From contig CAWDIO010000008.1 of assembly GCA_963802385.1 (NCBI GenBank), forward strand, positions 242,755 through 306,754: a DNA stretch of 64,000 nucleotides, given 5' to 3'. Origin of the DNA: an uncultured Acidimicrobiales bacterium (lineage in GTDB: Bacteria; Actinomycetota; Acidimicrobiia; Acidimicrobiales; VFJN01). Below are positions 1 through 64,000 of the stretch, piece after piece. Made by a program: the position numbers and the translations under genes. Below the pieces are notes generated by a model that saw nothing but the letters and a program-made list of their open reading frames with translations, was not told the DNA's origin and ran no database searches. Position 1 is the stretch's first letter; the number at the start of each line of letters is the position of its first letter.

Positions 1-153
1 TGAGGCAGAGGCGAGAGTCGGGCATTGCCGGTCACGCTACCGGCCGTCGCCGTGCCCGCCGACGCGCAACTGGAACGCGGCCGCCGACCGCCGGGGGAAT
101 GCACGGAACTAGATTGGACCGTGGTACCACGTGAACCGAGGCGGAAGCACTAG

Positions 154-990
154 ATGGACTCACCGGAGCAGTGGCGCTGGATCTGGTTGGCGGCCACGGC
201 CGTGTTCGCCATCGGGGAGATGGCGACGCCGGGCTCGTTCTTCCTCGCGCCTTTCGCCGCCGGCGCTCTGGTGGCCAGCCTGCTCGCCTTCGCCGGCGTC
301 AGCGTGCTGGTCGAGTGGATCGTGTTCATCGTGGTCTCGGTGGCGATGCTGGCCCTGCTCCGTCCCCTGTCCCGCCGCCTCGACCGGGATGCGCTGGACC
401 ACGGCGTCGGCTCCCGCCGCCTGATCGGCCGCCAGGCGACGGTGCTGCGCACCATCCCCGCAGGCGACGAGATCGGCATGGTCCGGGTCGACCGGGAGCA
501 GTGGCGAGCCCAGTCCATCGACGGCACCCCGATCGCCGAGGGCAGGGCGGTGCGCATCGCCGACGTCCAGGGCACCCGGGTCATCGTCGCCCCTGTGGAC
601 GGCACGCCCAGCTCGGCCGAAATGGCACCCGAACCCACCGACGACGAGGCCGCGGCCGACGCCATCCCTACCGAGCCCGCCGTCGCCCCGAACCCACCGA
701 CGCCCACCGCGCCCCCCGCCGCCCCGGCCGACCCCAGCCCCACCGCCGGGACATCGCCCGCCTCCACCTCTGGCCCCGCGGCCACGGGGCCAGCCGGGCC
801 CGCGGCGTCAGTGCAACAGGTCGACACGCCGGAGCCCACCCGGCCGGCCCCCAGCCAACCGCGCCCGCCACGCCGCCCGAGCCTGCCGCCTCAGCACCGG
901 CGACGGGGCCGCACCCAGCGAGCCGCCCGCGCCGGAGCCGTCCCCGAACCAGTCGAGCCGCCCGCCGGCGACGGGCCCTCGTCACCCTGA
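154..990 (+). CDS. NfeD-like membrane protein (SPFH partner) with Pro/Ala-rich C-terminal tail
   Basis: ORF 154..990; two N-terminal hydrophobic helices then OB-like segment (GRAVRIADVQGTRVIVAPVDG) typical of short NfeD; 23 bp upstream of SPFH gene; long low-complexity P/A/T tail may be real disorder or an undetected frameshift. Confidence 0.65.
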   Translation: MDSPEQWRWIWLAATAVFAIGEMATPGSFFLAPFAAGALVASLLAFAGVSVLVEWIVFIVVSVAMLALLRPLSRRLDRDALDHGVGSRRLIGRQATVLRTIPAGDEIGMVRVDREQWRAQSIDGTPIAEGRAVRIADVQGTRVIVAPVDGTPSSAEMAPEPTDDEAAADAIPTEPAVAPNPPTPTAPPAAPADPSPTAGTSPASTSGPAATGPAGPAASVQQVDTPEPTRPAPSQPRPPRRPSLPPQHRRRGRTQRAARAGAVPEPVEPPAGDGPSSP

Positions 991-1013
991 CCCCCGACGA
1001 AGGAGCGCCTCCC

Positions 1014-2015
1014 GTGCCCTACGTGATCCTGCTGGCGGTCCTGGCGATCATCCTGTTCGTCTTCATCGCCAAGGGCGTCAAGATCGTCAACCCCTACCAG
1101 AAGGGCCTGATCGAGCAGCTCGGCAAGTACAAGGAGACGGTCGAGCCGGGCCTGCGCCTGATCATCCCGTTCATGCAGAGCCTCCGCCCGGTCGACATGC
1201 GCGAGCAGGTGGTCGACGTGCCGCCCCAGGAGGTGATCACCTCCGACAACGTGGTCGTGTCGGTGGACGCGGTCATCTACTACGAGCCGACCGAGCCCCA
1301 GAAGCTGGTCTACAACGTCGCCAACTTCATGATGGCCGTGACCAAGCTGGCGCAGACCAACCTGCGCAACGTCGTCGGTGACATGCAGCTGGACGAGGCG
1401 CTCACCTCCCGGGACAAGATCAACCTGGAGCTGCGCGAGATCCTCGACGACGCCACCGACAAGTGGGGCGTCCGCGTGGGCCGGGTGGAGATCCAGCGCA
1501 TCGACCCGCCGCCGGACGTCATGCACTCCATGCACGAGCAGATGAAGGCCGAGCGGACCCGCCGCGCCGTGGTCACCCAGGCCGACGGCGAGCGCCAGGC
1601 CGCCATCACCCGGGCCGAGGGCGAGCAGCAGGCCGTGATCCTGCGGGCCGAGGGCGACAAGCAGCAGCGCATCCTGCGGGCCGAAGGCGAGGCCCTGGCC
1701 ATCCAGCGGGTGGCCGAGGCGGAGAAGTTCCGCCAGGAGACGGTGGCCGAGGGCGAGGCCGAGGCGATCACGTCGGTGTACGGAGCCATCCACCAGGCCC
1801 ACCCCGACACGCCCCTGCTCACCATCAAGTACCTGGAAGCGCTCACCGCCATGGCCGACGGCCGCGCCACCAAGATCGTCGTCCCCACCGAGCTGGCCGG
1901 CATCGCCGGCTCGCTCACCGCGGTCGCCGACCTGCTCAACAGCTCCAATGGCAGCACCGCCCTTCCCGCGGGGGAAGGCGAGTCCCAGTCCCCGCCGGCG
2001 CCCACGGAGACCTGA
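1014..2015 (+). CDS. SPFH/band-7 (stomatin/prohibitin-like) membrane protein
   Basis: GTG start at 1014 in frame of ORF 171..2015, preceded by RBS aggagcg; N-terminal TM helix, then conserved SPFH signature (KGVKIVNPYQKGLIEQLGKY, SDNVVVSVDAVIYYE, ILDDATDKWGVRV) and A/E/Q-rich C-terminus. Confidence 0.9.
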   Translation: MPYVILLAVLAIILFVFIAKGVKIVNPYQKGLIEQLGKYKETVEPGLRLIIPFMQSLRPVDMREQVVDVPPQEVITSDNVVVSVDAVIYYEPTEPQKLVYNVANFMMAVTKLAQTNLRNVVGDMQLDEALTSRDKINLELREILDDATDKWGVRVGRVEIQRIDPPPDVMHSMHEQMKAERTRRAVVTQADGERQAAITRAEGEQQAVILRAEGDKQQRILRAEGEALAIQRVAEAEKFRQETVAEGEAEAITSVYGAIHQAHPDTPLLTIKYLEALTAMADGRATKIVVPTELAGIAGSLTAVADLLNSSNGSTALPAGEGESQSPPAPTET

Positions 2016-2033
2016 CCGCCCGACGGACGGGCG

Positions 2034-3275
2034 CTAGCGGCCCACGGGCGACGCGAGCGGTTCGAGGCGTTCCTGCCCGGTGTCCTCGTCCTCCTCCAGG
2101 CGCCAGCCCAGGCGGGCGGCCAGGAGGGGATGGCCCTCGTCGGGCCCGCTGGCGATGAGCTCGTCCCCGTGGACCAGCTCGACGTGGCCCCGGGGCCGGT
2201 ACACGTAGCGCCCGCCCCGCCGGACCGCCAGCACGTGGAAGCCGGGGTCGACGTCGAGCTGGAGCTCCTGGAGGGTGGCACCGTCGGCCGGGCGACCCGG
2301 GGGCGACGGGAACCCGCACCACCACCTCGTCGCTCTCGCCGAGGGCGATCTTGATGATGGGGTGCACCTCCTCGTGCTTCTCGATCAGCCACACCATCTG
2401 CTGGGCCGAGTCGCCCAGGTCCTCGGCCGCCTGGGACAGGTGCAGCAGGCCCCGCAGGGGGGACGGGTCGATGTCGTTGGAGGCGGCCCGCAGCACCCAC
2501 AGCTCCAGCCGGTCCTTCATCTCGTCGAGCCGGTCCTCCAGGTGGCGGACCTCGGCGGCCAGGCCCAGGTCGCGCAGCACCAGCGCCGAGTACGCCAGGC
2601 CGACCGCCGTCTCCGACACGTTCTTCATCTCGACCAGCACGTCGACCGCCCGGTCGAGGTCGGTGAGCGTGCCGTCCTCCGGCGGGGTCGGGGGCTCCCA
2701 CACCGGGGCGGCGGCCAGCTCCCGCAGCCGGGGGATGCCGGCCGGCGAGCCCCGCAGGAACAGGACGTCGCCGGGGATCATGATCTCCTCGCCCTCGACG
2801 TCGGTGATCCACTCCCGGTCGCGGCGGATGGCCACGATGCGCATGCCGGTCTGCACCGGCAGCTCCAGGTCGACCAGCGGCCGGCGGGCCAGGTGCGAGC
2901 CGTCGCGCACCCGCACCCGGTGCGAGACCTCTTCGGCGTTGGACAGGTCCGCCACCAGCTCCCGGGGGATGCCCAGGCGGTGGGTGACGATGCGGGCGAT
3001 GTCCACCGCGTTGTTGGCGATGCGCTCGATGCAGGAGATCACCTGCAGCACCGATGCCAGGGCGTCGGCCTCCCGCGGATTGCGACCCGCCATCACGCAC
3101 ACCGAGCGCATGTCGTGGACGAGGTCGTCCATGCGCTCCTCCAGCGCCGCTCGACCTCCTCGGCCATGGCGGCATCACCGAAGTAGAGCGCCGCGTAGGC
3201 CAGGTCGACCATCAACTCGGAGAGGTCCTTGCCCTCGGCCAGCATGGCTCGGAGATTTCGGGGTCTGTCATCCAT
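2034..3275 (-). CDS. PhoU-domain/TrkA-C-domain regulator (putative cation transport regulator), two apparent frameshifts
   Basis: Three ORF fragments (3093..3275, 1936..3132, 2034..2234) join into PhoU–TrkA_C–PhoU–TrkA_C architecture (MVDLAYAALYFGDAAMAEEVER | MDDLVHDMR...; ...RIVAIRRDREWITDVEGEEIMIPGDVLFLRG...; ...LQELQLDVDPGFHVLAVRRGGRYVYRPRGHVELVHGDELIASGP); one 1-nt deletion near 3155 and one 1-nt insertion near 2265; repaired gene stops 18 nt after SPFH gene end. Confidence 0.75.
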
Positions 3276-4563
3276 CGGCGGGTTCTCGCACCACGATAGG
3301 CGAGGCGGAGCGCGCCCCGAGCGTCCCGATCATGACAATCCGAGCAGCGACGATGGCGATGATGAGCGTGAAGGCGCCGACGAAGTCGACCGTCGAGCTC
3401 ACGACCGGGATCCCGTAGGTGTCGGGGTCGAGGTTGGCCCGGTAGGCGGCCACGGTGCCGTAGTAGGCCACGGCCACCACGAACACCACCGCCATCGCAC
3501 CGGCGATGAGCGACACCAGCATCATCTGGACGGCGCCCGGAGTGGACTCGCCCAGCGCCCGGGCCACCAGGTCGGCCCCCAGCCCGTTGAACAGGTAGAC
3601 GGGCATCGCGAGCAGGAAGATGAGGCTGATGTCGCGGCGGGCCTCCCGGTTGGGGTTGGAGGTCGGCGGGACGAGGCCGAGGAACAGCTTGGTCGACAGT
3701 CGCCCCGACAGGATGCCGCCCAGGGCGCCCGAGCTCGACAGGTGGGCGGGCACCAGCACCAGCAACGCCGGCAGGGCGTCGAAGCGGGCGAAGGACTTCT
3801 CGAGGGTGACGCCCGCGCAGGCGCTGATGAACCCGGCCACCAGCAGCACCGGCACCGACTCGTGCACGATGCGGCGCAACCCCTCGGTCGAGGACCGCCA
3901 CCCCGCCACCAGGAACACCACCGAGGCCGCCACCAGCGTGAGCCCCACCACCTGCGTCACCACCGTGAACCCGAGCAGGAAGGTCGCCAGGAACAGCGCC
4001 GGCAGCGTGAGCACGTCGCCGAGGGTCGACACCAGCGGTGCGGTCACGTTGTCCAGGTCCCAGCCGTAGCGCACCGCCCCCGCGGTCAAGCCCAGCGACG
4101 CCGCCAGGACCACGACCGAGCCCAGCAGCCCCCCGACGATCGACACCGTGGCCATCGACAGCAGGTCGATCGAGTCCGGGATGCCGAGCCCGACGGCCAC
4201 CGCCTTGGCGATAACCGCCAGCGCCAGCGAGATGCCCATCGTGAGCAGCATCGACGCCAGCACGTTCTGTCCCAGCACGGCCTCCCGCCGCAGCGACCAG
4301 CGGAAGATGCCCGCGTGGATCGAGGTCGAGATGCGGTTGCCGAACGAGCCGAAGATGTTGCCCCGCAGCCCGATGGCGGCCGGCACCAGCACCAGCAGGC
4401 CGGGGTAGCGGGCCAGCGTGCCCGTGATGGCGCCGAGGAAGGCGCCGGCCACCAGGCTGGTCGACGAGTTCAGCCCGAGCGCGACAAGGCTCTGCCGGAC
4501 ACCCGCGGCGTCCGGTCCCAACAGGGCGCGCAGGCGCGCGGCGGAGACGAGGTTCGAGCGCAT
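3268..4563 (-). CDS. MgtE-like divalent cation (Mg2+/Co2+) permease with duplicated MgtE membrane domain (COG1824-like)
   Basis: ORF 3268..4563; about 10 TM helices, two repeats each with D-x-D-N/T..P motifs (DLDNVTAPLVSTLGDV; DPDTYGIPVVSSTVDFVG); overlaps PhoU/TrkA-C gene start by 8 nt (operon), as is typical for this transporter/regulator pair. Confidence 0.75.
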   Translation of the reverse strand: MRSNLVSAARLRALLGPDAAGVRQSLVALGLNSSTSLVAGAFLGAITGTLARYPGLLVLVPAAIGLRGNIFGSFGNRISTSIHAGIFRWSLRREAVLGQNVLASMLLTMGISLALAVIAKAVAVGLGIPDSIDLLSMATVSIVGGLLGSVVVLAASLGLTAGAVRYGWDLDNVTAPLVSTLGDVLTLPALFLATFLLGFTVVTQVVGLTLVAASVVFLVAGWRSSTEGLRRIVHESVPVLLVAGFISACAGVTLEKSFARFDALPALLVLVPAHLSSSGALGGILSGRLSTKLFLGLVPPTSNPNREARRDISLIFLLAMPVYLFNGLGADLVARALGESTPGAVQMMLVSLIAGAMAVVFVVAVAYYGTVAAYRANLDPDTYGIPVVSSTVDFVGAFTLIIAIVAARIVMIGTLGARSASPIVVREPADG

Positions 4564-4634
4564 GGAGGACCTGGTGACGGAGGGCCGTCGTCGAGTCTGC
4601 TCATCGTGTGCGGACAGTCTGCAACACTCGCCCG

Positions 4635-5297
4635 ATGCCGGGAGAGACGAGGCGCGCCCGACGGACCGCCGCGGCCGCGGTCGCCGTGCTGCTGGGCCTG
4701 TCCGCCGCCGCGGCGTGCGGCGACGACGGCCGGGCCCTGCGCGACCCCTCGCCGGACCAGACCACCACCAGCGCGGTCCCGACCACGCCCAGCAGCGGAG
4801 CGCCGGCGGGAAGCGTGCTGGGCGACGGCAGCACCAGCTCGACCGAGCCGCTGCGGCTGTCCAGCCCCGCCTTCGCCGACGGTGGCGCCATCCCCGCCAC
4901 CTACACCTGCCGCGGCGCGGACGTGTCGCCTCCGCTGTCCTGGACCGGCGTCCCGCCGAACACCGTCGAGCTGGCCGTGGTCATGCGCGACATCGACCCC
5001 GCGGCCGAGGGGTTCGTCCATTGGGTGGTGGCGGGCATCGCACCCGGCGTGGGCGGCCTGGCCGAGGCGGGCACGCCGCCGGGGGTCGAGGCCGAGAACG
5101 ACTTCGGGCGGCCGGGCTGGGCCGGGCCGTGCCCGCCGTCGGGCACGCACGACTACGAGATCCGGCTCTACGCGCTGGCCGAGCCCTCCGGCGTGACGGC
5201 CGGGATGCCCGCCGAGCAGGCGGCCCAGGCGGTGGAGTCGCGGGCGTCGTTCATGTCCTCGGTGCTCAGCGGGAACTTCGCCGCCACCAACCCCTAG
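4635..5297 (+). CDS. YbhB/YbcL-family PEBP (Raf-kinase-inhibitor-like) lipoprotein
   Basis: ORF 4608..5297; signal peptide with lipobox LSAAAACG, conserved PEBP core (FVHWVVAGI, GRPGWAGPCPPSGTHDYEIRLYAL). Confidence 0.85.
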   Translation: MPGETRRARRTAAAAVAVLLGLSAAAACGDDGRALRDPSPDQTTTSAVPTTPSSGAPAGSVLGDGSTSSTEPLRLSSPAFADGGAIPATYTCRGADVSPPLSWTGVPPNTVELAVVMRDIDPAAEGFVHWVVAGIAPGVGGLAEAGTPPGVEAENDFGRPGWAGPCPPSGTHDYEIRLYALAEPSGVTAGMPAEQAAQAVESRASFMSSVLSGNFAATNP

Positions 5298-5298
5298 G

Positions 5299-5580
5299 TC
5301 AGGCGACGCGGAAGCGGGACTCGCCCCGCGGCGGCCGGTCGTCCACCGCCATCCGGTCGACGACGGCCCGGGGCGGACCGTGCCCCGCCCAGGCCAGCAG
5401 TGCGTCGACCGCGGGCCGGGGGCCCTCGGCCTCGATCTCGACCCGGCCGTCGGGCCGGTTGCGGACCCAGCCGGCCACGCCCAGGCGCTCGGCCTCGCGC
5501 CGGCAGCTCTCCCGGTACCAGACGCCCTGGACCCGGCCCGACACGAGTGCCCGCACCCGCACGACGGCCGGTGGGGTCAC
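5299..5580 (-). CDS. acyP: acylphosphatase
   Basis: C-terminal 93 aa of ORF 5299..5928: VRVRALVSGRVQGVWYRESCRREAERLGVAGWVRNRPDGRVEIEAEG; GTG start overlaps stop of upstream gene (GTGA). Confidence 0.85.
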   Translation of the reverse strand: MTPPAVVRVRALVSGRVQGVWYRESCRREAERLGVAGWVRNRPDGRVEIEAEGPRPAVDALLAWAGHGPPRAVVDRMAVDDRPPRGESRFRVA

Positions 5581-6908
5581 GCCGTCGGCTTGCGCCCGTT
5601 GTCGCCGACGTCGGGCTCGTCCTCGCTGTCGTCGTCCGCCATCTCGGCTTCCAGCTCCGCCAGAGGGTCGGGCTCGTCGTCCGTCACGTCCACCGGCGCG
5701 TCCTCGATCGGCTCGTCCTCGCTGACGTCGCGCGACTCGGCGTCTATGACGCGGCGGCCGCGGCGACTCCGCTCGCTCGGGACGGCACGCTCGGCTAACC
5801 GAGCGGGGAGGTCGGCGCGACGGACCTGGAAGCTGGCCACGCCGAGCGCGATCAACGACGGCAGGAAGACGACGGCGGACGGCAACAGGACGATGATCGC
5901 CATGCCGATCATGGAGTAGGTCAGCCATCGGGCGCGGTCCGGGCGCCGGTTGGCGTACAGCGCGACGAACAGGGTCATGACCAGGGGCAGGAGCAGGAAC
6001 AGCAGGATCCCCGGGCCGTTGGCGGCGAGCTGCGACTCCGACCGGTCCGGCAGCGGCTGACCGGTGACGGCCTCGCGTGCCACGTGGGCGACGCCGCCGA
6101 ACTGGAGCGGGAACGGCTCGCCGCGGTCGTCCACCGGGACCTTCGCGAACACGAGGACGAACACCGAGCCCACGAGGGCCAGGACCACCGAGGCGAGCAC
6201 CGCCCGGTCGCCGGGGCGGCGGCTGCGGATCATCCCCATGACACCGCTCGGCGGCGGCGCCGAGGCGGAGGCGGTGGGCCCGGACGAGCGGCCGGCACCA
6301 CCGGAGCGGCCCGAGCCCGACGAGGAGGAAGAGGAGGACGACGAGGCAGCGGTCTGCGCCGCGACGGCGTTCTCGCGACGGGCGGCGAGCGCCTCGCGGC
6401 TCGCCCGGTTGCGGGCGGCCCGGCGCTGCTTGGAGTCTTGGCGCTTATCCGGCACGGCCGCAACGGTAGGCCCGCCGGCGGACCCGGGGCGACCGGCCCG
6501 GCCCAGGAGCCGGTCGAGCACGGCCGGATCGCCCGGCCACGCTTCTTCCAGCACGTCCCTCGGTACCCGCCGCGCTGCGTAGCGCAGCGTCAGCGCCAGC
6601 ACGACTGCATCGTCGAGCGGACCGATGACCGGCAGGAACTCGGGCACGAGATCGATGGGCGACAGGCACCACAGGCCCGCCAGGGCAACGGCCACCTTGG
6701 CCCGCCGCGGGACCCGGGGGTCGCGGGCCAGCGTGCGGGCGGCCCGCACGCCGTTGGGCAGCAGGCCCGCCAGCTCGCGGGCCGTGCCCGGAGGCAGGCG
6801 GGCGGCCAGCACCACCAGGACCGCCCACGACGCGGCGAGGAACGCCAAGCCGATGGCCACGGCCCGTACCCATCCCCCGAGATCCACGGGCCACAGCGTG
6901 ACGCCCAT
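5577..6908 (-). CDS. membrane protein: N-terminal DUF1232 (YkvA-like), poly-Ser linker, C-terminal 4-TM domain and acidic tail
   Basis: ORF 5577..6908; DUF1232 motif LSPIDLVPEFLPVIGPLDDAVVLALTL; internal S9 run; second hydrophobic module from MGMIRSRRPGD; D/E-rich C-terminus; could be two genes fused by an indel. Confidence 0.5.
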   Translation of the reverse strand: MGVTLWPVDLGGWVRAVAIGLAFLAASWAVLVVLAARLPPGTARELAGLLPNGVRAARTLARDPRVPRRAKVAVALAGLWCLSPIDLVPEFLPVIGPLDDAVVLALTLRYAARRVPRDVLEEAWPGDPAVLDRLLGRAGRPGSAGGPTVAAVPDKRQDSKQRRAARNRASREALAARRENAVAAQTAASSSSSSSSSGSGRSGGAGRSSGPTASASAPPPSGVMGMIRSRRPGDRAVLASVVLALVGSVFVLVFAKVPVDDRGEPFPLQFGGVAHVAREAVTGQPLPDRSESQLAANGPGILLFLLLPLVMTLFVALYANRRPDRARWLTYSMIGMAIIVLLPSAVVFLPSLIALGVASFQVRRADLPARLAERAVPSERSRRGRRVIDAESRDVSEDEPIEDAPVDVTDDEPDPLAELEAEMADDDSEDEPDVGDNGRKPTA

Positions 6909-6914
6909 GGGAGC

Positions 6915-10603
<3,689 letters not shown>

Positions 10604-10617
10604 GCCCGCCACTATAG

Positions 10618-10631
10618 CGAACGTATGTACG
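10618..10631 (-). promoter_or_regulatory. LexA (Cheo-type SOS) box upstream of dnaE2
   Basis: cgaacgtatgtacg = GAAC-N4-GTAC, one mismatch to actinobacterial GAAC-N4-GTTC; lies 6-15 nt upstream of the dnaE2 GTG; minus strand reads CGTACATACGTTCG-CTATAGT-GGCGGGCGTG, so a -10-like TATAGT sits just before the start codon (short or leaderless transcript). Confidence 0.6.
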
Positions 10632-11088
10632 GGGTCTATCCTCAGATCGCGATCATGTGTGGCCGTGCGACGCGTGCGGGCGGCCATGACCCGAAGATAG
10701 GACCTCAAGTGAACTTGAGGTCAGCCCGACACCCGCGGCTCCGGAGGGGCTGGACCGACCGACGACATCCCGCGGCCCTGCTACCACACCGTCTCTCGGC
10801 TCGGTGCCGGCGCCCGCGAGCCCGAACAGCACGAGCATGCTCGCCAGACGATCGGGCGTTGCGTCCCTACGGTGGGCCTTCGATCACAGAGCACGCCGAG
10901 GGCAACGCTCCGCTGACGATCGCTGCGGCGGACGCAACCGCGCAGGGCAGGATCGGCCTGCTCCTTGCTATCGTCGGCCGTCGAGCGTTCGCAGGTGCAG
11001 GTCGGCGTGCAGTTGCTCCGGTTGCTCCCGGTGGCCCCGGACCCTGGCCCTCGTGGCGACTCGACGCCAGGAACAACGAAGAGAACGT

Positions 11089-11276
11089 CATGCTCGAGAT
11101 GCGTCCAGCCTGTGAGCGATGCCAGTCGCCCCTCGAGGCGACGTCCACCGACGCGCTCGATCTGCAGCTACGAGTGCACCTTCTGTCGTGTCTGCGCCGA
11201 AGAGCTCAACGAGGTCTGCCCGAATTGTGGTGGAGTGCTTGTCGCGCGCCCACCACGCGCCGCAACGGCCAGCTGA
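11089..11276 (+). CDS. DUF1272 zinc-ribbon small protein, apparent 1-nt insertion
   Basis: MLEMRPACERCQSPLEATSTDA (frame 1, RBS gaacaacgaagagaacgtcATG) continues in another frame as ICSYECTFCRVCAEELNEVCPNCGGVLVARPPRA; DUF1272 consensus ...STEAMICSFECTFC... is restored if one g in ctcgatc (about 11150) is removed. Confidence 0.7.
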
Positions 11277-11324
11277 ACCGCCCCGGCCGCCTGGCACGGC
11301 CCGCGGCGCGCACGTCTCGTCGCC

Positions 11325-11777
11325 TCAGTCGTTCGGGGCCGGGTCGTGCAGCCCGGCTGCCCATTGGTTGGTGTCGGTGATCTGTCGCAGTTCGGTGATG
11401 GTGCCGTCGACGACCTGGATGATGTGAGCGAACGCGGCGGTCATGGACCTGCCTGTTGACGGCACGACGCCTCGGTAGTCGCCGATGGCGATGACGGTGT
11501 CGACCCCCGCGTGGTAGATCCGCTCGGGATGGGGCAGCGCAGCGAATGTCGCCATCACCGGGAGCCACACACGGTCCATCATCGCCTGGGCGCCCCGGTA
11601 TGTCCCGCCGAGGCCGCCCGGGAACCCCTGGCTGACGTGGCCGATGAAGTCCGGCGCGAGCGTGTCCAAGACGCCAGTCGGGTCGAGACGGTGGATCGCC
11701 TGGTAGAACTCGACCACGACCGCGAGGTGCGCCGTCGCGGGATCGCTCGCGTCGCCGACGATCTCAGGTTTCAACAT
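11325..11777 (-). CDS. SnoaL-like/NTF2-fold protein
   Basis: C-terminal 150 aa of ORF 11325..12104 (MLKPEIVGD...VVEFYQAIHRLDPTGVLDTLAPDFIGH...AIGDYRGVVPSTGRSMTAAFAHIIQVVDGTITELRQITD); start ATG at 11777. Confidence 0.7.
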   Translation of the reverse strand: MLKPEIVGDASDPATAHLAVVVEFYQAIHRLDPTGVLDTLAPDFIGHVSQGFPGGLGGTYRGAQAMMDRVWLPVMATFAALPHPERIYHAGVDTVIAIGDYRGVVPSTGRSMTAAFAHIIQVVDGTITELRQITDTNQWAAGLHDPAPND

Positions 11778-11820
11778 GCGCTGCTCCGGTGTGGGCTTGC
11801 CGGCTGGCCCGGTATCGATG

Positions 11821-12397
11821 TCATCGGGCTTCGCCGAGCCGCACCGCGGTGTGGCGGCACGCCTCGAACAGGGCTCGGGCCTCATGGCGATCCATGCCGG
11901 CGCGAGCGAGCACCAACGCTCCCACGCACAGCGACATGACGGTTCGGGCCGTGTCTTGCCGCCACTGCTCGGGACCGTCCAGGCGGGCCGCGAGCGCGTC
12001 GGCAAAGCAGGCCACGGATGCCCCGTACGACGCGCGGGGAAGGTCCCCGCCCCGGGCGACGTCGCCTCCGAGCGCCGCGAGCGGGCACCCTCCCGCCCGG
12101 TCACTCCGGTGCTGCTCGTTCAGGTATAGGGAGACGAAAGCCCCGAGCCACTCACCGCCGCGCGGCTCGCCGGCGGGTGTCCGCCGCGGTCAGGCCCTCG
12201 TCCGCGGCATGGGCGATCGCCTCGGCAAACAGCACTTCCTTCGAGCCGAAGTCCGCGTAGAAGCCGCCATGGGTCAGTCCGGCGTCGCTCATGATCTCGG
12301 CGACCGACGCCCCGAACCCCTCGTCTCTGAATCGGCGAGCCGCGCAGGCGATGATCCGACGGCGGGTCTCCCGCTTGTGATCAGGGGTGTAGCGCAA
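11821..12397 (-). CDS. TetR-family transcriptional regulator, apparent frameshift(s)
   Basis: N-terminal HTH in ORF 12152..12397 (RRRIIACAARRFRDEGFGASVAEIMSDAGLTHGGFYADFGSKEVLF), C-terminal ligand domain in ORF 11821..12015; intervening 12016-12151 encodes continuing TetR sequence (GCPLAALGGDVARGGD) in a third frame. Confidence 0.7.
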
Positions 12398-12420
12398 GCC
12401 CGGCCTCCTTCGCTTGCCAT

Positions 12421-12442
12421 TAGATGATGATCTATCATACTA
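12421..12442. promoter_or_regulatory. AT-rich inverted repeat (ATGAT-N5-ATCAT), candidate TetR operator in divergent tetR/DUF4242 intergenic region
   Basis: tagatgatgatctatcatacta in an otherwise ~70% GC region, between divergently transcribed genes. Confidence 0.45.
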
Positions 12443-12511
12443 TGCCCGACAGCCGGCCTGCCACAAGGCCAGCGCCGTCCCGCCCAGACACCACACACCA
12501 GGGAGCCCGCA

Positions 12512-12793
12512 GTGAAGTACTTCATCGACACCCACGACCGAACCAGGAACAGCTTCCCCGCCGAGGAAGCGTCACAAGAGCAGTTCCTCGCCATCTACAG
12601 CGGCATGGACGAGGCCCTGCTATCCGAAGGCGGCTTCCTCAGCGGAGCACACGTCAACCTCGCCGAAGGCAAAGCCTTCTGCCACACCGCAGCCGCAGAC
12701 GAAGCGGCCGTCGCAGCCGCGCACGAAAAGATCGGGCTCCCCTACGACTCGATCACCCAGGTGCACCGCGTCAGCGGCATCGACCTGCGCTAG
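12512..12793 (+). CDS. DUF4242 domain protein (SCO4226-like)
   Basis: ORF 12512..12793, 93 aa, GTG start after RBS gggag; pattern MKYFIDTHDR...EEASQEQFLAIYSG...AEGKAFCHTAAADEAAVAAAHEKIG fits DUF4242. Confidence 0.65.
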   Translation: MKYFIDTHDRTRNSFPAEEASQEQFLAIYSGMDEALLSEGGFLSGAHVNLAEGKAFCHTAAADEAAVAAAHEKIGLPYDSITQVHRVSGIDLR

Positions 12794-12968
12794 CCACACC
12801 CGCGAGCCGCCGGCCGGCACCCGTTGACAACACGCTGTGAGCAGTCAACTGCCGAGGTTCGGCGGCGACGGCGGACCGCGACGACTCCGACCGAACACGC
12901 CGGCGCGCGGCGCCGGCCCTATGACGGGGACGTGAACCATCATCGACCTGACGCCCTTCGCCGATCTG

Positions 12969-13388
12969 GTGCCCCTCGACCACGGCCTCAGCGTCGTCGT
13001 CACGCGCCGCCCCGACCACAGCCCACACACCACCGTCGTCAATGCTGGTGTCGTTCCCCACCGCCTCACCGGTGCCGACTCGGTGGCGTTCGTGGCCGCG
13101 GGTGGAACCCGCAAGCTCGCCCACCTGCGCGCCGACCCCGCCATCGCGGTCGTCGTCCGAGCCGGCTGGCAGTGGACCGCGGTGGAAGGCACGGCCCAGC
13201 TGATCGGACCCGACGACCCGAGCCCCGGATTCGACGCCGAACAGCTCCGACTCCTGCTCCGCGACATATTCACCGCCGCGGGCGGCACTCACGACGACTG
13301 GGCTGCCTACGACCAGGTGATGCGGGACGAACGCCGGACCGCCGTCCTCGTGGCGCCCACGCGCGTGTACTCAGGCGCTCCCCGATGA
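12969..13388 (+). CDS. pyridoxamine 5'-phosphate oxidase (PPOX)-family, probably F420-dependent, protein
   Basis: ORF 12969..13388 (GTG start); SVVVTRRPDHSPHTTVVNAGVV...AIAVVVRAGWQWTAVEGTAQLIGPDD typical of PPOX-class split-barrel. Confidence 0.7.
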   Translation: MPLDHGLSVVVTRRPDHSPHTTVVNAGVVPHRLTGADSVAFVAAGGTRKLAHLRADPAIAVVVRAGWQWTAVEGTAQLIGPDDPSPGFDAEQLRLLLRDIFTAAGGTHDDWAAYDQVMRDERRTAVLVAPTRVYSGAPR

Positions 13389-13445
13389 TCGCCTGGACGC
13401 CATCGCGAATCCTTTCAGGCGGCCCTTCGGCCGACGCTCCACCCC

Positions 13446-13997
13446 ATGACCGAACAGGAGAACGCGGCAGTGTTGGATCTTCCTGAGCTGCTCGTCGAGT
13501 ACGACCGCGCCCGCGCCTACACCGACGCCCTGTGGCGAGATCTCAGCTCCGAAGAGGTGCATTGGCGACCAACCCCCGACTCGAGCGCAATCGGTTGGCA
13601 TCTGGGCCACCAGGCCCACGTCGCTCACTTCATGCTCCGCAACCTCACCGCCGCCGAAGCCAGCCCGAACCCGGCTTTGGACGCACTGATGGACTCCGCC
13701 ACCCCTGAACCCGGCCGCGGAAACCTGCCGAGCCTGGATCAGCTTGCCGCCTTCAGGGCAACGGTCGCAGCACGCATCCACGCCCAGATGACCGCCATCG
13801 ACGCTCGCGACGTCGGCGCGCCCGCGCAGCAGCGAACCGTAGGCCGACACGTCCTCACCCTCGTGATCAACCACGAGTACCAGCACGACCGGTGGATCGG
13901 CGAGGTACGCGAACATGACCTGGGCCACTCACTGCCGCCCGAGCCCGCATGCGCCTGCCTTACCCTCGTCGACAACTACCTGACGCTCGTCGACTGA
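13446..13997 (+). CDS. DinB-family (DinB_2/YfiT-like) metal-dependent protein
   Basis: ORF 13446..13997; EVHWRPTPDSSAIGWHLGHQAHVAHFML...INHEYQHDRWIGEV, a conserved His-triad 4-helix bundle pattern. Confidence 0.7.
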   Translation: MTEQENAAVLDLPELLVEYDRARAYTDALWRDLSSEEVHWRPTPDSSAIGWHLGHQAHVAHFMLRNLTAAEASPNPALDALMDSATPEPGRGNLPSLDQLAAFRATVAARIHAQMTAIDARDVGAPAQQRTVGRHVLTLVINHEYQHDRWIGEVREHDLGHSLPPEPACACLTLVDNYLTLVD

Positions 13998-14144
13998 GAC
14001 GACGAGCGTCGGGATGAGCGTCACGCCCGACCATCGCGTTCTTCGAAGTCTCGGATCCTGACGGCCACGTCGTCGTCCACGACAGCCAGTCGTCGGCCAT
14101 GTGTGACAGTGGCGGCAGCGGTGACGCCGTTGACCCTCACGATC

Positions 14145-15341
14145 TCAGCCAGATCGATCCCGGACTGCGTGCGGGTTCGCCTGGATCTCGGCCCAGGCCG
14201 CCGGCGTGAGGGCGTAGGCGGCCACGGAGCCGGACACGAACCACCGCCACCAGGCGGGATGCACCAGGGTGGCGGCCGCCGCCACGATGAGGGGAACGGC
14301 CGCTCGCCGGTCGCCGCGCCAGGGTGTCATCTCCTCGACGCTGCCCCTGTAGTCGCCGGTCCCGCGGGTGGCGGCGATGAGCTCGCCGGCGATGCCGCGC
14401 CGGCCACGTCCGGCCTGTGCGGCGCCGAGGACGGCGAGGACTGTTTGGTGGGTGCGCTGGCCGGGCGGGCCGGGTGGTTGTGGCGCCGGCGTGCGCCCGC
14501 AGGCCACCTCGAGCAGGGCGCCGACGAGATCGACGCCGGAGCGCCAGGCGTTGACCGGCTCGACGAGCCGCGGGTTGAGGTCGATGAACACCGGGCCGTC
14601 GGCGGTGAGGATCACGTCGGCCGACAGCGCGCCGTGCCAGCCGAGATCGGCCCCGAGCGTGACGAGGTGGGCGCGGATCTGATCGTGATCGATCCCGCGC
14701 TTGTGGCTGGCCCCGCCGTTGGCGCCGAGGCGGACCCGCAGGTTGGCGTGCGATGCCACGAGCTCGCCGCCGTCGAACACGGACTGCACCATGGCCAGGG
14801 GGCCGTCGACGGCTCGTTGCACGAGGACGCCGGCGCCGACGTCGACGGCTGCCAGCTCGGCCACGGTCTCGACCTTCCGCACGCCGGTCGTGGCCGTGCC
14901 GATCGGCTGCTTCACGTACGCGGGTAGGTCCCGCCACCCCTGCAGGTCGTCGTCCGAGCTGACCACGGCGGCCGGCGGCTGGGGCAGCCCGAGGCGGGTG
15001 AGCGTGGCGAACGCCGACACCTTGTCCTGCACTGCGGCGAGAGCGGCGAAGCTCGGTACCGCCGTGCCGACGCCGGCGGCGGCGAGAACGGCGACCTGCT
15101 CCTGGGTCGGGAACAGGACATCGAACGCGCCGGCCTCGTAGACGGCCAGGGCAGCGTCGAGCCAGGCGAACGGGCCGTTCCCGTACGACGGCACGCGGTG
15201 CAGTCGGCGGACGTCACGGGTGAACCGGCACAGGCACAACGGGTCAGAGGTGAGGACCTCGACGTGGTGGCCCATGGCTGCGAGGCGCCCGGCCACCTGG
15301 CGGGACGTGACGCCCGATCCTTCGGTCAGCAGGATCTTCAT
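14145..15341 (-). CDS. ATP-grasp domain protein (carboxylate-amine ligase-like), function unknown
   Basis: ORF 14145..15341, 398 aa; MKILLTEGSGVTSRQVAGRLAAMGHHVEV..., central ATP-grasp (YVKQPIGTATTGVRKVETVAELAA, VLVQRAVDGPLAMVQSVFDGGELVA, FIDLNPRLVEP). Confidence 0.7.
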   Translation of the reverse strand: MKILLTEGSGVTSRQVAGRLAAMGHHVEVLTSDPLCLCRFTRDVRRLHRVPSYGNGPFAWLDAALAVYEAGAFDVLFPTQEQVAVLAAAGVGTAVPSFAALAAVQDKVSAFATLTRLGLPQPPAAVVSSDDDLQGWRDLPAYVKQPIGTATTGVRKVETVAELAAVDVGAGVLVQRAVDGPLAMVQSVFDGGELVASHANLRVRLGANGGASHKRGIDHDQIRAHLVTLGADLGWHGALSADVILTADGPVFIDLNPRLVEPVNAWRSGVDLVGALLEVACGRTPAPQPPGPPGQRTHQTVLAVLGAAQAGRGRRGIAGELIAATRGTGDYRGSVEEMTPWRGDRRAAVPLIVAAAATLVHPAWWRWFVSGSVAAYALTPAAWAEIQANPHAVRDRSG

Positions 15342-15343
15342 GC

Positions 15344-15368
15344 CGTAAGTCTATGCCATATGCTTACG
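15344..15368. promoter_or_regulatory. inverted repeat CGTAAG-N13-CTTACG (inner CATATG) in AT-rich divergent promoter region between ATP-grasp and TetR genes
   Basis: cgtaagtctatgccatatgcttacg; only strongly AT-rich 50 bp in the vicinity; candidate TetR autoregulatory operator. Confidence 0.45.
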
Positions 15369-15391
15369 AGTTACACAATAAGATGTGATGC

Positions 15392-15979
15392 ATGGGACGC
15401 CCACCGCAGATCAGCCGCCCGGCGATCGTCGCGGCCAGCCTCGCCATCGCGGACGAGCGGGGCCTCGCCGGCCTGACCATGCAGGCGGTGGCGCAGCGCC
15501 TCGGCGTCACACCGATGGCCCTCTACCGCCACGTCGACGACAAGGCTGACCTCCTCGACAGCGTCGTCGAAGCGCTGCTCACAGAACTGCCGCTGCCTCG
15601 GGCCGAGCTTGCGTGGGAGGAGCGCCTGCGCGGGCTGGGCCGGGCCGCTCGCACGTTGGCCCGCCGGCACCCGGCCGTCTTCCCGTTGCTGCTCCAGCGC
15701 CCAGCCAGCACGCCGGAGTCAAGACGGGTGCGCGACTCCATCGTCGCCTCGCTCGAGGAGGCCGGGCTCGACCCGGAAGCTGCCCGGCGGGCCGAGCGCC
15801 TCCTCAGCACCGTGATCCTGGGCTTCGCCGCCAGCGAAGCCGGCGGCCGGTTCCGCGGCCACAGCCGCAAGGTGATCGACGACGACTTCGCCTGCCTGGA
15901 GCAGCTCATCGGCCATGCTCTGCAGGACATCGCGACCTCCCCGCCCGGCTCTCGGGTTACAGCTCGCAACGACCGATGA
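15392..15979 (+). CDS. TetR/AcrR-family transcriptional regulator
   Basis: ORF 15392..15979; N-terminal HTH ISRPAIVAASLAIADERGLAGLTMQAVAQRLGVTPMALYRHVDDKADLL. Confidence 0.85.
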   Translation: MGRPPQISRPAIVAASLAIADERGLAGLTMQAVAQRLGVTPMALYRHVDDKADLLDSVVEALLTELPLPRAELAWEERLRGLGRAARTLARRHPAVFPLLLQRPASTPESRRVRDSIVASLEEAGLDPEAARRAERLLSTVILGFAASEAGGRFRGHSRKVIDDDFACLEQLIGHALQDIATSPPGSRVTARNDR

Positions 15980-15994
15980 TGACGTATGTACGCG

Positions 15995-16402
15995 TCAGGC
16001 CTCGCGGGTGGCTGCCTCCCGGGCCTCGGGCAGGATCGGCTCGAACAGCTCGACGGGGTTGCCCGACGGGTCCTCCACCAGGATCTGCTTGCCGCCCACT
16101 CCGGTCACGATCTCGTTGCGGAACGTGACGCCCGCGCCCCGCAGGGCCTCGACGACCCCTTCGAGGTCGGAGACCTCCAGCGAGAACCGGTTCCAGCCGC
16201 CCGGCTCGGGCAGGGTGCCGTCGGGCATGGCCTGGCCGCCGCCCGGTCCGCCCCCTGGTGCGCTGAGCGTGAGCCGGAGGTCGTCCCGGACCAGCATGGC
16301 GAAGGCCGGGGCCGGGTGCATCACTTCGTGGAAGCCGAGGTGCCCGCAATAGAACGCGATCGCGGCGTCGACGTCGTTCACGATGTAGCGGACGGTCGCC
16401 AT
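15995..16402 (-). CDS. VOC-family (glyoxalase/bleomycin-resistance fold) protein
   Basis: C-terminal 135 aa of ORF 15995..16951 (MATVRYIVNDVDAAIAFYCGHLGFHEV...NRFSLEVSDLEGVVEALRGAGVTFRNEIVTGVGGKQILVEDPSGNPVELFEP); ATG at 16402 with RBS aaggagg. Confidence 0.8.
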   Translation of the reverse strand: MATVRYIVNDVDAAIAFYCGHLGFHEVMHPAPAFAMLVRDDLRLTLSAPGGGPGGGQAMPDGTLPEPGGWNRFSLEVSDLEGVVEALRGAGVTFRNEIVTGVGGKQILVEDPSGNPVELFEPILPEAREAATREA

Positions 16403-16423
16403 CGAGGCCTCCTTTCCTCCCTG

Positions 16424-16445
16424 CGTTCGACGGTACCGTCGAACG
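16424..16445. promoter_or_regulatory. perfect 22-bp palindrome CGTTCGACGGTACCGTCGAACG in 54-bp divergent intergenic region (VOC / PPOX)
   Basis: 10-bp arms around central GTAC; flanked symmetrically by the two genes' Shine-Dalgarno sequences (cctcct...aggagg); orientation GTTCGA..TCGAAC is inverted relative to the LexA box. Confidence 0.6.
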
Positions 16446-16456
16446 AAGGAGGTCCC

Positions 16457-16879
16457 ATGGCGTTCACCACCGAGGAGCTCGACTACCTGCGCTCGCAGTC
16501 GCTGGCGCGATTCGCGACCCGTGGCACCGACGGGCAGCCGGACGTGGTCCCGGTGGCGTTCGAGTTCGACGGCACGTACCTCTGGGTGGGCGGCACGGGG
16601 GCCGCCGCGCTCGGGACCCGCAAGATGCGCAACGTGGCCGCCGGTCGCCGCGAGGTCGCGCTGGTCGTCGACGACATGCCGTCGTTCGACCCCTTCGTCG
16701 CCCGCGGGATCCGCATCTACGGCCGGGCCGAGGGGCCGGTCGAGCGCGTCGGGCTCGTCGGGCCGGGCCACTACCTGCGCATCACCCCCACGGTGTCGTG
16801 GAGCTGGAACCTGGAGGGCGCTCCCGCCGGTGACACCTGGTACGAGTCCAGGCGTGCCGATCACCGGCAGGGAGCGTGA
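16457..16879 (+). CDS. PPOX-class F420-dependent oxidoreductase-like protein
   Basis: ATG 16457 after RBS gaaggagg; MAFTTEELDYLRSQSLARFATRGTDGQPDVVPVAFEFDGTYLWVGG..., PPOX split-barrel pattern. Confidence 0.75.
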   Translation: MAFTTEELDYLRSQSLARFATRGTDGQPDVVPVAFEFDGTYLWVGGTGAAALGTRKMRNVAAGRREVALVVDDMPSFDPFVARGIRIYGRAEGPVERVGLVGPGHYLRITPTVSWSWNLEGAPAGDTWYESRRADHRQGA

Positions 16880-16910
16880 AGACGTCCACGACCTGGCTGC
16901 GGTGGATCGC

Positions 16911-17405
16911 TCAGTCCGGGCTCGTGTGGGCGAGCACGGTGACGCGGGCACCGCCGGGGTCGAGCAGCGAGAAGCGGCGGATGCCCCAGGGCTTGTCGTC
17001 GAGCTGCTCCACGATGCGCAGGCCCTGGGCGGTCGCCTCGCGGTGGATCTCGCTGACCCGGTCCGCAGTGCCGACGTCGACGATGAAGCCCGGGGGCAGT
17101 GCCGCCAGGTCGCCGTTCACCGAGACCTGGACCTTGGGATCGCTGGGCGAGACGAAGAGCAGGAACTTGTCCTGCTCCATGGCCACGTCGAAGCCGACGA
17201 GCCCGGCGTAGAAGGCCCGGGTCGCCTCGAGGTCGTCGCAACGGATGTCGGGGATGGCGCGGGTGATCGGCATGGTCGCCTCCTTGGCGCCGGCCGCTCG
17301 GCCGGCATCTCGGGCGCGGAGCTGCCGCAGCGCTTCTGCGTAGGACTCGCCGGTCCGTCGGGCCCGGGCCCGCACGAGTTGCTTGAAGTCCTTGTTCGCT
17401 GTCAT
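16911..17405 (-). CDS. VOC-family (glyoxalase-like) protein with ~45-aa basic N-terminal extension
   Basis: ORF 16911..17405; core from MPITRAIPDIRCDDLEATRAFYAGLVGFDVAME...DPGGARVTVLAH; N-terminal MTANKDFKQLVRARARRTGESYAEALRQL may be a separate small protein or an alternative start at about 17274. Confidence 0.65.
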   Translation of the reverse strand: MTANKDFKQLVRARARRTGESYAEALRQLRARDAGRAAGAKEATMPITRAIPDIRCDDLEATRAFYAGLVGFDVAMEQDKFLLFVSPSDPKVQVSVNGDLAALPPGFIVDVGTADRVSEIHREATAQGLRIVEQLDDKPWGIRRFSLLDPGGARVTVLAHTSPD

Positions 17406-17596
17406 TCGGCTCTCCGCAGCCTCGGCCCGCTCCCCCCAGCCGACCGGCGCCGAGACGGGACACCGAACGCAGCGACCCGAGGATCCGCTCCCCTTTGCCC
17501 CTTCGAGCGGCCGTGCTGGGGACGGCCGGCAGGGGTCGAGCGTGAGACCCGCTCGCCGCCATCGTCACGGCGGTGCGATCTCGTGTCAACCATCTG

Positions 17597-19239
17597 TCAG
17601 TCATAGGTCGCCTCCACGGACCAGCGGCCCGCCTCCACCACCAGCAGGTAGGCGGTCCCGTCCACCGTCGTCACCTGGAGCCGGGCCCGGCGGCGGTGGG
17701 TCTCGGGGTCCCACCAGCGCTCGTCGCAGGGCCACGGTCCCGCCCACGCGGCCACGGCCCGGCGGCCGGAGCGGTCGTCCGGGGCGGCCACCGCCGCCGG
17801 GGGTGCGCTCACCTCGCCGCGCCCCCCACCGCCACCGGGCGCCCGGCGGTGTCGAGCACATCGACCGGCAGCGGCGGGGCGTGGACCGTCGCCGGGGCGG
17901 GGGCGGGCACCGTGCCCGGCCAGGGCTCGGCCACCCAGCCCGGCCGGGCCCCGGGGCGGGGCTCGGTCACGTCGGCCGCCGCCACCGGGACCAGGCCCAC
18001 CCGCTCGCCCGGGCCCCGGCCGCCCCGCCACTCCGGGACCCGCACGGCGTCCACGCCCAGCAGGCCCTGGACCCGGGCGAGGGCCCGGGAAGCCCGGTCG
18101 CCCGCCTCGATGGGATCGACCGCCCCGGGACCGCCGGTGCTGAGGGCGAGCTGTCGGCCCCCGGCGGGCACGATCTCCTCGGGCGCCAGCCACAGCCGGG
18201 TGAGCCCACCCGAGGGGCGGTGCGCCCAGCCGCCCTGCCCGCCCACCCAGCCCTCCAGCTGCCAGCGCACCCGGTCGGCGATGGCCAGGGCGCTGAAGGT
18301 GCCCTCGGTGCGCCACACCCGTTCGTGCGTCTCGCCGTGCTCGGTCTCGGCACCCACGACGAGACGGGTGCACGCGCTGCCCGTCGCAGCCAGGCGCCGG
18401 TGGAGGTCGTCGGCCAGGCCCCGGGCCACGAACGCGGCGGCCTCGACCCGTTCGGCGGGCGGGTCGAGGTCGGCGGCCATGGTCCAGTCGGCGGGCGGTG
18501 GAGCGGTCACCGGAGGCCGCCCGTCCTCCCCGCCCGCCAGCCGGTGGGCGCGCAGGCCCTCGGCCCCGAAGCGGCCCACGACCTCGGCCACGGGCAGGGC
18601 GGCCAGGGCGCCGAGCGTCCGCACCCCCAGCCGTTCGAGCACGTCGACCAGGGCGGCGCTCGCCGGCCCGCCCTCGTCGGCCAGCACGGTCACCGGGATG
18701 GGCGCCAGGAAGGCGGGGCTCTCCCCGGGGGGCACGACCAGGGCCATGTCCTCCGGCCGGGCCACCCGGCCGGCCCGGCGGTGGCGGCGGGCGGCGAGGG
18801 CGGCGGCGAAGGGCCCGTCGGCCACCCCCACCCGGACCGGGACGCGCCCGCCCAGCGTGTCGCTCACCAGGGCGGCCGCCCGGCGGGCCAGCGCCCGGTC
18901 GCCCCCGTGGTAGCGGGACGGGCCCAGGGTGGGGAAGGCGCAGGCGCCCGGGTAGGTGATCTCGATGCGGGGCGTGAGGGCTTCCAGGCTGGCGGCCACC
19001 GGCTCGAAGGCCCGGGCCTCGGCTGCGGGGTCGTGCTCGAGGATCAGCACCTCGGGGCAGCGGGACTGGGCGTCCCGCCGGCGCTGGTGGCGCTCGACCC
19101 CCTCGTGCCGGGCCGCCGGCGAGCACGCCACCACCCGGTTGGCCCGCAGGACGGCCGCAGGCACGTCCAGCGGCACCCCCGCCGCCACCACGGGCCAGTC
19201 CGCGCACCACACCACCAGCGTGCGGGCGACGTCAGGCAT
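17597..19239 (-). CDS. imuB: ImuB (Y-family polymerase-like mutasome subunit), apparent frameshift at C-run near 17826
   Basis: ORF 17809..19338 from MPDVARTLVVWCADWPVVAAG (UmuC-like N-term, ATG 19239) plus C-terminal tail in ORF 17597..19210 (...RARLQVTTVDGTAYLLVVEAGRWSVEATYD); start overlaps imuA' stop (ATGCCTGA). Confidence 0.8.
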
Positions 19240-19945
19240 GGTGCACCACCGTCTGCCAGGAACGGACGGGCATCGTGCGCCGCCGTGGGCGCAGGGGGAT
19301 GGGGGTGGCGAGAGGCTCGGCCGGGGCCACCCGGCCATCGGCGTCGGGGAGCCACAGCTCGGCGCGGCGGGGGCGGGCTGCGTCGCCGCGGCCGCCGGCC
19401 TCCACCGTGACCCGGCGGCCCTGGAGGTGGCCCCAGCCGGCGCCGAGTCCCTCCCAGCGGGCCGCGCTCACGGTCAGATGCACGGGGCTGCGCTCGCCGG
19501 GGAGGTCGTCGCCCACCGCCACCAGGACCCCGCCCCGCTCGCGCACCCGGGCGACCAGGCGGCGGGCGTCCGCGGGTCGCAGGCGGGGGGACCCGCCACC
19601 ACCAACGGAGACGAGGACGATGTCGAAGCCGTCGACCAGGGCGCCGAGCACGGATGCCCAGCCCGAGCGGTCGCGGCCGGGGTCCGCCACCAGGACCAGC
19701 CGTTCCAGTGCCACTCCCAGCGCGTCGGCGGCCACCAGGCCCAGCGAGCCCAGCCCGACCGCCGCCACCCAGGCGCCTGCCTGCGACGCTCCGGCCGCCA
19801 GGGCCAGGGCCAGGGATGTCGCGCCCGCCACTCCCGGGGCGGCGCCCACGGCCACGGTGGCACCCCGGCGCAGGCCGCCGCCGGGGAGCAGTGGCTCGAA
19901 CGGGGGGAGGACGGGGAGGCGGCGCTCGCGCGCCAGGTCGGCCAC
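19232..19945 (-). CDS. imuA': ImuA' (RecA-fold SOS mutasome component)
   Basis: ORF 19232..19945, GTG start; LPVLPPFEPLLPGGGLRRGATVAVGAAPGVAGATSLALALA..., typical ImuA' N-terminal motif and P-loop-less RecA fold; immediately upstream of imuB. Confidence 0.75.
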   Translation of the reverse strand: MADLARERRLPVLPPFEPLLPGGGLRRGATVAVGAAPGVAGATSLALALAAGASQAGAWVAAVGLGSLGLVAADALGVALERLVLVADPGRDRSGWASVLGALVDGFDIVLVSVGGGGSPRLRPADARRLVARVRERGGVLVAVGDDLPGERSPVHLTVSAARWEGLGAGWGHLQGRRVTVEAGGRGDAARPRRAELWLPDADGRVAPAEPLATPIPLRPRRRTMPVRSWQTVVHHA

Positions 19946-20058
19946 CCCGACCCGGGCCGCCGCCGGCCGCGGGCCGAGGCCGAGGCCGAAGCCGAAGCCG
20001 GCAGACCCCCGGTCACGGGGTCACGAAGGAAGGCCTCGGCACGAGCCACACCCCATGA

Positions 20059-20074
20059 TCGAACACCTGTTCGC
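20059..20074 (-). promoter_or_regulatory. LexA (SOS/Cheo) box upstream of imuA'-imuB
   Basis: tcgaacacctgttcgc = TCGAAC-N4-GTTCGc, 11/12 match to actinobacterial TCGAAC-N4-GTTCGA; about 115 nt upstream of imuA' GTG. Confidence 0.7.
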
Positions 20075-20110
20075 CAGCGTCAAGAGGGCGAACGGCAACA
20101 GGACGAACGG

Positions 20111-21949
<1,839 letters not shown>

Positions 21950-21960
21950 GTGACGTCCTC

Positions 21961-22215
21961 TCAGCCGTAGACGATCCGGCGGATCTGCCGGTGGGTCAGG
22001 GGTGGCGCCGCCACCGGCCGGGCGGCCAGCTCGGCGGCGATGCGATCGAAGATGGCCGGGTTGGCCAGGCCGGACGCCTGGAGCTCGCGGTGCCGGCGGC
22101 GCACCACCGCCTCCGTGGTCTCCGAGAAGTAGGCGACGACGTCGTCCACCACGCGCCGGGCCACCCCCGAGGGCAGGTGCGTGGTGCGGACCAGATGGTC
22201 CACGAGGTCGTCCAT
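21961..22215 (-). CDS. hypothetical small protein (84 aa)
   Basis: ORF 21961..22350 from M at 22215 (MDDLVDHLVRTTHLPSGVARRVVDDVVAYFSETTEAVVRRRHRELQASGLANPAIFDRIAAELA...); protein-like composition, 12 nt upstream of glmS; family not recognised. Confidence 0.45.
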   Translation of the reverse strand: MDDLVDHLVRTTHLPSGVARRVVDDVVAYFSETTEAVVRRRHRELQASGLANPAIFDRIAAELAARPVAAPPLTHRQIRRIVYG

Positions 22216-22239
22216 GGACGACGATGGTCGCCCAACCAC

Positions 22240-22277
22240 GCCGTGAAAGCAAAGATCTTGCCCGAATCCGGGCAAGA
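22240..22277 (-). terminator. intrinsic terminator-like hairpin downstream of gdh
   Basis: perfect 10-bp stem atcttgcccg-aat/gatt-cgggcaagat (22254-22277) followed on the minus strand by CUUUGCUUUC. Confidence 0.5.
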
Positions 22278-22291
22278 TCGGACGATTCAGG

Positions 22292-23536
22292 TCAGGGGAA
22301 CAGGCCGCGGGCGGAGATGGCGGCCGCCACCCGCTCGACCGCGACCACATGGGCCGCCGTGCGCATGTTGACCCCCAGCGTCTGGGACCGGGCCCACACG
22401 GCGTTGAAGGCCGCCTCCATCCGGGACCGCAGCCGCTCCGCCACCACCGAGTCCTCCCAGGGGTAGCCCTGGCGGGCCTGGGCCCACTCGAAGTAGCTGG
22501 CCGTGACCCCGCCCGCGTTGGCCAGGATGTCCGGCACCACCACGATGCCCCGGCGGTCGAGCACCGGCTGCGCCTCGATCATGGTCGGCCCGTTGGCCGC
22601 CTCCACGATGAGCGGGGCGGCGATGCGCTCGGCCACCCCGGCGTCGACGCACCCGCCCAGCGCCGCGGGCACCAGCAGCTCGCAGTCGATGTCCCAGATG
22701 GACTCGGCGCTGATCGACTCGCCGCCGCCGAACCCGGCCACGGAGCCCGTCTCCGACACGTGGTCGGACAGGCCGCCGATGTCGAGGCCGCCCTCGTTGA
22801 GCACCGCGCCGCCGATGTCGCTCACGGCCACGACCCGCTGGCCCGCCGAGCTGAGCAGGAACGCCAGCGGCGCGCCCACCTTGCCGAAGCCCTGGAGCAC
22901 GGTCCGGCTGCCCACGAAGGGCATGCCCAGCTCCCGGAAGGCGACGCGGGCGCAGGCCAGGCAGCCGGCCGACGTGGCGCCCGAGTGGTTGCGGGTGCCG
23001 CCCAGCGACAGCGGCTTGCCCGTCACCGACGCGGGCATGGCGTGGCCCTTCACCATCGACAGCGTGTCCATCAGCCAGGCCATGACCCGCCCGTCGGTGT
23101 TCACGTCGGGGGCGGGGATGTCGACGTCGGGGCCCAGCAGCGGGCTGATCTGGTACGTGTAGCGCCGGGTGACCCGCTCCAGCTCGCCCAGCGACAGCTT
23201 GCGGGGGTCGCAGCGCACCCCGCCCTTGGCGCCGCCGAAGGGCAGGTCCAGCAGCGCGGTCTTGAACGTCATCATGGCGGCGAGGGCCTTGACCTCGTCC
23301 GCATCGACGTCCTGGTGGAAGCGGATGCCGCCCTTGCCCGGGCCCCGGGTGGTGTCGTGGTGGACCCGCCAGCCGGTGAACACCTCGACCGAGCCGTCGT
23401 CCAGCCGCACCGGGATCGCCACCTCCAGCATGCGTTGCGGGGTCCGCAGCATGCGGTGCACGTCCGCGTCGAGCTTGGCCAGCTCGGCGGCTTCGTCGAG
23501 GTTGTCGAGGACCGCCTGCCAGGACCTGGAACTCAT
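22292..23536 (-). CDS. gdh: Glu/Leu/Phe/Val dehydrogenase (glutamate dehydrogenase-like)
   Basis: ORF 22292..23536; GPGKGGIRFH, KTALLDLPFGGAKGG, GFGKVGAPLA Rossmann motif. Confidence 0.9.
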   Translation of the reverse strand: MSSRSWQAVLDNLDEAAELAKLDADVHRMLRTPQRMLEVAIPVRLDDGSVEVFTGWRVHHDTTRGPGKGGIRFHQDVDADEVKALAAMMTFKTALLDLPFGGAKGGVRCDPRKLSLGELERVTRRYTYQISPLLGPDVDIPAPDVNTDGRVMAWLMDTLSMVKGHAMPASVTGKPLSLGGTRNHSGATSAGCLACARVAFRELGMPFVGSRTVLQGFGKVGAPLAFLLSSAGQRVVAVSDIGGAVLNEGGLDIGGLSDHVSETGSVAGFGGGESISAESIWDIDCELLVPAALGGCVDAGVAERIAAPLIVEAANGPTMIEAQPVLDRRGIVVVPDILANAGGVTASYFEWAQARQGYPWEDSVVAERLRSRMEAAFNAVWARSQTLGVNMRTAAHVVAVERVAAAISARGLFP

Positions 23537-23990
23537 CGCCGCTCCTTGTTCGTGCCGACGTCGTTGGCGGCCGTCCCCCGAAGCATGCCCACTTTGGGGG
23601 GTGAAGTGACGTTACTCCTGTGGTTCGCGCCTCTGGCGGGGCCTCCTCCGGAGATTCGGCGGCGGCCGGCCCGGCGGCTTCACCGTTGCCGGATGGCGGG
23701 TAGTAGATGTACAGGCTCCGGATCACGTCGAGCAGCTCGGCGCCCGTCCAGCCGTCCGCGAGGTGCACGGTGATCATGCTGCCGTTGGCGTGGACCTGGG
23801 TGACCCCGCCGCTCTCGAACAGGCGGCGGGCCAGCTCGTCCACCGGCCGGTCGTCGAGGATCGCCTCGACCGAGGCGTAGCGCTCGTGGCCCATGCCGGT
23901 GAGCGAGCGGTTGATCTCGAACCGCGCCAGGCCCGGCGTGGACGACGGCTTCTCGACGACGTTGATCGGCTGTCCCATGGCGGGCGGCAT
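23533..23990 (-). CDS. Nfu_N (NifU N-terminal scaffold-like) domain protein, apparent frameshift at G6 run near 23592
   Basis: ORF from 23990 (MPPAMGQPINVVEKPSSTPGLARFEINRSLTGMGHERYAS...VHANGSMITVHLADGWTGAELLDVIRSLYIYY) has no in-frame stop; after a 1-nt shift at ttgggggg the frame ends ...NKERR with TGA overlapping the gdh ATG (ATGA). Confidence 0.6.
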
Positions 23991-24031
23991 GATATCCCTG
24001 CGGTCGTACCGCCCCCGAACCGGAGGACGCC

Positions 24032-25243
24032 GTGAGCACCGAGACCATCGAGGTCACCGGTCACATCGTGGATTCGCTGCTGCTGGCCAAGATCCTCGAC
24101 GCCATCCTCGATGCGGGCTGCGACTACGAGCTCGAGGACGTCCAGATCGGCAAGACCAGCCTCGACGCCAGCAAGGCCCGCATCGCGGTGAGCGGGGACG
24201 AGGCCGTGCTCGGTCCCCTGCTCGACGAGCTCCAGGTGCACGGGGCCAACCGCACCCACCAGCACGACGCCCACCTGGTGCCGGCCGAGCGGGACGGCGT
24301 GCTGCCCGCGGGCTTCTACTCGACCACCAACCTGGCCAGCGACGTGCGGATCGACGGCACCTGGCTGCCGGTGGACAACCCGGAGATGGACTGCGCCCTC
24401 GTCGTGGCGGGCAGCCGGGCCCACACCGCGCCCATGCACCGGGTGCGGGCGGGCGACCAGGTCGTCGTGGGCAGCGACGGCGTGCGGGTCCACGCCCCCG
24501 GCCACGCCCGGGACACCCAGCTGTTCGAGTTCATGGCGTCGGAGGTGTCCTCCGAGAAGCCCAAGGCGCTGCTGGTGGCCCGGGTGGCCGAGCGGATCCG
24601 CATCGCCCGCCGGCGGGGCGGCCGCGTGCTGGTGGTGGCGGGGCCCGCGGTGGTGCACACCGGCGGGGCCGCGGACCTGGCCCGGATGGTCTCCGAGGGC
24701 TGGGTCGACCTGCTGTTCGCGGGCAACGGCTTCGCCACCCACGACATCGAGGCCAACGTGCTCGGCACGTCGCTGGGCGTGTCGGTGTCCGAGGGCACGC
24801 CGACCGAGGGCGGCCACGCCAACCACCTGCGCGTCATCAACGAGGTGCGGCGCCACGGGTCGATCGCGGCCGCGGTGGAGGCCGGGTTCGTGACCGGCGG
24901 CGTGATGCACGCCTGCGTGCGGCGGGGCGTGCCGTTCGTGCTGGGCGGGTCCATCCGGGACGACGGCCCGCTGCCCGACGTCATCTCCGACACGGTGGCC
25001 GCCGCCGACGCGCTGCGGGCCCAGCTGGGCGGGGTGGAGGTGGCGCTGATGCTGGCGTCCACCCTGCACGCCATCGCCACCGGCAACTGCCTGCCCGCAG
25101 GGGTCGAGACCTTCTGCGTCGACATCAACCAGGCGGTGGTGACCAAGCTGGCCGACCGGGGCAGCCACCAGACGCTGGGGATCGTGACCGACGTCGGGCC
25201 CTTCGTCCGGCAGCTGGCGGACGAGCTGATGCGCCGGTCATGA
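24032..25243 (+). CDS. TIGR00300-family LOR/SDH-like protein (ornithine cyclodeaminase-type domain of ArgZ/AgrE)
   Basis: ORF 24032..25243, 403 aa, GTG start; conserved throughout (HIVDSLLLAKILD, LVVAGPAVVHTGGAADLARMV, LFAGNGFATHDIE, VPFVLGGSIRDDGPLPDVISD). Confidence 0.75.
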   Translation: MSTETIEVTGHIVDSLLLAKILDAILDAGCDYELEDVQIGKTSLDASKARIAVSGDEAVLGPLLDELQVHGANRTHQHDAHLVPAERDGVLPAGFYSTTNLASDVRIDGTWLPVDNPEMDCALVVAGSRAHTAPMHRVRAGDQVVVGSDGVRVHAPGHARDTQLFEFMASEVSSEKPKALLVARVAERIRIARRRGGRVLVVAGPAVVHTGGAADLARMVSEGWVDLLFAGNGFATHDIEANVLGTSLGVSVSEGTPTEGGHANHLRVINEVRRHGSIAAAVEAGFVTGGVMHACVRRGVPFVLGGSIRDDGPLPDVISDTVAAADALRAQLGGVEVALMLASTLHAIATGNCLPAGVETFCVDINQAVVTKLADRGSHQTLGIVTDVGPFVRQLADELMRRS

Positions 25244-26151
25244 CCGCCGGGGACCTGAGCTGGGGCCGCCGCATCCTCCTGTGCCCGCCCCGCCACTTCG
25301 GGGTGCTGTACGAGATCAACCCGTGGATGCAGCGGGAGGTGACCGTCGACGCCGAGCGGGCGGTCGCCCAGTGGGAGCACCTGGCCGCCACCCTGCGGGC
25401 CGCGGGCGCCGAGGTGGTGGAGATGGAGGCCCACCCCGAGGTGCCCGACCTGGTCTTCACGGCCAACGCCGGCCTGGTCAACGGGGACCAGTTCGTGCCC
25501 AGCCACTTCCGCCACCCGGAGCGCCAGCCCGAGACCGAGGTGAACGCGGCCTGGTTCGCCGCCGGCGGCTGGCGGGTGGACCGGCTGCCCGAGGACCTCG
25601 ACCACGAGGGCGCGGGCGACGCGCTGCCGTTCACCCCCGAGGGCGGGCGCACGGTGCTGCTGTCCGGCTACTCCTTCCGCTCGGACGCCAAGGCCGCCAC
25701 CGCCCTCGCCGACCTGCTGGGCTGCCCGGTGCGGCCGGTGCAGCTGGTCGATCCCCGGCTGTACCACCTCGACCTCACGTTCTGCCCGCTGGACGGGCGC
25801 CGGGCGCTGGTGGCCCCGCTCGGCTGGGACGCCTACGGGCGCAAGGTGGTCGAGGCCCTGGTGCCCGAGCCGCTGGTGCTGAGCGACGAGGAGGCCCTGT
25901 CGTTCTGCGCCAACTCGGTGGTGGTGGGGACCACGGTGGTGATGCCGCTGGCGCCCCCGCGGGTGGCCCGCACGCTGGAGGCCTGGGGCTTCGACGTGGT
26001 CGAGTGCCCGGTGGCCGAGTTCCTCAAGGCGGGCGGCGGCTGCCGCTGCCTCACACTGGCACTCGACGTGGTGCTGTCCGCGTCGCCTCCCGCCACGCCC
26101 ACACCGCCAGGACGATCGACACGACCCCCAGGACCAGGTGGACGACCGTGA
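25240..26151 (+). CDS. amidinotransferase/pentein-fold enzyme (arginine dihydrolase or DDAH-like)
   Basis: ATG 25240 overlaps upstream stop (ATGA); ILLCPPRHFGVLYEINPWM, HLDLTFCPL, C-terminal catalytic GGGCRCLTLAL; ORF tail after about 26090 probably extended by an indel. Confidence 0.8.
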   Translation: MTAGDLSWGRRILLCPPRHFGVLYEINPWMQREVTVDAERAVAQWEHLAATLRAAGAEVVEMEAHPEVPDLVFTANAGLVNGDQFVPSHFRHPERQPETEVNAAWFAAGGWRVDRLPEDLDHEGAGDALPFTPEGGRTVLLSGYSFRSDAKAATALADLLGCPVRPVQLVDPRLYHLDLTFCPLDGRRALVAPLGWDAYGRKVVEALVPEPLVLSDEEALSFCANSVVVGTTVVMPLAPPRVARTLEAWGFDVVECPVAEFLKAGGGCRCLTLALDVVLSASPPATPTPPGRSTRPPGPGGRP

Positions 26152-26438
26152 AGCCGAGGTCGTGGTCCGCCAACAGGATGCGGATGTCGCGCACCACCCA
26201 CACGGCCACCGTCCAGCCGGCCAGCGCCCCCACCGCCACGCACGCCGGAGCGCCGGCTGCCCCGCCACAGCGCGACGATCACGGCCGCAGCCAGCAGCGT
26301 GAAGCTGAGGGCCAGGCCGGTGCGGCCGGCCTTCTCGCCGGTGTCCAGGTCGGCGTCGCCCCAGATGTTGAAGATCCGGGTGGTCCACACGAACAGCGTC
26401 CAGCCCACCAGGGCGAGGGCGGCGGGGCGTCGGCGCAT
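26051..26438 (-). CDS. small membrane protein with two internal repeats (LxGWTxxVWxxR-I/D), apparent frameshift
   Basis: ORF 25833..26438 N-part (MRRRPAALALVGWTLFVWTTRIFNIWGDADLD...) and ORF 26051..26239 (VAVGALAGWTVAVWVVRDIRILLADHDL...); the two halves are paralogous. Confidence 0.5.
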
Positions 26439-26475
26439 GCACCGAGGCTAGGGGCGCCCCTCCCGCGGGAGCGAC

Positions 26476-26697
26476 TCAGGGCTCGGGGTCCTCGGGCCGC
26501 TCGTCCTCGGGCCGCTCGTCCTCGGGCCGCTCGTCCTCGGGCCGCTCGTCCTCGGGCGCCAGGCCCCACTGCTTGAACAGCGGGTCCGTGTCGGGGCCGG
26601 GCAGGAGGTCGTCCTCCTCGGCCTGGTGCCGGGCGGCATCGATGGTCTCGCCCAGCTCGTCCAGCTTCTCTCGCATCTGTTCCGGCGTGTCGGGCAC
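26476..26697 (-). CDS. small acidic protein with (PEDER)4 tandem repeat
   Basis: ORF 26476..26697, 73 aa, 42 nt downstream of rnhB on same strand; MPDTPEQMREKLDELGETIDAARHQAEEDD... Confidence 0.55.
   Translation of the reverse strand: MPDTPEQMREKLDELGETIDAARHQAEEDDLLPGPDTDPLFKQWGLAPEDERPEDERPEDERPEDERPEDPEP
26491..26557. repeat. 15-bp perfect tandem repeat x4.4 (ctcgggccgctcgtc)
   Basis: 26491-26505, 26506-26520, 26521-26535, 26536-26550 identical, partial copy to 26557; encodes PEDER repeats on minus strand. Confidence 0.9.
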
Positions 26698-26739
26698 GCT
26701 CCGGGTGTACCCGTACGGCCCGGCGACGAACCGATCGGC

Positions 26740-27451
26740 CTAGCAGGCCTCGGGACCGAACAGCGTGCCCTGGGGATCGGGACGCACGATCCGCGGCACG
26801 CCCGTCCACGGCAGGTTGTCCATGAACACCCAGCTCCGCCGGTGGATGGCGGAGGGCCCCATGCCCCGCAGTGCGGCCTGGTGTCGGGGGCAGGGGTAGC
26901 CCTTGTTGGCGTCGAACCACCACCAGGGATGGTGCTCGGCCTCGCCCTGCATGATGCGGTCGCGGGTCACCTTGGCCAGGATCGACGCCGCCGCGATCGA
27001 CAGGCAGCGGGAGTCGCCCCGCACCAGCCGGTCGACGATGCCGCCGCCCACGAAGTCCCACTTGCCGTCGAGCAGCACCCGATCGGGCGCCAGGCCCATG
27101 GCCTCGAGGGCCCGGCGGGCGGCCAGGCGCTGGGCCTCGCTCATGCCCAGCTCGTCGCACTCCTCGTGGCTGGCGTGGCCCACGCCCCAGACCGTGCACC
27201 AGCCGGCGATGCGGTCGAACAGGGCCTCCCGCTCCCGCGGGGTGAGCTGCTTGGAGTCGCGCACCTTGTAGACCCGCCGGTCGCGGGGCAGCACCGCGGC
27301 GCCCACGGTGAGCGGCCCGGCCCAGGCGCCCCGGCCCACCTCGTCCATGCCCACGACCACGTCGTGGCCCGCCTCCCACAGGGCGCGCTCGTAGGCCAGC
27401 GACGGGGACCGGCCCTGGAGCGCCCGGCGCAAGGGAGGGGCGGTGGCGGCC
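26740..27451 (-). CDS. rnhB: ribonuclease HII
   Basis: C-terminal 237 aa of ORF 26740..27843 from MAATAPPLRR: VVGMDEVGRGAWAGPLTVGAAVL, DSKQLTPRERE, LDGKWDF, SIAAASILAKVTRDR. Confidence 0.9.
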
Positions 27452-27593
27452 ATCGGGCCGAGGCTAACCCCCGCCGCAGGCCCGCCGAGGACAGTCGCTG
27501 AACGTGAGTGAGAATTCACCCCACGCGCGCATTGACTCGGCCGCGTAGCCGCGGAAGGATGCGCGTTGTCACCGTCCACGGGGAGGGACGACC

Positions 27594-27863
27594 ATGGCTG
27601 AGGGCGCACCGGACCGCGCGGGTGAGCATGCAGCCGAGCCGAGACGCGGCGTCGAGCTGCCGCCCGGGGCACGGGTAGAGGTCCGCAACCGGTTCGACGG
27701 CTCGTGGTCCACGGGCTTCGAGGTGGCCGAGGCGGTGCCACCGCCCGAGGGCGACGCCCCGGCGACCTACCGGGTCCGGCGGGTCGACGACCACGCCGTG
27801 CTGAACGCCACGTTCCGGCCCGACGACGTGCGCCGGGAGCCACAGCGCCGCCCGTTCTGGTGA
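27594..27863 (+). CDS. hypothetical protein (89 aa)
   Basis: ORF 27594..27863 with RBS ggggaggga 6 nt upstream; no recognisable family. Confidence 0.4.
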   Translation: MAEGAPDRAGEHAAEPRRGVELPPGARVEVRNRFDGSWSTGFEVAEAVPPPEGDAPATYRVRRVDDHAVLNATFRPDDVRREPQRRPFW

Positions 27864-27866
27864 GCC

Positions 27867-29054
27867 TCAGGGCGAGGGTTCGCCCACGTACGCGTCGGTG
27901 ACGACGGCGGCCACATCGGGCGCGCCGTAGCGCGGGCCGCCGCTGCCGGGCGCTACGTACGGGCCCAGCCGCACCACCACCGTCTCCGACCCCGGGTCGA
28001 CGGCGATGACCTGGCCGCCCAGCCCCAGGGCGAAGTACATGTCCTCGGGCGCGCCGGAAGCCAGCTGGGTGTCCTCACCGCCGCCGGTCTGGTCGAGCGT
28101 GGTGGCGCCGAGGGGGCTGAGCACCGTGCCGCGCCCGTTGAGCCACCACAGGTAGCCGTAGGCGTCGTTGATGGGCTGGGACGGCTCTCCGGTGGCCGCC
28201 GCCACCCACTCCGACGGGACGATCTGCGTGCCGTCCCACTCGCCGTCCCGCAGGAACAGGTAGCCGAAGCGGGCCATGTCCTCGCAGGTGGACTGCAGGC
28301 CCATGAACATCCGGGTGTTGCCGGCGGCGTCCATGGTCATTTGCGAGTGGTCCATCCCGATCGGTCCCAGCAGCTTGTCCTGGGCGTAGGCGGCGGCGTC
28401 GGTGCCGGTGGCCTCCTTCAGGACGACGTCGAGGGTCTGGATGGCGGCGTTGTTGTAGGCCCAGGTGGTGCCGGGCGGGGAGGTCTGGGTGAGCCCGACG
28501 GCCAGGGCGTCCATGTCGGGCGAGAACGGGAGCTGGGTGTAGTCGATCGCCGGGTCCCAGAGGCGGCCCGAGTCGTTGCTCAGCAGGTTGGCGACGGTGA
28601 CGTCCTGGGAGTCGGTGCCCGCCCACGCGTCGATGTAGTCCGAGGCCGGGTCGTCGACGTCGAGCAGGCCCTCGTCCTGGGCGATGCCGACCAGCGTGCT
28701 GGCGTAGGACTTGGTGGCCGAGAACACCTCCTGGCTGGACGTGGCGTCCTTGCCCCGCCAGTACCACTCCCCGACGATCCGGCCCTGGCGGGTGACCACC
28801 AGGCAGTTGGACCCGGCCTGCTCGGCCTGCGCCGCGATGGCGTCCAGCGCGGCCTGGTCGAAGCCCATCTCGGTGGCGTCGGCCCGCTCCCACTCGGCGC
28901 CGGGGAAGACGACCTCCTCGGCGGGCGCCTCGGTGGTGGGCGGCGCGGAGGCGGCGTCGCCGTCGTCCTGGCCCGAGGCGCCGCCCGAGCAGGCGAGGGC
29001 GGACAGGCAGGCGGCCAGCGCCACCCCGGTGCGGACGAAGCGGCGGCGACTCAT
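27867..29054 (-). CDS. serine hydrolase (beta-lactamase/transpeptidase fold) Tat-lipoprotein
   Basis: ORF 27867..29123 from MSRRRFVRTGVALAACLSALACSGG (twin-Arg + lipobox); SATKS active-site motif (SxxK), YNNAA, class-C-like core. Confidence 0.8.
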   Translation of the reverse strand: MSRRRFVRTGVALAACLSALACSGGASGQDDGDAASAPPTTEAPAEEVVFPGAEWERADATEMGFDQAALDAIAAQAEQAGSNCLVVTRQGRIVGEWYWRGKDATSSQEVFSATKSYASTLVGIAQDEGLLDVDDPASDYIDAWAGTDSQDVTVANLLSNDSGRLWDPAIDYTQLPFSPDMDALAVGLTQTSPPGTTWAYNNAAIQTLDVVLKEATGTDAAAYAQDKLLGPIGMDHSQMTMDAAGNTRMFMGLQSTCEDMARFGYLFLRDGEWDGTQIVPSEWVAAATGEPSQPINDAYGYLWWLNGRGTVLSPLGATTLDQTGGGEDTQLASGAPEDMYFALGLGGQVIAVDPGSETVVVRLGPYVAPGSGGPRYGAPDVAAVVTDAYVGEPSP

Positions 29055-29133
29055 GGGCCCGATGGTAATCGGTGCGTGACGCTGGCTGAGCGATTGAGCC
29101 AATCGTCCCGACACCTGTGCCAAACGCCGCCGG

Positions 29134-29541
29134 TCAGCCGAGCTTGGCGATGTTGGGCACCTCGTCGGCCTCGACCTCGGTGGCGAGGAAGGCGTCCACC
29201 ATCTCGTCCGCCACCGTGGGCGAGGTCAGGCGCAACCCGAGGGCGAGCACGTTGGCGTCGTTCCAGCGCCGGGCCCCCTCGGCGGTCGGCCCGTCGGTGC
29301 ACAGCGCAGCCCGCACGCCCGGGACCTTGTTGGCGGCCATGGACACGCCGGTGCCGGTCCAGCAGCACACCACGCCCCGCTCGGCGCGGCCCTCGGCCAC
29401 CGCCTCGCCGACGCCCCGGCCCACGTCGGGCCAGGGATCGCCCTCGCCCACCACCACGACCTCGTGGCCCCGGGCCGCCAACGCCTCCTTGATGTGGTCG
29501 GTCACGCTGGTCCGCTCGTCGGTGCCGAACGCGATGCGCAT
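29134..29541 (-). CDS. ribose-5-phosphate isomerase B-like (RpiB/LacA/LacB family) protein
   Basis: ORF 29134..29541; MRIAFGTDERTSVTDHIKEAL...GVVCCWTGTGVSMAANKVPGVRAALCTD... Confidence 0.8.
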   Translation of the reverse strand: MRIAFGTDERTSVTDHIKEALAARGHEVVVVGEGDPWPDVGRGVGEAVAEGRAERGVVCCWTGTGVSMAANKVPGVRAALCTDGPTAEGARRWNDANVLALGLRLTSPTVADEMVDAFLATEVEADEVPNIAKLG

Positions 29542-29582
29542 GGTGCCCAGCGTAGGACCGCGTGCAGGGGTAGACCCTGGGC

Positions 29583-30383
29583 ATGGACCAGTACCAGGTG
29601 ACCGACCCCGAGGGCTTCCGGCTGGCCGACCACGACCCGGCCGCCACCAGCGGCATCGACGGCAAGGCCGAGGGCCGGGCGGAGATCGAGCGCCTCACCG
29701 CCCGCCTGTCGGAGCTGCACGAGCGCTTCTACGCCGACGGCCGCTACGGGCTGCTGGTGGTGCTCCAGGGCATGGACACCTCGGGCAAGAGCGGCGCCAT
29801 CCGCAAGGCGTTCGAGGGCCTCGACCCCATCGGGGTGCACGTGGCCGCGTTCAAGGCCCCCAGCGAGGCCGAGCTGGCGCACGACTTCCTCTGGCGGATC
29901 CATGCCCACGCGCCGGCGGCGGGCCAGATCGCCATCTTCGACCGCAGCCACTACGAGGACGTGCTGATCGTCCGGGTCCACGGGCTCGTGCCCGAGGAGC
30001 GCTGGCGGGCCCGCTACGAGCACATCCGCAGCTTCGAGGCCATGCTGGCCGACGAGGGCACGGTGGTGCGCAAGTTCTTCCTCCACATCTCGTCGGACGA
30101 GCAGGCGCGGCGGCTGCGGGCCCGGCTGGAGGACCCGACCAAGCACTGGAAGTTCCGGCTGGCCGACCTCGCGGAGCGCAAGCGGTGGGACGACTACCAG
30201 GCGGCGTACGAGGAGGCCATCCGGCGCACCGCCACGCCCGAAGCGCCGTGGACGGTCGTGCCCGCCGACCACAAGTGGCACCGCGACCTGGTGATCTGCC
30301 GCACCATCGTCGACACCCTGGAGGGACTCGACCTGCGCTACCCGGAGCCCGAGGAGGACCTGTCCGGTGTCGTGGTGGAGTGA
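29583..30383 (+). CDS. polyphosphate kinase 2 (PPK2) family protein
   Basis: ORF 29583..30383; VLQGMDTSGKSG Walker A, DRSHYEDVLIVRVHG, lid module. Confidence 0.9.
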   Translation: MDQYQVTDPEGFRLADHDPAATSGIDGKAEGRAEIERLTARLSELHERFYADGRYGLLVVLQGMDTSGKSGAIRKAFEGLDPIGVHVAAFKAPSEAELAHDFLWRIHAHAPAAGQIAIFDRSHYEDVLIVRVHGLVPEERWRARYEHIRSFEAMLADEGTVVRKFFLHISSDEQARRLRARLEDPTKHWKFRLADLAERKRWDDYQAAYEEAIRRTATPEAPWTVVPADHKWHRDLVICRTIVDTLEGLDLRYPEPEEDLSGVVVE

Positions 30384-30386
30384 GCC

Positions 30387-30871
30387 TCAGCCGGCCTTGC
30401 CCGGCCGGCCCGGGGCCAGCAGGCTGCGGCGCCGCGCCTCCTTGACCCAGCGCTGGGCGGTGGTGACGGGGACGCCGTTGGCGTCGGCCAGGTGCGCGAC
30501 CGGGCGGTGGGTGGTGGCGGCCAGGTGGCGGTAGGCCACGGCCACCTCGGCGTAGAAGTCGTCGGCGTAGCCACGCCCGTCCTCGCGCAGGGCGGGGGTC
30601 AGGGTGGCCTCGGGCCAGGCGGCCACCGGGTCGGGGGCGCTCGGGTGGAGCTGGGCGTTGGCGGCCGCCTCGATGCGACCCACCGGGATCGAGCGCAGCA
30701 CCTCGGCCGACACCAGGCCGCCCACGTGCAGGTCGACCAGGTGGAAGCGGCCGTCCTCGCCCTCGGCCACCCGGACCCGCACCGTGGGAGGCTCCGGATC
30801 GACACCCGGCGGGACGTCCCGCCACTCGTGCCAGCCGTCGTCGAGCGCGACGAGGTGGGCGGCGGCCATGC
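30387..30871 (-). CDS. hypothetical protein with C-terminal HTH-like segment
   Basis: C-terminal 161 aa of ORF 30387..32828 from MAAAHLVALDDGW...; C-term ...HLADANGVPVTTAQRWVKEARRRSLL resembles a DNA-binding helix; divergent from flotillin gene. Confidence 0.4.
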
Positions 30872-30906
30872 CCGCCAGGTTACCCCGGGACGTGACAAGT
30901 ATCCTA

Positions 30907-30938
30907 TTGAGCGGATCTAGACGTCTGATTACGCTCAA
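30907..30938. promoter_or_regulatory. nested imperfect palindrome TTGAGCG-N5-AGACGTCT-N5-CGCTCAA upstream of flotillin gene
   Basis: lies in 109-bp divergent intergenic region, about 45 nt upstream of the flotillin ATG. Confidence 0.45.
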
Positions 30939-30980
30939 AGCGACTACAACCCACGCGCGGTGGGTTAGGAAGAGAGAGGG

Positions 30981-33020
30981 ATGTCTACGACAGTCGCCAT
31001 CGCTGCTGCGGTGGCCGTGTTTGTGGTGCTGGTGGTGGCGCTCAAGTCGGTCCACCGCATCGGACCGTCCGAGGTCGGACTGGTCAACAAGAAGCTGGGG
31101 TTCCGCAAGCTGCACGGCGACAACCCCATCGCCTTCCGGGGCGAGGCCGGCTACCAGGCCGAGCTGCTCATGCCGGGCCTGCGCTTCCGCCTGTGGCCGA
31201 TCTCCTCGGTCACTCGCCACCCGTGGGTCCAGGTGCCCGCGGGCGAGATCGGCGTGATGATCTCCCAGGTCGGCCGGCCCCTGCCCATCGGCGCCAAGAG
31301 CGCCCGCTACGACCCGTCGTTCGGCGACTTCTCGCAGCTCGACGCCTTCCTCCAGAACGGGGGCGAGAAGGGCGTCCAGCGCCCGGTGCTGCCCCCCGGC
31401 ACCCTGGTGCCGCTCCACCCGGTGGCGTTCATCGTGATCACCTCCCGCGAGGTCTTCGGCGTGCCCGTGGCCCCCGACCTGGCCGCGGCGGCCAGCGGCG
31501 GGCAGCTCACGCCCGAGTCCTTCGGCCTGTCGCCCGAGCAGCTGGGCGTCATGGTCATCGCGCCCCAGGGCGCGGACGACGTCGTCGGCCTGGTCACCAC
31601 GCTGGAGGGCCAGCCCCTCGACAAGGGGGACATCGCCTCCCGCCTGGGCGGCTTCGACGACATCACCGCCCTGGAGGGCGAGGCGGGCACCACCAACGCC
31701 CAGCTCATCGAGACGCTCATGGGCTCCAAGAACGAGCTGCACAACAACTACCAGGACTTCCAGGCCTTCCTGGACGCCAGCGGGCGCATCGGCCTGCAGC
31801 ACGACCCGCTGCTGTACGGCGCCTACCTGCTCAACCCGTTCCTGGTGCGGGTGCAGCTGGTGCCCATGCTGGTGGTCAACCAGGGCGAGGTGGCCGTCAT
31901 CAAGGGCTTCGTCGGCCTGCCCACGCTCGACACCTCCGGCGCCGAGTTCAAGTTCGGCTCGATCGTGCGCCCCGGGCACCGCGGCATCTGGGAGGAGCCG
32001 CTGCGCACCGGCAAGTACGCCATCAACCCCCGCGTCTACGCGGCGGAGATCGTGCCCACGTTCATCCTCACCCTGAACTGGGCCAACGCCGCCAGCCAGG
32101 CGCACGACCTGGACGCCCGCCTGGAGCCCATCGTGGGCAAGAGCCGGGAGGGCTTCATCTTCACCATCGACCTCCAGGTGCAGATCCACGTGTCCGACAC
32201 CAAGGCGCCCAAGGTGATCTCGATGGTGGGCACCATGCTCAACCTGGTCAACGAGGTGCTCCAGTCGGCGGTGGGCAACCACTTCCGCAACACCCTCCAG
32301 GACCTGGAGGCGGTGCGCTTCATCGAGACCCGGCGCGAGGTGCAGGGCTCGGCGTTCCACGCGGTGAGCGAGTACCTGGCCGCCTACGACGTCGAGACCC
32401 GGGGCGTCTACATCCAGGACGTGGTGTTCCCCGAGGAGCTGGTGGACGTCCTGACCCGGCGCGAGATCGCCAACCAGGAGCGCACCACCTACGTCGAGCA
32501 GGAGCGGGCCGAGACCGCCCGGGTCGAGGTCGAGAAGGCCCGGGGCACGGCCAACATGCAGGCCGACCTGGCCGCGGCCCAGGTGTCGGTCGAGATCAGC
32601 ACCAACCAGGCCCAGGCCCGCGAGGCCGCGGCCAGCGGCGACGCCGCCTACGTGCGGCTGACCGGCCAGGCCGAGGCCGACCGGACCCAGGCCATCGGCC
32701 TGGCCGAGGCCCGGGCCGCCGAGGCGCTGGGGCTGGCCAAGGCGGCCGGCTACCACGCCCAGCGCGAGGCCATCGGCGACATGGCCACCGCCCTCGTGGC
32801 CGTGGCCGGGGCGGTGGCCGACGGCCACATCGACGTCGTGCCCGACGTGCTGGTCACCGGGGGCGGCGGTGCCCTCGACGGCCTGGCCGCGGCGCTGATG
32901 AACACCCTGCGCACCGGCACGAGCAACGGGGACGCCCCTCGGGCGGTGCCGCCCCGCTCCCCCGGCTCCCGCGGCTCCGGCCGAGGTGGAGAGCGGCCCC
33001 GACGGAAGCTGAGCGCGTAG
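30981..33020 (+). CDS. flotillin-family protein (SPFH domain + flotillin A/E-rich coiled coil), YqiK/FloT-like
   Basis: ORF 30981..33020, 679 aa; N-terminal TM helix, SPFH core, then 150-aa EA-repeat region (QERAETARVEVEKARGTANMQADLAAAQVSVE...). Confidence 0.85.
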   Translation: MSTTVAIAAAVAVFVVLVVALKSVHRIGPSEVGLVNKKLGFRKLHGDNPIAFRGEAGYQAELLMPGLRFRLWPISSVTRHPWVQVPAGEIGVMISQVGRPLPIGAKSARYDPSFGDFSQLDAFLQNGGEKGVQRPVLPPGTLVPLHPVAFIVITSREVFGVPVAPDLAAAASGGQLTPESFGLSPEQLGVMVIAPQGADDVVGLVTTLEGQPLDKGDIASRLGGFDDITALEGEAGTTNAQLIETLMGSKNELHNNYQDFQAFLDASGRIGLQHDPLLYGAYLLNPFLVRVQLVPMLVVNQGEVAVIKGFVGLPTLDTSGAEFKFGSIVRPGHRGIWEEPLRTGKYAINPRVYAAEIVPTFILTLNWANAASQAHDLDARLEPIVGKSREGFIFTIDLQVQIHVSDTKAPKVISMVGTMLNLVNEVLQSAVGNHFRNTLQDLEAVRFIETRREVQGSAFHAVSEYLAAYDVETRGVYIQDVVFPEELVDVLTRREIANQERTTYVEQERAETARVEVEKARGTANMQADLAAAQVSVEISTNQAQAREAAASGDAAYVRLTGQAEADRTQAIGLAEARAAEALGLAKAAGYHAQREAIGDMATALVAVAGAVADGHIDVVPDVLVTGGGGALDGLAAALMNTLRTGTSNGDAPRAVPPRSPGSRGSGRGGERPRRKLSA

Positions 33021-33095
33021 TGCGTCAGGTGCCGAGGTGGGGAGCCACCCTGAGGCTGCCGCCCTCGGCAGCCGTGGCCCGAGCGGCCCGGCGCC

Positions 33096-34026
33096 TCAGG
33101 CGCCAGGAGCGGGAAACACGGTGCCGAGGTGGGGAGCCACCTCGGCACCGAAGCGCTCGATCTGGTCGACCAGCTCCGCCCGGTCCCGGGAACGGAACCG
33201 GACCTGGAGCTGGTTGGCGCCGTTCTCCGTCCAGGTCCGCATCGCGGCGGCGATGGCCTCGGGCTCGCCGGTGAACGTGCGGCCCACGTCCCAGTTGGGG
33301 GTGCCCACGTAGCAGCCGACGTTGGCGCCGACGTCGAACGCCTCGGGGCGGCCCGCGCTCGGCCCGCAGGTCGCGCAGGCGGGCCACGATCCCGGGCAGG
33401 TCCCGGGGACGCACGCCCTGGGGCAGCCAGCCGTCGCCGTGCTGGGCGGCCCGCCGCACCGCGACGGGCGACGATCCCCCCACCCAGACCGGGACCGACG
33501 CCTGCACCGGGCGGGGCGCGAGGACCGCGCCCGGGACATCCCCGTCGAGCGCAGCCCGCAGGGCGGGCAGGGCCGTCTCCATGTACTCGCCGCGGCGGGC
33601 GAAGTCCACGCCCAGCAGGGCGAACTCGGCCTCGACGTGGCCGGCGCCCACGCCCACGATGGCCCGCCCGCCCGAGAGCCGGTCGAGGGTGGCGAACGCC
33701 TTGGCCACCTCGAGCGGGTGGTGGTACGGCAGGGCCAGCACGTGGCTGAGCAGGCGGACCGACGTGGTCACCCCGGCCAGGAACCCCAGCGTGGCCACCG
33801 GGTGGTACCAGGTCGCCCCCATGGTCTCGTCCAGCGGCCGGGGGATGGCCACGTGCTCGCACACGCCCACGTACAGCGCGCCCGCCCGGTCCGCCGCCCG
33901 GGCCACGGCCACCAGGTCGTCGACGCCGGCCGTGGCCTCCCACGGCTCGACGAAGATGCGGCTCTGGGCCTGGATCGGGAGCTGGAGCCCCCAGGCCACC
34001 GTCCCGGCGGGGATGACCGCGCTCAC
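33096..34026 (-). CDS. LLM-class (luciferase-like) F420-dependent oxidoreductase, apparent frameshift near 33350-33400
   Basis: N-part in ORF 33025..34287 from VSAVIPAGTVAWGLQLPIQAQ (GTG 34026), C-part in ORF 33096..33539 (...GANVGCYVGTPNWDVGRTFTGEPEAIAAAMRTWTENGANQLQVRF...); GTG overlaps upstream cyclase stop (GTGA). Confidence 0.75.
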
Positions 34027-34949
34027 TTGACCGCCGTGGGGGCGACGGGCCCGCCCAGCGCCCGGGTCAGGGGCAGCGGGGTGGCGCACAGCAGGAAGTC
34101 GTGCTGGCCGTCGGCCGCGCAGTCGGCGGCCAGGTCGTCCAGCGCCCACAGCTGGCCCTGGGCGAGGCCCATGTCCACCAGGTGGAGCAGGTGGACGGGC
34201 AGCAGCACCGCCGGATCCTCGGGGGGCCACACCTCCAGCGCCAGCGTGTCGGTGGCCACCGCCGCGATGTCGTGGTCGTGCAGCCACTCGACCGAGCGGG
34301 TGGACAGGCCCGGCGCGGCCCGGCCGAAGCGCTCGCGGTCGCCCGCCCGCAGGTGGTGCATCTGGCCGGTCCGCACCAGCAGGACGTCGCCCGGCTCGGC
34401 CGTGACCCCCGCCCGGCCGAGCGCGGCGTCGAGGTCGTCGCCGCCGATGGCGTAGCCGCCGTCGAGGTGGTCGACGCCGTGCAGGCGGGCCACGTCGGCC
34501 AGCAGGCCCCGGGTCACCACCGGGCCGTAGTGCTCGATGCCGAGGCGGCCGGCGCCGGCGCCGTCCACCACCGTGGCGTCGACGCCGTTGTAGAGGCGGC
34601 CCTCGTAGCTGGCGTGGGCGAGGGCGTCCCAGTGGGTGGCGGCCTGGACGCCCATGCTCAGGGCGTCGTCGCTGGTGCAGAAGTCGGCGGAGTCGCCGGT
34701 CAGGGCGGCGTTGACGCTCAGCATGCGGCGCCGCGGGTTGTCCCGGCCGGGGATCTGGCCGGTCTGGGGCCCGTCCTCGTCGAAGGGGATGGCCAGCGAG
34801 AACACCCGGCCCTGCCGGGCGGCGCCGATCCCCCGCAGGACGGCGGCCGCGTCGATCAGGTTGAGGGTGCCCCGCTGGTCGTCCGGGCCCCAGCGCCCGG
34901 CGTTCGACACCCGGGCGGCCAGGTCCCGCAGGTGATCGGGCAGTGCCAT
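34023..34949 (-). CDS. putative cyclase-family (kynurenine formamidase-like) protein
   Basis: C-terminal 308 aa of ORF 34023..36020 from MALPDHLRD; HWDALAHASYEGRLYNG, LVRTGQMHH, His/Asp metal-ligand pattern of cyclase family. Confidence 0.75.
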   Translation of the reverse strand: MALPDHLRDLAARVSNAGRWGPDDQRGTLNLIDAAAVLRGIGAARQGRVFSLAIPFDEDGPQTGQIPGRDNPRRRMLSVNAALTGDSADFCTSDDALSMGVQAATHWDALAHASYEGRLYNGVDATVVDGAGAGRLGIEHYGPVVTRGLLADVARLHGVDHLDGGYAIGGDDLDAALGRAGVTAEPGDVLLVRTGQMHHLRAGDRERFGRAAPGLSTRSVEWLHDHDIAAVATDTLALEVWPPEDPAVLLPVHLLHLVDMGLAQGQLWALDDLAADCAADGQHDFLLCATPLPLTRALGGPVAPTAVK

Positions 34950-34977
34950 AGAACCTGTTCTAGTTCTCTCCGCGGAG
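34949..34977. promoter_or_regulatory. two adjacent palindromes (TAGAAC-CT-GTTCTA and CTCCGCGGAG) between methyltransferase stop and cyclase start
   Basis: 34949-34962 perfect 6-bp arms overlapping the cyclase start codon; 34968-34977 perfect 10-bp palindrome; whole intergenic is 34 bp. Confidence 0.45.
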
Positions 34978-34983
34978 GGGGAC

Positions 34984-35752
34984 CTAGCGGAGCGCGGCCA
35001 CGACCCCGGCCTGACCCGAGCGCCAGACGACGCCGGCCTCGGTGAAGCCGGCATCGGCCAGGGCGGCCAGGTGCCACTCGGCGGGGGGCGAGAACTCCTC
35101 CGCCGGGTAGCCGGCGGCGAACACCGCCCGGCGCTCGACCGCGGCGGCCGCCAGGTGGGGGTCGCCCGCCACACGCCGCCACCAGGCGTCCCAGCGCCGC
35201 CGGCCCGCGGCCGGGTCCCGGGCGGCGCCCGGCCTCGACCGCGGCCAGGGCGGGCCCCAGGCGGGGCATCCCGCCCAGCGGCATCTGCTCGGCGTGGGCG
35301 AACACGCCGCCGGGGCGGATCAGCGTGGCGAGGTCCCCGTACAGCCGGGTGACCGTGCCCGCCGCCAGCCAGTGCAGGGCCGTGGCCGTCACCACCGCGT
35401 CGACCCGCCGCTCGGGCAACGCGTCCACCCACGTCGGGTCGCGCAGGTCGGCACGCACGAGCCGCACCCGCCCGTCCCCGGCGAACGTGGCCGAGGCCAG
35501 CGTGAGCAGCACGGGGTCGACGTCCACCCCCAGGCAACGCGCCCGCGGCAGGCGGTCCAGCAGCCGGCGGCTGACCGACCCGGGACCGCAGCCCAGGTCC
35601 ACGACGGTCGGGGCCGGTCCGGCGACCGCCTCCACCACGTCGAGCAGCGCCGCGATGCGGGCCGCCCGCTCGCCGACGAGGGCGTCCTCCAGGCGATCCC
35701 AGGACCGCTGCCAGGAGTCGGCCCAGCCCGGCGGAGGCGACGACGGCCCCAC
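34984..35752 (-). CDS. class I SAM-dependent methyltransferase, apparent frameshift near 35200
   Basis: ORF 34856..35752 N-part (VVDLGCGPGSVSRRLLDRL...VDAVVTATALHWL...LIRPGGVFAHAEQ) plus ORF 34984..35172 C-part. Confidence 0.75.
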
Positions 35753-35953
35753 GGATCGAGACTAGGCCCGCACGGCAAGCCGGCGGCTGCGCCCCGGGCC
35801 GGTAGAGGTCCCGCAGGAGTCGGCCTCGTCGGAGTGGGAGGCGAAGCGAGGTCGTACGCCCGGCGTCATCTCGCCCGGCTGGCCCCGGCCGAACCGCGCG
35901 CGCCACCACCAGTCGACCTGGGTCAGGACCGCTCGCCGCACGCTGCCGGCCAT

Positions 35954-36753
35954 TCAGCCCACGCTCCTCACGAACCGGCGTACCTCGGTCGCACATGCCT
36001 CGGGGTCCTCCACCACACACGCGTGGCCGAGCTTCGTGAGCACCGCCAGCTGTGATGTCGAGATCGCCGCGTGGAGCGCTTGGGCGTTCGCGAGGGGCGA
36101 CCGTGCGTCGGCCTCGCCGTGCAGGACGAGGGTCGGTACGTCGACCGTGGGCAGCACGGGGCGGAGGTCGGACTCCGCTCCGATGTGGCCCGCCGCTCGA
36201 ACGGTCGCTGGGCGGATGTTCTCCCGCATCATCGTGGCCAGTGCTCCGGCGCGGTCGGCGGGTATGAGGTCTGTGAACAGGCCCGGGTAGGACTGCGGGT
36301 CGAACGCATCGCCCAGCTCGGCCATCCCTAGGAACATCTCGAGCCGTCGTGCCACCTCCTCAGGTGCCAGAGACCCTGCCCAGCCTGCGTACCCACCGAC
36401 GAGCACGAGGCTGGCCGGTACCGCGGGGTGGCGCTGGAACAGGGAGAGGGCGAGCATCGTCCCGAACGAGTGGCCCACGAGATGCGGCCGCTGGAGGCCG
36501 AGGGCGGTGATGAAGGCGACGAGGGCATCGGCGAACTGCGCGGCGCGCCAGGTGTCATCGATGTCCGACGACCGCCCGAAGCCCGGCGCGTCCCAGGCGA
36601 TGACGGTGTGGTCGCGTGAGAGGTCGGGGAGCATCCACTGCCACGTGCGGCTGTCGGCCGGGGCGCCGTGGAGCATCACGAGTGGCGGACCCGAGCCCGT
36701 GCGGGTGTAGGCGATCTGGATCCCGCCGATGTCGACGTGCTCCATGCGTGCAT
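35954..36753 (-). CDS. alpha/beta-fold hydrolase
   Basis: C-terminal 266 aa of ORF 35954..36961 from MEHVDIGGIQIAYTRTGSGPPLVMLHGAP; nucleophile elbow GHSFG, His near C-term. Confidence 0.85.
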
Positions 36754-36770
36754 CCTGACAGGCTGGCGAA

Positions 36771-37241
36771 GTGGACCGGGTGGTCGTCTTCGGGAGGGGC
36801 GGTGCCGGCAAGTCCGTCCTGGCCCGGGAGCTGGGGATCGCCACCGGGCTCCCGGTCATCGAGCTCGACAAGGAGTTCTGGAGCGACGAGCTGGAGCCGC
36901 TCCCGGCCGAAGACTGGGCCCGGCGCCAGGCGATCCTCGCCGTGCGGCCTCGCTGGATCATGGACGGCGACCTCGGGCCCTACGACCAGGTCGAGCCCCG
37001 CCTGCGGCGAGCCGACACCGTCGTCGTGCTCGACATGCCGCTGTGGCGCTGCGCGTGGCGCGCCTGGCGACGCGGCCCAGAACGGCGTGACTTCTGGGAC
37101 TGGACGGTGCGATGGCGGCGCCACAGCCGCCGCCGCCTGCTGCGCGCCGCCTCTGATCTCGCACCACGGGCCGAGGTCGTCATCCTGCGCCGCCCGCGCT
37201 CGGTCCGCCGCTGGCTGGTCGCCGTGGGTACCCGGCGGTAG
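36771..37241 (+). CDS. P-loop NTPase (adenylate-kinase/Tmp-like AAA domain protein)
   Basis: ORF 36771..37241 GTG start; VVVFGRGGAGKSVLAREL Walker A. Confidence 0.7.
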   Translation: MDRVVVFGRGGAGKSVLARELGIATGLPVIELDKEFWSDELEPLPAEDWARRQAILAVRPRWIMDGDLGPYDQVEPRLRRADTVVVLDMPLWRCAWRAWRRGPERRDFWDWTVRWRRHSRRRLLRAASDLAPRAEVVILRRPRSVRRWLVAVGTRR

Positions 37242-37310
37242 AGCAGTGCTTGCCAGATTACGTCACCAGATGGTTACATGTCACCATACGGTTACACATC
37301 TAGGGGGCAG

Positions 37311-37764
37311 CATGGCGACAGAGATCGGCCCGCTGGCGGTGAGGCGCAGCATCTGGATCGACGCCCCGCCCGGTCGGGTCTGGGAAGAGTTCGAGGATCT
37401 CGAACGGATGCGCGCCTGGTTCGGAACTGGGCACACGCTGGTGCGCTACGAGCCGAGGGTCGGCGCGGTCGTCGAAACCGATGCGGGCGACCTCGACGGG
37501 GAGGCGCTGCGTTTCATCGGCCACGTGGTGGTCTTCGATCCGCCCCGCGAACTGACATTCGAGCAGGACTGGGTCGGTCACGGCTGGAAGGCCCCACCGC
37601 TCCTGACCATCCGCCTCACTGCACTCGAGGCCGGCACGCTGGTGGAGCTGTTCCACCACGGCTTCGAGGCGCTCGGACCCGACGCCGCTGAGAACCACCG
37701 TGGCTTCGAAGGCGGTTGGACGATGCGACAACTGGACGCCCTCCGAGAGCTCGTTCGTGGCTGA
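37311..37764 (+). CDS. SRPBCC-family (AHSA1/Aha1-like) protein
   Basis: MATEIGPLAVRRSIWIDAPPGRVWEEFEDLERMRAWF... in frame of ORF 36616..37764; typical partner of ArsR regulators. Confidence 0.75.
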
Positions 37765-38080
37765 CCGTGTCTTCGCTGCGCTCGCCGACGCCACGCGGCG
37801 AGCGATCCTCGACCTCCTCCGCGAGCGGCAGACTTTGACTGCGGGCGAAATCGCCCCACGTTCCCGACGATCAGTCGGCCCTCCGTCTCCAAGCACCTGC
37901 GCGTCCTACGCGAAGCCGGTCGTCCAGGCCCAGGAGCGCGGCCGCCAGAACCTCTACACCCTTGATGCTCGACCACTCGCCGAAATCCAGCGTGGCTGGC
38001 TCAACAACTTCGCACCTCACTGGCAGCAGAGCCTCAACCGGCTCAAGGGCCGAGCCGAAAGGCCGCAGCAAACCCGCTGA
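37757..38080 (+). CDS. ArsR/SmtB-family transcriptional regulator, two compensating apparent frameshifts
   Basis: GTG 37757 overlaps SRPBCC stop; ADATRRAILDLLRERQTLTAGEIAP then, in another frame, FPTISRPSVSKHLRVLREAG (the ArsR recognition helix), then back to VQAQERGRQNLYTLD. Confidence 0.75.
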   Translation: MADRVFAALADATRRAILDLLRERQTLTAGEIAPRSRRSVGPPSPSTCASYAKPVVQAQERGRQNLYTLDARPLAEIQRGWLNNFAPHWQQSLNRLKGRAERPQQTR

Positions 38081-38279
38081 CGCCCCCCGGGCCCTACGCG
38101 TTGTCGATGTTCCATTGCCGGAGACGCTCATGAGGACGAATGCCCATGTGATCCGCCAGGATGATGAGCGGGTGCGGACCATCGTGGACGCCACCCTCGG
38201 CGGCGACGCCGAGGACTGGTCGAGGACTGAGACAGGGTGACCGGCATGACGAGCAGCGAGGGCAGCGACGTAACCGCAG

Positions 38280-40917
38280 GTGGGGAGGGCGCGGCGGCGG
38301 GTGCACGTGGTGCCCCACACCCACTGGGACCGGGAGTGGTACTCGTCGTTCCAGACCTTCCGGCTGCGGCTGGTCGACCTGCTGGACGACCTGCTGGGGC
38401 GGATGGAGGGCGATCCGGCCTACGCCCGCTTCCTGCTGGACGGGCAGCTGGCCGTGGTCGAGGACTACCTGGCGGTGCGGCCCGAGGCGGACGAGCGGCT
38501 GCGCCGGCTCGTGGGCAGCGGTCGGGTGGCGATCGGGCCGTGGTACACGCTGCCCGACGAGTTCCTGGTCGGCGGCGAGACGCTGGTCCGCAACCTCCAG
38601 CTCGGGCTGCGGGTGGCCGGGCGCTACGGCGGGGCCATGGGCGTCGGCTACCTGCCCGACATGTTCGGGCACGTGGCCCAGATGCCCCAGATCCTCGCCG
38701 GGTTCGGGTTCGAGCATGCCGTCGTGTGGCGGGGGGTCCCGGCGGCCATCACGAGCAGCGGCTTCTGGTGGCGGGCGCCCGACGGCAGCACGGTGCGGGC
38801 CGAGTACCTGCCCCAGGGCTACGGCAACGGCTCGGCCCTGCCCGACGACGCCAAGGCGTTCGTCGCCGCGGTGGCGGGCTTCGCCGAGGAGTGGCGCGAC
38901 CTCATCGCCGGGCCGGTCCTGTGGATGAACGGCACCGACCACCAGATGCCCCAGCCGTGGCTGGGCCGGGTGGTGGCCGAGGCCAACGACATCCAGGACG
39001 ACTACGACCTGCGGGTGGTGTCGCTGCCCGAGCACCTGGCGGCGGCGCCCACCGACGGCCTGCCCACCTGGGCCGGCGAGCTGCGCTCCGGGGCCCGCGC
39101 CAACCTGCTCATGGGCGTCGTGTCCAACCGGGTGGACGTGCGGCGGGCGTCGGCCCGGGCCGAGCGGGCCCTGCTGGCCGGGGCCGAGCCGCTCGCCGCG
39201 CTGTTCCTGCCCGCCGGGCGCTGGCCCGGCGCCCTGCTGGACGAGGCGTGGCGGGCGGTCATCCGCAACTCGGCCCACGACTCGGTGTGCGCCTGCTCGA
39301 TCGACGACGTGTGCGACGCGGTGCTGGTCCGCTACGGCGAGGCCGCCGACATCGCCGAGGGGCTCGCCACGCGGGCCGTGGCCGCGCTGGCGGCCCGGGT
39401 CGACCATGCCGGCCCCCTGGTGGTCAACCCCACCGTCCGGCCCCGGAGCGGCGTGGTGCAGGTGGTGGTGCCCGGCAGCGAGGCGCCCGCGGGCACCCAG
39501 CTGGTGCGGGCCCAGCCCGGCCGGGCGGTGCTGCACGCCGGCCCGCCCGCCATCGTGGTGCCCGCCGCCCAGGAGGTCGACTGGGTGCCCACCATCTCGG
39601 CCTTCGCGGTCGAGGACGAGGACGGCGCGGTGCTGGTCGCCAACGAGCGGCGGGGCACCGCGGGGCTGGTGACGGCCGAGGTCCGCGCCGCCCTCGACGC
39701 CCTGCGCACCGGGCACGAGGGCGACCTGCGCCTGGTGGTGCGCCAGCCCGAGCACGTGACCGTCCTGGCCCATGTGGCCGAGGTGCCGGGCTTCGGCTGG
39801 CGGGGCTGGGCGCCCGGCGACGGCAGCGGCGTGGCCCCGGTCACCGTGAGCGGCGACGAGCTGCCGGTGCTGGCCAACGGCCTGGTCACGGTGGGCGTCG
39901 CCCCCGACGGCACGTTCTCGGTCGACGGCCACGCCGGCCTCGGCCGGCTGGTGGACGGGGGCGACTGCGGCGACACCTACAACTGGTGCCCGCCGACCGA
40001 CGACACCGTGGTCGACCGGGCCGAGTCGGTGCAGGTCAGGGTCGTCGAGCGGGGGCCGTTGCGGGCCCGGGTGGCGATCACCGCCCGCTACCGCTGGCCC
40101 GCCCGGGGCGAGGGCCTGGCCCGCCGGTCCGACGCTGCGGCGGAACACGCCGTGCGCACCACGCTGGAGCTGCGGGCGGGCGAGCGGGCGGTGCGGGTCG
40201 ACGTCAGGCTGGACAACGCGGCCCGCGACCACCGGCTGCGGGCCCACTTCCCACTGCCTGCCGCGGCGGCGACGTCCCGGGCCGAGTGCGCCTACGGGAC
40301 CGTCGAGCGCGGCGTGGTCGCCGAGGGCGGCCCCACCGAGGCCGCCGCTGCCCACCTACCCGGCCCAGCGGTTCGTGCAGGCCGGCGGCCTGACCGTGGT
40401 GCACGACGGCGTGACCGAGTACGAGCTGGTGGACGTGGACGGCGGTGAGGCCCGCACCCTGGCGCTCACGCTGCTGCGCTCGTCGGGGATGCTGTCCCAG
40501 GGGCCCATGGCCACCCGCCCCCTCCCCGCCGGGCCCCTGATCCGGCTGGAGGGATCCCAGCTCCAGGGGCCGGTCACCCGCACCTACGCGGTGGCGGTGG
40601 GCGACGTCGACCCCTACGCCCTGGCCGACGACGTGCTGGTCCCCCTGCGGGTCGCCGACGCCGGCGGGACCGGCGATGGCGCGAGCACGGGCGCCGGGCT
40701 GACCGTGACCGGCGCCGAGGTGGCCTCGGTGACCCGCGAGGGCGATGCCCTGGTGGTGCGGGTGTTCAACCCCGCCGACGCCGAGACCACCGTGGCGATC
40801 GAGGGCCGCCGAGGCTGGCTGGTCGACCTCCGCGGCCGGCCGCTGGAGCCCTTCGACGGCGAGTTCGGCCTGCGCGCCCGCGGCATCGCCACCGCCATGC
40901 TCAGCGACGGCGGCTGA
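38280..40917 (+). CDS. glycoside hydrolase family 38 alpha-mannosidase (MngB/mannosylglycerate-hydrolase-like), apparent frameshift near 40350
   Basis: ORF 38280..40448 (VHVVPHTHWDREWY, GPWYTLPDEFLVGGE, GYLPDMFGH catalytic region) continues in ORF 40375..40917. Confidence 0.85.
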
Positions 40918-41913
40918 TCACCCCAGCGCCGGATACCCCGGCACTTCCACGGACGCGTCGAGGCCGTGGTCGTCCCGCCAGGCGGCAACCGCCGCCACCA
41001 GGTGCGGGAACGCCCTGGCGCCCGGCGCGTCCAGCAGCGAAGCGGTCCAGGCTGCCAGCCGGGGCCGGGCCGTCGTCGTGCCCCAGCGGTCCGCCTCGTC
41101 GACGGCGCGGCCCCGCCGGCCACCGACCCGCACCACCGCGAACAGGGCCAACGCGGCCGCGACCGCCTCGGCCCAGGTATCGCCCAGGCTCACCCCTGCG
41201 CCGGCCAGCGTGGCCTCGTAGGCCGCGGTGGCGTCCGCCACCAGGCCCGGCGGGAGGAGGCCGAAGCACCAGCAGCTGGGGAACGGGGCCAGAAGGTAGG
41301 CGAAGTCGAGCGCCACGGACGCCACGCTCGCCCGCTCGAAGTCGATCAGCCGGCACCCAGCAGGAGTGAGCAGGACGTTGTCGGGGCACGGGTCGCCGTG
41401 CACCAGCCCGACGTGGCTGGTGGCGAGCAGGGTCCGCACCCGGTCGAGGTCGGCAGCCACCGCCTCGGGAGCGACGCCCCGCTCGTGGGCCTCGGCCGTG
41501 AACGCGGGCGCGGCGGCAGCGAGGCGCTCGAGCCACCACGGGTCCCGGCCGGGACGGAGCCCGCGCCGGGCGCGCGCCGCGGCGAACCCCGCCGCCGTGC
41601 CCTGGGTCCGGGCATGGAGCCGCGCCAGGGCCTGGGTCCAGGCCAGCACGTCCTCCCGGGCCTGCGCCGGGTCGCCGCCCAGCAGTGACTCGTCCAGCGA
41701 GCTAACGGCGGCCAGCGCCTCCATCACCACGAGCCCCTGCTCGTCGTCGCCTCCCAGCAGCCCGGGCGCGGTGCCCGGCGCCGCCGCGGCCAGGTGCTCC
41801 AGCGACGCCCACTCCACCGCCAGCCCCTCCGGATCGATCGGCCACAAGGACTGCTCCGCGGGCCGCGGCAGCTTGACCACCGCGTGGCGCCCGTCCCTGG
41901 TCTCGACCCGCAC
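40918..41913 (-). CDS. phosphotransferase-family (APH/CAK-fold) kinase
   Basis: ORF 40918..41913; Brenner motif VHGDPCPDNVLL, LIDFERASVA; N-terminus may extend upstream; APH-fold kinases in actinobacteria include sugar kinases (e.g. maltokinase). Confidence 0.7.
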   Translation of the reverse strand: MRVETRDGRHAVVKLPRPAEQSLWPIDPEGLAVEWASLEHLAAAAPGTAPGLLGGDDEQGLVVMEALAAVSSLDESLLGGDPAQAREDVLAWTQALARLHARTQGTAAGFAAARARRGLRPGRDPWWLERLAAAAPAFTAEAHERGVAPEAVAADLDRVRTLLATSHVGLVHGDPCPDNVLLTPAGCRLIDFERASVASVALDFAYLLAPFPSCWCFGLLPPGLVADATAAYEATLAGAGVSLGDTWAEAVAAALALFAVVRVGGRRGRAVDEADRWGTTTARPRLAAWTASLLDAPGARAFPHLVAAVAAWRDDHGLDASVEVPGYPALG

Positions 41914-42026
41914 GACGTGGTCCCGCTCCGGCCAGCGCGGTGGCCGACGCGAGCGTCACCCGCCCGCCCCAGGCCGCGGCGAGGACGTCCTCGACCGCCG
42001 CACGCGCGGCGCCGGAGAGAGCGGCG

Positions 42027-43160
42027 TCACCCGTGCTGCCGCGCCGGGCCGCGCTCGTCGCCGGTGACCGCGGGGCGCAGCACCCACAGGGGCACGCGGC
42101 CGAAGTCCTTGAGGTAGCGGGGGCGCATGGATCGCAGCCGGTAGCGCTGGTCGCCGGCCAGCTCGTCCCGCAGGGCCTGGTTGACCACGATGGTCCCGGG
42201 GAAGGCGACGCCGGTGATGCGGCTGGCCAGGTTGACCGTCGGGCCGTACAGGTCGCTCTCCCGCTCCAGCAGCGGGCCGTAGGCCAGCCCCACCCGCAGG
42301 TCGGACAGGTCGTCGATGTTCCGGGCGCCGGCCGCCAGGGCCAGCGCGATCTCGGCCGCGGCCCGGGGCGCGTCCACCGTGAACATGACCTCGTCGCCGA
42401 TCATCTTGACCACCCGGCCGGCCCGGGCCGTGACCGTGTCGTAGGCCAGTTGCTCGAACTGGTCGAGGATCGAAGCCAGCGTCTCGTCCCCCACCTGCTG
42501 GGACAGCGCGGTCCAGCCCACCAGGTCGGCGAAGCCCACGACCCCGAGCTGGCCCCGTCCCGACTCGGCGATGGTCAGCCGGCGACGCACGGCGCTGAGC
42601 AGGTGGCGGCGCCACGCCGCCTCCAGCACCCGGGGCACGACGGGCAGCAGCGCGGCCGCGCTGGCCACGATCTGCTCGTCGGTCACCGGGCGCCCGCCCA
42701 CCTCGCCCCGCTGCGGGGAACCGCTCACCCGGGCGCTGATGACGTCGACCTGCGACGAGGCCACCCGGGACATGGCCGAGCCGATCACCCGGCTCATGTG
42801 CAGCACCAGGTCGTTCGCGGCCGGGGTGGCCCCCATGAACTGCCCGATCTGGGCGAGCAGCTCGACGTCGGTCTCGGTGAAGGCCACCTCGCCGGGGCGG
42901 GGCACGGGGTAGCCCAGCATGCGCCAGAGCTTGCCGATGTCGGCCGCGCCCAGGCCGGTGCGCTCCGTGACCGCCTCCAGGTCGTAGGCGGGGGCCGTCG
43001 GGAGGATCAGCCGCTCCACGGCCAGCAGCGGCAGCGTGCCCTCGCGCTGGGCCGCGTCGAGCTCGTCCTCGCTGACGCCCTGGGCGGCCAGCAGCTCCCG
43101 GACCACCTTCACCGCGTCCTCGCCGAGCGCCGCGGGGTCGAGGCCCGGGGGCGGGCTCAC
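42027..43160 (-). CDS. class III adenylate/guanylate cyclase domain protein
   Basis: C-terminal 377 aa of ORF 42027..45335 from VSPPPGLDPAALGEDAVKVV; catalytic domain LGVVGFADLVGWTALSQQVGDE...VVKMIGDEVMF...GLAYGPLLERESDLYGPTVNLASRI; GTG overlaps upstream glycosidase stop (GTGA). Confidence 0.85.
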   Translation of the reverse strand: MSPPPGLDPAALGEDAVKVVRELLAAQGVSEDELDAAQREGTLPLLAVERLILPTAPAYDLEAVTERTGLGAADIGKLWRMLGYPVPRPGEVAFTETDVELLAQIGQFMGATPAANDLVLHMSRVIGSAMSRVASSQVDVISARVSGSPQRGEVGGRPVTDEQIVASAAALLPVVPRVLEAAWRRHLLSAVRRRLTIAESGRGQLGVVGFADLVGWTALSQQVGDETLASILDQFEQLAYDTVTARAGRVVKMIGDEVMFTVDAPRAAAEIALALAAGARNIDDLSDLRVGLAYGPLLERESDLYGPTVNLASRITGVAFPGTIVVNQALRDELAGDQRYRLRSMRPRYLKDFGRVPLWVLRPAVTGDERGPARQHG

Positions 43161-52773: not shown

Positions 52774-53256
52774 GGGGCGCCAGCGTACGGGTGACCCCAG
52801 GGCTCGCGGTGCACGTCATCGCCGCCACGGCCACCGTCGTCTCGACCGCCGGGCTGCGGGTGGGCGCACGCCGTCGCCCGTGCCGGCCGTTCATCTGTGT
52901 GTCGGTGCTGTGAACACTCCGGTTCCGGCCCCGCGGACGCCCTGCGGCGAATATCGTCACGTTCCGATGCGCTGCCGCCATCCCTGGTGTTCGTCACGGG
53001 GCCGAGCCGTTCGGTGACATCGAGCAGCTCCTCGGCCTTGGCGCGCACGGTCCGACCGCCCTCCCCGTGGTGTTCGTGACCGATGCGGGCCGCGCATCCT
53101 CCACCGTGGCCCCGGCCTGATCCCGTCCGGCATCCGCGCCCCGGCGCCGCCAGGCGCTTGACTGGCGGCCGGTGACACACCCGTCCACGCAGCGTCCGTG
53201 CGACAGGCCGCCAGCCCGCTGGCACGGAGCCGCTGCCCGATCTCCCTGGGGGTTCC

Positions 53257-54588
53257 GTGACCGAATCCATCCGTGTAGCAGCGCGCGCCGATGACGCCGG
53301 GCGCACCTTCGTCCTCGACACGTCGGTCCTGCTGTCCGACCCGTGGGCCCTCCAGCGCTTTGCCGAGCACGAGGTGGTCATCCCGCTGGTCGTGCTGACG
53401 GAGCTGGAGGGCAAGCGCCACCACCCCGAGCTGGGGTGGGCCGCCCGGGAGACGTTGCGGATGCTGGAGGACCTGCGGGTGGCGCACGGGTCGCTGCTGC
53501 GGCCGATGCCCGCCAACGACGAGGGCGGGACGCTGCGGGTGGAGGTCAACCACACGGAGCTGGCCGGGTTCCCGACCTCGCTGAGCCGGGAGAGCAACGA
53601 CCACCGCATCCTGGCGGTGGGCCGCAACCTGGCCGCCGAGGGCTACGACGTCACGATCGTCACCAAGGACCTGCCCCTGCGGCTCAAGGCCTCGATCGTG
53701 GGCCTGGAGGCCGACGAGTACCGCAACGAGCTGACCAGCGACACGTCCTGGACGGGCGTGGCCGAGCTGGACGTGGCGCGGGCCGAGATCGACCGGCTGT
53801 TCGCCGACCACGTCGTCGACCTGGCCGAGGCGCGCCTGCTGCCCTGCAACACCGGCGTCGTGCTCCACGCCGGCAGCCAGTCCGCCCTGGGCCGGGTGCG
53901 CGACGACAAGCAGGTCCACCTGGCCCGCAGCGACCGGTCGCTGTTCGACGTGCGGGGCCGGTCGGCGGAGCAGCGCCTCGCCATGGACCTGCTGGCCGAC
54001 GACGAGGTCGGCATCGTCAGCCTGGGCGGGCCCGCGGGCACCGGCAAGAGCGTGCTGGCCCTGGCCGCGGGGCTGGAGGCGGTGGTGGAGGAGCGCACCC
54101 ATCACCGGGTGATCGTGTTCCGGCCGATCTTCCCGGTGGGCGGCCAGGACCTGGGCTACCTGCCGGGGTCCGAGGCCGAGAAGATGACGCCCTGGGGCGC
54201 GGCGGTGACCGACGCCCTGGAGGCCATCGCCGGCCAGGAGGTCATCGACGAGGTCCTGGGCCGGGGCCTGCTGGAGGTGCTGCCGCTCACCCACATCCGG
54301 GGGCGCAGCCTGACCGACAGCTTCGTGATCATCGACGAGGCCCAGAACCTGGAGCGCTCGGTCCTGCTCACCGCCCTCAGCCGCCTGGGCCAGGGCAGCC
54401 GGGTGGTGCTCACCCACGACGTCGGCCAGCGCGACAACCTGCGGGTGGGCCGCCACGACGGCATCGCGTCGGTGATCGAGACGCTCAAGGGCCATCCCCT
54501 GTTCGGCCACGTGTCCCTGACCCGCGCCGAGCGCAGCCCGGTGGCCGCCCTGGTGACGCAGGTGCTGGACGGCACCATGCCGGGCTGA
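53257..54588 (+). CDS. PhoH2: PIN-domain RNase fused to PhoH-like ATPase
   Basis: ORF 53257..54588 GTG start; N-terminal PIN (FVLDTSVLL...[13 protein letters not shown]...DHRILAV), C-terminal PhoH ([27 protein letters not shown]). Confidence 0.9.
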
Positions 54589-54697
54589 ACCATCCCTGAC
54601 CGGTCATCCGTACCCCCTCCCAGGTGCGAACGTTGACGGAACGCGCGCCGTTTCGGCGTGGCGTCCACGAGTTGCAACACAGAAACACCTCTACAGG

Positions 54698-54722
54698 CCG
54701 TGACGCGTCACTAGGGTCACGG
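54698..54722. promoter_or_regulatory. GTGAC-GC-GTCAC palindrome plus third GTCAC half-site upstream of amino-acid ABC transporter operon
   Basis: ccgtgacgcgtcactagggtcacgg about 90 nt upstream of the SBP gene ATG. Confidence 0.4.
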
Positions 54723-54812
54723 TCGCTGACATCAGCACGGGTGGCCGGTGGCAAGGTCAGGGCGGGCGTGCCGCTGACCGCCGACGCAATCCGACAAGGG
54801 GAGAAACCCGCA

Positions 54813-55943
54813 ATGCTCCGACGCAAACGTGCGTTTCCGTTGGTCGCGCTCCTGCTCGTAGCCGGCCTGCTCGGCGCGGCCTGCAGCGACGACGACGACT
54901 CCGACAGCTCCAGCGGTGACGGCGACAGTGAAGAGTCCGCCAGCGCGTCCCAATCCGACGGGGGCACCCTGGCCGCGGTGGTCGACCGGGGCAGCCTCAA
55001 CTGCGGCGTCAACAACTCGGTCCCGGGCTTCGGCTTCGAGGCCGAGGACGGCACCTACGAGGGCTTCGACATCGACTACTGCAAGGCGATCGCGGCCGCC
55101 GTGCTCGGCGACCCCGACGCGGTGGAGTACGTCCCGCTCACACCCGAGCAGCGCTTCCCGTCCCTCGCCAGCGGCGAGATCGACGTGCTGGCCCGCAACA
55201 CCACCTGGACCTCCACCCGCGACGGCGCGGAAGGCGCCGCCTTCGTGACGACGACGTTCTACGACGGCCAGGCGATGATGGTGCCGGCCGCGTCCGGCGT
55301 GACCTCGATCGACGCCCTGGCGGACGCCACCATCTGCCTCACCGCCGGCACCACGACCGAGCAGAACCTGGCCGATCGCATGGCCGGGATCCCGCACACC
55401 CCGCAGACCTTCGAGGAGAACTCGCTGGTCCAGGAGGCCTTCCTCGCGGGCACGTGCGACGCCTGGACGTCCGACCGCAGCCAGCTGGCCGGCATCCGGT
55501 CCAACTGGCCGGCGGACAGTGGCGGCCCCGAGTCGCTCGTCATCCTCGACGAGACGTTCTCCAAGGAGCCGCTCGGCCCGGCCGTGGTCGACGGCGACAG
55601 CGAATGGTTCGACGTCGTGAACTGGGTGGTGCTGGCCACCATCGAGGCCGAGGAGCTCGGCATCACGTCCGAGAACATCGACGAGATGCTGGAGAGCGAC
55701 GATCCGGCGGTCCGCCGGTTCCTGGGCCAGCCGGTCGATGTGGAGGGCGCGGAGGCCGTGGTCGACCACGGCTTCGGCGTCGACCCCGACTTCACCGTGG
55801 ACGTGATCCGGGCCGTGGGCAACTACGGCGAGATCTACGACCGCAACGTGGGGCCGGACACGCCGCTCCAGCAGACCCGGGAGGGCACGGCCAACGCCCT
55901 GCACACCGATGGAGGCCTGCACTATTCCCCGCCGTTCCGGTGA
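54813..55943 (+). CDS. amino-acid ABC transporter substrate-binding lipoprotein (AapJ/BztA-like)
   Basis: ATG 54813 with RBS aaggggaga; signal peptide + lipobox LLGAACS, D/S-rich linker, SBP type-2 fold. Confidence 0.85.
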   Translation: MLRRKRAFPLVALLLVAGLLGAACSDDDDSDSSSGDGDSEESASASQSDGGTLAAVVDRGSLNCGVNNSVPGFGFEAEDGTYEGFDIDYCKAIAAAVLGDPDAVEYVPLTPEQRFPSLASGEIDVLARNTTWTSTRDGAEGAAFVTTTFYDGQAMMVPAASGVTSIDALADATICLTAGTTTEQNLADRMAGIPHTPQTFEENSLVQEAFLAGTCDAWTSDRSQLAGIRSNWPADSGGPESLVILDETFSKEPLGPAVVDGDSEWFDVVNWVVLATIEAEELGITSENIDEMLESDDPAVRRFLGQPVDVEGAEAVVDHGFGVDPDFTVDVIRAVGNYGEIYDRNVGPDTPLQQTREGTANALHTDGGLHYSPPFR

Positions 55944-55946
55944 TCG

Positions 55947-57179
55947 ATGACCGTTGACGTCACCGGGGGGGCGGGCCCGCCCGCTCCCCCGGACGTCCCT
56001 TCCTCGGGGCCTGCGCCTCGGGGCGGCCGGGCGGCCGCCCTGGTGTTCAACGTTCGCGTCCTGCGGATCGCGGGCCAGGTGGCGGCCATCGTCGTCCTGG
56101 TGGCGCTGGCCGCCTACCTCGCCGACAACTACCGGGCCAACATCGCCGACCGCAACGCCCGCGGCGGCTGGGGCTTCCTCGACGAGCCCACCGGGTTCAA
56201 CATCGCCTACGAGCCGGACTTCCGGCCCGGCCAGCCGGTGCGCGACGCCCTGTGGGTGGGCGTGGTCAACACCGCGGCGGCCGCGCTGATCGGGATCGTG
56301 ATCGCCACGATCATCGGCGTGCTGGTGGGCGTGCTGCGCCTGTCCCACAGCTGGGTGGCCCGCAAGGCGTCGACGCTCTACGTCGAGATCATCCGCAACG
56401 TGCCGGTCCTGCTCGTGATCCTGTTCCTGTACGCGGGGCTGCTGACCCTGCCCCGCATCGAGGAGGCGCGCCAGCTCGACGGCGTGGCGGTCATCTCCAA
56501 CCGTGCCATCTCGGTCATGTCCCCGGTGGGGGGCGACAACCTCGGCCTCTACCTGGGCGTGCTGGTCCTGGGCGTCCTGGGCGCGCTGGCCGTCTCGGCG
56601 TGGCGCACGCGCCTGTCCAACGCCACCGGCGTCCCCGACCGCCGCGTCCTGTGGGGCGGCGGCTTCTTCCTCGCCGTGGCCGTCGGCGGGTACTACGCCC
56701 TGGGCGCCCCCATCACCTGGTCCCACCCCGAGGTCGTGGGCCGCAACGTGGTGGGCGGGATCCTGCTCAACATCCCCTACGTGGCCATCGTGTTCGCGCT
56801 GGCCGTCTACCACGGCAGCCACATCGCGGAGATCGTGCGGGGCAGCGTGCAGGCCGTGCCCTACGGCCAGACCGAGGCGGCCACGGCCATCGGGCTGACA
56901 GAGGTGCAGCGCCTGCGCTTCGTGGTGCTGCCGCAGGCCTTCCGCATCGCGGTGCCGCCCACGATCAACCAGTACCTGAGCCTGATCAAGAACACGTCGC
57001 TCGGCATCGCCGTGGCCTACTCGGACGTGGCCAGCCTGGGGTTCCGCCTGGTCGGGAGCAGCCGGGCACCCGCGCTGCAGCTCGTCCTCGTGCTGATGGC
57101 CATCTACCTGACGTTCTCGCTGCTGACGTCGTTCTTCCTCAACATCCTGAACCGCCGGCTGCAGTTGGTGGAGCGATGA
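55947..57179 (+). CDS. amino-acid ABC transporter permease (AapQ/BztB-like)
   Basis: ORF 55947..57179; EAA-loop region [26 protein letters not shown]. Confidence 0.85.
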
Positions 57180-58619
57180 CCGTCGACGTCCCCGGCATCC
57201 CGGCCACCGCGGAGCCGCTCCCGCTCGCCAGCCCGGTGGAGCCCACGCGGCCGGAGGTCCACCTCACGCCGCGCCAGTGGGCCCGCAAGAACCTCTTCCC
57301 CACACCGGTGGCGTCGGTGCTGACCGTGGTGCTGGGGCTGGCGCTGGCCTACGGCCTCTACCGGCTCGCCTGGTTCGCGCTGGTGTCGTCGGACTGGGAG
57401 ATCGTCCGGGCCAACCTGCGCCGGTTCATGATGGGCGGCTTCCCGCTGGACCAGGCCTGGCGGCTGTGGGCCGCCCTGTACGTCGCCACGGCCACCGCGG
57501 GCCTGTTCACCGGGGCCATCGCCGCCAACGCGTACGCCCAGGCCGAGGCGGCCGGACGCCCGATCGAGCGCCCCGGCCGGTGGAGCTGGCTGCGGCGCTA
57601 CTGGCCCGCGCTGGTGTGCCTCGGCGTGATCCTGTCCCAGACCCGCACGTGGGTCCCGTTGCTCGCCACGCTGGGCGCCGGGCTGGTCCTGGCCGGGAGC
57701 CGATGGCTGGGCCTGCGGCTGCCCGGGCTGGCCCACCACCTGGCGGTCGGGCTGTTGGTGGCGCTCATCGTGGCGTACACGCTGGTGGCGGGCTCGGGCG
57801 GCCGCCGCTTCTCACTGTCCGACGCGGTGCAGCTCCTGCTGATCGCGGGGGCGGTGCTGGCCAGCACCCGCAGCCTGGGGCGGCGGCCGATCCGCTTCGC
57901 AGTGCTGGCGCTGACCCTCGGGGCCGTGCTCTCGGTCCAGCTGGCCAGCGGGGAGGGCGTGGGCTGGAACGACTGGGGCGGCCTGCTGCTCACCGTGCTC
58001 GTCGCCATCGCCGGCATCGCCCTGTCGTTCCCGCTGGGCGTGCTGGTGGCGCTGGGCCGGCGCTCGTCGCTGCCGGTGCTGCGGTCGCTGTCGGTGGGCT
58101 ACATCGAGCTGATCCGGGGCGTGCCGCTGGTGGCGCTCCTGTTCATGGGTCAGTACGTGATCCCGCTGTTCTTCCCCAACACGGTGGACCCTCCCAGCCC
58201 GCTGGCCCGGGCGCTCATCGCCATCGTGCTGTTCGAGGCGGCGTACGTGGCCGAGACCGTGCGGGGCGGGTTGCAGTCGATCCCCCGGGGCCAGCGGGAG
58301 GCGGCCCAGGCGCTGGGGCTGTCGCCGTGGAAGATCACCCGGCTGATCGTGCTGCCCCAGGCCCTGCGGGCGGTGATCCCGGCCATGGTCGGCCAGTTCA
58401 TCAGCCTGTTCAAGGACACCTCGCTGCTCGCAGATCATCGGCTTCCTGGAGCTGCTGGAGGTGGCCGAGAACGCCCCCAGCCAGGAGCGGTTCCTGGGCC
58501 AGGGCCTGCACACCGTCACCTTCGCCTTCGTCGCCCTCATCTTCTGGGCGGGGTCGTACACCATGTCGCGGGAGAGCCGGCGCCTCGAGGGCCGGCTCGG
58601 AGTGGGAGAGCGCCGATGA
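57176..58619 (+). CDS. amino-acid ABC transporter permease (AapM/BztC-like), apparent frameshift near 58430
   Basis: ATG 57176 overlaps upstream stop (ATGA); EAA loop [25 protein letters not shown]; C-terminus ([30 protein letters not shown]...) in another frame, stop overlaps next ATG. Confidence 0.8.
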
Positions 58620-59390
58620 CCGACACCACCACCGAGGCCGTCCCCGCCGACGCCGAGGCCGGTCCCATCATCGAGTGCGAGGGCGTCGAGAAGTGGTTCG
58701 GCGACTTCCAGGCGCTCAAGGGCGTCGACCTGGTGGTCGGGCGCCAGGAGGTCGTCGTGGTCATCGGGCCCTCGGGCTCGGGCAAGTCCACGTTCATCCG
58801 CTGCATCAACCGGCTGGAGCAGCACGACCGGGGCCGGATCGTGGTCGACGGCATCGAGATGACCGACGACCTGCGCCACATCGCCGGCATCCGCCGCGAG
58901 GTGGGGATGGTGTTCCAGCAGTTCAACCTGTTCCCCCACCTCACGGTGCTGGAGAACGTCACGCTCGGTCCCCGGCAGGTGCGGCGCATGAACCGGTCCG
59001 ACGCCAACGCCCTGGCCCGCCAGATGCTGGAGCGGGTCCAGATCCCCGAGCAGGCCGACAAGTACCCCGGCCAGCTCTCGGGCGGCCAGCAGCAGCGGGT
59101 GGCGATCGCGCGGGCGCTGGCGATGCAGCCCAAGATCATGCTGTTCGACGAGCCCACGTCCGCCCTCGACCCCGAGATGATCGCCGAGGTGCTCGACGTC
59201 ATGAAGGAGCTGGCGCGTGACGGGCATGACCATGATCGTGGTGACCCACGAGATGGGCTTCGCCCGGGAGGTGGCCGACCGGGTGGTGTTCATGGCCGAC
59301 GGCCAGATCGTCGAGGTGGGCACGCCCCAGCACTTCTTCGACAACCCCACCGAGGAGCGGACCAAGGCGTTCCTGCGCCAGATCCTCTGA
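58616..59390 (+). CDS. amino-acid ABC transporter ATP-binding protein (AapP/GlnQ-like), apparent frameshift near 59220
   Basis: GPSGSGKST Walker [16 protein letters not shown] signature, [11 protein letters not shown] Walker B; C-terminal [30 protein letters not shown] in shifted frame. Confidence 0.9.
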
Positions 59391-59426
59391 GCCCGGCTCT
59401 CACCCTGCCTTCCGGAGTGGAGGCCA

Positions 59427-59524
59427 CGGTCGCCCGCCTGCGCCGCCGCATCGCCGCCCACGGCCTGGAGGTCTCGACGGTCCACCGCCGCGGCTACCGC
59501 CTGATCGCCGCCGACGACGACTGA
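59427..59524 (+). pseudogene. remnant of OmpR/PhoB-family response-regulator C-terminal wing (Trans_reg_C)
   Basis: 32-aa [38 protein letters not shown], the conserved terminal beta-hairpin of OmpR-type DNA-binding domains, with no receiver domain or upstream ORF. Confidence 0.5.
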
Positions 59525-59584
59525 GACCGCGCCACTCACCGCCGGGTACCGGGCCGAGGCCGTCCCTGTCGTTAGTTTGGGGGG

Positions 59585-60259
59585 ATGTCGCTCGCCACCC
59601 CGACGGACGCGGGCTCGGGCGCCGGGCCGCCCGTCAAGCCCCGCCTGAGGGGCATGCTCCACCTGATCGCCTTCCCCGTGTCGCTGGTGGCGGGCGCCGT
59701 CCTGGTCCTCGGGGTGGCGGACGACGCGGCCGAGCGCTGGGGCTGCCTGGTCTACGCCCTCGCCAGCGCCGAGCTGTTCGGGGTGAGCGCCCTGTACCAC
59801 CGCGGCCACTGGGACGCCCGCACCCGCGCCCTGCTCCGCCGGCTCGACCACTCGAACATCTTCCTGATGATCGCCGGGACGTACACGCCGATCTGCCTGG
59901 CACTGCTCGACGGGACGGCCCGCACGGTGGTGCTCGCCGTGGTGTGGGTGGGTGCGCTGGCCGGGATCGTGTTCCGGGTCGCCTGGCTGTCGGCCCCCGC
60001 CTGGCTCTACACGCCGTTCTACGTGGCGCTGGGCTGGGTGGCGGTCGGGGTGCTGCCGACCCTGGCCCGCGAGGGCGGCCCGGCCATCGTCGCCCTCATC
60101 GTGGCCGGTGGGCTGGCATACAGCGTGGGCGGAGCGGTGTACGCCCTCCGGCGGCCCGACCCGGCCCCGGCCACGTTCGGGTACCACGAGGTGTTCCACG
60201 CCTGCACGCTGGCCGGCTACGTCTGCCACTACGTGGCGGTGGTGCTCGCCATCCGATGA
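59585..60259 (+). CDS. hemolysin-III/PAQR-family (YqfA-like) 7-TM protein
   Basis: ORF 59585..60259; SALYHRGHWD, RLDHSNIFLMIAGTYTP, HEVFH motifs. Confidence 0.85.
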   Translation: MSLATPTDAGSGAGPPVKPRLRGMLHLIAFPVSLVAGAVLVLGVADDAAERWGCLVYALASAELFGVSALYHRGHWDARTRALLRRLDHSNIFLMIAGTYTPICLALLDGTARTVVLAVVWVGALAGIVFRVAWLSAPAWLYTPFYVALGWVAVGVLPTLAREGGPAIVALIVAGGLAYSVGGAVYALRRPDPAPATFGYHEVFHACTLAGYVCHYVAVVLAIR

Positions 60260-60861
60260 CGGGACCGGCGGTCTACGGGCTCGACATCGAGACCGACACA
60301 TCGGTCGACGGCCTGAACCCGGCGGTCTCCCCGGTCGTCAGCGCCGCCCTGTCGACGGTGGACGGCGACGAGGTCTTCGGCGGCCCGGAGCCCGCCCTGC
60401 TCGCGGCCTTGGACTCCCGGCTCCGTGCCCTCGAACCCGGCATCGTGGCGACCTGGAACGGCGCCGCCTTCGACCTGCCGTTCCTCGCCGACCGCGCCGC
60501 CATCGTCGGGGTCCCGCTGGGCCTGCACCTGGTCCCTGACCCCACGGTCGTGCTCAGCCGTGGTCCGCTGGCGGGCCATGCGGGCGCCTACCGGGCCCGG
60601 TGGTACGGGCATCGCCACCTGGACGGCTACCGGATGTACCGGGGCGACGTCGGCCGCGTGCTGCACATCTCGTGCTCGCTCAAGGCGATCGCACGGGTGG
60701 TGGGCCTGACGCCTGTCGAAGTCGACCGCGAACGCATCCACGAGCTGGCGCTCGACGAGCTGGACGCCTACGTGGCGAGCGACGCCCGGCTCACCCGGAT
60801 GCTCGTCGAGCGTCGTCGGGTGAATCTGATCACTTTCGTTGATTCTCCCGCTTATTCCTAA
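60256..60861 (+). CDS. DnaQ-like DEDD 3'-5' exonuclease-fold protein
   Basis: ATG 60256 overlaps hemolysin-III stop (ATGA); VYGLDIETD (Exo I), WNGAAFDLPFL (Exo II), YVASDARLT (Exo III). Confidence 0.65.
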   Translation: MTGPAVYGLDIETDTSVDGLNPAVSPVVSAALSTVDGDEVFGGPEPALLAALDSRLRALEPGIVATWNGAAFDLPFLADRAAIVGVPLGLHLVPDPTVVLSRGPLAGHAGAYRARWYGHRHLDGYRMYRGDVGRVLHISCSLKAIARVVGLTPVEVDRERIHELALDELDAYVASDARLTRMLVERRRVNLITFVDSPAYS

Positions 60862-61352
60862 CCTGTCACAGCCCCGCACTATCGTTCATGGCAGCGGATG
60901 TGTCCGCAGCGCCCATGAGCGCATTGTCAGCGGGTTCGTGGTCCCCCGGCCGAGTTCTCCAGGCACGTGACCGCCGACGAAAACCGGTGGCTTCACCCTG
61001 TCCGGAGGCTCCCATGCTCACACCCTCATCGCCCCTGCACAGCCCACTGCTCGCTCTGGCACGCCGGGCCACGCGCCCAGATCAGGGAGGCGAGCGCGCA
61101 GACGGCCATCCTGTGGCGCACCGAGGCTCACCCCGACATCCTTGCCTGGGTCCCCCTGGCGGGAGCGCACCCGCTCGACCTGCTGCTCGGCTTCGTCGCT
61201 CCCGAGCATTGGATCAGCATCGGCGTGTCGGGTGCCGGTTCGGCCCGCGCTCGACGAGGCTGGGCGGCTGCGGCCGGGCCCCGGTCTGGGTCAGGTCTTC
61301 GTGACCGTCCTCGTCGACCGCTCGGCGGCGACGAGCACCCTCATCCGGCGAG

Positions 61353-61847
61353 GTGAGGGCGAGCCGACCACCGTGCCCGAAGCGCCCGAGGGAGTGGTGG
61401 CCGACGCATGCCGGCGCGGCCCTCGGGCTGCCGACGACGGACCCTCCGTGCAGCACCTCCGAGCTGTGGGCGCTCTGCTGGCTCGACCGCCTGGTCGAGG
61501 CCGCCTGCGCCGGCCCGCCGCCGAGCCTGCGGGACTGGCGGTCGGTCGCCAGCCTCCATCCCGCGGCCGGCCCGACCCCCCAGCCGTGCGACCCGACCGC
61601 GCTGGCCAGGGCGAGCAGAGTGCTCGCCGACGCGTGGCCCTGGTCCCGCCTCCGGGAGCACCCGACGGACATCGATCTCCCCGGCCTCGAGCTGACGCCC
61701 GAGGTGGCCCAGTGGATGGACGACGGCATGTGGGCCCGCTGGCTCCTCGCCGGCCTACCCACCAGCGAGGACCTCCTCGCCTCCGTCCACGACCTCCTGG
61801 CCCCCGACCTCGCCGCCGCCGTCACCGAAGTCGTCAACGCATGCTGA
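61353..61847 (+). CDS. hypothetical protein; probably longer (from about 61014) with unresolved frameshifts
   Basis: C-terminal half (ALARASRVLADAWPWSRLREHPTDIDLPGLELTPEVAQWMDDGMWARWLLAGLPTSEDLLASVHDLL) is protein-like; plausible upstream segments occur in two other frames (60967..61356, 61142..61400). Confidence 0.35.
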   Translation: MRASRPPCPKRPREWWPTHAGAALGLPTTDPPCSTSELWALCWLDRLVEAACAGPPPSLRDWRSVASLHPAAGPTPQPCDPTALARASRVLADAWPWSRLREHPTDIDLPGLELTPEVAQWMDDGMWARWLLAGLPTSEDLLASVHDLLAPDLAAAVTEVVNAC

Positions 61848-62099
61848 CCCCACCGCACCCGACCGCCACCCTCGAGGCGACCGCCCGAGCCGCCCGCCCG
61901 CCAGCCCCGCCGGCCGAGCCCACGGCCAGCCACCGCCAGCCGAGCCCAGCACCCACCCCCGCCCAGGCCCTGCCAGCCCACGGGCCCATCCGAACCCTCA
62001 CATGACCCACAGCCCGCGGCCGCAGCCGAACACCCCCGCCGCACCCAGCGTCGCGGCGCGGCACGAGCCGAGGCCGCACGCAGGCTGCGGCCGGTGGCC

Positions 62100-63361
62100 T
62101 CAGCCGAAGGCGCCCGCCGCGCGCGCAGCTTCGCCACGTGGTCCGGGGCGTAGCCCAGCACCTCGGCCAGTACCTCGTCCGTGTGCTGGCCCGGGGTCGG
62201 TGCCTTGGCCGGCACGCCCAGGTCCTCGCCGATGAGCTTGATGGGGGTGGGCAGCTGCTCGGCCCCCAGGGCTTCCCGGGGGTGGAAGGGGAGGCGGTGC
62301 TGGAACTGGGGGTCCTGCGCCAGGGTCTGGGGGGTGTTGACCGGGGCGATGGGCGTGTTGTGGGTGTCGCCGAACGCGACCCACTCCTGGGTCGTCCGGG
62401 TGGCGAAGATGTCCCGCAGCACCGCTTGGAGCTCCCGGTTGCCGGGGGCGTGGTCCGCCACCCGGGCGCCGGGCCAGCGTTCGAACAGGTCCGGGCGGCC
62501 CACGGCCTCGCAGAAGTTCCGCCAGAACTCCCGCTCCGACGCCTGGAACAGCACGAAGCCGTCCGCCGACGCGTAGATCTGGTAGCGCACGCCATGGCGC
62601 ATGCCCGCGGTGCCTGGGGCGCGGCGCTCGTAGTTGTCGGCCGCGTTGCCTGTGACCTCGCTCTGTGGGCGCTCGTACGCCTTCCAGGTCTCGCTGCGAT
62701 ACCAGTCCATGGCCGCCGCCGCGTCCGACTGGGCGATCTCCATGCGGCAGCCTTCACCCGTGTCGCGGGCCCGGATGATCCCGGCCAGGATGCCGAGCGC
62801 CGCGAACAGCGGGCCCGCGTGGATCCCCATCGACGGATGCTCGGGGATGTAGGCGAAGCCCTCCTCGTCGATCCCCGGGTTCACCAGGCCGGCCCAGGTG
62901 TCGTAGGCCACACCGTGGCTGGGCATGTCCTTGTAGGGGCCGGTCATGCCGTAGCCGGAGACGGTGATGAACACCAGGGCGGGGTTCACCTGGCGCAGCG
63001 CTTCGTAGCCCACGCCCCGGCGGTCGAGCCCGCCCGGGCGCATCGCCTCCACCACGGCGTCGGAGCTCCGCACCAGCTCCACGAACACGGCCCGGCCCTC
63101 CTCCGTGCGCAGGTCGAGGGTGATCGAGCGCTTGCCCCGGCTCACGTGCAGGTGCATCAGCGAGACGCCCTCGACGATGGGCCACGTCATCTCGCGGATG
63201 TAGTCCCCCGCGGGCGGTTCCACCTTGATGACGTCGGCGCCGAGGTCCGCCAGATGTGTCGTGACGGCCCCCGGTCCGAGCATCGAGCACTCGACGATCC
63301 GAACCCCGGCCAGAGGCGGCGTGCGAGCCGGTTCCGTGGTGCTGCCACTGCTCTCTGTCAC
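62100..63361 (-). CDS. CaiB/BaiF family III CoA-transferase, probable frameshift at extreme C-terminus
   Basis: ORF 61214..63361 N-terminal 420 aa (GVRIVECSMLGPGAVTTHLADLGADVIKVEPPAGD, catalytic-Asp region ...GVAYDTWAGL) with RBS aaggagaac before GTG 63361; natural ending ...LRAAGAFG* is reached after a 1-nt shift in a GC-repeat near 62115. Confidence 0.8.
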
Positions 63362-63675
63362 AGGCAGGTTCTCCTTGCTGACCAGGGGCGGAACGAGTCT
63401 CGCACAACTTCTGACACACCGTCAGATCTCCTCGGGCGGGTGTGCTGCACGGACCCGTCCCCACCATCTACGGTGGCTCGAAGTTCCGCTGGGAAACGAC
63501 GGAGAGGGGCCACTGGGGGTCCTCTTCGACCACTCAACGTTGCGAAATCATTGCGATCGTGTCAGACTCCTTTCACCAACCGCATAGGACGGCACGCGCT
63601 GGGGCGCCCCTGGTTGCACTCCCTCTCGAAAACCAAAGCCCTTACGCGCGCGCCGACGGAAGGAGATCGCCTACG

Positions 63676-64000
63676 ATGGCTCAGCGGACAGACCACCCTC
63701 CCAGTACCGACGACTCGGTTAGCCGCAATGCGGTGCGTCGGGCGATCATCGGCGGCGCCGCCGGTCTCGCCCTGCTCGTCGGCCCAGTGATCCTCGCCAA
63801 CGTCGTCGTTCCCGACGGCGGGCAGGACCGGGTCGAAGCGGCAGCCGAGTCGCAGACGTCCCTCGTCGCCCTGCGGCGCAGCGCGTCCGTGGCCGATCTG
63901 GCCAAGGGAAACGCCGCCATGTCGCTGCGGACGACCACCACCCCACCGCCGCCACCGCCCACGGAGCCCCCGCCGCCTCCCACCACGGAGCCGCCGACGA
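63676..64000 (+). CDS. secreted/membrane Pro-rich protein (5' part; continues beyond window)
   Basis: ATG 63676 after RBS ggaaggag; signal-anchor AIIGGAAGLALLVGPVILA, then TTTPPPPPPTEPPPPPTTEPP. Confidence 0.55.
   Translation, partial: MAQRTDHPPSTDDSVSRNAVRRAIIGGAAGLALLVGPVILANVVVPDGGQDRVEAAAESQTSLVALRRSASVADLAKGNAAMSLRTTTTPPPPPPTEPPPPPTTEPPT

Follow-up and report, generated by a model that had tools for sequence, protein, structure and literature searches.

Is a perfect palindrome between two divergently transcribed genes the operator of a dedicated regulator, or can such symmetry arise in another way? The question is raised by a short gap in a stretch of DNA of 64,000 nucleotides from an uncultured Acidimicrobiales bacterium (from here: the window), which separates a gene for a VOC/glyoxalase-fold protein from a gene for a PPOX class F420-dependent oxidoreductase. 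The original prediction had described this gap as a near-symmetric bidirectional control region with a perfect operator, suggestive of a dedicated dimeric regulator, and had drawn attention to a TetR gene nearby.

The palindrome and its genetic context

The VOC gene (15995-16402, minus strand) encodes 135 aa with a match to the Pfam Glyoxalase family (8.7e-13). The PPOX gene (16457-16879, plus strand) encodes 140 aa with matches to Pfam PNPOx_N and to NCBIfam TIGR04023, the latter at 137 bits against a cut-off of 85.6 bits. Both start codons match those of homologues. The divergent gap of 54 bp between the two genes (16403-16456) reads CGAGGCCTCCTTTCCTCCCTG-CGTTCGACGGTACCGTCGAACG-AAGGAGGTCCC and contains, as predicted, a perfect palindrome of 22 bp at 16424-16445. 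Its arms are 11+11 and not 10+10 as first given, and it is not centred in the gap, lying 21 nt from the VOC ATG versus 11 nt from the PPOX ATG. The symmetry extends further into a quasipalindrome of 30 bp (16420-16449) with one mismatch, 16423 G versus 16446 A; in strain L003, position 16446 is a C and the 30 bp become a perfect palindrome. The mirror-image ribosome-binding sites noted previously are present as AAGGAGG on both strands. The VOC Shine-Dalgarno sequence is located at 16408-16414, 5 nt from the ATG (CCTCCTT on the plus strand, AAGGAGG on the minus strand), and is kept in relatives. The PPOX Shine-Dalgarno sequence at 16446-16452 on the plus strand is 4 nt from the ATG, and its first 4 nt fall inside the extended palindrome arm. 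Because these two sites face each other, the whole 54-bp gap forms a loose mirror image.

The same gap was found in three independent metagenome assemblies (L001 and L090, and with one change L003), so the palindrome is not an assembly artefact. Its base composition is 59% GC, compared to 74% GC for the window. A second copy was not detected in the 64-kb window, even at 3 or 6 mismatches, nor in the related loci that were fetched (1.05 Mb), so that no regulon is seen there. Being single-copy in the window and in the 1.05 Mb of related loci, it is not a repeated element of the REP or MITE type either. An intrinsic terminator was also rejected: there is no T run, a terminator scan of the site was empty, and both genes point away from it.

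In this uncultured Acidimicrobiales-like lineage, the VOC/PPOX pair is embedded in an SOS mutagenesis cluster (imuA'-imuB/dnaE2), a context that is helpful for its annotation. In the species-representative collection, an Acidimicrobiales MAG comes closest, with 84% identity in PPOX. On the PPOX side lie the genes for a second VOC protein, VOC2 (17405-16911), for imuB (19338-17809) and for imuA' (19945-19232; NCBIfam NF058630, 133 bits, cut-off 65). On the VOC side, the TetR gene (15392-15979, plus strand) is convergent with VOC and divergent from an ATP-grasp gene (15341-14145), beyond which follow, in this order, DinB_2, a second PNPOx gene, a SnoaL-like gene and dnaE2 (start at 10603). In the relatives L004-L008, L092 and L207, VOC is followed by dnaE2 with 30 nt between them, whereas in the window the two are ~5.4 kb apart; the segment between them contains the TetR and ATP-grasp genes and is missing there in the relatives. 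It is bounded by an 11-bp direct repeat, ACGTATGTACG, at 10621-10631 and 15982-15992. The slot between VOC and dnaE2 has taken up detoxification-type genes repeatedly.

Variation of the gap among relatives

Approximately 160 loci with PPOX orthologues were fetched, and relative loci and strains are designated here by L-numbers. Among them, VOC lies divergently upstream of PPOX in a narrow clade only, while the remainder have unrelated upstream regions. In six lineages (L004-9, L010, L092, L093, L094 and L207), the VOC of which is 85-94% identical to the window VOC, the VOC/PPOX gap has an invariant 16-nt block, CGACGGTATCGGCCAC, and no dyad. Perfect palindromes of increasing length are found in the others: 14 bp in L170 and L002 (CGACGGTACCGTCG), 22 bp in the window, L001 and L090 (CGTTCGACGGTACCGTCGAACG), and 30 bp in L003 (CCTGCGTTCGACGGTACCGTCGAACGCAGG). 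All are built around the fixed centre GGT/ACC. Expressed as the length of the perfect arm, this series runs 7, 11 and 15, and in the six lineages without a dyad the arm measures 1. Around this same centre, 10-11 of 19 positions are already paired in the outgroup lineages, which hence possess an imperfect inverted repeat.

With the six non-dyad lineages as outgroup, the changes in the gap can be polarised into three steps. The first converted TCGGCC to CCGTCG by four neighbouring substitutions, of which three are pair-creating. The second comprised GG to TT at 16426-27 together with G to A at 16447, all pair-creating, and the third, A to C at 16446 in L003, is pair-creating as well. A random substitution in the 38-nt region would create a pair with a chance of ~0.12 per event. 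Between L003 and the window, 2 of 931 nt differ and one of these two is the palindrome-extending change (P ~0.0014). Across all gap variants, only CGACGGTA, the left inner half of the palindrome, and the two ribosome-binding sites are invariant. In L090, the flanks have diverged by 1.8% and the gap is identical to that of the window, which is compatible with constraint, yet the number of changes expected there is only about one. Judged from these variants, the palindrome is a recent, strain-level feature with arms that are polymorphic within the species.

A putative shared core promoter and the probable origin of the symmetry

At the centre of the palindrome, TACCGT, a −10-like hexamer of the form TANNNT, is present on both strands, which makes the proposed bidirectional control region plausible; the gap probably is a compact bidirectional promoter. 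The hexamer in VOC direction (16430-16435, minus strand) lies within the invariant CGACGGTA, which reads TACCGTCG on the VOC strand. It ends 7 nt before 16423, and the VOC leader and Shine-Dalgarno sequence are located downstream of it. Its mirror in PPOX direction (16434-16439, plus strand) occurs in the palindrome-bearing clade only, the relatives having TATCGG at this position, with the final T missing. The two putative promoter elements overlap by 2 bp on opposite strands. From their positions, transcription is predicted to start at ~16422-16423 for VOC (minus strand) and at ~16446 for PPOX (plus strand), ~23 bp apart. A sigma-70 consensus scan of the region gave no match, and no recognisable −35 element was found beside the TANNNT hexamers. 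The predicted PPOX leader would comprise 11 nt and begin at the Shine-Dalgarno sequence; such a short leader counts against the promoter reading.

Bacterial bidirectional promoters have been defined by divergent start sites 7-25 bp apart (PMC10268837). In symmetrical −10 bidirectional promoters, as they are summarised in two later accounts (Warman et al. 2021, via PMC10268837 and PMC12825309), −10-like hexamers on opposite strands likewise share base pairs. The predicted starts in the gap also fall within the range of 7-25 bp, and two divergent mRNAs can be envisaged. The spacing predicted here is 23 bp, while these accounts give 18 bp as common for known bidirectional promoters, with −7T and −11A pairing reciprocally. 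Unlike the systems described there, the host is a high-GC member of the Actinomycetota with TANNNT-type promoters, and its start sites are predicted only.

The explanation that we favour, at a probability of roughly 0.5, is that the palindrome is a young, lineage-specific inverted repeat which has grown stepwise in the core promoter shared by VOC and PPOX, likely by template switching. During replication, intrastrand template switching would have 'corrected' a quasipalindrome, one arm being copied from the other. A mirror copy of the CGACGGTA half may in this way have produced the second TACCGT, facing PPOX, and each predicted start would then be located directly 5′ of its own Shine-Dalgarno sequence. 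Clustered multinucleotide changes that perfect an imperfect inverted repeat are the signature of quasipalindrome template-switch mutation (PMC7202029; PMC5941160; PMC8794818). Template switching appears the most likely origin because the clustered pair-making changes in the gap match this signature, and it is favoured also because all 22 (or 30) contiguous positions, the central 8 bp included, are symmetric. Full contiguous symmetry is expected from base-pair templating, and selection for the binding of a protein dimer does not require it.

Template switching has been argued to act as bacterial inverted repeats and RNA hairpins evolve (PMC5941160, PMC8794818), and the process has been reported in promoters (PMC13100816). 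The Ripley model of quasipalindrome mutation was addressed with thyA and lacZ reporters in E. coli (PMC7202029). The gap resembles such mutations in its imperfect ancestral repeat, in clustered changes that could be templated by the opposite arm and in the perfect, contiguous outcome. Unlike those reporters, it is read from natural metagenome variants only, and it is situated in a promoter gap, where selection may act in addition. Directional growth of the palindrome would also be expected if a dyad operator or a hairpin were under selection, and the comparison fits both mutation bias and selection.

Candidate regulators and other explanations

A possible, though rather unlikely, alternative is an operator for a dimeric transcription factor other than TetR or LexA that is encoded elsewhere, was recruited recently and represses VOC and PPOX together from a position on both −10 elements. 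A perfect intergenic dyad overlapping both putative −10 hexamers, the growth of the palindrome toward symmetry and the gap that is unchanged in L090 despite the divergence of its flanks would all suit such an operator, and PPOX orthologues elsewhere do adjoin regulators (in L176-L183 the neighbour is a divergent TetR_C_7 gene, in L120 a divergent TetR). On the other hand, the dyad is absent from the six sister lineages that share this gene pair, the arms vary between strains of the species (L002, L170), and the site is single in the window and the 1.05 Mb of related loci; the same observations speak against the dedicated dimeric regulator of the original prediction. The symmetry through the central 8 bp, extending over 30 bp in L003, moreover exceeds what recognition by a dimer needs, and no regulator candidate was found to be co-conserved with the VOC/PPOX pair.

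A literature search on the hexamers of the palindrome returned nothing relevant to an operator, and several motifs and one protein were considered and set aside. The PafBC/RecA-NDp-type motif is TGTCRGTG-N8-TANNNT; visual inspection of the two gap types, on either strand, gave no match. The ClgR-type motif GTTCGC-N5-GCGAAC has a half-site similar to that of the palindrome and the wrong spacing, which is N8 here. In the motif TGTCGAT-N12-CGTTCGTGTAG, found upstream of PPOX orthologues in other Actinomycetota, the spacer is 12 nt, whereas similar hexamers in the window are 17 nt apart and hence form a different element. VOC2 possesses a conserved N-terminal two-helix hairpin ahead of the VOC domain, and its sequence matches in the PDB span the VOC domain only. 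It was rejected as a hidden regulator: nothing links the hairpin to DNA binding or to the site, L207 combines VOC2 with a non-palindromic gap, and no palindrome-like site was found upstream of VOC2 or of one VOC2 orthologue.

We consider it unlikely that the palindrome is a newborn cis-regulatory element. In that case, template switching would have mirrored the VOC −10 region and, inside a single species, given rise to a symmetrical bidirectional promoter or to a new dyad operator through which an existing dimeric regulator couples the expression of VOC and PPOX; the strain variants with 7-, 11- and 15-bp arms would then represent functional intermediates.

That the palindrome works as an RNA hairpin in one or both 5′ leaders, acting on mRNA stability or masking the PPOX ribosome-binding site, is improbable. 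The gap RNA is predicted to fold with −30.4 kcal/mol on the plus strand (z = −2.9) and −35.7 kcal/mol on the minus strand (z = −3.2), the extended stem reaches the PPOX AAGGAGG, and the predicted hairpin becomes stronger along the lineage. Some of this pairing is trivial, the two facing Shine-Dalgarno sequences being complementary. Because the gaps of the relatives are not predicted to be more stably folded than shuffled sequence (z = −0.4, −0.2 and −1.3), no conserved RNA structure is indicated, and Rfam gave no relevant covariance-model match at E up to 1. To be transcribed, the hairpin also needs a start further upstream, inside the leader or coding region of the opposite gene, where a promoter scan revealed nothing promoter-like.

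There is very little chance that the adjacent TetR controls VOC and PPOX by binding to the palindrome, as had been suggested. TetR proteins bind palindromes as dimers, the gene is close (445 bp from the palindrome), and it adjoins VOC in all perfect-palindrome strains with long enough contigs (window, L001 and L090). As in TetR-family operators between a divergent TetR gene and its target, the palindrome is situated in a short divergent gap. Unlike in those cases, neither of the two divergent genes is the local TetR, which has a conserved divergent partner and a repeat of its own. Its orthologues (74-89% identity; L184-L199, 16 contigs from three lineages) are all separated by ~50 bp from the same, divergently oriented ATP-grasp gene, while the gene on the other side varies by lineage between an F420H2 quinone reductase, a hypothetical protein and DinB_2; outside this species, they are never beside VOC or PPOX. 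L207 has the arrangement VOC2-PPOX-VOC-dnaE2 without TetR and stems from the same metagenome as the TetR-orthologue contig L184. The adjacency of TetR and VOC appears recent and incidental, because of these orthologue contexts, the TetR-less L207 and the location of the TetR module in the 5.4-kb segment that is missing between VOC and dnaE2 in relatives.

The gap between TetR and the ATP-grasp gene (15342-15391) contains no site similar to the VOC/PPOX palindrome. It is conserved and AT-rich and carries an inverted repeat, CGTAAG-N13-CTTACG, that is conserved in orthologous loci and bears no resemblance to the GC-rich GTTCGAC palindrome. The window form, CGTAAG...CTTACG, corresponds to ACGTAA...TTACGT in L192 and to GAGTAA...TTACTC in L198; the arms AGTAA/TTACT of L198 differ from CGTAA/TTACG by a compensatory C:G to A:T change. 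This repeat is likely the operator of the TetR at 15392-15979, and the assignment of the VOC/PPOX palindrome to this TetR is not supported by the comparison. A local operator for a nearby TetR, as first proposed, would have been routine.

A palindrome of pure chance, with neither history nor function, is likewise highly unlikely. Its length by itself is weak evidence against chance, given that a perfect palindrome whose arms reach 11 or more turns up somewhere in 16 of 100 dinucleotide shuffles of the window, with its 74% GC. It sits, however, in one of the few short intergenic gaps, it is with 59% GC more AT-rich than chance palindromes expected in this DNA, and a series of arms 1, 7, 11 and 15 that involves pair-creating changes only cannot be put down to random drift (for the L003 step by itself, P ~0.0014).

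A variant LexA/SOS operator for VOC beside the mutasome genes has next to no probability. The half-site hexamers GTTCGA and TCGAAC are identical to those of the actinobacterial LexA box TCGAAC-N4-GTTCGA, and the palindrome shares with such boxes a location among SOS mutagenesis genes, between imuA'-imuB and dnaE2; but in GTTCGA-N8-TCGAAC their order is swapped and the spacer is 8 nt instead of 4 nt, and both hexamers are missing from the VOC/PPOX gap of those relatives in which VOC immediately precedes dnaE2. As the original prediction rightly held, the palindrome, by its order of half-sites, is not a LexA box. Boxes of the usual order exist separately in the window: a canonical one, TCGAACacctGTTCGC, upstream of imuA' (20059-20074; at the same place in L004 and L010), and a near-canonical one, GCGAACGTATGTACGG (GCGAAC-GTAT-GTACGG; 10617-10632), beside a TATAGT −10 element directly upstream of dnaE2 and kept in relatives. 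A scan for the canonical motif matched 20059-20074 at 1 mismatch and gave no match in the VOC/PPOX gap.

For genome scans, this locus advises caution: a dedicated regulator should not be inferred from a perfect dyad between divergent genes alone. It provides a modest, clean natural example of a promoter-gap palindrome that arose and lengthened within a species via clustered, probably arm-templated changes. It may serve as a test case for mutation bias as a supplier of raw material for bidirectional promoters or new operators.

Upstream region of dnaE2 and its separation from the VOC gene

The SOS mutagenesis gene dnaE2 starts with a GTG codon at 10603 on the minus strand. Just 7–8 nt upstream of this codon lie TATAGT and the LexA-like box CGAAC-GTAT-GTAC (both within 10611–10632). 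The dnaE2 transcript looks leaderless and under SOS control. The same layout of TATAGT and LexA-like box was found before dnaE2 at five related loci (L004, L092, L093, L009 and L207).

In relatives, dnaE2 and the glyoxalase-fold VOC gene (15995–16402, minus strand) are spaced by 30 nt, whereas in the window they are about 5.4 kb apart. This segment (about 10632–15981) harbors a SnoaL-like gene, PNPOx, DinB_2, an ATP-grasp gene and a TetR gene. The sequence ACGTATGTACG, a duplicate of the right half of the LexA-like box before dnaE2, is present at both junctions (10621–10631 and 15982–15992), and the segment looks like an insertion with target duplication. Among other relatives, L009 has a Glyoxalase_6 gene in this slot and the P0005 contig has a PNPOx gene there.

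Upstream regions of PPOX orthologues and the VOC2 family

The element TGTCGAT-N12-CGTTCGTGTAG is common to many orthologues of the F420-dependent oxidoreductase gene PPOX (16457–16879, plus strand) from other Actinomycetota, Nonomuraea among them. It resembles an ECF-sigma-type promoter and is located 40–70 nt 5′ of the PPOX start (L033, L039, L043, L080, L085, L120, L161 and others). The window lacks this element. In another lineage (L176–L183), a TetR_C_7-type TetR gene and a PPOX orthologue of 78% identity diverge across a 57 bp gap (about 2944–3000) with CGTACG...GTACTGTACGG repeats. That arrangement looks like a classical TetR/target pair, from which the window differs.

The second VOC protein gene, VOC2 (16911–17405, minus strand), belongs to a family of 165–170 aa proteins detected down to 50% identity, one of them named from Hyphomonas. 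The strongly conserved N-terminal motif MT..KDFK..VR..A..TG.SY characterizes this family, in which a predicted two-helix hairpin (residues 3–33) is followed by a disordered linker and the VOC domain. The N-terminal portion lies outside any Pfam or NCBIfam model. Elsewhere in the window, the relatively AT-rich inverted repeat TTGAGCGgatctagacgtctgattaCGCTCAA (30907–30938) is conspicuous amid GC-rich DNA.

The TetR/ATP-grasp module

The TetR gene (15392–15979, plus strand) and the divergent ATP-grasp gene (15341–14145, minus strand) flank a gap (15342–15391) that is maintained across 74–89% identical orthologues (L184–L199). It contains the inverted repeat xGTAA-N15-TTACx, with a compensatory C:G to A:T change, as well as the conserved ACACAATAG, and likely constitutes the operator and promoter of this module. 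In a related organism (L184, 1–656), a TetR/ATP-grasp/PNPOx module with 89% identity to that of the window adjoins an rve/Mu-type transposase gene, consistent with the notion that this module can move.
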